DNA from: Escherichia coli
GTDB lineage: Bacteria; Pseudomonadota; Gammaproteobacteria; Enterobacterales; Enterobacteriaceae
Assembly: GCF_050920415.1 (NCBI RefSeq)
Contig: NZ_CP169309.1
Direction: 5' to 3' (one strand)
DNA length: 64,000 bases
Both the position numbers and the translations under genes were made by a program. Numbering within the stretch: position 1 is the first letter of the stretch; every line of letters begins with the position of its first letter. Below the pieces are notes generated by a model. The model was not told the DNA's origin and searched no databases. It saw only the letters and a list, made by a program, of their open reading frames with translations. This document shows, piece by piece, positions 1 to 64,000 of this stretch.

Positions 1-1184
1 AACGGGGCCATCAACTTGATACGTTTACTGAATAGATCGCGAATCTCTTCGGGCGCACTGGCAATCATTTCTGCCTGTGCACCGCCGTGCATTCGCATCA
101 GACTTACCCAGCGATCGAGGCGAGAAGCAAGACGACGCTGTAATTTCTCATCATCCCAGAAGTTACCTTCTGGCACTGACCACTGCATTTCTTCCGTCAG
201 CCATTGCCGCCAGCCCTTCGCCTGCGCTTTCTTTTCGCTGCATTGCTTACGCCACTCAGCAATAAAGAGTTCATGACGGGCAGCGGTATCATTTTCTAGT
301 TTGCTGACTGTCGGCACTTTTTTGCTGCCCTGCTGAATAATATGCAGCGCCAGCGCATGAAACGTGCGCGCGGTAATGTCTTCGGTATGTAGCCGTTCGC
401 GAATACGCTCATCCATCTCTTCAGCAGCTTTGCGACCAAAAGCCAGCAATAAAATTTGTTCAGGAGCGGCGTCACCTCGCGCCAGCAACCAGCCTGCACG
501 GGCCACCAGCACCGACGTTTTTCCGCTTCCTGCACCGGCCAGCACTAACAGAGAATGCTCGCCGTTAACGACTGCCCGGGCCTGCGCCGGATTCAGCGGT
601 GAAGACTCAACCTGACGGAAAAAATCCGCATACTCGGTAAGCATAGCTTCGGTATACGCCTGATTATGCTGCAACCGAGCGCCTTCAATATCTTTTAACC
701 AGGCCTGACATTTACGCCACGCCTCACGGCAGTTATCGAATTCTTCCAGTCGGTTGACCGGCAACGGCAACGCCAACAAAGCCTGGCGGATTTGTTGCTG
801 CACGCCAGAAGTTTGCTCACGCGTCAGCCATTTATTTTCTCCGGTGCGCGTGGCAATCAAATCCAGTTGCTGCTGTAAAACACCTGCCGCAATTTCGCTC
901 ATCTCCGCACTCCACCGCCGCCAGTGAGCATCAAGATGATGGTAAAAACGCTGCGTCTCGCCCCATTCGGTGCCGTGCAGACGCACCACTTTTTCGTCCG
1001 GCAGTACAAATTCCAGCTCGCCCCATACCAGACCGCGCTTACAGTGAATTGCCAGTAATTGATTGAAAGGAATAAGGTATTCGTGGCGATCGCCGGAGAC
1101 TTTAATCCCGGCATTGAGGATCACCGCCCGATCGTAAGGGTGCTGTGCCAGACGTTTTCCAAGCGTTGTCGCTTTCAGTTCCAT
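1..1184 (-). CDS. helD: DNA helicase IV, N-terminal part (3' end beyond window start)
   Basis: ATG at complement 1182-1184 opens a frame that runs off the window edge; translation begins MELKATTLGKRLAQHPYDRAV..., recognised as HelD; position next to yccF fits K-12 synteny. Confidence 0.8.
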   Translation of the reverse strand, partial: MELKATTLGKRLAQHPYDRAVILNAGIKVSGDRHEYLIPFNQLLAIHCKRGLVWGELEFVLPDEKVVRLHGTEWGETQRFYHHLDAHWRRWSAEMSEIAAGVLQQQLDLIATRTGENKWLTREQTSGVQQQIRQALLALPLPVNRLEEFDNCREAWRKCQAWLKDIEGARLQHNQAYTEAMLTEYADFFRQVESSPLNPAQARAVVNGEHSLLVLAGAGSGKTSVLVARAGWLLARGDAAPEQILLLAFGRKAAEEMDERIRERLHTEDITARTFHALALHIIQQGSKKVPTVSKLENDTAARHELFIAEWRKQCSEKKAQAKGWRQWLTEEMQWSVPEGNFWDDEKLQRRLASRLDRWVSLMRMHGGAQAEMIASAPEEIRDLFSKRIKLMAP

Positions 1185-1306
1185 GACTCTGTAGATCCAC
1201 ACGAAATGATTTCTTATCAGTGTAACCGTCAGAGAAAACGTGCTCCAGCCCAAAAAAACGTTACAATTGCCGCCCATTACTGAAAACCACAGTAAAGCGA
1301 GGTTTT

Positions 1307-1753
1307 ATGCGTACCGTTTTGAACATTCTGAACTTTGTGCTTGGCGGATTTGCCACCACTCTGGGCTGGCTGTTGGCGACTCTGGTCAGTATTGTGCTAA
1401 TTTTTACCTTACCGCTGACACGATCCTGCTGGGAGATCACTAAACTGTCTCTGGTGCCTTATGGCAATGAAGCTATTCATGTCGATGAACTGAACCCGGC
1501 TGGCAAAAATGTGCTGCTGAATACTGGCGGTACGGTATTGAATATTTTCTGGCTGATTTTCTTTGGCTGGTGGTTATGCCTGATGCACATTGCAACGGGC
1601 ATCGCACAATGTATTTCCATCATTGGCATTCCTGTCGGCATTGCGAACTTTAAAATTGCCGCTATTGCACTATGGCCGGTCGGTCGTCGCGTGGTATCGG
1701 TAGAAACAGCGCAAGCTGCGCGTGAAGCCAATGCACGTCGTCGTTTTGAATAA
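1307..1753 (+). CDS. yccF: inner membrane protein YccF (DUF307)
   Basis: 148-aa ORF, ATG at 1307, hydrophobic throughout; recognised as YccF. Confidence 0.9.
   Translation: MRTVLNILNFVLGGFATTLGWLLATLVSIVLIFTLPLTRSCWEITKLSLVPYGNEAIHVDELNPAGKNVLLNTGGTVLNIFWLIFFGWWLCLMHIATGIAQCISIIGIPVGIANFKIAAIALWPVGRRVVSVETAQAAREANARRRFE
1566..1573 (+). other. Chi octamer GCTGGTGG (RecBCD hotspot motif)
   Basis: exact 8-mer read in sequence inside yccF; activity depends on orientation relative to RecBCD entry. Confidence 0.5.
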
Positions 1754-1771
1754 TCCACTAATATGGCCTTT

Positions 1772-3925
1772 ATGCTAAGTCCTTTGCTCAAACGCTATAC
1801 CTGGAACAGCGCCTGGCTGTATTACGCGCGTATTTTTATTGCGCTTTGTGGAACCACAGCGTTTCCGTGGTGGCTGGGTGATGTAAAACTGACGATTCCG
1901 CTGACGCTGGGGATGGTGGCAGCGGCGCTGACAGATCTCGATGACCGGCTGGCGGGACGTTTGCGTAACCTCATCATTACGCTGTTCTGCTTTTTTATCG
2001 CCTCGGCCTCAGTAGAATTGCTGTTTCCCTGGCCCTGGCTATTTGCAATTGGTTTAACGCTCTCTACCAGCGGCTTCATTTTGCTCGGCGGTCTGGGTCA
2101 ACGCTATGCAACAATTGCCTTCGGTGCGTTACTGATCGCCATTTACACTATGTTGGGGACGTCACTGTATGAGCACTGGTATCAGCAGCCGATGTATCTG
2201 CTGGCCGGTGCCGTCTGGTACAACGTCCTGACACTTATTGGTCATCTACTGTTCCCGGTCCGCCCGCTGCAGGACAACCTGGCGCGTTGCTATGAACAAC
2301 TGGCGCGTTACCTTGAGCTCAAGTCACGCATGTTTGATCCTGATATTGAAGATGAAAGCCAGGCACCGCTGTACGATTTGGCTCTCGCCAACGGTCAGCT
2401 GATGGCGACATTGAATCAGACGAAACTCTCGCTGCTGACCCGCTTACGTGGCGATCGTGGTCAACGGGGAACGCGTCGCACGCTGCATTATTACTTTGTC
2501 GCGCAGGATATTCACGAGCGTGCCAGCTCTTCTCATATTCAGTATCAAACATTGCGTGAACATTTTCGCCACAGCGACGTGCTGTTCCGTTTTCAGCGAC
2601 TGATGTCGATGCAGGGCCAGGCGTGCCAGCAACTGTCACGCTGTATTTTGCTGCGTCAGCCTTATCAACATGATCCGCATTTTGAGCGCGCTTTTACGCA
2701 TATTGATGCTGCGCTAGAGCGGATGCGCGATAACGGCGCGCCTGCCGATTTACTCAAAACACTGGGATTTTTGCTGAACAATTTACGCGCTATTGATGCC
2801 CAACTGGCAACAATTGAATCAGAACAGGCCCAGGCACTGCCCCATAATAATGACGAAAATGAGCTCGCTGATGACAGCCCGCACGGATTGAGTGATATCT
2901 GGCTGCGTCTTAGCCGTCACTTCACACCGGAATCCGCCCTCTTCCGTCATGCGGTAAGAATGTCGCTGGTGTTGTGCTTCGGCTACGCCATCATTCAGAT
3001 AACCGGAATGCATCACGGGTATTGGATCTTGCTGACAAGTTTGTTTGTCTGCCAGCCAAACTATAACGCCACGCGCCACCGCCTGAAGTTAAGGATTATT
3101 GGTACGCTGGTAGGTATCGCCATTGGCATTCCTGTGCTGTGGTTTGTGCCGTCACTGGAAGGGCAGCTGGTGCTGCTGGTTATTACCGGCGTGCTCTTTT
3201 TTGCCTTCCGTAACGTGCAATATGCCCATGCAACGATGTTCATCACACTTTTGGTGCTACTTTGTTTTAACTTGCTGGGTGAAGGTTTCGAAGTGGCGTT
3301 ACCTCGCGTAATCGATACGCTGATTGGTTGTGCCATTGCGTGGGCGGCGGTGAGCTACATCTGGCCTGACTGGAAGTTTCGCAATCTGCCGCGCATGCTC
3401 GAACGTGCCACCGAGGCCAACTGTCGCTATCTCGATGCCATACTGGAGCAATACCATCAGGGGCGTGATAACCGTCTGGCGTATCGTATTGCCCGCCGCG
3501 ATGCACACAACCGTGATGCTGAACTGGCGTCGGTGGTATCAAATATGTCCAGCGAGCCGAACGTTACCCCGCAAATTCGCGAGGCCGCGTTTCGGTTGCT
3601 GTGCCTTAACCATACGTTTACCAGCTATATCTCAGCCCTCGGTGCTCACCGGGAGCAGTTAACTAATCCTGAAATTCTGGCGTTTCTTGATGACGCAGTT
3701 TGCTATGTTGATGACGCGCTACATCATCAACCTGCTGATGAAGAACGCGTCAATCAGGCATTAGCTGACCTGAAACAGCGGATGCAGCAACTTGAACCAC
3801 GGGCAGACAGCAAAGAACCTCTGGTCGTACAACAAGTCGGGTTATTGATTGCATTACTGCCAGAGATTGGTCGTCTGCAACGCCAGATTACTCAAGTTCC
3901 GCAGGAAACTCCTGTTTCGGCGTAA
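1772..3925 (+). CDS. yccS: putative transporter YccS (FUSC-like inner membrane protein)
   Basis: 720-aa ORF from 1763; second ATG at 1772 gives the 717-aa form I recall (MLSPLLKRYTW...); 18 bp downstream of yccF. Confidence 0.85.
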   Translation: MLSPLLKRYTWNSAWLYYARIFIALCGTTAFPWWLGDVKLTIPLTLGMVAAALTDLDDRLAGRLRNLIITLFCFFIASASVELLFPWPWLFAIGLTLSTSGFILLGGLGQRYATIAFGALLIAIYTMLGTSLYEHWYQQPMYLLAGAVWYNVLTLIGHLLFPVRPLQDNLARCYEQLARYLELKSRMFDPDIEDESQAPLYDLALANGQLMATLNQTKLSLLTRLRGDRGQRGTRRTLHYYFVAQDIHERASSSHIQYQTLREHFRHSDVLFRFQRLMSMQGQACQQLSRCILLRQPYQHDPHFERAFTHIDAALERMRDNGAPADLLKTLGFLLNNLRAIDAQLATIESEQAQALPHNNDENELADDSPHGLSDIWLRLSRHFTPESALFRHAVRMSLVLCFGYAIIQITGMHHGYWILLTSLFVCQPNYNATRHRLKLRIIGTLVGIAIGIPVLWFVPSLEGQLVLLVITGVLFFAFRNVQYAHATMFITLLVLLCFNLLGEGFEVALPRVIDTLIGCAIAWAAVSYIWPDWKFRNLPRMLERATEANCRYLDAILEQYHQGRDNRLAYRIARRDAHNRDAELASVVSNMSSEPNVTPQIREAAFRLLCLNHTFTSYISALGAHREQLTNPEILAFLDDAVCYVDDALHHQPADEERVNQALADLKQRMQQLEPRADSKEPLVVQQVGLLIALLPEIGRLQRQITQVPQETPVSA

Positions 3926-4517
3926 GAGAGTCAGCCCATTCTGCAAGCTCCTGGCGGCGTGCCACCGGGAGCGCAGCTTCATGAATGCCGATAATGGCCC
4001 CTTCAAGCATAAACAGAATCTTTTCTGTCACCAGACTGTTTTGCTGCCGCAGTCGCAACCAACACATTTTTGCCCCAAGTATACGTAACGCCCGTACATC
4101 CTTAATCCCCACCTCCCCGAGTATCGCTTCCAGATGAAAAGACATATTGGGCAAATCTTTCAGTCTTTCCCGGGTATTGCGCGTGCTTTTCTCTTTCAGC
4201 GCTGCATCGAGAGAATATTTCGACAGACGCACCAGCTTCAGTTGATTTCGCCATAGACTTTCATCAACCCGATAGTAATTGAGGGTAACGGATCGGCCAC
4301 ACTTTTTATATGTCAGCCAGACAGGCGGATGTTTTACACAGTACTGTGCACTTTGCTCACAAGCCCGAAGATACAACTCACCATCAGAAACCATCGCAAA
4401 CACCGTGTCGTCAACGGTCAGGCTGTAACTACCAAACAATGATCGGTATTCAATTGTGCCCAACGTTGCCAGGTATTCTTGTGATTTATAGATCCGCTTA
4501 TAGGAGAGGCTTTTCAT
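3888..4517 (-). CDS. sxy: competence regulator Sxy/TfoX
   Basis: 209-aa ORF (MKSLSYKRIYKSQEYLATLGTIEYRSLFG...) recognised as Sxy; 3' end overlaps 3' end of yccS. Confidence 0.9.
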   Translation of the reverse strand: MKSLSYKRIYKSQEYLATLGTIEYRSLFGSYSLTVDDTVFAMVSDGELYLRACEQSAQYCVKHPPVWLTYKKCGRSVTLNYYRVDESLWRNQLKLVRLSKYSLDAALKEKSTRNTRERLKDLPNMSFHLEAILGEVGIKDVRALRILGAKMCWLRLRQQNSLVTEKILFMLEGAIIGIHEAALPVARRQELAEWADSLTPKQEFPAELE

Positions 4518-4693
4518 AAAATTCCTTTTAAAATCATAACATAAAAGAATGATTCACATTAACGGATCCGTTAACTACGAAAATAGGCAACTTATTCTTA
4601 AGGGGCAAGATTAATTTATGTTTTCCCGTCACTAACGACAAAATTTGCGAGGCTCTTTCCGAAAATAGGGTTGATCTTTGTCGTCACTGGATG

Positions 4694-4713
4694 TACTGTA
4701 CATCCATACAGTA
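4694..4713 (+). promoter_or_regulatory. LexA operator (SOS box) of sulA
   Basis: tactgtacatccatacagta: CTGT-N8-ACAG palindrome 23 bp upstream of the sulA ATG. Confidence 0.85.
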
Positions 4714-4735
4714 ACTCACAGGGGCTGGATTGATT

Positions 4736-5245
4736 ATGTACACTTCAGGCTATGCACATCGTTCTTCGTCGTTCTCATCCGCAGCAAGTAAAATTGCGCG
4801 TGTCTCTACGGAAAACACTACAGCCGGGCTTATCAGTGAAGTTGTCTATCGCGAAGATCAGCCCATGATGACGCAACTTCTACTGTTGCCATTGTTACAG
4901 CAACTCGGTCAGCAATCGCGCTGGCAACTCTGGTTAACACCGCAACAAAAACTGAGTCGGGAATGGGTACAGGCATCTGGGCTACCCTTAACGAAAGTGA
5001 TGCAGATTAGCCAGCTCTCCCCTTGCCACACTGTGGAGTCAATGGTTCGCGCTTTACGCACGGGCAATTACAGTGTGGTGATCGGTTGGTTGGCAGATGA
5101 TTTGACTGAAGAAGAGCATGCTGAACTTGTTGATGCGGCAAATGAAGGTAACGCTATGGGGTTTATTATGCGTCCGGTAAGCGCATCCTCTCACGCAACG
5201 AGACAACTTTCCGGGCTAAAAATTCACTCTAATTTGTATCATTAA
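4736..5245 (+). CDS. sulA: SOS cell-division inhibitor SulA
   Basis: ORF track starts at a TTG (4730); ATG at 4736 gives 169-aa [13 protein letters not shown]..., recognised as SulA. Confidence 0.9.
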
Positions 5246-5433
5246 GTAAATTTAGGAGTAATCCTGGAACTTTTTTTGTCGCCCAGCCAATGCTTTCAGT
5301 CGTGACTAATATTCCTTGCGAAGTCTTGTCTGAAGCGGTTTCCGCGATTTTCCTCTGTAAATTGCCGCTGACAAAAAAGATTAAACATACCTTATACAAG
5401 ACTTTTTTTTCATATGCCTGACGGAGTTCACAC

Positions 5434-5601
5434 TTGTAAGTTTTCAACTACGTTGTAGACTTTACATCGCCAGGGGTGCTCGGCATAAGCCGAAGATATC
5501 GGTAGAGTTAATATTGAGCAGATCCCCCGGTGAAGGATTTAACCGTGTTATCTCGTTGGAGATATTCATGGCGTATTTTGGATGATAACGAGGCGCAAAA
5601 A
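5434..5601 (+). promoter_or_regulatory. ompA promoter and 133-nt 5' UTR (Hfq/sRNA and RNase E target region)
   Basis: candidate -35 ttgtaa (5434-5439) and -10 tagact (5456-5461); leader beginning gccaggggtgctcggcataagccg at 5469 matches the ompA leader as I recall it. Confidence 0.65.
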
Positions 5602-6654
5602 ATGAAAAAGACAGCTATCGCGATTGCAGTGGCACTGGCTGGTTTCGCTACCGTAGCGCAGGCCGCTCCGAAAGATAACACCTGGTACACTGGTGCTAAA
5701 CTGGGCTGGTCCCAGTACCATGACACTGGTTTCATCAACAACAATGGTCCGACCCACGAAAACCAACTGGGTGCAGGTGCTTTTGGTGGTTACCAGGTTA
5801 ACCCGTATGTTGGCTTTGAAATGGGTTACGACTGGTTAGGTCGTATGCCGTACAAAGGCGACAACATCAATGGCGCATATAAAGCTCAGGGCGTTCAACT
5901 GACCGCCAAACTGGGTTACCCAATCACTGACGATCTGGACATCTACACTCGTCTGGGTGGTATGGTATGGCGTGCAGACACCAAGGCTAACGTACCTGGT
6001 GGCGCATCCTTTAAAGACCACGATACCGGTGTTTCTCCGGTCTTCGCTGGCGGTGTTGAGTACGCGATCACTCCTGAAATCGCTACCCGTCTGGAATACC
6101 AGTGGACCAACAACATCGGTGACGCACACACCATCGGTACTCGTCCGGACAACGGCCTGCTGAGCCTGGGTGTTTCCTACCGTTTCGGTCAGGGCGAAGC
6201 AGCTCCAGTAGTTGCTCCGGCACCAGCTCCGGCACCGGAAGTACAGACCAAGCACTTCACTCTGAAGTCTGACGTTCTGTTCAACTTCAACAAAGCAACC
6301 CTGAAACCGGAAGGTCAGGCTGCTCTGGATCAGCTGTACAGCCAGCTGAGCAACCTGGATCCGAAAGATGGTTCCGTAGTTGTTCTGGGTTACACTGACC
6401 GCATCGGTTCTGACGCTTACAACCAGGGTCTGTCCGAGCGTCGTGCTCAGTCCGTTGTTGATTACCTGATCTCCAAAGGTATCCCGGCAGACAAAATCTC
6501 TGCACGTGGTATGGGTGAATCCAACCCGGTTACTGGCAACACCTGTGACAACGTGAAACAGCGTGCTGCGCTGATCGACTGCCTGGCTCCGGATCGTCGC
6601 GTAGAGATCGAAGTTAAAGGCATCAAAGACGTTGTAACTCAGCCGCAGGCTTAA
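5602..6654 (+). CDS. ompA: outer membrane protein A
   Basis: [21 protein letters not shown] signal peptide, beta-barrel region, APAPAPAP hinge, C-terminal OmpA-like domain; ORF-track start at 5530 is an in-frame extension into the 5' UTR. Confidence 0.95.
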
Positions 6655-6670
6655 GTTATCGTCTGATAGA

Positions 6671-6698
6671 AAAACCCCGCAGCTGCGGGGTTTTTTTT
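6671..6698. terminator. bidirectional rho-independent terminator between convergent ompA and matP
   Basis: A-run, GC stem ccccgcagctgcgggg (6675-6690), then T8 (6691-6698). Confidence 0.8.
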
Positions 6699-6730
6699 CG
6701 CCTTGCGTAAATTGAACTGACTTTCGACAG

Positions 6731-7183
6731 TTATTCCTTACCCAGCAATGCCTGCAGATCCTGCTTTAGAGAAGACATTTTATTCGCGTATTTCTCTTTG
6801 TTTTCCGCATCTTCAATCAGCTGAACAATCGTTTCAGAAAGCGTTTTACCGCGACGCTGCGCAAGACCAGCCAGACGTTGCCAGACAATAAATTCCAGAT
6901 CGATCGATTTTTTGCGCGTATGCTGGTGTTCCGCATTAAAATGGCGCTTCCGTCTGGCCCGAATGGTTTGCTTCATGCGATTGACCAGTTCCGGATTCAT
7001 ATGCTTGTCAATCCAGCCATTTACCAGCACGGGTTCATTTTCCAGCGAGAGCAACACATCGACGGCTTCCTGGGCGGCACTGGCTTCTATGTAACGGGTG
7101 ATTAACTCCCCTTCGCGGTGCTTCTTCACCAGATACTTCCATTTCCAACCGCTTTCAAGATTTTCAAGTTGTTGATATTTCAT
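6731..7183 (-). CDS. matP: macrodomain Ter organiser MatP
   Basis: 150-aa [29 protein letters not shown]... recognised as MatP (YcbG). Confidence 0.9.
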
Positions 7184-7368
7184 AGCGATCTCAATGTTAC
7201 CGTGTAACTCTTTACAGAATATCAGCTTTTTAGGCCAGTGAAGAAAAGAATCTCCATCCTGTGAGCTTTAACGCCCATGCCAGGAGTATTGTCGGTGCTT
7301 TCTACGTGTGCTGCAGTGCCGGTTACGGTATAATCGCGGCTTTGACAACAGACTAAAAAACATCAACT

Positions 7369-9129
7369 TTGACCATTACGAAACTTGCATGGCGTGACCT
7401 GGTTCCTGATACCGATAGCTATCAGGAAATATATGCTCAGCCACATTTGATTGACGAAAACGATCCTATATTCAGTGATACTCAACCGCGACTGCAATTT
7501 GCGCTGGAGCAGTTGCTGCATACGCGAGCATCCTCCTCTTTTATGCTGGCGAAGGCCCCGGAAGAGTCTGAGTATCTGAATCTTATTGCCGATGCCGCGC
7601 GTGCGCTACAAAGCGATGCAGGCCAACTGGTGGGCGGTCACTATGAGGTTTCCGGCCACACCATCCGCTTACGTAACGCAGTGAGTGCAGATGATAATTT
7701 TGCGACTTTAACGCAAGTTGTCACTGCCGACTGGGTAGAAGCGGAACAACTCTTTGGCTGCCTGCGCCAGTTTAATGGTGACATTACCCTGCAGCCAGGT
7801 CTGGTGCATCAGGCAAATGGCGGTATTCTCATCATCTCTTTGCGTACACTGCTGGCGCAACCTCTGCTGTGGATGCGGCTGAAAAATATCGTTAACCGCG
7901 AGCGTTTTGACTGGGTTGCGTTTGACGAGTCGCGCCCTCTCCCCGTCTCTGTGCCTTCGATGCCATTGAAGCTGAAAGTCATTCTGGTAGGCGAACGCGA
8001 ATCATTAGCTGATTTCCAGGAGATGGAGCCAGAGCTTGCTGAGCAGGCTATTTATAGCGAATTTGAAGATACTCTGCAGATTGTCGATGCGGAGTCAGTA
8101 AACCAGTGGTGTCGTTGGGTGACATTTACCGCCAGACATAACCACTTACCTGCACCGGGAGCGGATGCCTGGCCGGTACTTATTCGCGAAGCCGCACGCT
8201 ACACCGGTGAACAAGAAACACTGCCGCTTAGCCCGCAGTGGATCCTCCGCCAGTGTAAAGAGGTCGCCTCACTGTGTGATGGCGACACCTTCTCCGGCGA
8301 GCAGCTAAACTTAATGTTACAGCAGCGTGAATGGCGCGAAGGTTTCCTCGCTGAACGCATGCAGGATGAGATCCTTCAGGAGCAAATCCTGATTGAAACC
8401 GAAGGCGAACGCATCGGGCAAATTAACGCCCTTTCGGTCATTGAATTTCCGGGTCATCCGCGCGCTTTTGGCGAACCTTCTCGCATTAGCTGCGTTGTAC
8501 ATATTGGCGATGGTGAATTCACTGACATCGAACGCAAAGCGGAGCTTGGCGGCAATATCCATGCGAAAGGGATGATGATCATGCAGGCGTTCCTGATGTC
8601 GGAACTTCAGCTTGAGCAACAGATCCCCTTCTCAGCATCGCTGACATTTGAGCAGTCATATAGCGAAGTGGATGGCGATAGTGCCTCAATGGCTGAACTC
8701 TGCGCCCTGATAAGCGCCCTCGCCGATGTGCCGGTGAATCAGAGTATTGCTATCACAGGTTCAGTCGATCAATTCGGTCGCGCCCAGCCAGTCGGTGGTT
8801 TAAATGAGAAAATCGAAGGCTTCTTTGCTATTTGCCAGCAACGTGAGTTAACGGGGAAACAAGGTGTCATTATCCCCACTGCTAACGTTCGCCATTTAAG
8901 TCTTCACAGTGAACTGGTGAAAGCAGTAGAGGAAGGCAAATTCACCATCTGGGCAGTAGACGATGTGACTGAAGCACTGCCGTTATTATTAAATCTGGTG
9001 TGGGATGGCGAAGGCCAAACGACGCTGATGCAAACCATCCAGGAACGTATCGCGCAAGCATCGCAACAGGAAGGACGTCACCGTTTTCCATGGCCATTAC
9101 GTTGGCTGAACTGGTTTATTCCGAACTGA
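7369..9129 (+). CDS. ycbZ: Lon-like protease homolog YcbZ
   Basis: 586-aa ORF with TTG start; C-terminal DGDSAS (Ser codon 8680-8682) resembles the Lon catalytic-Ser motif; no GxxxxGK[ST] P-loop seen by eye. Confidence 0.8.
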
Positions 9130-9140
9130 TCGGACTTGTT
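9124..9140 (+). promoter_or_regulatory. FadR operator of the fabA promoter
   Basis: aactgatcggacttgtt fits the FadR consensus ANCTGGTCNGACNTGTT; overlaps the ycbZ stop codon. Confidence 0.7.
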
Positions 9141-9141
9141 C

Positions 9142-9159
9142 AGCGTACACGTGTTAGCT
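9142..9159 (+). promoter_or_regulatory. probable FabR operator of fabA
   Basis: agcgtacacgtgttagct, palindromic around cacgtg, immediately after the FadR site as I recall for fabA. Confidence 0.5.
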
Positions 9160-9197
9160 ATCCTGCGTGCTTCAATAGAATAAGGCTTACAGAGAAC

Positions 9198-9716
9198 ATG
9201 GTAGATAAACGCGAATCCTATACAAAAGAAGACCTTCTTGCCTCTGGTCGCGGTGAACTGTTTGGCGCTAAAGGCCCGCAATTGCCAGCACCGAACATGC
9301 TGATGATGGACCGTGTCGTCAAAATGACCGAAACGGGGGGGAACTTCGACAAAGGGTATGTTGAAGCAGAACTGGATATCAATCCGGATCTGTGGTTCTT
9401 CGGATGCCACTTCATTGGCGATCCGGTTATGCCGGGATGCCTGGGTCTGGACGCAATGTGGCAGCTGGTAGGGTTCTACCTCGGCTGGCTGGGCGGCGAA
9501 GGTAAAGGCCGCGCACTGGGTGTTGGCGAAGTGAAATTCACTGGTCAGGTTCTGCCGACAGCAAAAAAAGTGACCTACCGTATTCACTTTAAACGCATTG
9601 TTAATCGTCGTCTGATTATGGGTCTGGCAGATGGCGAAGTGCTGGTTGATGGTCGTCTGATTTACACCGCCAGCGACCTGAAAGTCGGTCTGTTCCAGGA
9701 TACGTCTGCCTTCTGA
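9198..9716 (+). CDS. fabA: 3-hydroxydecanoyl-ACP dehydratase/isomerase
   Basis: 172-aa [40 protein letters not shown]...; ORF-track 9000 start is an upstream extension. Confidence 0.95.
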
Positions 9717-9743
9717 TTGAAATCAGACAGAGTATAAAAAGGC

Positions 9744-9773
9744 GAAACCTCCGCATTGCGGAGGTTTCTTTTT
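9744..9773. terminator. rho-independent terminator between convergent fabA and rmf
   Basis: stem gaaacctccgcattgcggaggtttc followed by a T-run. Confidence 0.75.
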
Positions 9774-9785
9774 AAAGAGACAGAA

Positions 9786-9953
9786 TCAGGCCATTACTAC
9801 CCTGTCCGCCATGGCTTCTCGCCAGCCTCCCAGCCATTGTGACCTTTGATTCAGCGTCTGATAGGGACACATTTCTTTTGAGCGTCCGGCGATGCCGGCC
9901 TGATAACCACGTTGATGTGCCCGTTCCAGGCGATCTCGTTTTTGTCTCTTCAT
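9786..9953 (-). CDS. rmf: ribosome modulation factor
   Basis: 55-aa MKRQKRDRLERAHQRGYQAGIAGRSKEMCPYQ... found by hand translation on the minus strand; absent from the ORF track because it is short (the 65-aa ORF 9772-9969 is a different frame). Confidence 0.85.
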   Translation of the reverse strand: MKRQKRDRLERAHQRGYQAGIAGRSKEMCPYQTLNQRSQWLGGWREAMADRVVMA

Positions 9954-10152
9954 GCCTCGTTTCCCTCATACTGGTTTCTGGTGGAAAAGAAAACAGTGAT
10001 TACTAAATGTGCAATCACAGTTAAGCAATACCGCGAATCATAACTGCCGTCAATGCGCAAAATTCACGCCACTGTCATATTTGTGAGCTACACGGGCATG
10101 TCGGTTGTACAAAAAATGTGAAGAGGAACAACTTTTTCCGCATGTTAGAAAC

Positions 10153-10186
10153 AAAAAAACCGCCTCAGGCTACATACCGGAGACGG
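10153..10186 (-). terminator. probable terminator downstream of pqiC
   Basis: minus-strand hairpin ccgtctc...gaggcgg (one G-U pair) followed by U7. Confidence 0.45.
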
Positions 10187-10208
10187 TCATATTTACAAAT
10201 CTTTATAA

Positions 10209-10772
10209 TTAAGGTAGACGCTTTATCTCTTGCGCAATAGAAGCGGCTTCCTGACTCCAGATACTGGCCAGCACCTTAACCATCTCATCGTAACCATCCT
10301 GAGTTTGCACTCCTTCCAGACGGAACGGACGTTTGATCAGTTGTCCCTGGTGGTTCAACAGCCACTCACCACTGACAATGACCTTGCCATCATAGCGCCC
10401 GTTAAACTCCGTTACGGTAACATTGAGCGTATCCTGGGCGCTTCCCAGAGGCTGGGAGGCAACCACCCAGCCAGGCAGTTGCGTGCTCAGGTTGGCAACC
10501 AGAGTGTTGCGCAACTGTTGATCCAACGGGCTGGCCCACAAGTTGTTGTTGGCAATCACATACTTCACATCACTGGTTTGATAAACCACACCATTCCCCG
10601 CCAAATAGTCAGGAACAGCGACCTGCTCTACCCATAACAGGTGATTACCCTGGCTGGCGGTACTTTGTGTACCGCTCTGCACCACAGGTAGCTGGTAATA
10701 GTTTTTATTGATCTCGCCGGAGCTGCATCCGGCCAGCCACAGTGCCGCAATCGTTACTAGCCACTTTTTCAT
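10209..10772 (-). CDS. pqiC: lipoprotein PqiC (YmbA) of the Pqi intermembrane transport system
   Basis: 187 aa with lipobox LAGC; 4-bp overlap with pqiB. Confidence 0.9.
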   Translation of the reverse strand: MKKWLVTIAALWLAGCSSGEINKNYYQLPVVQSGTQSTASQGNHLLWVEQVAVPDYLAGNGVVYQTSDVKYVIANNNLWASPLDQQLRNTLVANLSTQLPGWVVASQPLGSAQDTLNVTVTEFNGRYDGKVIVSGEWLLNHQGQLIKRPFRLEGVQTQDGYDEMVKVLASIWSQEAASIAQEIKRLP

Positions 10773-12409
10773 TGTTTCGCCCTCTTCGGCTCTGGATCTT
10801 TTTTGTCCTTCGCTTCAAATACCAGCGCGTTACTCTTCTCGTTGAGCGTTTTCAGCACCGGCTGCAGTTCACGCAACACCTGATCAAGGCGCTGCATATC
10901 CGCCACCATCTTGTTGTAGGCTGCGGAGCCAGGCTGGAAGCCCTGCATACTGCGATTCAACTCACGTAATGTAGACTGCATATCGGTCGGCAACTGCTGC
11001 ATCGACTGGCTGGCGAGGATCTTGTTCATGCTATCCAGCGTCGTTTGCAGGTTTTTCATGGTGCGCTGACTTTCAGAAAGCGTACTGGTCGCCTGCTCAA
11101 TCATCGGATTCAATGGCAGTTTGTTGATCTTATCCAACGCTTCCATCAGACGCTGCTGGATTTGCGCCAGGCCACCGCTAACGGTCGGGATAATCTGATA
11201 ACCATTAAACTCACGAATACCGGTAATAGCAGGGCTATTTGGATAGAAATCGAGATCAACATACAGTGCGCCAGTGACCAGATTTCCGGTCTTCAGCGAT
11301 CCGCGTAAACCACGTTTCAACAATTCGCCAAGGTGCTCAACAACATCCGCATTTTCACCAAGCTGCATTTTCAGCCGCTCTGGTTCGATACGAATCAGTA
11401 CCGGAATACGGTAATCATCGTTAAATGTCTGACGCATATTCGGCGCAAAGAATGGCACTTTGCTTACGGTACCCAGGCGAATACCCCGGAATTCTACCGG
11501 AGCTCCCGGTTGCAGACCGCGTACCGAATCTTTAAAGAACATCAGATAATCAATGTGATCGGTGTACAACGAATCCTGAATGCTCTTCTGATCATCATAC
11601 AAAACGAAAGCTGTTTTCGGTGCCACTGGCTGCCCTAAATCCAGACCTTCCGGCACATCAAAGCTGACACCGCCACTAAGCAGCGTTGTCAATGAGCCCA
11701 TCTCCACACGCATTCCCGCTGACGTCAAATCAACCGCAATGCCACTATCTTTCCAGAAGCGAACATTGCTGGTCACCAGTCGGTCATAAGGTGCATTGAT
11801 GAACAGTTGATAGCTGATATTGCGTTTTTGCGTATCGAAGGTGCTGGTTTCAACCGAACCTACCCGATAGCCACGGAACAGCACGGGATCTCCTGGCGAG
11901 AGCTGCCCGGCTTTTTTGCTATCGAGAATCACACGGATACCTTTCGCATCAGGCGGGGCCAACGGTGGCGAGTCCAGCAAATCGTATTTATCCATTTTGC
12001 TGCCTTTCGCGCCTGGCTGCAGTTCGATATAAACCCCAGACAGCAGCGTTCCCAGGCCGCTAATCCCTTCTCGACCAATCTGCGGTTTCACCACCCAAAA
12101 GACGGTATCTTTATGCAGCAATTTTTCCATACCGGAATTCAGCCGCGCTTTGATTTCAACGTGCGTCAAATCATCAGCCAGTGTGGCGCTTTCAACCACG
12201 CCGACGTCAACGCTACGGCTTTTAATGGTGGTTTTACCACCTTCTATTCCTTCCGCATTCGCGGTGATCAGGGTCACTTCCGGCCCCTGATGGCTGTAAT
12301 GATAAAAAAGAACCCAGGCCCCAATGAGCGCCGTGACGATAGGAAATATCCACACGGGAGACCAGTTCTTCACTTTCTGGATTTTGGCTTCCCCATTATT
12401 AGATTCCAT
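10769..12409 (-). CDS. pqiB: MCE-domain protein PqiB
   Basis: 546 aa from MESNNGEAKIQKV...; ORF-track start at 12469 is an upstream extension overlapping pqiA. Confidence 0.9.
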   Translation of the reverse strand: MESNNGEAKIQKVKNWSPVWIFPIVTALIGAWVLFYHYSHQGPEVTLITANAEGIEGGKTTIKSRSVDVGVVESATLADDLTHVEIKARLNSGMEKLLHKDTVFWVVKPQIGREGISGLGTLLSGVYIELQPGAKGSKMDKYDLLDSPPLAPPDAKGIRVILDSKKAGQLSPGDPVLFRGYRVGSVETSTFDTQKRNISYQLFINAPYDRLVTSNVRFWKDSGIAVDLTSAGMRVEMGSLTTLLSGGVSFDVPEGLDLGQPVAPKTAFVLYDDQKSIQDSLYTDHIDYLMFFKDSVRGLQPGAPVEFRGIRLGTVSKVPFFAPNMRQTFNDDYRIPVLIRIEPERLKMQLGENADVVEHLGELLKRGLRGSLKTGNLVTGALYVDLDFYPNSPAITGIREFNGYQIIPTVSGGLAQIQQRLMEALDKINKLPLNPMIEQATSTLSESQRTMKNLQTTLDSMNKILASQSMQQLPTDMQSTLRELNRSMQGFQPGSAAYNKMVADMQRLDQVLRELQPVLKTLNEKSNALVFEAKDKKDPEPKRAKQ

Positions 12410-12413
12410 ACTG

Positions 12414-13667
12414 TCAGGACTCCTCATGCTCTGATTCAGGTTGACGATCCCACGACAAACGCGGGTCAAACGTCATCGCAGAAAACATTGTCATTATGAC
12501 GACTAAAGCAAACATTAATGCACCCATTGCTGGATAAATACTCATTAAACCTCCCATACGCACCAGCGCCGAGAGCACCGCGATGACGAAAACGTCAATC
12601 ATTGACCAGCGGCCTACAAACTCTACAACTTCGTAAATCAAATGCATTCTTTCACTGTCGCGCTTGCCATGCCCTTTGGCATCCCAGCACAGCCAGCCAA
12701 TCGCAATCATCTTTAACGTTGGCACCATAATACTGGCCAGGAAGATAACCGCAGCGACGGGATAAGAGCCTTCACTCCATAATAAGATGACACCAGCAAG
12801 AATCGTCGACGGCATTTTCGAGCCTAATAAATCCGTCACCATGATGGGCAAAATATTCGCCGGGAGATACAGCATGATGGACGTAACAAGCAGTGCGAGT
12901 GTCCATTGCAGGCTGTTTCTACGTCGAACGTATCCTTTCGTGCCACAGCGTGGGCACACTGGATCACCAGCTGGAAGAATTGCCGTGCAACAGGAGCACG
13001 AACGCAGCCCCTGACGTATCCCCGTGACGCCCGGTTTTAGCGGCTGACGCAATTCTGGCATTGGGGCGATATCGTCCCATAACCAGCGACGATCAACGCA
13101 CTGAAAGGCGCGCAGTTGCAGGACACAAAATAAACACCATGGGAGAAAGCTGCTGCCTACACCAATGCTGCCGTAGGCCATCAGTTTAACGAAACTCACC
13201 AGCACACCGGCGAGGAAAATCTCCGCCATTCCCCATGTTTTGAGTTGAAAAAGCACCCGTGCCAGTTGCTCTTTTAAACGGACCGGTAATTGTGCGCGAT
13301 TAACCAGTAACAGAATAGTTATCAGGCAAAAAGCGGGAACCAGTTGCACAAACAACAGGAAAAAGGTGCCGAGGCTGGCGTAGTCCTCAGAAAAAAGCAC
13401 GCTGGGAATTTCCAGTAATGTAATTTCACTGGTGACTCCTGCAACGTTCATTTTCACAAAAGGAAACAAGTTGGACAGCAACAGCATGAACAGTGCAGCC
13501 AACGCATAGGCGGTGGGACGCTGCCGAGGGGCATCCCACGCCACGGTTAACGTTGTGCCACACCGGGGACATGCCGCTTTCTGACCATGCTCAAGGCGCG
13601 GTAACGCCACCAGCATGTCACACTGCGAGCACAGGATGTGCTTCGCGGCATGATGATGTTCGCACAT
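12414..13667 (-). CDS. pqiA: paraquat-inducible inner membrane protein PqiA
   Basis: 417 aa with paired CxxC zinc-ribbon-like motifs and hydrophobic segments. Confidence 0.9.
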   Translation of the reverse strand: MCEHHHAAKHILCSQCDMLVALPRLEHGQKAACPRCGTTLTVAWDAPRQRPTAYALAALFMLLLSNLFPFVKMNVAGVTSEITLLEIPSVLFSEDYASLGTFFLLFVQLVPAFCLITILLLVNRAQLPVRLKEQLARVLFQLKTWGMAEIFLAGVLVSFVKLMAYGSIGVGSSFLPWCLFCVLQLRAFQCVDRRWLWDDIAPMPELRQPLKPGVTGIRQGLRSCSCCTAILPAGDPVCPRCGTKGYVRRRNSLQWTLALLVTSIMLYLPANILPIMVTDLLGSKMPSTILAGVILLWSEGSYPVAAVIFLASIMVPTLKMIAIGWLCWDAKGHGKRDSERMHLIYEVVEFVGRWSMIDVFVIAVLSALVRMGGLMSIYPAMGALMFALVVIMTMFSAMTFDPRLSWDRQPESEHEES

Positions 13668-13796
13668 TGGTACTCCTTAATGATGCGCTATTATACAGAT
13701 TGCTAACAAAGCGCTGGTTTTCGTGCCAGATAAACGTTACACATCTGGCAATTTTACCGTTGTCAGCAGCCTCTGTTTAAATCGACTATTTTGCGA

Positions 13797-15704
13797 TCAG
13801 CCACCATTTTTTAACGCTTCAAGATACTCCCAGCGTTCAAAGGCTTGCTCCAGCTCCTGCTCCGCAGCAGCCATATCAGCGAGCACTTTTTGCGTCTGCT
13901 CATGCGGCTGACTAAAGAAGGCAGCATCCGCCACCTGCGTCTGTAGGGCTTCCAGCTTCGCCTCCAGCTCTTCGAGCAATTGCGGCAGTTGCTCCAATTC
14001 GCGCTGCAATTTATAGCTTAGTTTGCTACTGCTGCGTTTTACAGTTTCTGCTTTTGGCGCGGCGGCTTCTTCGGTTTTTTTCACCGCAGGCTGTTTAAGC
14101 GCCACATACTGTTCTTGCTGACCACGGGCATCATGATAACCGCCGACATAACGACCAATTTTACCGCCGCCTTCGAAGATCCAGCATTCTGTAACCGTGT
14201 TATCGACAAACTGACGATCGTGGCTCACCAGCAATACCGTGCCCTGGTAGCTGTCGATCAGTTCTTCCAGCAATTCCAGCGTTTCGACATCAAGGTCGTT
14301 GGTCGGTTCGTCAAGAATCAATAAGTTGCTTGGTTTGAGGAACAAACGCGCCAACAACAAGCGGTTACGCTCACCGCCAGATAGCGCACGTACCGGCGTC
14401 ATCGCCCGTTTCGGATGGAACAGGAAGTCCTGCAAATAACCCAGTACATGGCGTGGTTTGCCATTTACCATCACCTCTTGTTTGCCTTCGGCCAGGTTAT
14501 CCATCACCGTTTTATCGGGATCCAGTTCCGCGCGGTGCTGATCGAAATAAGCCACTTCCAGTTTGGTACCGACGTGAATACGTCCGCTATCTGGTTGAAG
14601 TTGATCTAGCATCAGTTTCAGCAGCGTGGTTTTGCCGCAGCCGTTCGGACCAATCAAGGCAATTTTGTCGCCACGTTGAACCTGGGCAGAAAAATCTTTC
14701 ACCAGTTGCTTACCGTCAACCTGGTAGCAAACGTCTTCCATTTCGAAAACGATCTTACCGGAGCGGCTGGCCTCTTCCACCTGCATCTTCGCCGTCCCCA
14801 TGACCTCACGGCGCTGGCTACGTTCACGGCGCATTGCTTTCAGGGCGCGTACGCGGCCTTCATTACGGGTACGGCGCGCTTTGATCCCCTGGCGGATCCA
14901 CACCTCTTCCTGCGCCAGTTTGCGATCGAACTCGGCATTTTGTAGTTCTTCCACGCGCAGGGCTTCTTCTTTTTCCAGCAGGTACTGGTCGTAATTGCCA
15001 GGATAGGTCACCAGCTTGCCGCGATCGAGATCGACAATGCGCGTCGCCATATTGCGGATAAACGAACGGTCGTGGGAGATGAAAATAATCGTCCCATTGA
15101 AGGTTTTGAGGAACCCTTCCAGCCAGTCGATGGTTTCGATATCCAGGTGGTTGGTGGGTTCATCAAGCAACAGCACGCGCGGATTACTCACCAGCGCACG
15201 TCCCAACGCCGCTTTACGCAGCCAGCCGCCGGAAAGCGATGACAGCGCAACGTTAGGATCTAACCCCAGCTGTGCCAGCACTTCGTTAATGCGGTTTTCC
15301 AGCTGCCACAGGTTGTGGTGATCCAACTGTTCCTGAACCTTCGCCAGTTCGTTGAGATTTTTCTCGCTCGGGTCGTTCATCACCAGGCGCGAAATATCGT
15401 GATAGCGTTTCAGGTATTCCGCTTGTTCTTCAATGCCTTCGGCAACGAAATCATAAACGCTACCCTCAACGTTACGCGGCGGATCCTGTTGCAGACGAGC
15501 GACAATCAAATCTTGCTCGTAAATAATGCGACCGTCATCCAGCCCTTGTTCACGGTTGAGGATTTTCATTAACGTCGATTTGCCTGCGCCGTTACGGCCT
15601 ACCAGACAAACACGTTCGTTATCTTCGATATGCAGTTCTGCGTTATCGAGAAGCGGCGCGTCGCTGAACGACAGCCATGCGCCATGCATACTGATTAATG
15701 ACAT
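13797..15704 (-). CDS. uup: ABC-F family ATPase Uup
   Basis: 635 aa with two Walker A motifs (GRNGAGKST, GPNGCGKTT) and two LSGG signatures, no transmembrane segments. Confidence 0.95.
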   Translation of the reverse strand: MSLISMHGAWLSFSDAPLLDNAELHIEDNERVCLVGRNGAGKSTLMKILNREQGLDDGRIIYEQDLIVARLQQDPPRNVEGSVYDFVAEGIEEQAEYLKRYHDISRLVMNDPSEKNLNELAKVQEQLDHHNLWQLENRINEVLAQLGLDPNVALSSLSGGWLRKAALGRALVSNPRVLLLDEPTNHLDIETIDWLEGFLKTFNGTIIFISHDRSFIRNMATRIVDLDRGKLVTYPGNYDQYLLEKEEALRVEELQNAEFDRKLAQEEVWIRQGIKARRTRNEGRVRALKAMRRERSQRREVMGTAKMQVEEASRSGKIVFEMEDVCYQVDGKQLVKDFSAQVQRGDKIALIGPNGCGKTTLLKLMLDQLQPDSGRIHVGTKLEVAYFDQHRAELDPDKTVMDNLAEGKQEVMVNGKPRHVLGYLQDFLFHPKRAMTPVRALSGGERNRLLLARLFLKPSNLLILDEPTNDLDVETLELLEELIDSYQGTVLLVSHDRQFVDNTVTECWIFEGGGKIGRYVGGYHDARGQQEQYVALKQPAVKKTEEAAAPKAETVKRSSSKLSYKLQRELEQLPQLLEELEAKLEALQTQVADAAFFSQPHEQTQKVLADMAAAEQELEQAFERWEYLEALKNGG

Positions 15705-15715
15705 TACTATTCCTT

Positions 15716-17824
15716 TCAGGCTGCGGTAATCAGCCAGCAGTTGTGGATCTGGCGGTTACGGGCGAAATCCTGGGAGAGCGTTTTTTGCGTAATTTCTTGT
15801 GCTTTCAGCCCCAGTTTTGCCAGTCCGTCAAGATCCATTCGGAAGCCACGTTTGTTGTTCGAGAACATGATCGTCCCACCAGCACGCAGCAGACGTTTCA
15901 AATCTTTCATCAGCGCCAGATGATCGCGCTGAACATCAAACGCATCTTCCATTCGTTTTGAGTTAGAGAAGGTTGGCGGATCGATAAAGATCAGATCGAA
16001 CTGTTCATTTGCCTCACGCAGCCACGCCAGGCAATCGGCCTGAATCAGGCGATGCGCACGCCCGGTTAGGCCATTCAGACGCAGGTTGCGTTCTGCCCAC
16101 TCCAGATAAGTACGCGACATATCCACGGTGGTAGTGCTGCGTGCACCGCCTAATCCCGCGTGCACGGTGGCGCTCCCGGTATAAGAGAACAGGTTGAGGA
16201 AATCTTTGCCTTTGCTCATCTGACCGAGCATACGACGGGCGATACGGTGATCGAGGAACAGACCGGTATCGAGGTAATCCGTCAGGTTCACCCACAAGTG
16301 AGCGTTATATTCGGTGACTTCGAGAAACTCGCCCTTCTCGCCCAGTTTCTGGTACTGATTTTTGCCCTTCTGGCGTTCACGGGTTTTCAGCACCAGTTTG
16401 TTTGGCGCAATCCCCAGTACAGAAATGGTTGCAGCGATAATATCGAACAGACGCTGACGCGCTTTGTGCGCATCAATCGTTTTTGGCGGTGCATACTCCT
16501 GCACCACCACCCAGTCGGCATAACGGTCAACGGCAACGTTATACTCCGGCAGATCGGCATCATACAGGCGATAACATTCAATCCCTTCCTGACGTGCCCA
16601 CTTCTCGAATTTTTTGAGGTTCTTACGCAGGCGGTTGGCGTAGTCTTCCGCTACCATTGCCGGTTTGCTGTCTGGTGTGCTTTCGGCAACGTGATAATTT
16701 TTCTGTACGCAGTCCAGCGGGCCGTTTTTCGCCTTGTACTGTTTGTCTGCACGCAGCTGCAGGCAGCTTAGCAGATCCGGCGAGGCACTAAACAAAGAGA
16801 GATTCCAGCCACCGAACTGGTTTTTCATGATTCGGCCCAGCAGGCTATGCAGTGCAATCAGCGCCGGTTCGCTGTCCAGACGTTCACCGTATGGCGGGTT
16901 GCTCAACACTGTACCGTACGGCCCTTTCGGCAGCGGATTGGTCAGTTGCGCAACATCTTTCACCTCAAAGGTAATCAGTTCACCAATCCCCGCAAGACGT
17001 GCGTTAGTGCGCGCACGTTGAATCACCCGGGCGTCGCTGTCCGAACCGTAAAAATGAGAGCTATACTCTGCCAGTCCTTTACGGGCGCGAGCTTGCGCTT
17101 CCGCTTTCACTTCCTGCCAGATAGCTTCATCATGCTGCGCCCAGCCGCTAAAGCCCCAACGCCCACGGTGCAAGCCTGGTGCGCGATCGGTCGCCAGCAT
17201 CGCCGCTTCAATCAGCAACGTACCAGAACCACACATTGGATCGAGCAGCGGTGTTCCCGGCTGCCAGCCGGATCGCATCACAATCGCGGCTGCCAGTGTT
17301 TCTTTGATCGGCGCAATACCAGCACGATCGCGATAGCCACGCAGATGTAAACCATCACCACTGAGATCAAGGGCGATACTGGCAGTTTCTTTATGCAGCC
17401 AGACGTTAACGCGGATATCCGGCGCATCGCGATCAACATTTGGACGCGGCAAATTTTTCCGCGTGAAAGCATCGACGATCGCGTCTTTCACTTTCATCGC
17501 GCCGTACTGGCTGTTGCGAATGGTGTCATTTAAACCACTGAAATGGACAGCGAAGGTCGCGCCAGGATTAAACATCTCTGTCCAGTTGATCGCCTGAACG
17601 CCGAGATAGAGGTCTAAATCACTGTAAACCTTACACTCGCCCAGCGGCAACATAATACGCGAGGCCAGGCGGCTCCACATCAGGCTCTGGTAAACAAGCC
17701 GTGTGTCGCCCTTAAAATGGACCCCACCCTGAACCACCTGGCATTCAACGGCCCCCAGGTTTTCCAGTTCAGTTTTTAACAGCTCTTCCAGCCCACGGGC
17801 CGTACTGGCAAACAGAGAATTCAT
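15716..17824 (-). CDS. rlmL: bifunctional 23S rRNA methyltransferase RlmKL (m2G2445/m7G2069)
   Basis: 702-aa ORF recognised as RlmL (YcbY); stop lies 11 bp upstream of the uup start. Confidence 0.9.
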
Positions 17825-17921
17825 ATCGTCACTTTTACTCTAAGAAAATTGTTGCGCATTATAGCTAATAAGCGCGTCATGTCATAAAGTTGAGGGCTTA
17901 TTTTCATTTGAGGACCGCACC

Positions 17922-19031
17922 GTGGCGACATTAACCCGGCTTTTTATTCATCCTGTTAAATCGATGCGCGGCATTGGTCTTACACATGCTCTGGCAGATG
18001 TCAGTGGTCTGGCCTTCGATCGCATCTTTATGATCACGGAACTTGACGGTACGTTTATTACCGCTCGCCAGTTTCCCCAGATGGTACGGTTTACTCCTTC
18101 ACCTGTGCATGATGGCTTGCATCTCACCGCACCAGATGGCAGTAGCGCATATGTTCGTTTTGCTGATTTCGCCACACAAGACGCACCAACCGAAGTTTGG
18201 GGCACACATTTTACCGCGCGAATTGCGCCAGACTCGATCAACAAATGGTTAAGTGGATTTTTCTCCCGCGAAGTGCAATTGCGCTGGGTGGGGCCACAAA
18301 TGACCCGGCGCGTGAAACGCCACAACACTGTACCTCTGTCATTTGCTGATGGCTATCCTTACCTTCTTGCTAACGAAGCCTCGTTACGTGATCTCCAACA
18401 ACGTTGTCCGGCCAGTGTAAAAATGGAGCAATTCCGCCCCAATCTGGTGGTTTCCGGCGCGTCAGCCTGGGAAGAAGATAGCTGGAAAGTGATTCGTATT
18501 GGTGATGTGGTGTTTGATGTGGTTAAACCTTGTAGCCGCTGTATTTTCACCACCGTCAGTCCAGAAAAAGGGCAAAAACATCCGGCAGGCGAACCATTAA
18601 AAACATTGCAATCTTTCCGTACTGCCCAGGATAACGGCGATGTCGATTTTGGTCAGAATTTAATTGCCCGTAATAGCGGCGTGATTCGCGTTGGCGATGA
18701 GGTGGAAATTCTGGCAACGGCTCCGGCTAAAATTTACGGCGCAGCTGCCGCTGATGATACCGTCAACATCACGCAACAACCGGACGCAAATGTAGATATT
18801 GACTGGCAGGGACTGGCATTTCGTGGAAATAACCAACAGGTGCTGCTGGAGCAATTAGAAAATCAGGGAATTCGTATCCCTTATTCTTGCCGCGCGGGCA
18901 TTTGTGGAAGCTGCCGTGTTCAGCTTTTAGAAGGCGAAGTCACACCGCTCAAAAAATCAGCAATCAGCAATGATGGCACCATTCTTTGCTGTAGTTGTGT
19001 GCCGAAGACTGCGCTTAAACTAGCGCGTTAA
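17922..19031 (+). CDS. ycbX: MOSC-domain 2Fe-2S protein YcbX
   Basis: 369 aa with GTG start; C-terminal CRAGICGSC...C ferredoxin-like cysteine motif. Confidence 0.9.
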
Positions 19032-19570
19032 ACTGCCTGTTCGAGGCTGAAACTGTCAACATTAACCTGCGGTTTCAGCCTGTCATTCATGATTTTGATG
19101 GCGTCCCCCAACTGCATCGCGCGACCCGCAATAACAACGCAGGGTTGCGCCAACAGGCACAGTGCAGCATTTTCGCCAGATTCAACGACCAGCAAATTGA
19201 CTTGCTCGTGAGTGTCGCTCAACCAAACGCAGGCCGCATCGCCCGGCATGGGCACCCACATTTCACCATGGGAAACAAAATGCCAGCTTTTCGGCATTTG
19301 CGGTTTGAGATAACGAATTGCTACCAGCGCATTAAGCACCAGTTCGGCTTTTTGTTCTTTAGATAAATTAAAATCGCGGCATTTTTCTTCAAATGAGAAA
19401 TAGAGCGCGGCGTCGTCAACGCAAAAGCCTGCGGGAGAAAAGGCATCTGGAGTCAACATTTTGCGCGCAAAACGTGAGCGAAATAGCATACCATTGGCTA
19501 AATCGAGCATCATTCGATCGTGCTCTTCATCGTAATACCAACGCCAGTTATCGTCTGGTTTAATTCGCAT
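19028..19570 (-). CDS. zapC: Z-ring associated protein ZapC
   Basis: 180 aa from [24 protein letters not shown]...; ORF-track start at 19606 is an extension. Confidence 0.9.
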
Positions 19571-19743
19571 TTGCCTCTCCCCTACCCTATAAAACCGCAG
19601 CAACACAATCCATTGTCGCTTCGCTTAATAACCTCAACAATAAAAGTACAAAATGTCTAAATAAGCAACAGCGATGAATATAAAACAACCAGGGCTTAAA
19701 ATAAAGCCCTGATTATCTTATAAAGAGAAATTCAAAGAAATAA

Positions 19744-20754
19744 TTAGATATGGTTAACGATTTCTTTAATCAGCGGCGGTCCTTTAAAAATAAAACCAGA
19801 ATAAATTTGCACCAGTGAGGCCCCCGCAGCAATCTTTTCACGCGCAGCGATAACCGAGTCAATGCCGCCAACACCGATGATCGGTAAGCGACCGTTTAAT
19901 TCCTGAGACAAACGGCGAATAATTTCGGTGCTTTTTAACTGTAGCGGACGACCACTTAAGCCCCCAGTTTGATCGCAATTTTTCATACCCTGTACCAAAG
20001 AACGATCGAGCGTGGTATTGGTTGCAATAACGCCATCAATATTATGGCGAACTAAACTATCGGCAACCTGGATCAATTCTTCTTCAGAAAGATCCGGCGC
20101 GATCTTCACTGCGATCGGCACATATTTATGGTGCATCGCTTGCAAATCATTTTGCTTATTTTTAATCGCGGTTAAGAGATCATCCAGCGCTTCGCCATAT
20201 TGCAGTGTGCGTAGTCCTGGGGTATTCGGCGATGAAATATTGATGGCGATATATCCCGCATAAGCATAGATTTTTTCCATACAAATCAGATAGTCATCTT
20301 TACCCTGCTCCACCGGCGTATCTTTATTTTTGCCGATGTTAATACCCAGGACGCCATCATAATGGGCTTTTTTTACGTTCTCTACGAGGTTATCAACGCC
20401 AAGATTATTAAAGCCCATACGGTTGATCAAACCTTCGGCATCTACCAGACGAAAGAGACGCGGCTTGTCATTACCTGGCTGTGGACGTGGCGTGACGGTA
20501 CCGATCTCGATAGATCCAAACCCCATCGCGCCTAACGCGTCAATGCACTCCCCGTCTTTATCAAGACCGGCTGCCAGACCAAGCGGATTTTTAAACGTCA
20601 GGCCCATGCAGTTAACAGGTTTCGCAGGCACTTTCTGCCGCACCAGTGCTTCAAACGGCGTTCCTGTAATACGGCGTAATTGCTGAAAAGTAAACTCATG
20701 AGCGCGCTCTGGATCGAGCTGGAAAAGGGCTTTACGAACGAAGGGGTAGTACAT
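19744..20754 (-). CDS. pyrD: dihydroorotate dehydrogenase (quinone)
   Basis: 336 aa from [21 protein letters not shown]... Confidence 0.95.
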
Positions 20755-20839
20755 GAACTCTCCTGGATTCCCGGTGTGCAAACCGGGGGCGTATTATGTG
20801 CGAGTTCGGACCAAAAGGGAATTGACCTGCGGCAAAAAA

Positions 20840-20855
20840 AACGCAAACGTTTTCA
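20840..20855 (-). promoter_or_regulatory. PurR box upstream of pyrD
   Basis: aacgcaaacgttttca matches the PurR operator core ACGCAAACGTTTTC; lies about 90 bp upstream of the pyrD ATG. Confidence 0.6.
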
Positions 20856-20864
20856 GAACCTGTT

Positions 20865-21575
20865 TCAGGGCAGATCTTGCTCCTTCTTTGCACTCAAACC
20901 GCCGTAATCATTTATCGCCCGCCAGGCGACATGACACGGTGCTATTGCCTGACACCAGCTTGTCTGACGCTGGCTTTTAGGCGGTACAACTCCCGCATTA
21001 CTTAACGCTTTACCATTTACGCTCACCTGAATCAGGTTAATATAGTACGGCGTTGGGTTAGTGAGTTGCAAACCCTGCGAATTCCGTGACCAGCGTAATT
21101 GTTGATAAGCTTCCAGCGGGTCGCCCGGCAAACCTTCGGGTCGCCAGAACAGTTTAAATACCGAGCGCATCGCTACTTTTACGTTCTGATTTTCTACTTT
21201 GCCGGATGGCACGCTGGCAATGTTTAGTTCAAATAGCGTTTCGCGATCCACAGGCAACATGTCACTTTCCGTTCTCAGTAAGCGCAATGTGCCTGTAGTA
21301 CTTGGCTTCAGAAAAACAAGCGGCGGAGCGGCCAGTAATGGTACTGGCACTGTCGACGCTTCACCCCCGGCCCAACGAGTTGAGCGATTGATTTTACTGT
21401 TAATAAGCCAGGATTCCTGACTGGTATTAGTCAGTGAGATAGATATCGATTCTCTGTGTGCCGGGAAGATAAATCGCGTTCCTCCAACCACCACGCCAGC
21501 CTGCAGTTCACCCGCCACCAGCAGCGATAAAACGGCAAAAATAGAGAGCGTCAATCTGTTCCACGGATTAGTCAT
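20865..21575 (-). CDS. ycbF: putative periplasmic pilus chaperone YcbF
   Basis: PapD-like chaperone sequence; start uncertain (ATG at 21575 gives 236 aa, alternative ATG at 21602). Confidence 0.8.
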   Translation of the reverse strand: MTNPWNRLTLSIFAVLSLLVAGELQAGVVVGGTRFIFPAHRESISISLTNTSQESWLINSKINRSTRWAGGEASTVPVPLLAAPPLVFLKPSTTGTLRLLRTESDMLPVDRETLFELNIASVPSGKVENQNVKVAMRSVFKLFWRPEGLPGDPLEAYQQLRWSRNSQGLQLTNPTPYYINLIQVSVNGKALSNAGVVPPKSQRQTSWCQAIAPCHVAWRAINDYGGLSAKKEQDLP

Positions 21576-22086
21576 AATGAAGTACAAATGTCGCGCTGGC
21601 ATTTACTTTACCCGACTGCACATCGCTATTGACAGGTCGCAATTGCGCATAAAAAGTTAATGGCACCTTACCACTGTGTAAGATGTAGTCTTTACTCGCC
21701 TGGTTAAGCGGAATCAATATCTTCGCATCATCCAGAATCGCAATCGCTAACCCACTGGCGGTATCCGTACCACTTTCAATGGACAACATTTCGCTCTTCA
21801 TTCCGTCGGGTGTTCCTGAAAAAGTGACGTCAACGGTGCTGACATCTGTTCCGCAATCCTGCAAATTAATGATGAAAGATTTCTCCGGGCCATAATTCCC
21901 ATGAGAAAAACGTGTCAGTGAGACATCGCCTAACTGCACATTGCTTTGCTTGCTATCCTGTGCAAGCACGCATGTATTACGGCGAAACGATCCGCTGATG
22001 TTAACCGTGCCATCATGGGCAAACACCTCACAGCTCCCCATCCATCCCACCAGGCACAGAATCCAGATTATTCGTTTCAACGTCAC
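21568..22086 (-). CDS. ycbV: fimbrial-like protein YcbV
   Basis: about 172 aa with GTG start and signal peptide; fimbrial subunit-like. Confidence 0.8.
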   Translation of the reverse strand: MTLKRIIWILCLVGWMGSCEVFAHDGTVNISGSFRRNTCVLAQDSKQSNVQLGDVSLTRFSHGNYGPEKSFIINLQDCGTDVSTVDVTFSGTPDGMKSEMLSIESGTDTASGLAIAILDDAKILIPLNQASKDYILHSGKVPLTFYAQLRPVNSDVQSGKVNASATFVLHYD

Positions 22087-22089
22087 TCC

Positions 22090-22632
22090 TTACTGATAAA
22101 CCAGATCAAAATAGAGAACCGCCGTCGCATTACCGCCCGTTGCTCCCGCCTTAGTGGACTTATAACGAAGTTGATATTTGAGTGTGTTATCCCCCGCTTT
22201 TAAAGGTGTAAGAGGTTGGACCTGATTGAGCGGGATTTCTTGTTGACTTTGCGCATCAAGAATTTGCACAGCAATCCCCGTTGCCATACCACCACTTCCG
22301 TCTGTGTCAGTTAGTTTGAGTAGTGTCGGCGCAAGGGGGTCAGCCTCGCCGCTAAAAAGGACGTCCGCGCCAGCAATACCAGCGGCACAACCGGTGATAT
22401 CGATACTCAAATCAGCAGCAGTGCTTACGGTATTCGCGGTCTGAAAATCACTGATATTAAAATCACCAATATGAATATTTTGTAATGCGCTTTTGGTGGC
22501 GACATCACAGCCCTGATCGACCACATTACCATAAATATGCATACTGACTTGTTCAGGCCCAGCCATCCCTACATGGGTGTTAAGAAGGCTAAAGAACAAG
22601 ATAACGCACTGAGATATAGTTTTTTTCTTCAT
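22090..22632 (-). CDS. ycbU: fimbrial-like protein YcbU
   Basis: 180 aa with signal peptide; fimbrial subunit-like. Confidence 0.85.
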   Translation of the reverse strand: MKKKTISQCVILFFSLLNTHVGMAGPEQVSMHIYGNVVDQGCDVATKSALQNIHIGDFNISDFQTANTVSTAADLSIDITGCAAGIAGADVLFSGEADPLAPTLLKLTDTDGSGGMATGIAVQILDAQSQQEIPLNQVQPLTPLKAGDNTLKYQLRYKSTKAGATGGNATAVLYFDLVYQ

Positions 22633-22643
22633 ACGTTCACGCG

Positions 22644-26305
<3,662 letters not shown>

Positions 26306-26329
26306 CTCGCTCTCTTAACTGAAGACGGC

Positions 26330-27031
26330 TTACGATTTACAGTTGAGTTGCGGCGTTTCCGCCCCGTAGTCATTGATGGTTCGGTACGTTACGCGACTGT
26401 TTTGAGCACCCTTTGGCAGAGGGAATTGGTATTTATCAAATGGGGAGATCATTTGATTTTTAACTACTTTTCCACCTATTTTCAGGTCTGTCAGGGTAAT
26501 GAAATAAGGTGTTGGGTTACTGACCGTAACTATGTCAGCTGACGAAGTGCAACGCAGTTTCGCCGGAGCCTCGGCTAAGGGATACGCTAAACCTTTTGGT
26601 CGCCAGAAAAGTTTGATGACGCTTTGTGTGGCAATCTTCAGGGTATTGCCTTCTTCCCGCTTCGTTGTTGAAGGGACTGCCCGTACGCTGGTGAAGAAAA
26701 GAGTTTCTCTGTCTTTCGCCAATGGCGCACCAATGTACATAATGCGTAACAGATTCTCATTTGCCGGATTCAAGACAAATAGCGGTGGTGTTATAATAAA
26801 ATCCGCTGATTTTTTATTAACTGGTGTCATCACCCAAGACTGAATAAGATAAGAAACATCCGGACTGGTGTTACGTACACCAAGTGAAATTTGCTCTTCA
26901 CCTTCTGAATAAACAAGACGTGTTGCTGCAAGTCCAATCCCGCCTTTACCTGCCGCCCATGCGGATGAACAGCTAAGTAATATTGCTGTTAAACTTACGG
27001 TCACAATTCCCTTTGTTATGCAAGTTTTCAT
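26330..27031 (-). CDS. elfD: periplasmic fimbrial chaperone ElfD
   Basis: 233-aa PapD-like chaperone. Confidence 0.9.
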   Translation of the reverse strand: MKTCITKGIVTVSLTAILLSCSSAWAAGKGGIGLAATRLVYSEGEEQISLGVRNTSPDVSYLIQSWVMTPVNKKSADFIITPPLFVLNPANENLLRIMYIGAPLAKDRETLFFTSVRAVPSTTKREEGNTLKIATQSVIKLFWRPKGLAYPLAEAPAKLRCTSSADIVTVSNPTPYFITLTDLKIGGKVVKNQMISPFDKYQFPLPKGAQNSRVTYRTINDYGAETPQLNCKS

Positions 27032-27113
27032 ATATAGTCACTCTTAAAAAATATGAATGTCCCCTCCAGAACACTGGAGGGGGACTAATTAATAAAACAA
27101 TTAATGTTTTATA

Positions 27114-27653
27114 TTAATAATAGTTAATATGGAAGTTTGTTACCGCATTAACATTACCTGAAGTGGCTTTACCCGTAGCGATATAATCAACTTTAAAGGT
27201 CAACGTCTGATCTCCATTCTGCAACAAAATGTTCCCGGTTTCTGTGTCTGGCTTGATGGTCGTTGTGCCATCATTCATGTACATTTGCAGGGCCACGTTT
27301 GTAGCAGCATCAGAAGAGGCCTGATTAGCAAACGCTGTAATCTGCGTAGTATCCGCAGTGCCATTAAAGGTGAACGTTGCATTTTTTGTTACGGTAATAT
27401 CACAATCTGTTAATTCGATTGGCACATCAGTTTGTACCCCAGATACCTGGCCATTGCTTTGCAACTTCGTAGCACTAACATCTGGCAAAGTCACCACGGA
27501 ATCTTTCATCGCAGCTACCAGCGTACACGCTGGGGCAATGACTTTACCATTAAATGTTACTGAGCCATCCGTGATAGCATTATCATCAGCAGCCATAACA
27601 CTGGACGTTGCACATACCACAGTTATAAACGCCGTCAATACACTTTTTTTCAT
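27114..27653 (-). CDS. elfA: major fimbrial subunit ElfA
   Basis: 179 aa from MKKSVLTAFITVVCATSSVMA...; ends in a Tyr-rich C-terminus (HINYY). Confidence 0.85.
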   Translation of the reverse strand: MKKSVLTAFITVVCATSSVMAADDNAITDGSVTFNGKVIAPACTLVAAMKDSVVTLPDVSATKLQSNGQVSGVQTDVPIELTDCDITVTKNATFTFNGTADTTQITAFANQASSDAATNVALQMYMNDGTTTIKPDTETGNILLQNGDQTLTFKVDYIATGKATSGNVNAVTNFHINYY

Positions 27654-28008
27654 CGTTATCATCCTGATCTTTTCGTAAATATGATAATGCCTTTAAATGA
27701 CATTAGACTTAATAATAACAATAACTGTCCGCCATTTAAATCAAGCATACTTAATCCAATAAGTGACAAATCGTTAATTTATAGATTTCATGAATATATT
27801 CTTATTGCCTGAACGAGTAATTCATTGATTCAACATCGAATGAACATCCAATAAATAAATACACGTGATATATATCCCTCAATCCTTAGTTTATTTTTAG
27901 AAAAAGATACACAAATTTTATATTTGGCATTTTCTTGTCTTTCCGACAAACTGACAGAATTGTTATCAAAGTAAAGAATAAAAGAACAGTTGGTTATAAG
28001 GAGGGAGT
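27654..28008. promoter_or_regulatory. AT-rich divergent control region between elfA and ssuE
   Basis: about 355 bp that is visibly AT-rich with A/T tracts. Confidence 0.5.
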
Positions 28009-28584
28009 ATGCGTGTCATCACCCTGGCGGGGAGTCCTCGTTTTCCTTCTCGCTCCAGTTCTTTGCTGGAATATGCGCGGGAAAAACTGAATAACCTGGA
28101 TGTCGAGGTTTATCACTGGAATCTGCAAAACTTCGCCCCGGAGGATCTGCTCTATGCCCGTTTCGATAGTCCGGCCCTGAAAACTTTTACCGAACAGCTG
28201 CAACAGGCCGATGGGTTAATTGTCGCCACACCTGTGTATAAGGCCGCCTATTCCGGAGCGCTGAAAACCCTGCTCGATCTGCTGCCAGAACGTGCGTTGC
28301 AAGACAAAGTGGTACTGCCGCTGGCAACGGGCGGTACAGTGGCTCACCTTCTGGCGGTCGATTACGCGCTTAAACCGGTATTAAGCGCGCTGAAAGCCCA
28401 GGAGATCCTGCACGGCGTGTATGCCGATGACTCACAGGTGATTGATTACCAACATAAACCACAGTTCACGCCGAATCTACAAACCCGACTTGATGCCGCG
28501 CTCGACACCTTCTGGCAGGCGCTGCACCGCCGCGATGTCCAGGTTCCTGACCTTCTGTCTCTGCGAGGTAACGCCCATGCGTAA
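28009..28584 (+). CDS. ssuE: NAD(P)H-dependent FMN reductase SsuE
   Basis: 191 aa MRVITLAGSPRFPSRSSSLLEYAR...; SD aaggaggga upstream. Confidence 0.95.
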   Translation: MRVITLAGSPRFPSRSSSLLEYAREKLNNLDVEVYHWNLQNFAPEDLLYARFDSPALKTFTEQLQQADGLIVATPVYKAAYSGALKTLLDLLPERALQDKVVLPLATGGTVAHLLAVDYALKPVLSALKAQEILHGVYADDSQVIDYQHKPQFTPNLQTRLDAALDTFWQALHRRDVQVPDLLSLRGNAHA

Positions 28585-29536
28585 GATCATTAAACTGGCG
28601 CTGGCGGGATTGCTTAGCGTCTCTACACTCGCGATTGCCGCAGAGTCGTCTCCAGATGCGTTACGTATTGGCTATCAGAAAGGCAGTATTGGTATGGTGC
28701 TGGCAAAAAGCCACCAATTATTGGAAAAACGCTATCCGAAAACCCAAATCTCGTGGGTGGAGTTCCCCGCTGGGCCGCAAATGTTGGAAGCGTTAAACGT
28801 TGGCAGTATTGATCTCGGCAGTACGGGGGATATTCCGCCAATCTTTGCTCAGGCTGCCGGAGCTGATTTGCTGTACGTGGGCGTCGAACCGCCGAAGCCA
28901 AAAGCCGAAGTGATTCTGGTGGCAGAAAACAGTCCGATCAAAACCGTAGCCGATCTTAAAGGTCACAAAGTTGCCTTTCAGAAAGGTTCCAGCTCGCACA
29001 ATCTTTTACTACGCGCACTACGCCAGGCCGGGCTTAATTTCACGGATATCCAGCCCACTTACCTGACGCCTGCCGATGCCCGCGCCGCGTTCCAGCAAGG
29101 TAACGTCGACGCATGGGCTATCTGGGATCCCTACTACTCCGCTGCGTTATTACAGGGCGGCGTGCGGGTGCTGAAAGACGGCACCGATCTCAATCAAACT
29201 GGCTCGTTTTATCTGGCTGCCCATCCGTATGCAGAAAAAAACGGCGCATTTATTCAGGGTGTACTGGCAACCTTTAGTGAGGCCGATGCGTTAACCCGCA
29301 GCCAGCGCGAGCAAAGCATCGCTTTACTGGCAAAAACGATGGGCTTACCAACGCCGGTGATTGCCTCTTATTTAGATCATCGCCCCCCTACCACCATCAA
29401 ACCGGTTAACGCCGAGGTTGCCGCCTTACAGCAGCAAACGGCAGATCTGTTTTATGAAAACCGTCTGGTGCCGGAAAAAGTCGATATTCGCCAACGTATC
29501 TGGCAGCCCACTCAACTGGAAGGAAAACAATTATGA
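28577..29536 (+). CDS. ssuA: aliphatic sulfonate periplasmic binding protein SsuA
   Basis: 319 aa from [21 protein letters not shown]; ORF-track start at 28442 is an extension inside ssuE. Confidence 0.9.
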
Positions 29537-30678
29537 GTCTGAATATGTTCTGGTTTTTACCGACCCACGGTGACGGGCATTATCTGGGAACGGAAGAAGG
29601 TTCACGCCCGGTTGATCACGGTTATCTGCAACAAATTGCACAAGCAGCGGATCGTCTGGGCTATACCGGTGTGCTGATCCCAACGGGGCGCTCCTGCGAA
29701 GATGCGTGGCTGGTTGCCGCGTCGATGATCCCGGTGACGCAACGGCTGAAGTTTCTTGTCGCCCTGCGTCCCAGCGTAAACTCTCCTACCGTTGCCGCCC
29801 GCCAGGCCGCCACGCTGGATCGTCTCTCTAACGGACGCGCGTTGTTTAATCTGGTCACAGGCAGCGATCCGCAAGAGCTGGCAGGCGACGGCGTATTCCT
29901 CGATCATTGCGAGCGTTACGAAGCCTCGTCTGAATTTACACAGGTCTGGCGGCGCTTATTGCAGGGCGAAACCGTCGATTTTAACGGTAAACATATTCAT
30001 GTACGCGGAGCAAAACTGCTCTTCCCGCCGATTCAACAGCCCTATCCTCCGCTTTACTTTGGCGGCTCGTCAGACGTCGCCCAGGATCTGGCCGCTGAAC
30101 AGGTTGATCTCTACCTCACCTGGGGCGAACCACCGGCGCTGGTAAAAGAGAAGATCGCGCAAGTGCGGGCGAAAGCTGCCGCACATGGACGCAAAATTCG
30201 TTTCGGTATTCGCCTGCACGTGATTGTCCGCGAAACTAACGACGAAGCGTGGCAGGCCGCTAAGCGCTTAATCTCCCATCTTGATGATGAGACCATCGCT
30301 AAAGCACAAGCCGCGTTTGCCCGCACCGATTCCGTGGGGCAACAGCGAATGGCGGCGCTACATAACGGCAAGCGCGACAATCTGGAGATCAGCCCCAATT
30401 TATGGGCAGGCGTTGGCTTAGTGCGCGGCGGTGCCGGGACGGCGTTGGTGGGCGATGGTCCGACGGTCGCCGCGCGAATCAACGAATACGCTGCGCTTGG
30501 CATCGACAGCTTTCTGCTTTCTGGTTATCCGCATCTGGAAGAAGCGTATCGGGTCGGCGAGTTGTTGTTCCCACATCTGGATATTGCCATTCCGGAAATT
30601 CCCCAGCCACAACCGCTGAATCCGCAAGGCGAAGCGGTGGCGAATGATTTTATCCCCCGTAAAGTCGCGCAAAGCTAA
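29533..30678 (+). CDS. ssuD: FMNH2-dependent alkanesulfonate monooxygenase SsuD
   Basis: 381 aa; 4-bp overlap with ssuA. Confidence 0.95.
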
Positions 30679-30689
30679 GGAACAAAATG

Positions 30690-31481
30690 ATGGCAACGCC
30701 AGTGAAAAAGTGGTTATTGCGCGTTGCCCCCTGGTTTTTACCGGTGGGCATCGTGGCGGTGTGGCAACTGGCCTCCTCAGTTGGCTGGCTGTCGACGCGT
30801 ATTTTGCCCTCTCCGGAAGGAGTGATGACGGCGTTCTGGACGCTCTCCGCCAGTGGCGAATTGTGGCAACATCTGGCGATCAGCTCCTGGCGGGCGTTGA
30901 TTGGATTTTCAATTGGCGGATCGCTGGGGTTGATTCTGGGACTGATAAGCGGACTGTCGCGCTGGGGAGAAAGGCTGCTGGATACCTCAATTCAGATGTT
31001 GCGCAACGTGCCGCATCTGGCGCTGATCCCGCTGGTGATTTTGTGGTTTGGCATTGATGAATCCGCAAAAATCTTTCTGGTGGCGCTCGGCACGCTATTC
31101 CCCATTTATATCAACACCTGGCACGGCATCCGTAATATCGATCGCGGTCTGGTGGAAATGGCGCGTAGCTATGGATTATCCGGCATACCGCTGTTTATCC
31201 ATGTGATCCTGCCTGGTGCCCTGCCCTCAATTATGGTCGGCGTACGTTTTGCGTTGGGCCTGATGTGGCTGACGCTGATTGTTGCCGAAACTATTTCTGC
31301 CAATTCCGGCATTGGTTATCTGGCGATGAATGCGCGGGAGTTTTTGCAAACGGATGTGGTGGTAGTCGCCATTATTCTCTACGCCCTGCTCGGCAAACTT
31401 GCTGACGTCAGCGCGCAGCTGTTAGAGCGCCTCTGGCTGCGCTGGAACCCGGCTTATCATTTGAAGGAGGCCACGGTATGA
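30690..31481 (+). CDS. ssuC: aliphatic sulfonate ABC permease SsuC
   Basis: 263 aa from [10 protein letters not shown]...; multiple transmembrane segments. Confidence 0.9.
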
Positions 31482-32245
31482 ATACTGCTCGTCTGAACCA
31501 GGGCACACCCTTGTTACTCAATGCAGTAAGCAAACATTACGCGGAAAATATCGTCCTGAATCAACTGGATTTACATATTCCGGCAGGTCAGTTTGTGGCG
31601 GTGGTTGGCCGCAGCGGTGGTGGCAAAAGTACCCTGCTGCGCCTGCTGGCAGGTCTGGAAACGCCAACCGCAGGCGATGTGTTAGCGGGTACCACACCGC
31701 TGGCTGAGATTCAGGAAGACACGCGAATGATGTTTCAGGATGCGCGTCTGCTACCGTGGAAATCGGTGATTGATAACGTTGGGTTAGGCCTTAAAGGCCA
31801 GTGGCGCGATGCGGCGCGTCGGGTGCTGGCTGCAGTAGGGCTGGAGAATCGCGCGGAGGAATGGCCTGCCGCACTTTCTGGCGGGCAGAAACAGCGTGTG
31901 GCGCTGGCAAGAGCGTTGATTCATCGACCGGGTTTATTATTGCTTGATGAACCGCTCGGGGCGCTGGACGCCCTGACTCGGCTCGAGATGCAGGATTTGA
32001 TTGTGTCACTTTGGCAGGAGCACGGCTTTACCGTACTGTTGGTGACGCATGATGTGAGCGAAGCGGTAGCAATGGCGGACCGGGTGTTGTTAATTGAAGA
32101 GGGAAAAATTGGTCTGGATTTGACGGTGGATATCCCCCGTCCGCGCCGATTAGGGTCGGTGCGATTAGCGGAGCTGGAAGCGGAAGTGTTGCAGCGGGTA
32201 ATGCAGCGTGGGCATTCTGAACAACCGATTCGACGTCATGGTTAA
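31478..32245 (+). CDS. ssuB: aliphatic sulfonate ABC ATP-binding protein SsuB
   Basis: 255 aa with Walker [10 protein letters not shown] and LSGGQKQR signature; 4-bp overlap with ssuC. Confidence 0.95.
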
Positions 32246-32248
32246 TAT

Positions 32249-32445
32249 GCCGGATGTGGCGCACAAAACCAGCGGTTTCAACGGATTGTAGGCCTGATAA
32301 GACGCGTCAAGCGTCGCATCAGGCATTTGGGCACGGCTGCCGGATGCGGCGTGAACGCCTTATCCAGCCTACAAAACCAGCATTTTCAACGGACTTGTAG
32401 GCCTGATAAGACGCGTCAAGCGTCGCATCCGGCATTTGGGCTCAA
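32249..32445. repeat. REP/BIME cluster between convergent ssuB and pepN
   Basis: two near-identical ~68-bp units (32265-32332 and 32372-32441) separated by the REP-type sequence gccggatgcggcgtgaacgccttatccagcctac. Confidence 0.85.
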
Positions 32446-32450
32446 AAGTA

Positions 32451-35063
32451 TCAAGCCAGTGCTTTAGTTATCTTCTCGTACAGATCTCCAGAGAGATTTT
32501 CCAGCCCTTTCAACTGCTCCAGCGCCGCGCGCATTTTCTCCTGACGTTTGGCATCGTAACGCTTCAGGCGAATCAGCGGTTCAATCAGACGTGAAGCCAC
32601 CTGCGGGTTACGGCTGTTGAGGTCGGTAAGCATTTCCACCAGGAACTGGTAACCGCTGCCATCTTCGGCATGGAACGCTGCCGGGTTGCTGCCCGCAAAT
32701 GCCCCAATCAACGAACGAATGCGGTTCGGGTTGCTCATGGTAAATGAGCGATGCTGCAACAGACCACGCACCGTCTCCAGCACATTTGCCGCCGGACTCG
32801 TGGCTTGCAGGATAAACCATTTATCCATCACCAGACCGTCCTGATGCCACTTGTCGTCGTACTCCTGCATCAGCGCGTCACGGCATGGCAGCTGTGCGGC
32901 AACCGCCGCAGAAAGCGCCGCCAGCGCATCGGTCATATTGTTTGCTTCATGGTACTGCTTGCTTACCAGCACGTCAGCCAGATGCGTTTCACCAAAAGCG
33001 AGGAAGCGCAGGCAGGCATTACGCAGAGTGCGTTTTGCAATATCTTCATGCTCAACGCGGTACTCGCTCTGATAATTTGCGTTATAAATAGCCAGCAGCT
33101 CATCCGCCAGTTCAGTCGCCAGAGTACGGGTAAGTGCTTCGCGTACTTCGGCAATAGCAATCGGGTCGATGATATCGAACAGTTCCGCCATTTCATTGAC
33201 GGATGGCAGCGTCAGAATTTCTGCCGCCAGTGCCGGGTCAATCTTCTCATCCAGCAGCACCGCGCGGAAAGCATCGGCAACGTGTGCGGGTAAAGACAAT
33301 GGTTGACCTTGCTGATGACGGGCGACGTTCAGTTTGATGTAGGTTGCCAGCAGGCTTTGTGCCGCATCCCAGCGGGAGAAATCATTACGCGCATGACGCA
33401 TCAGGAAGGTCAGTTGCTGATCGCTCCACTTATATTCCAGTTTCACTGGCGCAGAGAATTCACACAGCAGTGCGGGCACCGGCTGGAAGTAGACATTATC
33501 AAAGACAAAGGTCTGTTCCGCCTGGGTGACGTTCAGTACCGAATTCACCGGGTGACCGCCTTTCTGCAACGGGATCACTTTGCCTTCGTTGTCATACAGT
33601 TCAATGGCAAACGGAATATGCAGCGGCTGTTTTTCTGCCTGATCCGGCGTAGCAGGCGTGCGCTGGCTGATGGTCAGGGTGTACTGCTCGGTTTCCGGAT
33701 TATAGTCGTCTTTGACGGTCACAACCGGCGTACCGGACTGGCTGTACCAACGGCGGAAATGGGAGAGATCGACATTTGACGCATCTTCCATCGCCTGAAC
33801 AAAGTCGTCGCAGGTTGCCGCACTGCCATCATGGCGCTCGAAATAGAGCTGCATCCCTTTCTGGAAGTTTTCTTCGCCCAGCAGAGTGTGGATCATGCGA
33901 ATCACTTCCGCGCCCTTCTCATAAACGGTCAGGGTGTAGAAGTTGTTCATTTCAATAACCATATCCGGGCGGATCGGGTGCGCCATCGGGCTGGCGTCTT
34001 CCGCAAACTGCAATCCGCGCATGGTGCGCACGTTGTTGATACGGTTTACTGCGCGGGAACCAAGATCAGAGCTGAATTCCTGATCGCGGAAGACGGTTAA
34101 GCCTTCTTTCAGGCTGAGCTGGAACCAGTCGCGGCAGGTCACACGGTTACCGGTCCAGTTATGGAAATATTCATGACCAATAACGCGCTCAATATCGAGA
34201 TAATCTTTATCGGTCGCGGTATCGATGCGCGCCAGTACATACTTAGAGTTAAAGATGTTAAGACCTTTATTCTCCATTGCGCCCATATTGAAGAAATCCA
34301 CCGCGACTATCATATAGATGTCGAGGTCATACTCCAGACCGAAGCGTTCTTCATCCCACTTCATGGAATTTTTCAGCGAGGTCATCGCCCACGGTGCACG
34401 GTCGAGATTACCACGATCAACATACAGCTCTAGCGCCACTTCGCGACCAGAACGCGTGGTGAAGGTGTCGCGCAGTACATCAAAGTCACCTGCCACCAGC
34501 GCAAACAGGTAGCACGGTTTCGGGAACGGGTCCTGCCATTGTACCCAGTGGCGTCCGTTTTCCAGTTCGCCTTGCGCAACGCGGTTACCGTTGGAAAGCA
34601 GGAACGGGTATTTGGTTTTATCGGCAATAATTTTGGTGGTAAAACGCGCCAGCACGTCCGGGCGGTCGAGATAATACGTAATATGGCGGAAACCTTCGGC
34701 TTCACACTGGGTGCAAAGCGCATCGCCTGACTGATAAAGCCCTTCCAGCGCAGTATTCGCCGCTGGGCTAATTTCATTAACGATCTTGAGCGTAAAACGC
34801 TCCGGCAAATTACTGATGACCAGTGCGCCCTCTTCTTCTTTCCAGGCGGTCCACGGCTCATCATTAATATGAACAGAAACCAGTTTAAGATCTTCGCCAT
34901 CAAGACGAAGCGGAGCATCTGATGCACCATGACGGACAGCCTGGCTGACCGCGGTAACGACCGTCTTTTGCGCGTCCAGGTCAAAGGTCAAGTCAATATC
35001 AGTAATCTGGTAATCCGGCGCACGATAATCGTGACGGTATTTGGCTTGTGGCTGTTGAGTCAT
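32451..35063 (-). CDS. pepN: aminopeptidase N
   Basis: 870 aa with GAMEN and HEYFH zinc-binding motifs. Confidence 0.95.
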   Translation of the reverse strand: MTQQPQAKYRHDYRAPDYQITDIDLTFDLDAQKTVVTAVSQAVRHGASDAPLRLDGEDLKLVSVHINDEPWTAWKEEEGALVISNLPERFTLKIVNEISPAANTALEGLYQSGDALCTQCEAEGFRHITYYLDRPDVLARFTTKIIADKTKYPFLLSNGNRVAQGELENGRHWVQWQDPFPKPCYLFALVAGDFDVLRDTFTTRSGREVALELYVDRGNLDRAPWAMTSLKNSMKWDEERFGLEYDLDIYMIVAVDFFNMGAMENKGLNIFNSKYVLARIDTATDKDYLDIERVIGHEYFHNWTGNRVTCRDWFQLSLKEGLTVFRDQEFSSDLGSRAVNRINNVRTMRGLQFAEDASPMAHPIRPDMVIEMNNFYTLTVYEKGAEVIRMIHTLLGEENFQKGMQLYFERHDGSAATCDDFVQAMEDASNVDLSHFRRWYSQSGTPVVTVKDDYNPETEQYTLTISQRTPATPDQAEKQPLHIPFAIELYDNEGKVIPLQKGGHPVNSVLNVTQAEQTFVFDNVYFQPVPALLCEFSAPVKLEYKWSDQQLTFLMRHARNDFSRWDAAQSLLATYIKLNVARHQQGQPLSLPAHVADAFRAVLLDEKIDPALAAEILTLPSVNEMAELFDIIDPIAIAEVREALTRTLATELADELLAIYNANYQSEYRVEHEDIAKRTLRNACLRFLAFGETHLADVLVSKQYHEANNMTDALAALSAAVAAQLPCRDALMQEYDDKWHQDGLVMDKWFILQATSPAANVLETVRGLLQHRSFTMSNPNRIRSLIGAFAGSNPAAFHAEDGSGYQFLVEMLTDLNSRNPQVASRLIEPLIRLKRYDAKRQEKMRAALEQLKGLENLSGDLYEKITKALA

Positions 35064-35282
35064 AAATAACCTTTAGCATCTTTTATAGAGTCTGGTGTTC
35101 AGTCTATTCCTGTTGCGTAAATCGCGCTATGCAGAATCTTCATCTTTTCAGGTACAAACGCCTTTATTGCTACATTTTTATAACATACGCAGCGCAATAC
35201 CATCGACCAGAAAGGTGACATATGGTGTGATCGGGGTTCAATAAATTACGAAACAAGGTATACTCCAGCAGTTCCTGAAGAT

Positions 35283-35299
35283 GTTTATTGTACTAAACG
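35283..35299 (+). promoter_or_regulatory. NadR operator upstream of pncB
   Basis: tgtttattgtactaaac: TGTTTA-N6-TAAAC palindrome 30 bp upstream of the pncB ATG. Confidence 0.6.
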
Positions 35300-35328
35300 C
35301 TCCTGTACGAGGACGCTACTGCGCACCT

Positions 35329-36531
35329 ATGACACAATTCGCTTCTCCTGTTCTGCACTCGTTGCTGGATACAGATGCTTATAAGTTGCATATGCAGCAA
35401 GCCGTGTTTCATCACTATTACGATGTGCATGTCGCGGCGGAGTTTCGTTGCCGAGGTGACGATCTGCTGGGTATTTATGCCGATGCTATTCGTGAACAGG
35501 TTCAGGCGATGCAGCATCTGCGCCTGCAGGATGATGAATATCAATGGCTCTCAGCCCTGCCTTTCTTTAAAGCCGACTATCTTAACTGGCTACGCGAGTT
35601 CCGCTTTAACCCGGAACAAGTCACCGTGTCCAACGATAATGGCAAGCTGGATATTCGTTTAAGCGGCCCGTGGCGTGAAGTCATCCTCTGGGAAGTTCCT
35701 TTGCTGGCGGTTATCAGTGAAATGGTACATCGCTATCGCTCACCGCAGGCCGACGTTGCGCAAGCCCTCGACACGCTGGAAAGCAAATTAGTCGACTTCT
35801 CGGCATTAACCGCCGATCTTGATATGTCGCGCTTCCATCTGATGGATTTTGGCACCCGCCGCCGTTTTTCTCGCGAAGTACAAGAAACCATCGTTAAGCG
35901 TCTACAACAAGAATCCTGGTTCGTAGGCACCAGTAATTACGATCTGGCGCGTCGGCTTTCCCTCACGCCAATGGGAACACAAGCACACGAATGGTTCCAG
36001 GCACATCAGCAAATCAGCCCGGACCTTGCCAACAGCCAGCGAGCTGCACTTGCTGCCTGGCTGGAAGAATATCCTGACCAACTTGGCATTGCGTTAACCG
36101 ACTGTATTACCATGGATGCGTTCCTGCGAGATTTCGGCGTAGAATTTGCCAGCCGCTATCAGGGCCTGCGTCATGACTCTGGCGACCCGGTTGAATGGGG
36201 CGAAAAAGCCATTGCACATTATGAGAAGCTGGGAATTGATCCGCAGAGTAAAACGCTGGTTTTCTCTGACAATCTGGATTTACGCAAAGCGGTTGAGCTA
36301 TACCGGCACTTCTCCTCCCGTGTGCAATTAAGTTTTGGTATTGGGACTCGCCTGACCTGCGATATCCCCCAGGTAAAACCCCTGAATATTGTCATTAAGC
36401 TGGTGGAGTGTAACGGTAAACCGGTGGCGAAACTTTCTGACAGCCCTGGCAAAACTATCTGCCACGATAAAGCGTTTGTTCGGGCGCTGCGCAAAGCGTT
36501 CGACCTTCCGCATATTAAAAAAGCCAGTTAA
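35329..36531 (+). CDS. pncB: nicotinate phosphoribosyltransferase
   Basis: 400 aa from [24 protein letters not shown]...; ORF-track start at 35281 is an extension. Confidence 0.95.
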
Positions 36532-36699
36532 TATCATCAGGGAGCTAATCGGCTCCCTTTTTTTACCTTTAATTCCGAAATCTTTCGCTGCATTTGCGAA
36601 TTCTGCTTGTCTGATTGCAGATGCCAGGTAACATAGGTATCCCCCCATTTACGGGTGGACAAGTGTTTATTTTTTCCGACTATTAACAGAGAGAATATT

Positions 36700-38100
36700 A
36701 TGAGCGTTGTGCCTGTAGCCGACGTACTCCAGGGCCGCGTAGCCGTTGACAGCGAAGTCACCGTGCGCGGATGGGTACGTACCCGCCGAGATTCAAAAGC
36801 TGGCATCTCCTTCCTCGCCGTTTATGACGGTTCCTGCTTTGATCCTGTACAGGCTGTCATCAATAATTCTCTGCCCAATTACAATGAAGACGTTCTGCGT
36901 CTGACCACCGGTTGCTCGGTCATTGTGACGGGTAAAGTCGTGGCATCGCCAGGCCAGGGGCAACAATTTGAAATTCAGGCCAGCAAGGTTGAAGTTGCTG
37001 GTTGGGTTGAAGATCCAGACACTTACCCGATGGCGGCAAAACGCCACAGCATTGAGTATCTGCGTGAAGTCGCTCACCTGCGTCCGCGCACAAACCTGAT
37101 TGGTGCCGTCGCGCGCGTTCGCCATACGCTGGCGCAGGCGCTGCATCGCTTCTTTAACGAGCAGGGATTCTTCTGGGTTTCAACGCCACTGATTACTGCG
37201 TCTGATACCGAAGGGGCTGGCGAAATGTTCCGCGTTTCTACGCTGGATCTGGAAAACCTGCCGCGTAACGATCAGGGCAAAGTGGATTTCGACAAAGACT
37301 TCTTTGGTAAAGAGTCTTTCCTGACCGTATCTGGCCAGTTGAACGGTGAAACCTACGCTTGCGCATTGTCCAAAATTTATACCTTCGGCCCGACTTTCCG
37401 TGCTGAAAACTCCAACACCAGCCGTCACCTGGCGGAATTCTGGATGCTGGAGCCGGAAGTGGCGTTTGCTAACCTGAACGATATCGCGGGTCTGGCTGAA
37501 GCCATGCTGAAATATGTCTTCAAAGCGGTTCTCGAAGAACGCGCTGACGACATGAAATTCTTCGCTGAACGCGTAGATAAAGATGCCGTTTCACGTCTGG
37601 AACGCTTTATTGAGGCCGATTTCGCGCAGGTGGATTACACCGACGCAGTGACCATTCTCGAAAACTGCGGCAGGAAGTTTGAAAACCCGGTTTACTGGGG
37701 CGTCGATCTCTCTTCTGAGCATGAGCGTTATCTGGCAGAAGAACACTTTAAAGCACCGGTAGTGGTTAAAAACTATCCGAAAGATATTAAAGCGTTCTAT
37801 ATGCGCCTTAACGAAGACGGTAAAACCGTTGCGGCTATGGATGTTCTGGCTCCGGGCATCGGTGAAATCATTGGTGGTTCTCAGCGTGAAGAGCGTCTGG
37901 ACGTGCTGGACGAGCGTATGCTGGAAATGGGCCTGAATAAAGAAGATTACTGGTGGTATCGCGATCTGCGTCGCTACGGTACTGTTCCGCATTCCGGTTT
38001 CGGTCTTGGTTTTGAACGCCTGATTGCTTACGTAACTGGCGTGCAAAACGTGCGTGATGTGATTCCGTTCCCACGTACTCCGCGTAACGCCAGCTTCTAA
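36700..38100 (+). CDS. asnS: asparagine--tRNA ligase
   Basis: 466 aa from [14 protein letters not shown]...; class II aaRS features (FRAE, GGSQRE). Confidence 0.95.
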
Positions 38101-38113
38101 TTTAGCGTCTTCA

Positions 38114-38142
38114 AGAGCCAGCACCCGCTGGCTCTTTTTTTA
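38114..38142 (+). terminator. rho-independent terminator of asnS
   Basis: stem agagccagcacccgctggctct followed by T7. Confidence 0.8.
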
Positions 38143-38479
38143 TCCTTTCTGTCAAGTTATCTGTTTGTTAAGTCAAGCAATCTATTTGCAACCCCGCCAT
38201 AACGATCATCCTGTTACGGAATATTACACTGCAACATTTGCGCACAAAAACTAATCCGCATTCTTATTGCGGATTAGTTTTTTCTTAGCTGATAGCACAA
38301 TTTTCATACTATTTTTTGGCGTTCTGGATGTCTGAACGAGGATTTAGTGTCAGGTCGATAAAGTTTCTATCAGAAACAAAATTTCCTTTTAGTTAATTTA
38401 AATATAAGGAAATCATATAAATAGATAAAAATTGCTGTAAATATCATCTCGCTTCTAAGGAAATATGACGGTGTTCACA

Positions 38480-38701
38480 AAGTTCCTTAAATTTTACTTT
38501 TAGTTACATATTTTTTCTTTTTGAAACCAAATCTTTATCTTTGTAGCACTTTCACGGTAGCGAAACGTTAGTTTGAATGGAAAGATGCCTGCAGACACAT
38601 AAAGACACCAAACTCTCATCAATAGTTCCGTAAATTTTTATTGACAGAACTTATTGACGGCAGTGGCAGGTGTCATAAAAAAACCATGAGGGTAATAAAT
38701 A
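38480..38701 (+). promoter_or_regulatory. ompF promoter with OmpR-binding region and about 110-nt 5' UTR (micF target)
   Basis: AT-rich tttacttttagttacatattttttctttttgaaaccaaatctttatctttgtagcactttcacgg resembles the OmpR F1-F3 boxes as I recall them; exact boundaries not verified. Confidence 0.55.
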
Positions 38702-39790
38702 ATGATGAAGCGCAATATTCTGGCAGTGATCGTCCCTGCTCTGTTAGTAGCAGGTACTGCAAACGCTGCAGAAATTTATAACAAAGATGGCAACAAAGTA
38801 GATCTGTACGGTAAAGCTGTCGGTCTGCATTATTTCTCCAAGGGTAACGGTGAAAACAGTTACGGTGGCAATGGCGACATGACCTATGCCCGTCTTGGTT
38901 TTAAAGGGGAAACTCAAATCAATTCCGATCTGACCGGTTATGGTCAGTGGGAATATAACTTCCAGGGTAACAACTCTGAAGGCGCTGACGCTCAAACTGG
39001 TAACAAAACGCGTCTGGCATTCGCGGGTCTTAAATACGCTGACGTTGGTTCTTTCGATTACGGCCGTAACTACGGTGTGGTTTATGATGCACTGGGTTAC
39101 ACCGATATGCTGCCAGAATTTGGTGGTGATACTGCATACAGCGATGACTTCTTCGTTGGTCGTGTTGGCGGCGTTGCTACCTATCGTAACTCCAACTTCT
39201 TTGGTCTGGTTGATGGCCTGAACTTCGCTGTTCAGTACCTGGGTAAAAACGAGCGTGACACTGCACGCCGCTCTAACGGCGACGGTGTTGGCGGTTCTAT
39301 CAGCTACGAATACGAAGGCTTTGGTATCGTTGGTGCTTATGGCGCCGCTGACCGTACCAACCTGCAAGAAGCTCAACCTCTTGGCAACGGTAAAAAAGCT
39401 GAACAGTGGGCTACTGGTCTGAAGTATGACGCGAACAACATCTACCTGGCAGCGAACTACGGTGAAACCCGTAACGCTACGCCGATCACTAATAAATTTA
39501 CAAACATCAGCGGCTTCGCCAACAAAACGCAAGATGTTCTGTTAGTTGCGCAATACCAGTTCGATTTCGGTCTGCGTCCGTCCATCGCTTACACCAAATC
39601 TAAAGCGAAAGACGTAGAAGATATCGGTGATGTTGATCTGGTGAACTACTTTGAAGTGGGCGCAACCTACTACTTCAACAAAAACATGTCCACCTATGTT
39701 GACTACATCATCAACCAGATCGATTCTGACAACAAACTGGGCGTAGGTTCAGACGACACCGTTGCTGTGGGTATCGTTTACCAGTTCTAA
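38702..39790 (+). CDS. ompF: outer membrane porin F
   Basis: 362 aa [22 protein letters not shown]...; C-terminal Phe. Confidence 0.95.
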
Positions 39791-39815
39791 TAGCACACCT
39801 CTTTGTTAAATGCCG

Positions 39816-39846
39816 AAAAAACAGGACTTTGGTCCTGTTTTTTTTA
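39816..39846 (+). terminator. rho-independent terminator of ompF
   Basis: stem acaggactttggtcctgt followed by T-run. Confidence 0.8.
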
Positions 39847-39974
39847 TGCCTTCCAGAGCAATCTCACGTCTTGCAAAAACAGCCTGCGTTTTCATCAGTA
39901 ATAGTTGGAATTTTGTAAATCTCCCGTTACCCTGATAGCGGACTTCCCTTCTGTAACCATAATGGAACCTCGTC

Positions 39975-41165
39975 ATGTTTGAGAACATTACCGCCGCTCC
40001 TGCCGACCCGATTCTGGGCCTGGCCGATCTGTTTCGTGCCGATGAACGTCCCGGCAAAATTAACCTCGGGATTGGTGTCTATAAAGATGAGACGGGCAAA
40101 ACCCCGGTACTGACCAGCGTGAAAAAGGCTGAACAGTATCTGCTCGAAAATGAAACCACCAAAAATTACCTCGGCATTGACGGCATCCCTGAATTTGGTC
40201 GCTGCACTCAGGAACTGCTGTTTGGTAAAGGTAGCGCCCTGATCAATGACAAACGTGCTCGCACGGCACAGACTCCGGGTGGCACTGGCGCACTACGCGT
40301 GGCTGCCGATTTCCTGGCAAAAAATACCAGCGTTAAGCGTGTGTGGGTGAGCAACCCAAGCTGGCCGAACCATAAGAGCGTCTTTAACTCTGCAGGTCTG
40401 GAAGTTCGTGAATACGCTTATTATGATGCGGAAAATCACACCCTTGACTTCGATGCACTGATTAACAGCCTGAACGAAGCTCAGGCTGGCGACGTAGTGC
40501 TGTTCCATGGCTGCTGCCATAACCCAACCGGTATCGACCCTACGCTGGAACAATGGCAGACACTGGCACAACTTTCCGTTGAGAAAGGCTGGTTACCGCT
40601 GTTTGACTTCGCTTACCAGGGGTTTGCCCGTGGTCTGGAAGAAGATGCTGAAGGACTGCGCGCTTTCGCGGCTATGCATAAAGAGCTGATTGTTGCCAGT
40701 TCCTACTCTAAAAACTTTGGCCTGTACAACGAGCGTGTTGGCGCTTGTACTCTGGTTGCTGCTGACAGTGAGACCGTTGATCGCGCATTCAGCCAAATGA
40801 AAGCGGCGATTCGCGCTAACTACTCTAACCCTCCAGCACACGGCGCTTCTGTTGTTGCCACCATCCTGAGCAACGATGCGTTACGTGCGATTTGGGAACA
40901 AGAGCTGACTGATATGCGCCAGCGTATTCAGCGTATGCGTCAGTTGTTCGTCAATACGCTGCAGGAAAAAGGCGCAAACCGCGACTTCAGCTTTATCATC
41001 AAACAGAACGGCATGTTCTCCTTCAGTGGCCTGACAAAAGAACAAGTGCTGCGTCTGCGCGAAGAGTTTGGCGTGTATGCTGTTGCTTCTGGTCGCGTAA
41101 ACGTGGCCGGGATGACACCAGATAATATGGCTCCGCTGTGCGAAGCGATTGTGGCAGTGCTGTAA
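39975..41165 (+). CDS. aspC: aspartate aminotransferase
   Basis: 396 aa [36 protein letters not shown]... Confidence 0.95.
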
Positions 41166-41182
41166 GCGTTAAAAACAATGAA

Positions 41183-41207
41183 GCCCGCTGAAAAGCGGGC
41201 TTTTTTA
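41183..41207. terminator. bidirectional terminator between convergent aspC and gloC
   Basis: stem gcccgctgaaaagcgggc flanked by an A-run and T6. Confidence 0.8.
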
Positions 41208-41214
41208 TGCGCCT

Positions 41215-41862
41215 TTACCAGACGGGCATTTCGTCTTGCAGGAAGGGATTATGCAGGCGCTCATAACCAAGTGTGGATAATGGTCCGTGACCCGGAATAA
41301 ATGTCACATCATCCCCCAGTGGCAGCAATTTATCTTTGATTGAAGAAATCAGTTGATTATGATCGCCACGCGGGAAGTCACTGCGCCCTACTCCACCTTT
41401 GAAAATAACGTCGCCAGAAATCAGCAGCCTTGCCCGCTCATCAAAAAACACGACATGACCCGGCGTATGCCCAGGGCAATGTAACACCTGTAAAGTCACA
41501 TTCCCTATGCTGATGGTATCGCCTTCGTTCAGCCAACGATCTGGCGTCAGCGGCTGGCACTCTTCCAGACCAAACATACGACTTTGCGCAGGCAAGCCTT
41601 GCAGCCAGAACTCATCTTCTTTTTCCGGGCCAAAAACCGGCACGCCGTAATGTTGCACCAGTTCCGCCGCTGCGCCAACGTGGTCCAGATGACCATGAGT
41701 CAGCAGGATCTGCATCAGTGTCAGGCCGCTGGCATCAACTTCCTGTTTGATTTTTTCCGCATCGCCGCCAGGATCGACCAGTGCGGCCAGACGGGTTTGT
41801 TCACACCAGATCAATGAACAGTTCTGGGAGAATGCGGTGACCGGAATAATACGATAGTTCAT
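41215..41862 (-). CDS. gloC: hydroxyacylglutathione hydrolase GloC (metallo-beta-lactamase fold)
   Basis: 215 aa with THGHLDH motif. Confidence 0.9.
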
Positions 41863-41888
41863 ACTGCCCCTGTTTCGTTAAGCGATTA

Positions 41889-42437
41889 CTACCAGTGCCG
41901 TGCTGGCCCGGTATCAATATGCACAAAGTTACTACGTGGGTAATATCCTACACCACCTGCGCGCATAGATAACGCGGCTTTGCGAATATTGCTTAACGCG
42001 ATACCTTCAATGTGGAAATCCATCGCCTGGCCTTTAGTGTGATAGCTTTTCTTCGCTACTCCACGGCTGCGGGCGCGTAGTTCATTGTTGGTATCAATGG
42101 AACGATAACCGGAAATGAGTTGCACCGGTTTGCGGGTGCCTAACAACCCTTGCAGGCGATACAACTGGTCGAATAATCCTGGGTCGATGGACTTTATTTT
42201 GTTCGCGCGGTAATCGCGGAAAAAATGGTTAAGTTTTGCCAATTCTTCCTGAATATAGCCTCTGCCATCGAAAAACTCCGCTTTGATTGACTCTCCGGTA
42301 TGAAGATTATTGAGTGTCAAAATGCGCGGGCGTGGGGTCGAGAGTGTTGCAAACGCCGGGGTCGGCAGGATGGCGGCACCGAGTGCAACGCCACCAAGCG
42401 CCAGCAGTTTGCGGCGATTAGCGTCGAATTTGTCCAT
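41889..42437 (-). CDS. mepK: peptidoglycan L,D-endopeptidase MepK (YcbK)
   Basis: 182 aa from MDKFDANRRKLLALGGVALGAAILPTPAFA (twin-arginine-like signal); ORF-track TTG start at 42446 is an extension. Confidence 0.85.
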   Translation of the reverse strand: MDKFDANRRKLLALGGVALGAAILPTPAFATLSTPRPRILTLNNLHTGESIKAEFFDGRGYIQEELAKLNHFFRDYRANKIKSIDPGLFDQLYRLQGLLGTRKPVQLISGYRSIDTNNELRARSRGVAKKSYHTKGQAMDFHIEGIALSNIRKAALSMRAGGVGYYPRSNFVHIDTGPARHW

Positions 42438-42617
42438 GATAATCAAGTCTACAGGTCAATGTTATCGTTTATATGCACTTCTGGCGCACAAGAGGCACCT
42501 TAACCGCCCGTAAAGCAGACGTCAAGATGACTCAACCCCAGCAGTGACGGGGGCTGCAGAGAAGCGCCCCCGATCATGCTAATTATTACGACAACTGATT
42601 TCCCCGAACTGCTTCAT

Positions 42618-44465
42618 TTACCTGATTAATTGTTCCGCTTTCGATACGATTTGCGAGCTGGATCGCGCAGGCAGATCATAATTGTAAATATCTGTACGAT
42701 ACTGGGTACGACCATCTGCACCAACAAAGGCCGTCAGATAGAAGAGATTCACCGGAATCGACTGCCGAATATTGACGTAACGCGTATCGCCCTGCTTCAG
42801 CGCATCAGAAATACGTTTGTCATTCCAGCCTGCATCCTGCAACAGCATATTCGCCAGATCGGAAGCTTTATTCACTCGTACACAGCCTGAGCTCAATGCG
42901 CGTGTATCACGCTTGAACAGATTGTGGTTCGGCGTGTCATGCAAATAAATGGCCTCTGAACTCGGCATATTGAATTTATAGCGCCCCAGCGAGTTCCGTG
43001 GGCCTGGAGCCTGCTGGAAGCGGAACGGTAAATTCGAGGCCGTGATTGTAGACCAGTCAACCTGCCACGGATCAATCGCCTCCCTGCTGTTCCAACCGCG
43101 CATCACCGTATAGCCATGGCTTTCGAGATATCCCGGATCGTTGCGCACTTTCGGCAGAATATCTTTGCGTGCCAGAGTTGGTGGTACATTCCACGGCGGG
43201 TTTACCACCACGTTGTTAAGGGCACTGCTCATCATTGGCGTTTTGCGATCGGGGCGACCGACAATGACTCGCGAATCCAGCACCTGATTGCCGTTCTGAT
43301 AGTAGACCAGCGAATAGGCCGGAATGTTAACCATGATCCCGGTAGAAAGCTCTGTTGGCAGCAAGCGCAATCGCTGGATGTTGAGTGCCAACACGCCAGC
43401 ACGCTGGGCGGGCGTTACGTTTAACCAGTCACGCGTTGCCGGGCCAATAGCACCATCTGCCCCCAATCCTTGCCATGCCTGAAAACGTTTAACGGCTTCC
43501 ACCAGTTCATTATCGTAGGCGGCACGAACGACAGGCGCAGGTTTACTACGAGACGTAGTTTGCTTGTCCATCGGCTTAGTTTCTGCTGTTTCAACAGTAA
43601 CAGCGGATGGGCTGACTACCGCGTCAGTTGGCGTGTCATCGCCAGGTAGCGTAATTTTCGGCCCCCCGTCCAGCATGCCTGTACGCTGCAATATTTCGCG
43701 CAACGCCGGTACGTCGTTACTCCACTGCCCTGGGCGCAACGTTGCTTTGCCGGTCAGTTGGGGCCACGGTTTGGTGTCACTGAGTAAGGCCAGTAAAGAT
43801 TCATGCATCGCCGCATATTGCGGATGCTGCGGTGCCAGTCCTGCAACAAACGTCGGCAATTGACCTTTATCCAGCGCCAGCTGCCATTGGTTAATCACCG
43901 AGAGCGGCGGCGTGGAAAGCGCATAAGGTTTACTGCTGTATAACCAGCGAGTGCCTTTGACTGGAATATTTGCGATGAAATGGAGATAGCCCATCATCGC
44001 ATCAGAGAGCACCACATCGCGTGCCATCCCGTTAATACCAGGATCGGTCAGCAACTCTACCCATTTATTAAACTGCGGCTGGAAACCGGCAATCGCCACT
44101 TCTGCCAGCTGTTGCTGGAAGGCTTTAACAGCATCACGGTTTTCCCACATGGGTTGCATATCGCGTGCGGCATACAACAGTTGAAGCTGGTTAAGATAAA
44201 CCGGCTTATAGCCTGCAGGTAATTGAGATTCGATTTGCGTGCGGGCTTTTTCTGCCGCACCTTCAGGCAATGGCTGGATCCCCGCCATTATTGCCGTGGC
44301 CTGCGCCTGCGGCAGTGCCTCGCCCTGTTCGCTGACAGCCACCGGGCTGTCGCCAGGGATTACTTCAGGCTCATCGGCCTGAGCATTGAACAGTGGAGCG
44401 AATGTTACGGCCACGCACAAACTGATTGCCGACAGCCGACGACCACACATCATATTAAGCAACAT
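42618..44465 (-). CDS. ldtD: L,D-transpeptidase LdtD (YcbB)
   Basis: 615 aa with signal peptide; C-terminal YkuD-like region with catalytic-type Cys in SSGCVRV. Confidence 0.9.
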
Positions 44466-44687
44466 CCCTTGCCCCCTGTTTTTATCATACTCTGAATAGC
44501 CAGGCTGTTATTTTACGACTTGCCTGTACAACGCCAATACTCACGAAAGTATGACGAGCAAGCCTGTTACTCATCAGGCTTATCTTCAGTATATAAACGC
44601 CGATACGTTTTTACATAACCTAATGTAAAGAAGTTTAAAGAAAAGCGCGCCAGAATGTGGCACTTTTTTAGTGCAGAAACGGAGTTT

Positions 44688-44720
44688 TCAGAAACAGGAA
44701 AGGCGGCATCGCTGCCGCCT
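44688..44720 (-). terminator. probable terminator downstream of mukB
   Basis: hairpin aggcggcatcgctgccgcct immediately after the mukB stop, then a U-rich tract on the minus strand. Confidence 0.45.
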
Positions 44721-44725
44721 CAATC

Positions 44726-47700
44726 TTAACTCGCCTGGGAAGGCGCTTCGTCAGTTCCTGGAAGCGTTTCAGGGAGTTGCGGTGCAAAACCACGCAGACC
44801 GACTACGTGAACGTGTTCGGTATTCTGGAAGACTTTACGCACCAGTTTATAGGTGGTGCCTTTTTCCGGGCTGATATTTTCCGGCGCTGCGATGATGAGC
44901 TGCATTTGCAAACGCTCACACAATTCAAACAGCGTGGCGATGGAACGGGCATCCAGTCGCGCTGCTTCATCAAGGAACAGCAGACGGCAAGGAGAGATAT
45001 CTTTACCGCGCAAGCGGCGAGATTCATCTTCCCAACTCTGTACCACCATCACCAGAATCGACATACCGGTACCAATAGCCTCACCGGTCGACAATGCACC
45101 AGACTCCGCGCGCAACCAGCCATCGGAACCACGGTTAACCTCAACTTCCATTTCAAGATAGTTACGGTAATCCAGCAGTTCTTCACCGATGGTCTGCGGC
45201 GTGCGCTGCCCCATATCAATCTGCGGATTAAGGCGCTGATACAGTTTCGCCAGCGCTTCCGAGAAGGTCAGACGGTTGCTGTTAAACAGATCCTGATGTT
45301 GTTCGTGCTGTTCAGAGAGCACATCCAGCAGCATGGCGTGCGTTTCACGCACGTTCACGTTGAGGCGCACGCTGTTCACCTGACCGAACGATACGTTCTG
45401 CAAGCCCTGGTTGAGCATACGGATACGGTTCTGCTCGCGCTGAATAGTTTTACGGATGATGTTCGCCACGCTGCGGGAACTGATCGCCAGTTTCTGTTCG
45501 CGGGACGTTAACTCTTCAGTCAGACGGCTAAGTTCGATCTCCATCTGCTCGATAGCTTCAACCGGATCATCGGTACGAATAATATCCTGACGAATACGCT
45601 CGCGCAGATGCTGATAAACCGCCACGAAGAACTGAATTTTACGTTCCGGACGTTTTGGATCTTCCGACATACGCAGCACGTCGCGCAGATGTTCGTTATC
45701 CGCTACCGCGAGACGCAACGCACCCAACGCCTTATCCGACATGGAACGCAAATCATCAGCGGAGAGATAAGCCAGCTCACGACGGTGTAAGCGGCGCTCA
45801 ACACCGTTATCTTTCACCATGCGCATCACTGCACACCAGCCCGCTTTCGCGGTCACTACCTGCTCGCGCATCTCAAAGTAATCACGCTCCAGCTTGCGCA
45901 GTTTGCGGGTCAGGTTGTCCATCTCCGCTTCGCAGAAGGTAAGCGCTTTTTCCAGTTGGTTGCGACGTGAACGGTTATTGCTCAGCTGCGCATGTAACTC
46001 ATCACGGCGAATACGCGCCCGCTCTTCTGCCCCGCTATCAGCACGCACGCCGATATCCTGCAATTCACGTTGCAGATCGTTGAGTAGCTCTTTTTTGGTG
46101 TCATACGAACTTTTCAGCGAAGCCAGTACCTGATTGTACTGACTTAACTGCGCGGCGTGTCCGCGCAACGCTTCACGAGCGCGGGTACGCTCCGCTTCCG
46201 CCTGTTCCAGACGTTCACGCAGTTTTTCGTTGAGATCGCTGTTACCGCTAAGCATTTCTGCCGAGTCAGAGTAGCTAAAGTGCGCACGACGCTGCACCAC
46301 TTCCGTCAGGGCAAACGCCTGCTGACGGGCATCGCGCTGCATCTGCTGAGAGTACGCGTAATCTTCTTTTAACTGTTCGAACTGTTCCGGGTCACTCTGC
46401 AATACCGAAACGATCGGTTCCAGTTTCGCCAGTTGATTACCGAACTGCTGAACAAAACGCGCGGCTTCCTGGGCTTCATCCAGACGTTCGCGGATTTCAT
46501 CGACGCGATCCGCCAGGCTGTCATCAGCCAACAGGTTGAGACGCGGCAGAATGCGGTTCAGCGCCGTAACGCCTTCTTTCGCCTGCTCAAACTGAATACG
46601 CTGCTGCTGGTTATCATTTTCATGATTACTCAACGCCCGCTCCAGTTCGACGCGACGGCTGTTCAGTTGACGGATTTCGGCTTCCGGATCAGACTCAAAC
46701 GCCACCGCCAGATGGCTGCCGATAAAGCGGCTGAACGCCTGATGCAGACGCTGGGTTTTCTGTACATCAAAGGAGAGCGTGGCGAAGCGTTCGGAAAGCA
46801 CTTCACGCTCGGCATGGAGGCTTTCGATGCGGCTTTCGCGCGCCGCGCGTCCAAACAGCGGCACTTCCGGGAAACGTGAATAACGCCACTGACGATCGGC
46901 GATTTTCACCACTACCGCTTTTTCCAGCTCATCAACGCTGAACACGCTGTCATCGAATGACTGCGGATCCCCTTCGATCAGATAGAGATCTTCCGGGCAA
47001 TCGGTCAAGCCTTCCAGGTGTTCGGTTACCTGTGACAGATCTGGCACCACGATGGCGTGGCGTGACGGGCCATACAGCGCCGAGAAGTACGGCGCATCTT
47101 CCAGGCTAACATCGTCATAAATTTCTGACAGCAACACGCCGCCAAAACGCTCCGCCAGCGCATTCAGACGCTGGTCTTCAGAACCACCTGGCTGGCTTAA
47201 ACGTTCGATCTCTTCATCGACGGCGTTTTTGCGCGCGCCTACTTCATCGCGTTCAACAATCGCCTCGCGCTCACGCTCCAGCAACTGTTGCAGAAATTCG
47301 GTGACATCCTGGCTTGAGGAGAATTCTTCGCCGCACTGTTCGCTCAACTGGTTGAGACTGTTTTGCGCTGCCAGCCAAACCGGCGCACGCTGCATCAAAC
47401 TCTGAATGCGAGACTGCAGCTGTTCCTGCTCCTGGCGCAGTGCCATACGCTCTTCGCGGGCGTTAGACACGCTATTGGAAAGAGAGGCAATGCGCGCTTC
47501 CAGCTCCTGATGCAGAGCTTCCAGTTCATCAATATCAAAATTCTTGCCCTGACGTTTGCAGAAATCTGCCAGCAGACGCTCAGCTTCTTGCTGTTCGCGC
47601 AGACGCTGTTCCAGTTCGCTTAAGCGCATTCGCAACGGCTGAACCTGCTCTGCCAGGTGACGCTGATCGACCCCTTCGCGCAGCAGTTCGCGAGCGACAT

Positions 47701-49186
47701 CCCACGCCTCGTTACGCGCCAGCGGGCCGTTGATTGCCACCACCAGCTGATAAGCCTGCTCAAACTGGCTGTGCGCGGTTTGCGCCATGCTCATTTTCTG
47801 CTCAAGAGAGAGCATTTTTTCAGTCGCTTCCAGCTCTTTCGCCTGGAAGGTTTCCAGCCATTCGGCGGCGCTGTCGGCGGTTAAGTCCGGCAGATGGCAC
47901 AGTTCTTTGGCACGATTAAGCGCAGCAATCGCCTGGTTATACTGGATCGCGCGCGTTTGCTGGACGTCCAGCGCCTGCTGGTAGTCAGCAAGCTGGCTTT
48001 TCAGCTCGTCCACTTCCAGTTCGGCAGCTTCCGCACGAGCCTCATTCTCTTCCTGGCGTTCGATGGCTTCTGCCACCACTTCGTTTTGCTCTTCCAGACG
48101 GATCTGCAGCTCATCGAGATCCGCTTCGTAGCGTTCGATCTTCTCCTGCTGACGCAGTGCGGTTTGCACCAGGTTCAGGTGATCGCTGGCCGCCTGATAA
48201 TCCGCTTCCAGATCGCCTTCGGCACCGTTGTGCTCTGCCAGTTCACGCGCCATATCGACGTGTTTGTACTGCTCAGCCGCCAGTTGCTGACGCGAAGTGT
48301 GAAGCTCACGACGAAACTCCAGCGCTTTATCCAGGTGAACACGGCGCTCGTTGGCGTGGCGCATGTAGTCCGCCGCCACGTAGTTAGTCGCTTCGCTGAT
48401 CAGATGCTTGAACAAGTCACGGTCAGACTGGGTAACACGAATCGCTTCCAGCGTCATACGGTTTTCACGCAGCGCCGCTTCCATGTCCTGAAACGCTTTG
48501 CGCACGCCGCTATTTTCTGGCAACAGGTAGTCGCGCAGAGAACGGGTGATGGCGCTGGAAATCCCGCCGTACAGCGAAGCTTCAATCAGACGATAGAATT
48601 TACTACGATCAGACGCTGAGCGCAGACGACGTGCGATGATGCCCAGATCGAACATCAGCGAGTGGTAATCGGTAATGGAGTTGAACTGCTTAAACTGCAC
48701 GCCTTCCATCGCTTCGAGCTTGTCTTTCAGCTCGTTAAGCGGGAGCACGCGCGCCTGACGTTCATTCAGAGTTTCGGTCACCAGTTGTGTCGGCTGCACC
48801 GACATCGGCAAGCCCTGAATGGCAAATGGTTTGATATCAACTTTACGATCGCGCCCGGCAACCTGTTGCAGACGCACGCCGACCACCACGCGCTGATGGC
48901 GCGAGTTAATGGTGTCGAGCATCGAATAGCAGACACCCGCTTTCAGCTTACCGTGCAGACCTTTATCGCGCGAACCGCTGGTGGCCCCGGCTTCCGTGGT
49001 GTTACGGAAATGCAGCAGGGTCAGGTCGGGGATCAGCGCCGTAACGAACGCCGCCATGGTAGTAGATTTACCCGCACCGTTACCACCGGAGAGCGTCGTA
49101 ACCAGCTCATCGAGGTCAAAAGTTCGGGCAAAAAAGCCGTTCCAGTTAATCAGCGTCAGTGAGCGAAATTTACCGCGTTCAATCAT
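44726..49186 (-). CDS. mukB: chromosome partition protein MukB (SMC-like condensin)
   Basis: 1486 aa with N-terminal Walker [10 protein letters not shown] and long coiled-coil-type sequence. Confidence 0.95.
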
Positions 49187-49890
49187 TATTCTTCCTCTCC
49201 GCTATCTGGCTGATTCTCTTCGGTTTCATCGTTGAGTTGCAGATGATTTTCAATCGGCATTGCTTCGCCATCACGAATCAGGCGACGCTGTGCTTCACGG
49301 GGATCGTCGCCAGCACGCACATCGGCTCCGAAGCGGAACACCGATTCGGTAATGCGGAACTTGCTGCTGTCGTGGCCCATAAACCACACCATGCCTAAAC
49401 GACGCAGACGGTTGAGCGAAGAACGTACTTTCTCCTGCAACTTCTGCCGGTCAACGTCTGAACCGGTTGAACGGTTGTTCACCAGTTTCAGCAGTTTCGC
49501 TTCATCGGCCAGGGTGAGCAGTTCATCGTACAGTTCCTGCTGGGTGAAAATCCCCTCATTCGCCAGCCGTTCCGGGCTGAGATAAAGATAACAGAGGATT
49601 TTCCCGACCATCATATCCAGTTCCGACAAGACGGAACGAGGGATAATAGTGGTGGAACGTGGGCGTAAATAGAAGAACCCCTCCGGTGCGCGAATAAGCT
49701 CAACGTTATAACGCGCGTAAAATTCTTCCAGATATTCCTGAAAATCCATCAGGAATGCATGATTATCCAGTTCGTCAAGGCCAATATGGCGGCCTGAACG
49801 TAAGGCGCTATCCAGCGCCGGAAATAACGGATTCGCCAGCGCCTGCGCCAGCTTAACCGGCATCACTTGTTCAATATTTGTCGATGACAT
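49186..49890 (-). CDS. mukE: chromosome partition protein MukE
   Basis: 234 aa from [16 protein letters not shown]...; 1-bp overlap with mukB (TAATG) and 20-bp overlap with mukF; start choice moderately certain. Confidence 0.85.
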
Positions 49891-51193
49891 GCGCCTGTAC
49901 CTTGGCTCCGTAATCATTAATCGGCTGCCATTTCGCTGGCAGTCCGGTGAAATCTGCTTGCGCTACGCCAAGACGTACCGCCTGATCAATAACAATGCGC
50001 GCAACGTCAAAGTGACGTGCACGCGGATACTGTGACAGATATTCGCGTACCACCAGACCAAGATCCAACGGCACTTGTCTGGTTTTGTACACGGCAAGTT
50101 GTTCTTCGATGATCGCCGCCAGCTGTTCGCGGATCTCGTTAAACTCTTCGTACTCCAGATCCTCAGGAAGTTCCCCAGTCACCTCTTCATCGCGCAGTGC
50201 CATCTCTTCGTCACGCATATCCAGCAGACGATCGGCATTGGCATAAGTTAGCGCCCACGGTTCATCAAAATAGGTTTGTACCGACTGACGTAACCGCTGA
50301 GCAAAGACGCGGTTTTTATCCATATCGATAGCGGTACGAATAAATTTGTGTACGTGGCGGTCGTAGCCAATCCATAAGTCGATGGATTGCTGGCCCCAGC
50401 TGATAATACGGTCAAGTTTGCTTTGCAGATCGAACACCAGACGATCGACGAAATGCAGATCATCATGAGTCATCGTCGCATCCTGAATGCGTAACAGATT
50501 AGCCTGCAATTTATCACCTGCCGCTTCCAGCGTATCCTGCAATTCACGCAGCGTTCCGGAAGTTTCCGAAAGCAACAATTCGCAGCTGGAAATCGCCGCC
50601 CGCCAGTCTTTGTTCAGCAACTGGGCGATATCATCTTTCACCTGCTGCTGCTGTTCGTCCATCAGACGTTGCGTCAGGTCGATGCTGTCGAAAATTTCTG
50701 CTACCGAATATTTCAGTGGCGCATAGACATTACGGTGCCAGTGAAACTCATCACCGCCCTCTTCGGCGGCATCTGCCGCGCGTTTCAGTTCGCCCGCCAC
50801 AATCGACAACTGCATAGAAAGGCGCAGCGTCGAAAACTCGCGCTGACGGATGTAGTAATCGGTAATACCGATGCCAAGCGGCGTCAGACGGTAAATTGCG
50901 TTCCCTTCAGCCTGCTCGCTGGTAAAGCGGTTCAGCAGACGTTGACGCACCATGTCGTTGATCGCGTTGTTGGCGCGCACGCCGATGGTTTCGCTGGTTT
51001 GCTCAAACGCATCACTCACATGGCGGAATGCATCCACCAGCTCGCCTTCACTCATCTCACCATCCAGACGCTCGCCGTTCAGCGTGGCAACTGCCAGCAG
51101 AAAAGAGAGTCGGTCTACCGGCAGCGAGATGGAGAAGTCATTTTTTCTGGCCCAGGCAACCAGTTCGGGGACTGTCTGGGAAAATTCACTCAT
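49871..51193 (-). CDS. mukF: chromosome partition protein MukF (kleisin)
   Basis: 440 aa [22 protein letters not shown]... Confidence 0.95.
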
Positions 51194-51975
51194 ACTTTAT
51201 CCTTGCTCTGCGGTTTGCGCGCGGTGACATGAATATAACGCCCCAGGGTAATATACGGTTCCTGACGGCAATAACGCGTTTCTAATTCAAGTAATGCTTC
51301 ATAGCAGTCGCGCTGCTGGTGCTTCTCGCGCAGGTAATCATGAAACACGCGAACGCCGGTCTTACCCATAATTTGCCAACCAGCTTCTTCCAGCCACAGA
51401 TAAACCTGCGCCGGGTCGCGTGGATAATCTGGCGAAAGCGTCCGTTTTTTCTTTTTCGGCATTCCCGCCTGCACGTAATCAAAATTCCCGGCGACCATGT
51501 TATGCATCAGCAAGCCGTGCGCATTGTAGAACATTAACGACAACACACCGCCTGGACGTAACACTGACCACAGGGTCTGCAATACGCTGCGGGGATCGGC
51601 CACCCACTCGAGCACCGCATGGAACAATATCAGATCAACGGGCGTTTCCAAATGCGAAGCAACATCCTGAGCGGCGCAATGTATAAATTGCATGTTGTCG
51701 CTCACACCTTTTGCTTCTGCCGCCTGTTTTGCGCGGTCGATCATCTGCGCTGAAAGATCGCATAAAATGACCTGATGCCCACGCTCGGCCATTTTGATTG
51801 CGGTCTGCCCTTCTCCACCGCCAGCATCCAGCACACGCAGTTTTTGCGAGCCCATTTCCGCCAGCACGCGATCGAGATCCTGCCACAGAATAGCCTGTCG
51901 AAGCTGCCCTTTGGTGGTGCCGTAAATGTTACGGGAAAACTTTTCCGCAATATCATCAAAATTGCGATCCTGCAT
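51190..51975 (-). CDS. cmoM: SAM-dependent tRNA methyltransferase CmoM (SmtA)
   Basis: 261 aa from [13 protein letters not shown]...; LDAGGGEG methyltransferase motif; 4-bp overlap with mukF. Confidence 0.9.
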
Positions 51976-52110
51976 TGCTTTCTCCACCGGTTGGCTAAGA
52001 CGTTTTCTGATAAAGACGCTATTTTGTCACAGCCACGGCGAGAATGAACCCGTCTGGTGTAATATCGCTGGCGATCCCTTGCTATATGGTCAAAAAAGGA
52101 ACCAGAAAGG

Positions 52111-52890
52111 ATGCTTTTTACACTGAAAAAAGTGATTGGCAATATGTTGCTGCCACTTCCGCTGATGTTGCTGATTATTGGCGCTGGCCTGGCGCTGCTG
52201 TGGTTTAGCCGTTTTCAAAAAACCGGGAAGATTTTTATTAGCATTGGGTGGCTGGCGCTCTTGTTATTGAGTTTGCAACCGATAGCCGACCGCCTGCTGC
52301 GTCCCATCGAAAGCACCTATCCGACATGGAATAATTCGCAAAAAGTGGACTATATCGTGGTGCTCGGAGGTGGTTATACCTGGAACCCGCAGTGGGCACC
52401 GAGCTCTAATTTAATCAATAACAGTCTGCCACGCCTGAATGAAGGTATCCGCTTATGGCGCGAAAATCCGGGATCAAAACTGATCTTCACGGGAGGCGTA
52501 GCAAAAACCAATACGGTGAGTACAGCCGAAGTAGGTGCCCGAGTTGCGCAATCGCTGGGCGTGCCGCGCGAGCAAATTATCACTCTGGATTTGCCAAAAG
52601 ATACCGAAGAAGAAGCTGCGGCAGTGAAACAGGCAATTGGTGACGCACCTTTCCTGCTGGTGACCTCCGCATCACATCTGCCGCGGGCGATGATCTTTTT
52701 TCAGCAGGAAGGGTTAAATCCGCTACCAGCCCCGGCGAATCAGTTGGCCATCGACTCGCCGCTTAATCCGTGGGAACGAGCTATCCCTTCTCCAGTCTGG
52801 TTAATGCATAGCGATCGTGTTGGATATGAAACGCTTGGCCGCATCTGGCAGTGGCTGAAAGGTTCGTCAGGCGAGCCACGGCAAGAGTGA
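52111..52890 (+). CDS. elyC: envelope biogenesis factor ElyC (DUF218)
   Basis: 259-aa ORF with N-terminal transmembrane segments. Confidence 0.9.
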   Translation: MLFTLKKVIGNMLLPLPLMLLIIGAGLALLWFSRFQKTGKIFISIGWLALLLLSLQPIADRLLRPIESTYPTWNNSQKVDYIVVLGGGYTWNPQWAPSSNLINNSLPRLNEGIRLWRENPGSKLIFTGGVAKTNTVSTAEVGARVAQSLGVPREQIITLDLPKDTEEEAAAVKQAIGDAPFLLVTSASHLPRAMIFFQQEGLNPLPAPANQLAIDSPLNPWERAIPSPVWLMHSDRVGYETLGRIWQWLKGSSGEPRQE

Positions 52891-53760
52891 TTTTGATGCC
52901 AGATCGAAGTTGCGCCGACTAAATCGTCCGGTATTAACCAGTTGCGCAACTTCATCCCATAACACATACAACCAACGCCGCCAGATGAACGACTCCGCCA
53001 CTGGCGCGCGTTGCAGATAACTCCAGAGCAAATCTTCCGCCAGAGAATTATCCATTAGTCGGAACAGTTCGTATTCTCGCGGTGCCCAAAGCATTAGTCC
53101 CGGTCCGACCATCGCCAGTAACTGATCGCTGCGCGAATCTTTCAGCATGCTGCCTAAACAGAAGTTACCGTGAATCAGCACACAATTGTCGTTAAAGCCT
53201 TCAAATAATGCCGGGAGACATTCACGGGTGCGAAACAGGATCCGCTTATCTTGCATCGTTAGACCGGTGTTATTGAACTGATTGAGCGTAGTCCATAGCA
53301 CTTCAACATGTTGCCGGTACCATGAGGGCCAGAAATTTTCCTGAGTATTGTCGACCGCGCCGACGCAACCACGACTGTCCTGACGGTGCCAGGCCAGTAA
53401 GGCTTCAACGATTTGGTCTTTGAGTTGTTCCCAGCGTTCTGGTGTTCGGGCTGGTGCCTCCACCGAAACACCACGCATTCGCTCCAGTAGCAGGACATCG
53501 GGGCCGGGGTGTTCTTCATGCGTCATCACACCATAAATAGTCGGCATACGGACAGTCCCACTTCTTGCCAGCATGGTGGTTTTCCATGCCAGTTGTCGGG
53601 CTCTTCCGGGCGCACTAAAGCTTCTTGCCATTAACGGCATTGGGTTTCCCTGGCTGTCATACAAAGCCCACAACGCCGTATCCGCTTTTTCATTGACGCA
53701 CTCAATACGACTGAGTTTTTCGCCCAGTAAATGGCTTAATTCGGCACGCAGCTGTTCCAT
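52867..53760 (-). CDS. ycbJ: uncharacterised kinase-like protein YcbJ (aminoglycoside phosphotransferase-like fold, tentative)
   Basis: 297-aa ORF MEQLRAELSHLLGEKLSRIE...; family assignment from memory. Confidence 0.8.
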   Translation of the reverse strand: MEQLRAELSHLLGEKLSRIECVNEKADTALWALYDSQGNPMPLMARSFSAPGRARQLAWKTTMLARSGTVRMPTIYGVMTHEEHPGPDVLLLERMRGVSVEAPARTPERWEQLKDQIVEALLAWHRQDSRGCVGAVDNTQENFWPSWYRQHVEVLWTTLNQFNNTGLTMQDKRILFRTRECLPALFEGFNDNCVLIHGNFCLGSMLKDSRSDQLLAMVGPGLMLWAPREYELFRLMDNSLAEDLLWSYLQRAPVAESFIWRRWLYVLWDEVAQLVNTGRFSRRNFDLASKSLLPWLA

Positions 53761-53913
53761 TCAGATTACCCTCATAAAAGCTACTGCTTTCATAATGAGC
53801 GCCAATATAAAAGATGTCACCTGAATGAGATCAATTGTTGAAAAGAAAAATTGAGGAAAATCGTAACGGTACGACACTCCTCCCAAAATTGGCTGGAGTG
53901 TCGTGAAGTGAAA

Positions 53914-54839
<926 letters not shown>

Positions 54840-54890
54840 AGTTCCTCCAGATGGATCGGGTTATGAATGCATAAATCTTATCATAATCAT

Positions 54891-56123
54891 TTATGCGACG
54901 GGGTCTATTTCCCAGCCGGCGCGGCAATCAGTAAAGAGGCCTTGCGGGCAGCGTCCTAATGTCACCCGCGTTGCCTGCTGCCAGTTAGCGAAATCAGTAA
55001 TCGCCTGACGTAACCCTTTTTGCAGCGTTGTCGTTGGTTTAATGCCTTCCTGTAACCACAGAGAGATAACTTCAAGGATGCCTGTCTGGCGATGCATTTT
55101 GGCATCCATTCGCCCAACTAATTGCCCACGATGTAATAACGGCAGAACAAAATAGCCATACTGGCGTTTCGGCGCTGGGGTATAGCACTCCAGCCGGTAG
55201 CTAAAATCAAAAAGCTGCTCCGCGCGTTTGCGATCCCAGACAACAGGATCAAAAGGCGAAAGTACCGCGCTGTGCGTTGCAGTGAGCTTTCCGGCGAGCG
55301 CGCGTTCGAGTAGCGGCAGCAAATCAGCATGCAGCCAAAGATTGCCCAATTTTTCAACATGCACAGCAATGATTTGCTGCTGTTCAGCCCTCGCTTCGCG
55401 CCAAGCCGCCAGTGCCGGACGTTTCAGCCGATAGTAATCTGCCAGCCACTGTTCGCGGAATATGCCCAGGCTACGCGCACTGTTATCCAGCATGATGATT
55501 TCTGCTTCTGTTTGCGAAACGAGATCGCGCTCATCATCCCAGTCAGGCATGACACGGTGGGTTAAATCATAAACGCGCTGGAAGTTGCGCCGTTCAATCA
55601 CCATCACCTTTCCGGCAGTAAATAAACCTTCCAGATGCCGTTTATGCGGCTTCCATTCCCACCAACCGCTTGCACCTTTACGAGAATGCTCGAAATCGGC
55701 TGAACGTACCGGCCCCTTATCATGAATATGTTGAATTAACTGTGCAATTTCTGCCGCATGTTCCTGCATCCAGGCGTCTTTGTATTTCCAGCCCATTTTT
55801 TCAGGTGCCAGCATGCGGTGGCGAATAAGACGAAAATCGCTACGTGGCATAAAGCAGGCTTCATGCGCCCAGTATTCCATTAATTCGCCACGCGCCAGAG
55901 ACTCATCCAACCACTGCGCAGGATAATTTCCCAGACGACTGAAAAGCACCAGATATGGACTACGGGCAACAATATTGATGGTATCGATTCGCAGCAAGGA
56001 CATGCGGGAGATCGTTGCCGGAATATCCTCCAACGACGCTCGACGGCGGGGTTTGTTTAACAGGCCTTGCGCGGCAAGGTGAAGATTACGCGCATCAGCA
56101 AGGGAGAGGTGCGGCAGCGACAT
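54891..56123 (-). CDS. ycaQ: winged-helix DNA glycosylase YcaQ
   Basis: 410-aa ORF recognised as YcaQ. Confidence 0.85.
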   Translation of the reverse strand: MSLPHLSLADARNLHLAAQGLLNKPRRRASLEDIPATISRMSLLRIDTINIVARSPYLVLFSRLGNYPAQWLDESLARGELMEYWAHEACFMPRSDFRLIRHRMLAPEKMGWKYKDAWMQEHAAEIAQLIQHIHDKGPVRSADFEHSRKGASGWWEWKPHKRHLEGLFTAGKVMVIERRNFQRVYDLTHRVMPDWDDERDLVSQTEAEIIMLDNSARSLGIFREQWLADYYRLKRPALAAWREARAEQQQIIAVHVEKLGNLWLHADLLPLLERALAGKLTATHSAVLSPFDPVVWDRKRAEQLFDFSYRLECYTPAPKRQYGYFVLPLLHRGQLVGRMDAKMHRQTGILEVISLWLQEGIKPTTTLQKGLRQAITDFANWQQATRVTLGRCPQGLFTDCRAGWEIDPVA

Positions 56124-56159
56124 TCATGACTCCGTCAATCGAACGCTGCCGCGGCGTAA

Positions 56160-57146
56160 CTAGTTGCCAGAAGCCAGCGAGGTTAGTTGCGCAAGCAGTT
56201 TCGCTGGTTCATCGCCTGAAAGCTGTGCGTCAACAGGCAAATACCACCAATTATCATCTGCAAAGGCCCGGCATTTCACCGCATCTTTTTCAGTCATAAC
56301 TAGCGTTTGCCCGTCGCTTACCAACGCGCTGACATCCGTATAATTCAAAGACTGATGATCGGCCAGTGGTACACATTTTTCCGGTTGTACGCCGCACATC
56401 TTCAGCGTGGCAAAAAAGCGCGGCGGATGCCCAATCCCCGCCATCGCCACCACATGTTCAAGTTGAGCAACGTCACAACGCGTACCGGTACGTAAATTCA
56501 CCGCCTGCCCCGGCAGCAGATGCATGGGGATTTCACCGCTGCGGGGGACACCGCCGTTGACGATTACCGCATCAACCGACTTTAAGCGCCCCGCTCGCTC
56601 ACGCATTGGCCCCGCCGGCAACCACCAGCCATTGCCAAAGCGACGCACGCCATCAATAACGACGATTTCAACATCACGCGCCAGACGATAATGCTGTAAA
56701 CCGTCGTCGGTTACGATGATCTGCACATCAGGGTGTTGCGCCAGAATGGCTTTTACCGCATCAGAACGCACGGGAGAAACCGCAACAGGCGCGCCAGTGC
56801 GTTGATAAATCAACACAGGTTCATCACCCGCCTGTGCTGTGGTGGTATCTACCGACAATAACAGCGGATACGATTCAGCCTTACCGCCATATCCCCGGGA
56901 CACGACTCCCACGCGAATACCGCGCTGTTGCAACTGTTCCACCAGCCAGACAACGACCGGAGTTTTTCCGTTGCCGCCAGCGGTGAGATTACCAACCACG
57001 ACAACCGGTACGGGGGCACGCCAGGCGCGCTTCAGTTTTAGTTTATAGCAAAGACGGATCGCGCCACTCACCAGACCATACAACCAGGAGAGTGGCAGCA
57101 ATAGCCGCCACAAAGGGGATTCACCAGACCAGATTTTTTCGATCAT
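56160..57146 (-). CDS. lpxK: tetraacyldisaccharide 4'-kinase
   Basis: 328 aa with P-loop-like [11 protein letters not shown]; 4-bp overlap with msbA. Confidence 0.95.
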
Positions 57147-58891
57147 TGGCCAAACTGCATTTTGTGAAGTTGCGCGTAAACGCCACGGTGCTCAAGCAAA
57201 TCGTTATGCGTACCGCGTTCCACAATGACACCATCCTCGACGACCACGATTTCGTCTGCCTTTTCAATGGTAGACAAGCGGTGGGCAATCACCAGAGAGG
57301 TACGGTTTTTCTGCAACTCATCCAGTGCCGCCTGAATCGCACGTTCAGATTCGGTATCCAGCGCCGAGGTAGCTTCGTCCAGAATCAGAATCGGGCTATC
57401 ACGCAACAAGGCTCGAGCGATGGCAATACGCTGACGCTGACCGCCAGAGAGCAGCACGCCGTTTTCACCAATCACTGTATCGAGACCGTTATCCATCTTA
57501 TTGATGAAGTCCATGGCGTAGGCCATACGCGCCGCTTCTTCAATTTGCTCACGGCTGTACTGTTCTGTCCGTGCGTAAGCAATGTTGTTGGCAACCGTAT
57601 CGTTAAACAGATGGACATTCTGCGACACCAGAGCAACCTGGTTACGTAAAGACGCCAGGGTATACTCGCGCAGATCGTGACCATCCATCAGGATTTCGCC
57701 TTCATCAATATCGTAAAAACGTGTGATTAGGCTGGCGATGGTTGATTTACCTGAACCAGAGCGTCCAACCAGAGCAACCGTCTTCCCTGCCGGAATTTTC
57801 AGGTTGATGTTACGCAATGCGGGTACATCACGTCCCGGATAAGTAAAGGTGACATTGCGGAATTCTACGTCGCCAGTCGCACGCTCGATCACGCGCTTAC
57901 CTTCGTCTTTCTCCTGCTCACTGTCCAGAATGGTAAACAGCGTCTGACAAGCCGCCATACCGCGCTGGAACTGGGCGTTAACGTTGGTCAGCGATTTCAG
58001 CGGACGCATCAGTGCAATCATTGAAGAGAAAACAACGGTAATCGTACCGGCAGTCAGGCTATCCATGACGCTAGGGAAGCTCGCCGCATACAGAACAAAC
58101 GCCAGCGCTAAAGAGGCGATCAACTGAATGATCGGATCAGAGATGGAAGAGGCTGAAACCATTTTCATCCCCTGAAGACGCATTCGGTTACTGACTTTAT
58201 CGAAGCGTTTCGTTTCCACCTCCTGACCACCAAAAATCAATACTTCTTTGTGGCCCTTCAGCATTTGTTCTGCGCTGGTGGTCACCTGCCCCATGGTGTT
58301 CTGCATGTTTTTACTGATGTTGCGAAAACGCTTCGATACAACGCGAATCGCAATCGAAACAATCGGTGCCAGCACAATCAAAATGATCGACAGTTGCCAA
58401 CTGTAATAGAACATCATGATGAACAGGCCGATGATCGACGCACCTTCACGCACAACAGTAATCAGTGCGCCGGAAGAAGAAGAAGCAACCTGTTCGGAAT
58501 CGTAGGTGATACGTGACAACAGCGTACCCGTTGACTGTTTGTCAAAGAATGAAACTGGCATTCCCATCATGTGACCAAACAGGCGGCGACGCATGGTCAT
58601 TACCACCTTTCCTGATACCCAGGAGATACAGTAGCTGGAGACATAGCTGGTGATACCACGTAAAATCATCAGCCCGATCACCACCAGCGGCATCCACACC
58701 AGCACGGAGCGATCTGTTTTACCAAAGCCATCATCAAGAAGTGGCTTAAGGAGCGATAACATGAAGGTATCGCTGGCTGCGTTGAGGATTAACGCTACGC
58801 CCGCCACGATCAGACCCGCTTTAAAAGGCGCAATGGTTGGCCACAGTCGGCGGAACGTCTGCCACGTAGAGAGATCTTTGTCGTTATGCAT
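57143..58891 (-). CDS. msbA: lipid A / lipopolysaccharide flippase MsbA (ABC exporter)
   Basis: 582 aa with N-terminal transmembrane domain, Walker [10 protein letters not shown] and LSGGQRQR signature. Confidence 0.95.
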
Positions 58892-58927
58892 TCAAAAAAC
58901 CAGCATTTGTTGAAATAGCCGCATATT

Positions 58928-61192
58928 CTACCCGTTATCCACTGGCACGCCAAACCACTGATGATACCAACGAGGTAAAATTTGCTCCCTGAGGCTGCTA
59001 ATCCGCCAGCCTTGCGCTGAAAAATCGACCGTTACTTGCCCCTGATGAGGAGTATCAAGCCACGTATAACCCTGTTGTTGATAGCGATGCTTAACTTTGT
59101 TAGAGGGCAGTCGCCATGCGTTATAGCGCGATGCCGATGCGAGTGCCACTTTTCCATTCACTCGCTGAATTAATGGCAACGATGATGAGGTATTACTGCC
59201 ATGGTGAGGTACCTGAAGTAATGTTGCCTGCATTTGCTGCCAGTAACGGCTTAGCATCTTTTGTTCAGCGGGGGCTTCAATATCACCGGTTAGAAGAATG
59301 CTATTCGTCCCGTCATCAATCTTAACCACACAGGAATGGTTATTTCCTTTATCGTTGCTACCTTGTAAAGGCCAGTGCGCGCTGAAACGCAATCCTTGCC
59401 ATTGCCACGCTTCGCCACGCACACAGGGCTGATGATGTTCCCAGCTTAAAGGGCTTCTGACCCATAACGTCGGCCAGGCTCGTAATATCGAGTCCAGCCC
59501 TCCCCGATGATCCAGATGTTCATGACTCAAAATGACGCCTTCTGGTTCAAGATTATGCCAGCGTAGCCAGGGGATAATCAGTTGTTGCCCACTATCCCCC
59601 TCCGGCCAGGCCAGTCCGGTGTCATAGAGAATCGCTTTACCGTTTCGCGCAATGACCATTGCCAGCCCTTGCCCGACATCAAGCATGTACACCTGCCACG
59701 CGTCAGGCCGAGGTTTTTGCCACAGCGGCCAGCACATCAGCAAGCCTCCAGCCACACACATTGCCGGCAACGCTCGCCAGGCGTTTAATCGCCATACCAC
59801 CAGTAAGAACCATGGGGAAAATGTTAGCCATTGCCAACGTTCAGCAATGTTGATCCACCCTTCCGGCAAACTCTTTAACCCCCAGAAAAGTAAAGCCAAA
59901 GACCGGTCGGCAAGAAACCATACTCCTTGTTCTACGATTAACGGCCCGCTTAAATGCATAACCATCGCTGCGAGGATCAACGGAACCGTGATAAATGTCA
60001 CCAGGGGAATTGCAAATAGGTTTGCAATAAACGAGGTCAGACTAATGCCATGAAATATGACGATTTGCACGGGCATAAGCAGGAGGGTGATTCCCAGTTG
60101 CAGATGGATGAGGGAAACAACCGCGCGCAATACCGGCGGCAGCTGCCACTCCGGACAGGGAAACCACTGATACCAAAAAATCAGTGCCGCGACCGCAGCG
60201 GCAGAGAGCCATAAACTTTGCGAGAGAATGGCAACAGGATCCATCAGCAAAATTGCCGCCAGACAACATATCCATACATCCCAGCCACTCCATTGTCGTC
60301 CACTTAACTTAAGCATTCCCCAAATGGCAAGCGCCACCACGGTACGCAATGCAGGAGGTTGCATTCCCGTTAGCCAGGCGTAAAAAGCAGCACAGCAGAT
60401 TCCACCAATTAATGGCATTTGCCAGTGGATCCAGCACCCAGGCAGAAAAACTTGCCCACCGCGAATGAGTCCTGCAGCCAGCAACGCCGCAAAAGCGATG
60501 TGCAATCCTGATATCGCCATTAAATGCGCCGTTCCAGTATCACGCATGATATTTTTGATTTCTTTGGGGACGGATAACCGTTCCCCCATACCTAATCCAA
60601 GAATAACCGCGTTCCACATATAGGGTTGCAGCGTTGTTTGTAGTGACGCCAGATACTGTGCACGCAGGCTACAATTCGGTTCAATGACACTTGCCTGCAG
60701 AAAACGCCCGGTGAGCGGTTGATGCTGGGCAATGGCATAACGCTGGCTATCAAAGCCGCCATCATTAAGTTGGCCATGAACTGCACGAACTTTGAGTTTC
60801 ATTGACCATACTTGTCCGGCACAAACCGCTTGCGGAAGATATTCGCCATACAGTACGAGGCCTGGCGCAGGGAATATACGTCGACCTTGTAGATGAGTAA
60901 TTTGACCGTAATGAGTGGTCATGCCGTCAGTAGCAATGATCTCAACAATTGCATCCTGCGTCGAGCCAGTTAAGGTTTCTCCTGCCCACAAAATTTGCTT
61001 TGCCGCTGATATGCCCCAAAGAAAAAACAGCAACGTCAGCGCGATATAACGGACGGCTTTAACACGAATAAATGCCAGTACGCAGGCGAAGATAGTCAGA
61101 AGCACAAGGGTTACTGTCCCTGGCAATTGGGGCAAAATCAGCAACGGAAAAATTCCGCAAATTATGCATACTCCGACTGTCGTTATTTTCAT
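58928..61192 (-). CDS. ycaI: ComEC/Rec2-like inner membrane protein YcaI
   Basis: 754 aa from MKITTVGVCIICGIF...; polytopic N-terminal region and C-terminal metallo-beta-lactamase motif SHEHLDHRGG. Confidence 0.9.
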   Translation of the reverse strand: MKITTVGVCIICGIFPLLILPQLPGTVTLVLLTIFACVLAFIRVKAVRYIALTLLFFLWGISAAKQILWAGETLTGSTQDAIVEIIATDGMTTHYGQITHLQGRRIFPAPGLVLYGEYLPQAVCAGQVWSMKLKVRAVHGQLNDGGFDSQRYAIAQHQPLTGRFLQASVIEPNCSLRAQYLASLQTTLQPYMWNAVILGLGMGERLSVPKEIKNIMRDTGTAHLMAISGLHIAFAALLAAGLIRGGQVFLPGCWIHWQMPLIGGICCAAFYAWLTGMQPPALRTVVALAIWGMLKLSGRQWSGWDVWICCLAAILLMDPVAILSQSLWLSAAAVAALIFWYQWFPCPEWQLPPVLRAVVSLIHLQLGITLLLMPVQIVIFHGISLTSFIANLFAIPLVTFITVPLILAAMVMHLSGPLIVEQGVWFLADRSLALLFWGLKSLPEGWINIAERWQWLTFSPWFLLVVWRLNAWRALPAMCVAGGLLMCWPLWQKPRPDAWQVYMLDVGQGLAMVIARNGKAILYDTGLAWPEGDSGQQLIIPWLRWHNLEPEGVILSHEHLDHRGGLDSILRAWPTLWVRSPLSWEHHQPCVRGEAWQWQGLRFSAHWPLQGSNDKGNNHSCVVKIDDGTNSILLTGDIEAPAEQKMLSRYWQQMQATLLQVPHHGSNTSSSLPLIQRVNGKVALASASRYNAWRLPSNKVKHRYQQQGYTWLDTPHQGQVTVDFSAQGWRISSLREQILPRWYHQWFGVPVDNG

Positions 61193-61345
61193 GCACCCTC
61201 CCTGTTTATAGAAAGTGTGCAACTTTGTTGAATGGTTGTCTGGTGGAAGTTTTGCGTTCCCCGAGGCACGTTCAGAAGAATTTAACGACAGGGTGAAAAC
61301 TGCTCAAAACTCTGCGAGGCAGCTTCCAGTTCCAGATTAGAGAAA

Positions 61346-61370
61346 TGAAAAAAGCACCCGACAGGTGCTT
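61346..61370 (-). terminator. rho-independent terminator of ihfB
   Basis: stem agcacccgacaggtgct with a U-run on the minus strand (A7 at 61346-61352 on plus). Confidence 0.75.
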
Positions 61371-61397
61371 TTCTCGCGTTCAAGTTTGAGTAAAAAC

Positions 61398-61682
61398 TTA
61401 ACCGTAAATATTGGCGCGATCGCGCAGTTCTTTACCTGGTTTAAAGTGAGGAACGTATTTTCCTTCCAGTTCTACTTTATCGCCAGTCTTCGGATTACGT
61501 CCGGTACGTGGTGCGCGGTAGTGCAAAGAGAAACTGCCGAAACCGCGGATTTCAATACGCTCGCCCTGCGCAAGAGTCGAGGCCATATGCTCCAGCATCT
61601 CTTTTACTGCATCTTCAACCGTCTTGGCGGGAATGTGCGATTGCTGGGTGGCAAGTCTTTCTATCAATTCTGACTTGGTCAT
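61398..61682 (-). CDS. ihfB: integration host factor beta subunit
   Basis: 94 aa [35 protein letters not shown]... Confidence 0.95.
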
Positions 61683-61736
61683 GATTCCTCCGGTTCCTTA
61701 AAGGCAAATTTAGCGGCTGCTGTTGCTGCATTGATT

Positions 61737-61758
61737 AAGGGCGGCCGTAGCCGCCCTT
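61737..61758 (-). terminator. hairpin between rpsA and ihfB (partial terminator or attenuator)
   Basis: GC-rich inverted repeat aagggcggccgtagccgccctt 84 bp after the rpsA stop; weak U-tract. Confidence 0.45.
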
Positions 61759-61841
61759 AGTGCTTGATTACAGGACGAAACCTGCAATCTGTCAAGTAAA
61801 CTCAACAAACTTCGGAATAAAAATCCCGAAGAGTCAGAGAA

Positions 61842-63515
61842 TTACTCGCCTTTAGCTGCTTTGAAAGCTTCAGCCATTGCGTTGTTGGAGAAGTTTGCAT
61901 CTTCCTGTTTGTTAACAGTTGCGATTGCATCTTTCTCGTCAGCTTCGTCTTTCGCACGAACAGACAGGCTGATTGCGCGGTTTTTACGATCAACGCCGGT
62001 GAATTTAGCTTCAACTTCGTCGCCAACGCTCAGAACCAGGGTAGCGTCTTCAACGCGGTCACGGGATGCTTCAGAAGCACGCAGGTAACCTTCTACGCCG
62101 TCAGCCAGTTCTACGGTTGCGCCTTTAGCGTCAACTGCAGTTACTTTACCGGTTACGATAGCGCCTTTCTTGTTCAGAGCAACCCAGTTGTTGAACGGAT
62201 CTTCTGCGAGCTGTTTAACGCCCAGGGAGATACGTTCACGTTCTGCGTCAACCTGCAGAACAACTGCAGCGATTTCGTCGCCTTTTTTGTATTCACGAAC
62301 TGCTTCTTCGCCTGCAACGTTCCAGGAGATGTCAGACAGGTGAACCAGGCCGTCGATGCCGCCGTCCAGGCCGATGAAGATACCGAAGTCAGTGATAGAC
62401 TTGATTTTACCTTCAACACGGTCACCCTTGTTGTGGGTTTCCGCGAACTGCTGCCACGGGTTAGCTTTGCACTGTTTCAGACCCAGGGAGATACGACGAC
62501 GTTCTTCGTCGATATCCAGAACCATAACTTCCACTACATCGCCAACGTTAACAACTTTGGACGGGTGGATGTTTTTGTTGGTCCAATCCATTTCGGAAAC
62601 GTGTACCAGGCCTTCAACGCCTTCTTCGATTTCAACGAAGCAGCCGTAGTCGGTCAGGTTGGTCACGCGACCAGTCAGTTTGGTACCTTCCGGATAACGT
62701 TTAGCGATAGCTACCCACGGATCTTCGCCCAGCTGTTTCAGGCCCAGGGATACACGGGTACGTTCGCGGTCGAACTTCAGCACTTTAACAGTGATTTCGT
62801 CGCCCACGTTGACGATTTCGCTCGGATGCTTAACACGTTTCCAGGCCATATCAGTGATGTGCAGCAGGCCGTCAACGCCGCCCAGATCAACGAATGCACC
62901 GTAGTCAGTGAGGTTCTTAACGATACCTTTAACTTCCATGCCTTCCTGCAGGTTTTCCAGCAGCTGATCGCGCTCTGCGCTGTTTTCGGATTCGATAACG
63001 GCACGACGAGAAACAACAACGTTGTTGCGCTTCTGATCCAGCTTGATTACTTTGAATTCAAGCTCTTTGCCTTCCAGGTGCAGAGTGTCACGCACCGGAC
63101 GAACGTCTACCAGAGAACCTGGCAGGAACGCACGAATACCGTTCAGCTCAACAGTGAAGCCGCCCTTAACTTTGCCGTTGATAACACCGGTAACAGTTTC
63201 AGCATCTTCGTAAGCTTTTTCCAGCGTGATCCAGGCTTCGTGACGTTTAGCTTTCTCACGGGACAGCAGAGTTTCACCGAAGCCGTCTTCTACTGCGTCC
63301 AGAGCAACGTCAACTTCGTCACCTACCTGGATTTCCAGCTCGCCCTGGGCGTTTTTGAACTGCTCAGCCGGGATGGCGGACTCAGATTTCAGACCAGCGT
63401 CAACCAGTACTACGTCTTTGTCGATAGCAACAACAACGCCACGAACGATAGAACCCGGGCGGGTTTCGATTTCTTTTAAGGACTCTTCAAAGAGTTGAGC
63501 AAAAGATTCAGTCAT
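61842..63515 (-). CDS. rpsA: 30S ribosomal protein S1
   Basis: 557 aa [34 protein letters not shown]...; repeated S1 domains. Confidence 0.95.
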
Positions 63516-63625
63516 GTTTAATCTTCAGGTTTATATTTAACGTCCACCTGGCTCCATGCCGGATGGGGTTGTTTAACATACCCGCTGTCATTCCATTGCA
63601 ACGGGGGTACTGCAAATTCGGTCGC

Positions 63626-64000
63626 TTATGCGAGAGCCAATTTCTGGCGCGCGTATTGTAGCGCTTTTTCAATCACTTGCTCAATGCTTAAGGTGGTGGA
63701 ATCCAACACTAAAGCATCGGCTGCCGGAACCAGTGGCGCTACCGCTCGGTTACGATCGCGGTCGTCGCGTTCTTTGATCTCGGCCAAAAGGCGCTCAAAG
63801 TTAACACTAAAGCCCTTCTCCTGCAACTGTAGCATGCGGCGATGCGCACGTTCTTCCGAGGAGGCGTCAAGGAAAATTTTCACTGGCGCATCAGGGAATA
63901 CCACCGTTCCCATATCGCGGCCATCGGCAATCAAGCCTGGTAATTCGCGAAACGCGCGTTGGCGACGCAATAATGCTTCACGAACGCGTGGGAATGCCGC
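63626..64000 (-). CDS. cmk: cytidylate kinase, C-terminal part (5' end beyond window end)
   Basis: frame ends ...[19 protein letters not shown] at 63626 and is open to the window edge. Confidence 0.8.

Follow-up and report, generated by a model that had tools for sequence, protein, structure and literature searches.

The tail-to-tail overlap of elyC and ycbJ in Escherichia coli: probably an incidental, frozen coding overlap with Rho-limited read-through

The stretch of Escherichia coli chromosomal DNA that we analysed (64,000 nucleotides of contig NZ_CP169309.1; hereafter the window) contains a convergent gene pair in the order mukF-cmoM, elyC (+), ycbJ (-), kdsB, ycaR and ycaQ. On the forward strand, elyC (also ycbC; 52111-52890) encodes an envelope biogenesis factor of 259 amino acids, and on the reverse strand ycbJ (52867-53760) encodes a putative phosphotransferase of the APH family, 297 amino acids in length; both genes appear in the list of open reading frames and in NCBIfam, Pfam and RefSeq. 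The NCBIfam equivalog NF007794 covers ElyC end to end (residues 1-259 of 259), as NF007890 does YcbJ (1-297 of 297), while the Pfam domains, DUF218 at residues 80-231 of ElyC and APH at residues 63-249 of YcbJ, stop well short of the tails of the two proteins. Nearly all complete E. coli genomes (5422 of 5426) have a match to bases 52000-53900 at 95-99.9% identity, and both reading frames pass as genuine conserved protein-coding genes, with orthologues of 81-98% identity in the 79 species loci listed. The spacer between kdsB and ycbJ (153 nt) holds a candidate ycbJ promoter, the sigma-70-like GTGACA-17-CATTAT at 53792-53820 (-), which is a consensus match only, in a region where the count of sigma-70-like matches is not above that of shuffled sequence. 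The gene that kinase-like ycbJ adjoins, kdsB, is an LPS gene.

The two genes share their last 24 bp (52867-52890), as a preliminary description of this DNA had claimed and as the sequence, the list of reading frames and RefSeq all confirm. Read on the forward strand, this segment encodes ElyC S-G-E-P-R-Q-E-stop, and read on the reverse strand it encodes YcbJ S-L-L-P-W-L-A-stop. Each stop codon indeed lies within the partner's reading frame: the elyC TGA (52888-52890, +) is opposite the TCA codon of YcbJ Ser291, and the ycbJ TGA (52867-52869, -) is opposite the TCA codon of ElyC Ser253. Because both stops begin at coordinate 1 modulo 3, the codons of the two genes are aligned antisense to one another (phase 123:321). 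The pair thus has the features of a convergent overlap, namely opposite strands with each 3' end and stop inside the partner's frame. An identical 24-bp overlap is present in the RefSeq/PGAP annotation of other E. coli strains and of K-12 MG1655, in which ycbJ (b0919) occupies 971752-972645 and elyC (b0920) occupies 972622-973401.

Neither the existence nor the length of this overlap is remarkable when set against chance. The codons TTA, CTA and TCA, which are stops on the aligned antisense frame, account for 5.4% of ycbJ codons, so that a frame running into the end of ycbJ would be expected to continue for at least seven codons before its first antisense stop with a probability of ~0.68. Adjacent genes overlap in 663 pairs in E. 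coli, 75 of which are convergent (PMC4161906), and among convergent overlaps of more than 4 bp in E. coli, 32% are observed in phase 123:321 as compared to 34% under a neutral model of stop-codon mutation (PMC2174442). The length and phase of the elyC-ycbJ overlap fit such a neutral stop-codon-shift model. Comparison among relatives shows that the overlap has persisted across genera and species to a degree beyond chance.

This persistence was followed in 79 species-representative Enterobacteriaceae loci carrying both genes, among the matches listed, from Escherichia, Salmonella, Citrobacter, Enterobacter, Kosakonia, Leclercia, Lelliottia, Atlantibacter and others. The genes overlap, by 21-36 bp, in 75 of the 79 loci listed. 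Most of the listed loci (68/79) have the 24 bp of the window; five have 21 bp, four of them because elyC ends in TAA or TAG across from the neighbouring Leu codon and one because of a one-codon deletion in ycbJ; and two (L058 and L076) have 36 bp, the ycbJ stop having been lost and ycbJ being four codons longer. The ycbJ stop is therefore retained in 77 of the 79 loci listed, whereas the position of the elyC stop is constant to within one codon across all 75 overlapping loci listed, and in none of the 79 does ElyC reach past the stop position at the Ser291 codon. The remaining four (L007, L017, L019 and L031) all belong to the Citrobacter freundii group and have no overlap, because an insert of 35-117 nt separates the genes; the insert contains REP-type sequence in L007, L019 and L031, in which ElyC ends with ...WQWLKG(S/A/R)EH. 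The core REP motif of the L007 insert also recurs, clustered, elsewhere in the window (32288-32410).

More distant relatives were compared as well. A cluster of Dryocola, Cedecea and Buttiauxella (73% identity to YcbJ) has an overlap of 21 bp; Plesiomonas shigelloides (41% identity) has convergent genes without overlap, separated by a 30-nt gap with an 11-bp hairpin; in a relative at 32% identity, elyC and ycbJ converge across a gap of 107 nt; and one at 43% identity is missing elyC between ycbJ and cmoM. The most parsimonious history would be that of an old convergent pair with a spacer, in which the overlap arose early in the Enterobacteriaceae and was reversed in one lineage by REP insertion.

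Aligning the tails of the two proteins provides a number of clues as to which of them sets the shared sequence: firstly, the YcbJ tail reads S-L-[LVI]-P-W-[LIV]-[AVST] across loci, its changes being conservative and hydrophobic, and its PWL motif is kept in relatives of 32-43% identity (...LIPWLE, ...LKPWLES and ...LTPWLAY); secondly, the ElyC tail reads S-[GD]-[EKQD]-P-[GR]-[QEK]-[EQK], with substitutions that alter charge and, in some loci, one-codon indels just 5' of this segment; thirdly, in distant ElyC homologues a conserved W-x-x-L-(K/S/T) motif is followed by tails that are unrelated and differ in length, and ElyC of the Citrobacter freundii group is without the SGEPRQE-type tail. When YcbJ codons are read in antisense, Leu becomes Glu, Gln or Lys, Trp becomes Pro, and Pro becomes Gly or Arg. 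The YcbJ tail (...SLLPWLA) is thus an old sequence that has been conserved, and the variable, dispensable ElyC tail (SGEPRQE) is an antisense read-out of it. At a single base, the third of the Ser291 TCA codon, ycbJ is conserved at 0.95, which ranks first among its 79 fourfold-degenerate sites (median 0.56; loci listed), and wherever the Ser291 codon differs from TCA in the loci listed, elyC uses another stop. This base is frozen because it also belongs to the elyC stop codon.

A poorly conserved and dispensable ElyC tail is what one might expect if the overlap were an artefact of annotation, with one protein ending earlier or one frame not being translated as far as its annotated stop. The end of translation, however, is set by the stop codon whatever the conservation of the tail, and an earlier in-frame stop is absent from both genes. 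Moreover, the terminal PWL motif of YcbJ is conserved down to 32% identity, the elyC stop stays within one codon in the 75 overlapping loci above a synonymous site that is the most constrained in ycbJ, and curated equivalog models span both proteins fully. We consider an artefact extremely improbable. The reading-frame ends assumed in the preliminary description hold up as well: the comparative data keep both stop positions and give no sign that either gene is shorter.

We next consider how transcripts of the two genes might end. No intrinsic terminator was found 3' of either stop in a consensus scan of 51800-54100 on both strands, zero Rfam families matched within 51000-55000 at E<=1, and the gene boundary has no GC-rich stem-loop flanked by A- and U-tracts of the kind that defines a bidirectional intrinsic terminator. 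The most prominent structure is a perfect 10-bp inverted repeat (GAAGTTGCGC/GCGCAACTTC; loop of 28 nt) within ycbJ at 52906-52953, beginning 16 nt past the elyC stop, with fold z-scores of -4.0 (+) and -4.5 (-). This hairpin, or else a junction stem at 52844-52886, might act as a bidirectional or 3'-end-protecting element, which would make the overlap a compact termination module; at convergent genes, stem-loops are known to fix where polymerases collide and where 3' ends fall (bioRxiv 10.1101/2022.10.23.513370), and several Enterobacter and Leclercia loci have a hairpin of shifted register. Against such a module, a U-tract is absent from the hairpin on both strands and the terminator scan did not report it; its arms are prescribed by the codons for E-V-A-Q and R-R-N-F; its pairing is not conserved, with just 4-6 of the 10 pairs kept in most other genera and the hairpin lost in another Escherichia species (L005), in Citrobacter and in Salmonella; and Term-seq reports no 3' end there. 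The junction stem was rejected, its z-scores (-1.3 and -0.8) being no better than those of shuffled sequence. We therefore hold a termination module to be very improbable; the hairpin at 52906-52953, which is specific to E. coli, is probably a side effect of the codons that make it up.

Base composition offers a different candidate. Downstream of the elyC stop, a C-rich, G-poor stretch (52891-53190, +) may serve as a rut-like Rho-loading region for elyC transcripts: 80-nt windows across its ~300 nt give a C/G ratio of 1.3-2.1, as compared to a weaker and patchy 0.8-1.4 on the 3' side of the ycbJ stop, although composition alone is not diagnostic on either side.

Published transcript data bear directly on whether polymerases cross the boundary. 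The ycbJ-elyC pair is among 165 convergent excludons seen in at least 50% of 58 MG1655 transcriptomes by ExcludonFinder, for which any overlap of transcript boundaries constitutes an excludon (PMC12288877); by this criterion, an expressed pair with overlapping coding sequences qualifies almost automatically. Quantification of wild-type total RNA by Huang et al. gave sense and antisense values of 36.4 and 5.4 RPM for ycbJ and 20.5 and 7.1 RPM for elyC (PMC7373196 Table S1c), and the corresponding values for neighbouring genes were 106 and 1.7 for kdsB, 91.6 and 2.4 for cmoM, and 82.7 and 1.8 for mukF (PMC7373196). The antisense/sense ratio calculated from these per-gene RPM values, which come without replicate statistics, is 0.35 for elyC and 0.15 for ycbJ as compared to ~0.02 for the neighbours. 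This antisense excess makes reciprocal read-through visible on both genes. Mutual antisense read-through at elyC/ycbJ is thus real on the basis of published antisense reads, and these reads and the excludon listing also agree with the earlier statement, itself correct, that a full-length mRNA of either gene is antisense to the other over at least 24 nt.

On the ycbJ strand, this read-through appears to be limited by Rho. Adams et al. (2021) called a single bicyclomycin-sensitive Rho termination region here, at MG1655 972120 (+) and inside ycbJ (PMC7815308), which after conversion of coordinates corresponds to ~53380-53400 (-) of the window, ~368 nt into ycbJ. The region has a score of 5.47 (p=5e-12; PMC7815308 Supplementary file 2), a value that is taken over 800-nt windows, is of low resolution and may partly reflect read-through from kdsB. 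Reads upstream and downstream of it numbered 135 and 18 without bicyclomycin and 192 and 140 with bicyclomycin (PMC7815308), an effect which suggests that Rho curtails transcription on the ycbJ strand ahead of the overlap or close to it. Between MG1655 971900 and 973299, no Rho region was called on the elyC strand, and the Adams 2021 tables hold no Term-seq 3' end on either strand (PMC7815308); the SMRT-Cappable-seq supplements have zero entries for elyC or ycbJ. As Term-seq shows no 3' end for either gene, the mode of termination at elyC and ycbJ is one that we infer, and Rho would presumably terminate elyC transcripts as well.

These results qualify the earlier contention that the overlap leaves no room for a terminator. 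It stands to the extent that no canonical intrinsic terminator was found, but it overlooked termination that is embedded in the partner or depends on a factor: for 146 of the 165 convergent excludons listed in E. coli, a predicted terminator is embedded in the partner's coding sequence, and Rho acts on the ycbJ strand.

Could the overlap nonetheless be a functional convergent excludon, in which transcriptional interference, RNase III cleavage of the duplex, or both make ElyC and YcbJ mutually exclusive, and which has been kept for that purpose? The pair belongs to the published E. coli excludome, antisense reads are elevated on both of its genes, a terminator is absent between them, and the arrangement is conserved across Enterobacteriaceae; excludon pairs as a class, moreover, show higher synteny and less single-cell co-expression (PMC12288877). 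The weight of the listing is lessened by its near-automatic nature, and the RNA measurements point the other way: p19-captured dsRNA of elyC/ycbJ is low, at 8-19 RPM and under the cluster threshold of ~23 RPM per 200 bp (PMC7373196; single measurements without statistics), and neither ycbJ nor elyC sense RNA is raised in rnc-14 or rnc-38 (PMC7373196; again single measurements without statistics). With transcription weak on both genes, polymerases would be expected to collide only rarely, and Rho curbs ycbJ-strand transcription ahead of the overlap. Nor does the comparative record ask for such a function, as Plesiomonas and further remote relatives have no overlap, four Citrobacter species retain both genes although a REP insertion has separated them, and selection on the YcbJ tail together with selection on the elyC stop suffices to explain the sequence conservation. 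Taken together, these data make a functional excludon unlikely.

The persistence of the overlap over dozens of genera could equally mean that selection has acted on a cis-regulatory interaction. A bolder form of this idea is a selected switch, common to the Enterobacteriaceae, in which reciprocal read-through would render ElyC, with its role in homeostasis of the peptidoglycan/ECA lipid carrier, and the kinase-like YcbJ mutually exclusive, with Rho setting the balance, for example under cold or envelope stress. We regard a switch of this kind as distinctly improbable.

We instead favor, with reasonable confidence, an incidental, frozen tail-to-tail overlap with Rho-limited read-through over a dedicated regulatory device. 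Ancestrally, ycbJ and elyC would have been convergent genes with a short spacer, which then disappeared, unless it was the elyC stop that moved, at an early stage of Enterobacteriaceae evolution. The hydrophilic C-terminal tail of ElyC, being unconstrained, would then have run into the end of ycbJ as far as the first antisense stop, the TCA of Ser291. YcbJ dictates the overlap, its C-terminal ...S-L-L-P-W-L-A motif being under purifying selection, while ElyC is passive, its last seven residues amounting to an antisense translation of that motif. Two forces hold the overlap in place, selection on the YcbJ tail and selection for elyC to stop here or one codon away, the latter of which freezes the otherwise synonymous ycbJ site. 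Without a spacer or an intrinsic terminator, polymerase on each strand enters the partner gene; Rho would probably halt the read-through RNA once it is untranslated, head-on collisions of polymerases may contribute, and the outcome is reciprocal antisense RNA at a low level. Given how weakly the two genes are transcribed, the effect of this RNA on expression is probably small. Regulatory coupling of elyC and ycbJ via the overlap, which the preliminary description had raised, is conceivable in principle, but it looks weak, and the indirect evidence speaks against a role that is strong or necessary.

The elyC-ycbJ overlap is already known, in that it is annotated, is listed as an excludon and is of a common kind, and as one among ~75 E. 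coli convergent coding overlaps its biological weight is small. It does, however, illustrate asymmetric dual coding with textbook clarity, in that a conserved motif dictates the disposable tail of its partner and a synonymous site is frozen, and the Citrobacter freundii group provides a natural un-overlapped control. Its practical consequence concerns deletion strains. The Keio design leaves the start codon together with the last six codons and the stop, the latter 21 nt in length (PMC9504249), as compared to the 24 nt of the overlap; ΔycbJ would consequently lose the elyC stop (52888-52890) and ΔelyC the ycbJ stop (52867-52869), so that, going by coordinates, each Keio deletion should remove exactly the stop codon of the partner. 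According to a 2025 preprint, ycbJ and elyC are oppositely oriented and overlap, deletion of ycbJ inactivates elyC, and both ΔycbJ and ΔelyC connect to one and the same phenotype partner, ΔybiJ (10.1101/2025.02.11.637708). The predicted loss of the elyC stop in ΔycbJ fits both this inactivation and the common link to ΔybiJ. Phenotypes assigned to ΔycbJ or ΔelyC in genome-wide screens may therefore stem from both genes.

How does this locus compare with known systems? Rho-dependent suppression of antisense read-through was reportedly described by Peters et al. in 2012. In such cases the untranslated RNA that lies past a stop codon and is antisense to a gene is a typical Rho substrate. At elyC-ycbJ, a bicyclomycin-sensitive region has likewise been reported for the ycbJ strand (Adams et al. 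2021, PMC7815308), and the C-rich stretch past the elyC stop is a candidate for Rho loading; the locus differs in that the reported region lies inside ycbJ, 5' of the overlap, with none called on the elyC strand. Bidirectional intrinsic terminators between convergent genes are said to have been reported by Ju et al. in 2019. Pairs with such terminators resemble elyC-ycbJ in having little or no spacer, and collisions could aid termination at both (Wang et al., bioRxiv 10.1101/2022.10.23.513370). Unlike them, elyC-ycbJ has no conserved stem-loop flanked by A/U at its boundary; the 30-nt spacer of Plesiomonas contains a hairpin, whereas the Enterobacteriaceae have none.

The excludon concept reportedly goes back to Sesto et al. 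in 2013. Excludons, like elyC-ycbJ, consist of adjacent genes on opposite strands whose transcripts overlap. In the classic examples, a long UTR extends over much of the partner gene and inverse expression has been demonstrated; at elyC-ycbJ, by contrast, it is the coding sequences that overlap, both genes are expressed at low levels, and nothing in the rnc data points to RNase III dependence.

The closest likeness is to the convergent overlapping pairs of prokaryotes, tail-to-tail arrangements which Rogozin in 2002 reportedly traced to a shift of a stop codon. The same origin has been proposed for them elsewhere (Lillo & Krakauer 2007, PMC2174442; Huvet & Stumpf 2014, PMC4161906). Like elyC-ycbJ, these pairs comprise two real genes that share a short 3' stretch of typical phase and length, are conserved among relatives, and have one partner whose tail is a poorly constrained extension. 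Nothing essential sets elyC-ycbJ apart from them: its phase, 123:321, is the second commonest after 123:132, and it is unusual in its stability, which extends to most genera of the Enterobacteriaceae.

Single-gene deletions in the Keio collection retain, by design, the last 21 nt of the deleted gene. Because elyC and ycbJ overlap by 24 nt, this design rule and the sequence together indicate that the ΔycbJ and ΔelyC deletions should each take out exactly the stop codon of the partner gene (52888-52890 for elyC; 52867-52869 for ycbJ), a loss that would confound the phenotypes of both strains in genome-wide screens. A natural 'un-overlapped' control is provided by four Citrobacter freundii-group species, in which an insert of 35-117 nt separates ycbJ from elyC, abolishing the overlap and leaving an ElyC tail that now reads ...EH. 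Three of these inserts are REP-like (L007 1364-1480, L019 3395-3487 and L031 3395-3452, each numbered on the respective species' locus), and the fourth (L017 3395-3429) is not among them. Elsewhere in the window than elyC-ycbJ, three CTTATCAGGCCTAC-like REP-type motifs cluster on alternating strands at 32288-32410, and this clustering indicates a BIME/REP element.

Within ycbJ, 16 nt past the elyC stop codon, begins a perfect inverted repeat with 10-bp arms (GAAGTTGCGC ... GCGCAACTTC) and a 28-nt loop (52906-52953). Its fold z-scores are -4.0 and -4.5, and no U-tract is present at the repeat. E. coli proper keeps it, whereas Citrobacter, Salmonella and other species of Escherichia have lost it. 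The repeat might protect the 3' end of the elyC mRNA in E. coli; alternatively, it may be a by-product of coding.

More distant relatives bear on the history of this boundary. On a Plesiomonas-like contig (L089), ycbJ and a convergent DUF218 gene are separated by a 30-nt spacer, in which lies a perfect 11-bp hairpin (GGAATAACCGC-CAGCGCA-GCGGTTATTCC; about 2025-2060) that takes in the TAA stop codon of ycbJ; this hairpin may represent an ancestral boundary stem-loop that is missing from Enterobacteriaceae. In a relative with 43% identity to YcbJ (L087 2501-4287), the genes run kdsB-ycbJ-cmoM-mukF and elyC is missing between ycbJ and cmoM, so in the course of Enterobacterales evolution elyC was either gained here by insertion or lost. 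A third representative (L086 243-1130; 56% identity) aligns to YcbJ only as far as residue 221, and its C-terminal third is unrelated to the family; this gene resembles a pseudogene with a frameshift or the product of misassembly, and the 14 nt separating it from the convergent gene were therefore left out of the evidence. Separately, a public record named 'Chryseobacterium sp. 18061' (CACSKA010000002.1) carries a ycbJ-elyC locus typical of Enterobacteriaceae, with 84% protein-level identity, and is probably mislabelled or contaminated.

Positions 52000-53900 match one strain, MFDS1022581, at 99.9% identity, but identity to most E. coli, K-12 and BL21 relatives included, is only about 98.3%, so at this locus the window derives from an E. 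coli lineage that is comparatively divergent. The neighboring genes also overlap: cmoM/mukF (51190-51193) and ycaR/kdsB (54657-54660) each share 4 bp in a co-directional start/stop arrangement. These are common ATGA-type operon junctions, whereas the elyC/ycbJ overlap differs from them in being convergent and 24 bp long.

Follow-up and report, generated by a model that had tools for sequence, protein, structure and literature searches.

We analysed a 64 kb stretch of Escherichia coli DNA (referred to throughout as the window), which carries ycaI, the essential gene msbA and the regulatory gene sxy. Aligned to E. coli strain MFDS1022581, the window shows 8 mismatches in 64 kb. The coordinates of these genes, and of the features identified in and around them, are collected in Table 1. 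A first-pass annotation had described ycaI as a polytopic ComEC/Rec2-type gene directly upstream of msbA, had drawn attention to the presence of sxy in the same window, and had interpreted both ycaI and sxy as remnants of a natural-competence pathway.

Table 1. Genes, protein domains and regulatory features of the ycaI and sxy loci (positions within the window)
Feature	Coordinates	Strand	Remarks
sxy (tfoX), CRP-S regulon co-activator	3888..4517	(-)	209 aa; RefSeq annotation; TfoX_N and TfoX_C domains
sxy autoregulatory CRP-S site TGCGAGGCTCTTTCCG	4646..4661	(+)	Recovered with one mismatch; internal positive control
msbA, essential lipid A flippase	57143..58891	(-)	Directly downstream of ycaI; ATG at 58891
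ycaI-msbA spacer, 36 bp	58892..58927	(-)	Probable msbA 5' untranslated region
msbA promoter-like element TTGGCG-17-TAGAAT	58925..58953	(-)	Promoter scan, 9/12 matches; -10 hexamer overlaps ycaI stop codon
ycaI CDS	58928..61192	(-)	754 aa; ATG at 61192; RefSeq annotation ycaI / 'ComEC family protein'
Metallo-beta-lactamase (MBL) domain, aa 505-686	59135..59680	(-)	Pfam PF00753 Lactamase_B, E 3.7e-24
MBL motif II SHEHLDHRGG (canonical HxHxDH), aa 556-565	59498..59527	(-)	Within the MBL domain
Competence (PF03772) transmembrane channel domain, aa 201-467	59792..60592	(-)	Pfam E 1.3e-52
DUF4131 / OB-fold region, aa 22-157	60722..61129	(-)	Pfam PF13567, sub-threshold
Predicted hairpin, ycaI Shine-Dalgarno (GGGAGG) and start-codon A paired with upstream pyrimidine tract	61192..61221	(-)	-12.0 kcal/mol
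Two-part box CAGACA-N17-CACACT	61214..61242	(-)	Putative proximal sigma-70 promoter
Candidate CRP-S-dependent core promoter TTGAGC-17-TAAATT	61279..61307	(-)	Inferred; 8/12 consensus matches
CRP-S site TGCGAGGCAGCTTCCA	61313..61328	(+)	Exact match to E. coli CRP-S core
ihfB intrinsic terminator	61347..61375	(-)	13-bp stem followed by T run

The translated ycaI product matched the NCBIfam family TIGR00361 (ComEC_Rec2) over residues 65-718 with 1090.9 bits (cutoff 190), and PRK11539 with 1304.6 bits (cutoff 969). The solved ComEC/Rec2 structures 9vc9, 9vcb and 9vcf also matched YcaI, over residues 108-747 and with E values of approximately 1e-77. Judged by its sequence, YcaI is a ComEC/Rec2-family inner-membrane protein and the E. 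coli orthologue of that family. The match to the Competence domain covered profile positions 2-265 of 270, and the presence of several hydrophobic 19-mers indicated a polytopic protein. The N-terminal OB-fold region scored below the gathering threshold (E 5e-6; 26.7 bits against 31.6) and the structure alignment begins only at residue 108; PF13567 is precomputed on many close YcaI homologues. By homology with ComEC/Rec2, whose OB-fold has been ascribed a DNA-binding role (PMC12455585), this region is predicted to form a periplasmic DNA-binding domain. Similarly, a nuclease role has been described for the MBL domain of ComEC (PMC8579336, PMC12455585), and that of YcaI is predicted to act as a nuclease on the non-imported strand. 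In addition to motif II, the remaining MBL motifs were found as DVGQG (505), NNHS (617), TGD (635) and HHGS (663), giving metal-site residues D505, H557-x-H559-x-D561-H562, N616/N617/H618, D637 and H663/H664 for motifs I-V. The initial assignment of ycaI as a ComEC/Rec2-type gene with an SHEHLDHRGG motif was borne out by the Competence and MBL domains, the TIGR00361 match and the location of the motif within the MBL domain.

The region upstream of ycaI had been singled out as a place where a CRP-S site might lie, and such a site is present. A search with the palindromic Haemophilus influenzae-type pattern TGCGA-N6-TCGCA, allowing up to two mismatches, returned 47 matches against 44 expected and missed the known sxy site; since this pattern was uninformative, we used the asymmetric E. 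coli core TGCGA-N6-TTCCA instead (Sinha 2009, in the form quoted in PMC6728893). The sequence TGCGAGGCAGCTTCCA, at -136 to -121 relative to the ycaI ATG, was the sole exact match (10/10 core positions) in the 64 kb window, for which 0.27 were expected, a comparison to be read with the caveat that the consensus may have been derived partly from the ycaI site itself. Read along ycaI, its TGCGA half faces the promoter. The site is identical in K-12 and is found at the same position upstream of ycaI across six enterobacterial genera, with the surrounding intergenic DNA diverged. Orthologous sites start at -136 to -138 and match the core at 10/10 positions in Escherichia albertii and in a Salmonella-like genome, 9/10 in Klebsiella, 8/10 in Kosakonia and 9/10 in Citrobacter, where the diagnostic C6 is replaced by G or A (TGGGA or TGAGA). 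The Enterobacter site is weak, at 7/10 by eye.

The ihfB terminator, which lies between ihfB and the control region of ycaI, is kept in all aligned orthologous loci. Class I placement has been claimed for CRP-S sites (PMC6728893). At ycaI, no core promoter was found at any standard class I spacing: the best candidates for a -10 would put the site close to -48.5 or -113.5, and none that would fit a position of -61.5, -72.5, -82.5 or -92.5 could be read from the ycaI upstream sequence. The candidate TTGAGC-17-TAAATT scores below the promoter-scan threshold. Its layout relative to the CRP-S site, TCGCA-N28-TAAATT, is much like the TCGCA-N27-TAAATT of the sxy promoter, but we rejected this likeness as evidence for the position of the ycaI promoter because the sxy transcript is reported to begin at a G located 115 bp before the ATG (PMC3330819; position 4632 of the window), which is separated from the midpoint of the sxy CRP-S site by only approximately 21 bp. 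Nearer to ycaI, the CAGACA and CACACT boxes are kept at a fixed spacing of 17-18 nt around a spacer of variable sequence in six genera, and may constitute a proximal sigma-70 promoter of the gene. The predicted hairpin at the ycaI start was the most stable among 51 translation-initiation regions of the window, and the minimum-energy fold of every enterobacterial sequence tested (17/17, window included) had the ycaI Shine-Dalgarno sequence base-paired. Applied to MAFFT-aligned ycaI leaders, RNAalifold returned 4 pairs only, as the hairpin arms were off by 1 nt between genera. A covariance model made with six Escherichia sequences was too narrow, recovering few orthologues and some spurious sequences, so we claim no covariation statistic. 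Rfam gave no match in 58500-62000.

At the other end of ycaI, the distance from its stop codon to the msbA ATG is exactly 36 bp on the same strand, as the first-pass annotation had stated, and 13 further Escherichia and Citrobacter genomes have a gap of the same length. The spacer is 100 % identical to that of K-12, compared with 94.7 % for ycaI. No terminator was found in the 36 bp gap, and read-through from ycaI into msbA is therefore possible; the msbA and lpxK genes share 4 bp. The promoter-like element TTGGCG-17-TAGAAT was invariant across six enterobacterial genera, and GTAGAATAG was kept beside comEC homologues as distant as 35 % and 32 % identity, for which the gene order comEC-msbA-lpxK was kept too. 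This conservation suggests that msbA and lpxK may be expressed mainly independently of ycaI, from a promoter embedded in the ycaI 3' end. Without the last 60 nt of ycaI, the essential operon downstream would probably lose its msbA promoter, and the elements flanking ycaI could matter to anyone deleting or engineering the gene.

The identification of sxy as the competence regulator in the window was upheld by the TfoX_N/TfoX_C protein that it encodes. The significance implied by its sharing the window with ycaI was not, as the two genes are separated by 54 kb and approximately 45 unrelated genes with no sign of a functional cluster, and their occurrence in the same window appears incidental. 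The competence interpretation itself held only in part: the placing of ycaI in the ComEC/Rec2 family and of sxy as the competence co-activator stands, but the description of the two as remnants is not supported. The ycaI reading frame was intact at 754 aa in 14/14 Escherichia and Citrobacter genomes and in four further genera, its catalytic motifs are all intact, its CRP-S site is conserved, and all but three of 5,426 complete E. coli genomes (5,423) carry the gene. Within Escherichia its dN/dS was 0.08-0.125, comparable to the 0.05-0.09 of the essential neighbour lpxK. ycaI is maintained by purifying selection. The notion that ycaI and sxy are decaying, non-functional relics of an ancestral competence system draws on the faster evolution of ycaI than of its neighbours (94.7 % identity to K-12 versus 98.6-99.6 % for msbA, ihfB and rpsA), and on reports that E. 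coli natural transformation has not been shown without added recombination functions and that no natural inducer of sxy is known (PMC3330819). The same work, however, demonstrated Sxy-dependent natural DNA uptake and stated in general terms that the competence-gene homologues are all induced when sxy is expressed (Sinha & Redfield 2012, PMC3330819). The selection data largely refute the relic interpretation, which we consider very improbable, and instead fit the view that E. coli has retained a DNA-uptake system which can be induced.

Two other readings concern how ycaI is regulated and what it is for. The TGCGA-N6-TTCCA upstream of ycaI could be a chance occurrence, in which case ycaI transcripts would stem solely from ihfB read-through or from the CAGACA-N17-CACACT box, which is conserved and closer to the gene. 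At least one exact core match did arise somewhere in 24 of 100 shuffles of the window, and no good -10 stands at a canonical class I or II spacing from the site; yet only approximately 0.001 exact matches are expected in the 208 bp ihfB-ycaI intergenic region, the position is conserved in six genera whose flanking DNA has diverged, and both an extended TGCGAGGC motif and the distance to the start codon are common to the sxy and ppdD sites. We give a chance origin very little credence. It also seems unlikely that the main enterobacterial role of ycaI is something other than transformation, be it nutritional DNA uptake or an envelope function tied to msbA and lpxK. Such a role would accord with the persistence of the comEC-msbA-lpxK order across gamma-proteobacteria, even beside the distant homologues noted above, and with the ycaI-msbA-lpxK-ycaQ operon listed in databases (PMC4421995). 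The use of DNA as a nutrient by E. coli via its competence homologues (work cited in PMC3330819) and the lower CaCl2 and ultrasound transformation efficiency of a ycaI nonsense mutant (PMC12844161) point in the same direction. Nevertheless, YcaI has the domains and motifs of a protein that imports and cleaves DNA, a CRP-S site of the competence type precedes its gene, and msbA apparently has its own promoter, so that the conserved gene order need not imply a common function; uptake for nutrition would moreover work by the same molecular mechanism and hence differs in physiological purpose only. A further and doubtful possibility is that the ancient comEC-msbA-lpxK linkage is itself a regulatory design, in which the anti-Shine-Dalgarno hairpin would block ComEC translation on read-through or long-leader transcripts and the msbA promoter would insulate the LPS genes, and yet Sxy-induced read-through could couple lipid A export to competence.

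We think it very probable, in preference to these alternatives, that ycaI encodes a ComEC/Rec2 orthologue which imports one DNA strand in competence and stays silent until cAMP-CRP and Sxy act at its CRP-S site, with msbA and lpxK under a promoter of their own. By homology with ComEC/Rec2, the predicted periplasmic OB-fold of YcaI would bind incoming double-stranded DNA, the MBL domain, with its complete HxHxDH metal site, would degrade the non-imported strand, and the polytopic Competence domain would provide the channel for the other. We infer this transport mechanism in E. coli, and likewise the promoters and the separate expression of msbA. The gene would normally be silent and would be switched on within the CRP-S regulon, when cAMP-CRP and Sxy occupy the low-affinity TGCGAGGCAGCTTCCA approximately 130 bp upstream of the ycaI start. 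Sxy, encoded 54 kb away, activates its own promoter via a near-identical site, and msbA and lpxK, probably transcribed from the conserved promoter at the end of ycaI, would not depend on Sxy.

The central facts are already known: ycaI as a ComEC/Rec2 homologue, sxy as a regulator, and the E. coli CRP-S regulon were described between 2006 and 2012, and rec2 is among the orthologues listed as present in Enterobacteriaceae (PMC1635313). For the ycaI anti-Shine-Dalgarno hairpin and the msbA promoter element we found no description in the literature examined, and these two small flanking regulatory features are apparently undescribed. The ycaI-msbA-lpxK-ycaQ unit of the databases agrees with the window in gene order and strand, but differs from it in that the window has a conserved promoter-like element within the last 30 nt of ycaI. 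The CRP-S sites of sxy, ppdD, hofM/yrfD, ybaV, yifB and yhgH have the same asymmetric 16-bp core as that of ycaI, consisting of TGCGA and a weak TTCCA-like half, which at sxy reads TTCCG (PMC6728893). These promoters and that of ycaI have the extended TGCGAGGC motif 135-150 bp before the start codon; for ycaI, ppdD, sxy and ybaV the distances run from -136 to -148, and the ppdD and sxy sites are experimentally supported. Against a role of ycaI in DNA import, spontaneous plasmid transformation on plates was unaffected in ycaI mutants (PMC6135910, PMC3306417), and E. coli takes up DNA very inefficiently (PMC3330819). At the protein level, YcaI resembles ComEC (Bacillus subtilis) and Rec2 (H. influenzae) in its architecture over the full length (PF03772 and PF00753, with PF13567 below threshold), and full-length ComEC/Rec2 structures are now available. 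Motif II sets it apart from characterised proteins, being HEHLDH (HxHxDH) in YcaI, HxDxDH in the Bacillus, Moorella and M. glycerini enzymes, and a degenerate HGANAH in the Rec2 structure 9vc9. The HxHxDH form was found in 115 of 116 close enterobacterial homologues of YcaI, and HxDxDH in 107 of 137 clusters of more distant homologues.

The window extends from helD to cmk on the E. coli chromosome in an orientation reversed relative to K-12, and differs from strain MFDS1022581 (NZ_CP169399.1) at 8 positions in 64 kb. The factual statements of the first-pass annotation were all correct: ycaI is a ComEC/Rec2 homologue carrying the metallo-beta-lactamase (MBL) motif SHEHLDHRGG, its stop codon is separated from msbA on the same strand by exactly 36 bp, and sxy lies within the window. 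Its interpretation was partly supported. The homology and the prediction of a Sxy-dependent CRP site (CRP-S) were right, whilst the description of ycaI and sxy as competence remnants, and the significance given to their linkage, were not. The central finding, that ycaI is a ComEC homologue with a CRP-S control site upstream, is already known.

Positions of the features discussed, in window coordinates
Feature	Position	Strand	Basis or remark
sxy	3888-4517	-	
sxy/yccS 3' overlap	3888-3925		38 bp
Autoregulatory sxy site TGCGAGGCTCTTTCCG	4646-4661		One-mismatch search
CGCGTCAAGCGTCGCA 16-mer, two copies	32303-32318; 32412-32427	+	109 bp apart
CRP-S-like TGCGAGCCCATTTCCG	51845-51860	+	One mismatch
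Conserved ycaI end and gap	58892-58985	-	Last ~55 nt of ycaI plus 36-nt gap
msbA promoter-like element TTGGCG-17-TAGAAT	58925-58953	-	Promoter scan; -10 overlaps ycaI stop codon
ycaI	58928-61192	-	ORF, ATG at 61192, 754 aa; RefSeq 'ComEC family protein'
MBL motif II, SHEHLDHRGG	59498-59527 (aa 556-565)	-	Sequence
Predicted hairpin	61192-61221	-	Pairs Shine-Dalgarno GGGAGG and A of start codon with upstream pyrimidine tract
Two-part box CAGACA-N17-CACACT	61214-61242	-	Spacing of 17-18 nt fixed, spacer variable
ycaI CRP-S site TGCGAGGCAGCTTCCA	61313-61328		Exact core match
ihfB terminator	61347-61375		ycaI CRP-S site just downstream

A full-length ycaI of 754 aa, free of frameshifts and premature stops, was present in 14/14 Escherichia and Citrobacter genomes compared, and close homologues of 751-754 aa were found in Klebsiella, Enterobacter, Kosakonia, Lelliottia and others. 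The gene was detected at a coverage of at least 80 % in 5,423 of 5,426 complete E. coli genomes. Its dN/dS within Escherichia (0.08-0.125) was similar to that of the essential gene lpxK (0.05-0.09), with msbA lower (0.015-0.04). DNA uptake via the competence machinery has also been reported upon sxy expression, once lambda Red supplies recombination (Sinha & Redfield 2012, PMC3330819). The intact reading frame, dN/dS, prevalence and published uptake all speak against a remnant; ycaI is a maintained, inducible function. The implied significance of its co-occurrence with sxy was not supported either, as approximately 45 unrelated genes, among them ompA, pqiABC, the elf fimbrial operon, ssu, pepN, ompF and mukFEB, occupy the 54 kb that separate the two. 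No TfoX gene was found near comEC in the homologue loci fetched, which reach at most 4 kb either side, and the presence of both genes in one window is treated as incidental. Sxy itself comprises 209 aa with TfoX_N and TfoX_C domains, and the 3' end of its gene overlaps that of the convergent yccS (+). Separately, the ssuB-pepN intergenic region carries two copies of CGCGTCAAGCGTCGCA, which resemble REP/BIME-type repeats.

The requested-for CRP-S site was present upstream of ycaI. The E. coli motif, as Sinha et al. (2009) are quoted by Søndberg et al. (2019, PMC6728893), is TGCGA-N6-TTCCA, an asymmetric element that combines a conserved half-site with a weak one and functions irrespective of its orientation (PMC6728893). 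The sole exact core match in the 64-kb window was TGCGAGGCAGCTTCCA, 121-136 bp upstream of the ycaI ATG. Shuffled sequences gave a chance rate of 0.27 exact matches per 64 kb, hence ~0.001 for the 208 bp of intergenic sequence named beforehand by the first-pass annotation, and a core score of 10/10 occurred in 0.4 % of the 250-nt segments of the window, i.e. the ycaI segment alone. As an internal control, a one-mismatch search recovered the autoregulatory sxy site, with half-sites exactly as described for it in PMC6728893. K-12 carries the ycaI site unchanged. In the orthologous loci the 16-mer between ihfB and ycaI begins at -136 to -138 relative to the ATG, with all ten core positions retained in E. 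albertii (TGCGAAGCAGCTTCCA) and a Salmonella-like genome (TGCGAAACGTTTTCCA), 9/10 in Klebsiella oxytoca (TGCGAGGAAAATTCAA) and Citrobacter (TGAGA or TGGGA, then TTCCA), and 8/10 in Kosakonia (TGCGAAGTAGCTTCAG), amid diverged flanks; Enterobacter retains a weak version only. Phylogenetic footprinting had previously identified CRP-S motifs in the promoters of enterobacterial competence genes, with rec2 among the orthologues listed (Cameron & Redfield 2006, PMC1635313), and all competence-gene homologues are stated in general terms to be induced by sxy expression (Sinha & Redfield 2012, PMC3330819).

K-12 promoters of other Sxy-regulon genes, scanned in the same way, scored 10/10 (yifB), 9/10 (yhgH) and 8/10 (ybaV); the experimentally validated ppdD scored below 8/10, yet its TGCGA half-site was perfect. 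In these four promoters the site begins 135-153 bp before the start codon, and an extended TGCGAGGC motif is common to the ycaI, ppdD, sxy and ybaV sites. The sxy and ycaI control regions (4613-4661 and 61279-61328, both -) also display the same layout of weak half-site, N6, TCGCA, 4-5 nt, TTGnnn, 17 nt and TAAATT. The transcription start published for sxy (a G at 4632, 115 bp before the ATG) does not fit this layout being the active promoter. A further sequence resembling the sxy site, TGCGAGCCCATTTCCG, falls within cmoM, towards its 5' end and ~250 bp upstream of the divergently oriented elyC; six one-mismatch matches of this kind are expected by chance.

Nearer the start codon, the predicted ycaI hairpin (-12.0 kcal/mol) was the most stable among 51 translation-initiation regions in the window. 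The Shine-Dalgarno was paired in the minimum-energy fold of 17/17 enterobacterial sequences, the window included, and two-sided changes were seen, e.g. GCACAC/GGUGC in E. coli vs GCAUAC/GUAUGC in Kosakonia. Neither the leader alignment nor a covariance model gave formal covariation support. The folding predictions suggest that the hairpin sequesters the ycaI Shine-Dalgarno and start codon. Its 5' arm overlaps the two-part box, which is kept in Escherichia, Citrobacter, the Salmonella-like genome, Klebsiella, Enterobacter and Kosakonia and could be a proximal sigma-70 promoter; the hairpin and promoter readings therefore compete. Anti-Shine-Dalgarno tracts were also observed in homologues of 40, 35 and 32 % identity.

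At the other end of the gene, the ycaI-msbA junction was almost invariant across six enterobacterial genera from Escherichia to Kosakonia, synonymous positions included; dS of the remaining ycaI was saturated over the same comparison. The promoter-like element here was the sole such match on the minus strand in the region scanned, and GTAGAATAG is kept in the same place beside comEC homologues whose identity is only 35 and 32 %, and which are likewise followed by msbA and lpxK (of four distant homologue loci, two were long enough to show neighbours). The order comEC-msbA-lpxK, in which comEC is followed by a gap of 31-45 bp, is conserved in Enterobacteriaceae and as far out as homologues of 32 % identity (loci L018-L021, L025 and L026), the most distant having lolCDE and a DUF2062 gene upstream. 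On this sequence evidence, msbA likely has an independent promoter at the end of ycaI, and deletion of the ycaI 3' end could therefore affect essential genes. Operon databases treat ycaI-msbA-lpxK-ycaQ as one unit (PMC4421995), with which such a promoter is compatible because no terminator was found between ycaI and msbA. As a separate observation, both the ycaI allele and the intergenic region upstream of it (58928-61400) are unusually divergent within E. coli. An allele at least 99 % identical to it occurs in only 2 of 5,425 genomes, all others falling at 94.7-96.9 %; msbA identity was 97.8-98.6 %. Relative to K-12, ycaI displayed 120 nucleotide and 44 amino-acid differences; the flanking rpsA, ihfB and 36-bp gap were 99.6-100 % identical, with rpsA and ihfB at 99.6 %.

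The ComEC/Rec2 identity of YcaI was upheld by family score, domains and structure alignment. The NCBIfam ComEC_Rec2 equivalog model scored 1091 bits (cutoff 190), and Pfam detected Competence (aa 201-467, E 1e-52) and Lactamase_B (aa 505-686, E 4e-24) domains, with a sub-threshold score for the DUF4131 OB fold (aa 22-157). By homology with ComEC, for which these roles have been assigned (PMC8579336, PMC12455585), the OB fold would bind duplex DNA, the MBL domain would degrade the 5' strand, and the other strand would be conducted by the Competence domain. The remaining MBL metal-binding motifs are also present. Among homologue protein sets P0001-P0269, canonical HxHxDH was found in 115/116 close enterobacterial YcaI homologues and HxDxDH in 107/137 more distant ComEC homologue clusters, HxHxDH being a detail specific to enterobacteria. 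YcaI residues 108-747 align to the recently solved full-length Rec2/ComEC structures 9vc9, 9vcb and 9vcf (E ~1e-77). Characterized ComEC enzymes carry HxDxDH and the solved Rec2 9vc9 a degenerate HGANAH at the motif II position, in contrast to the canonical HxHxDH of YcaI.
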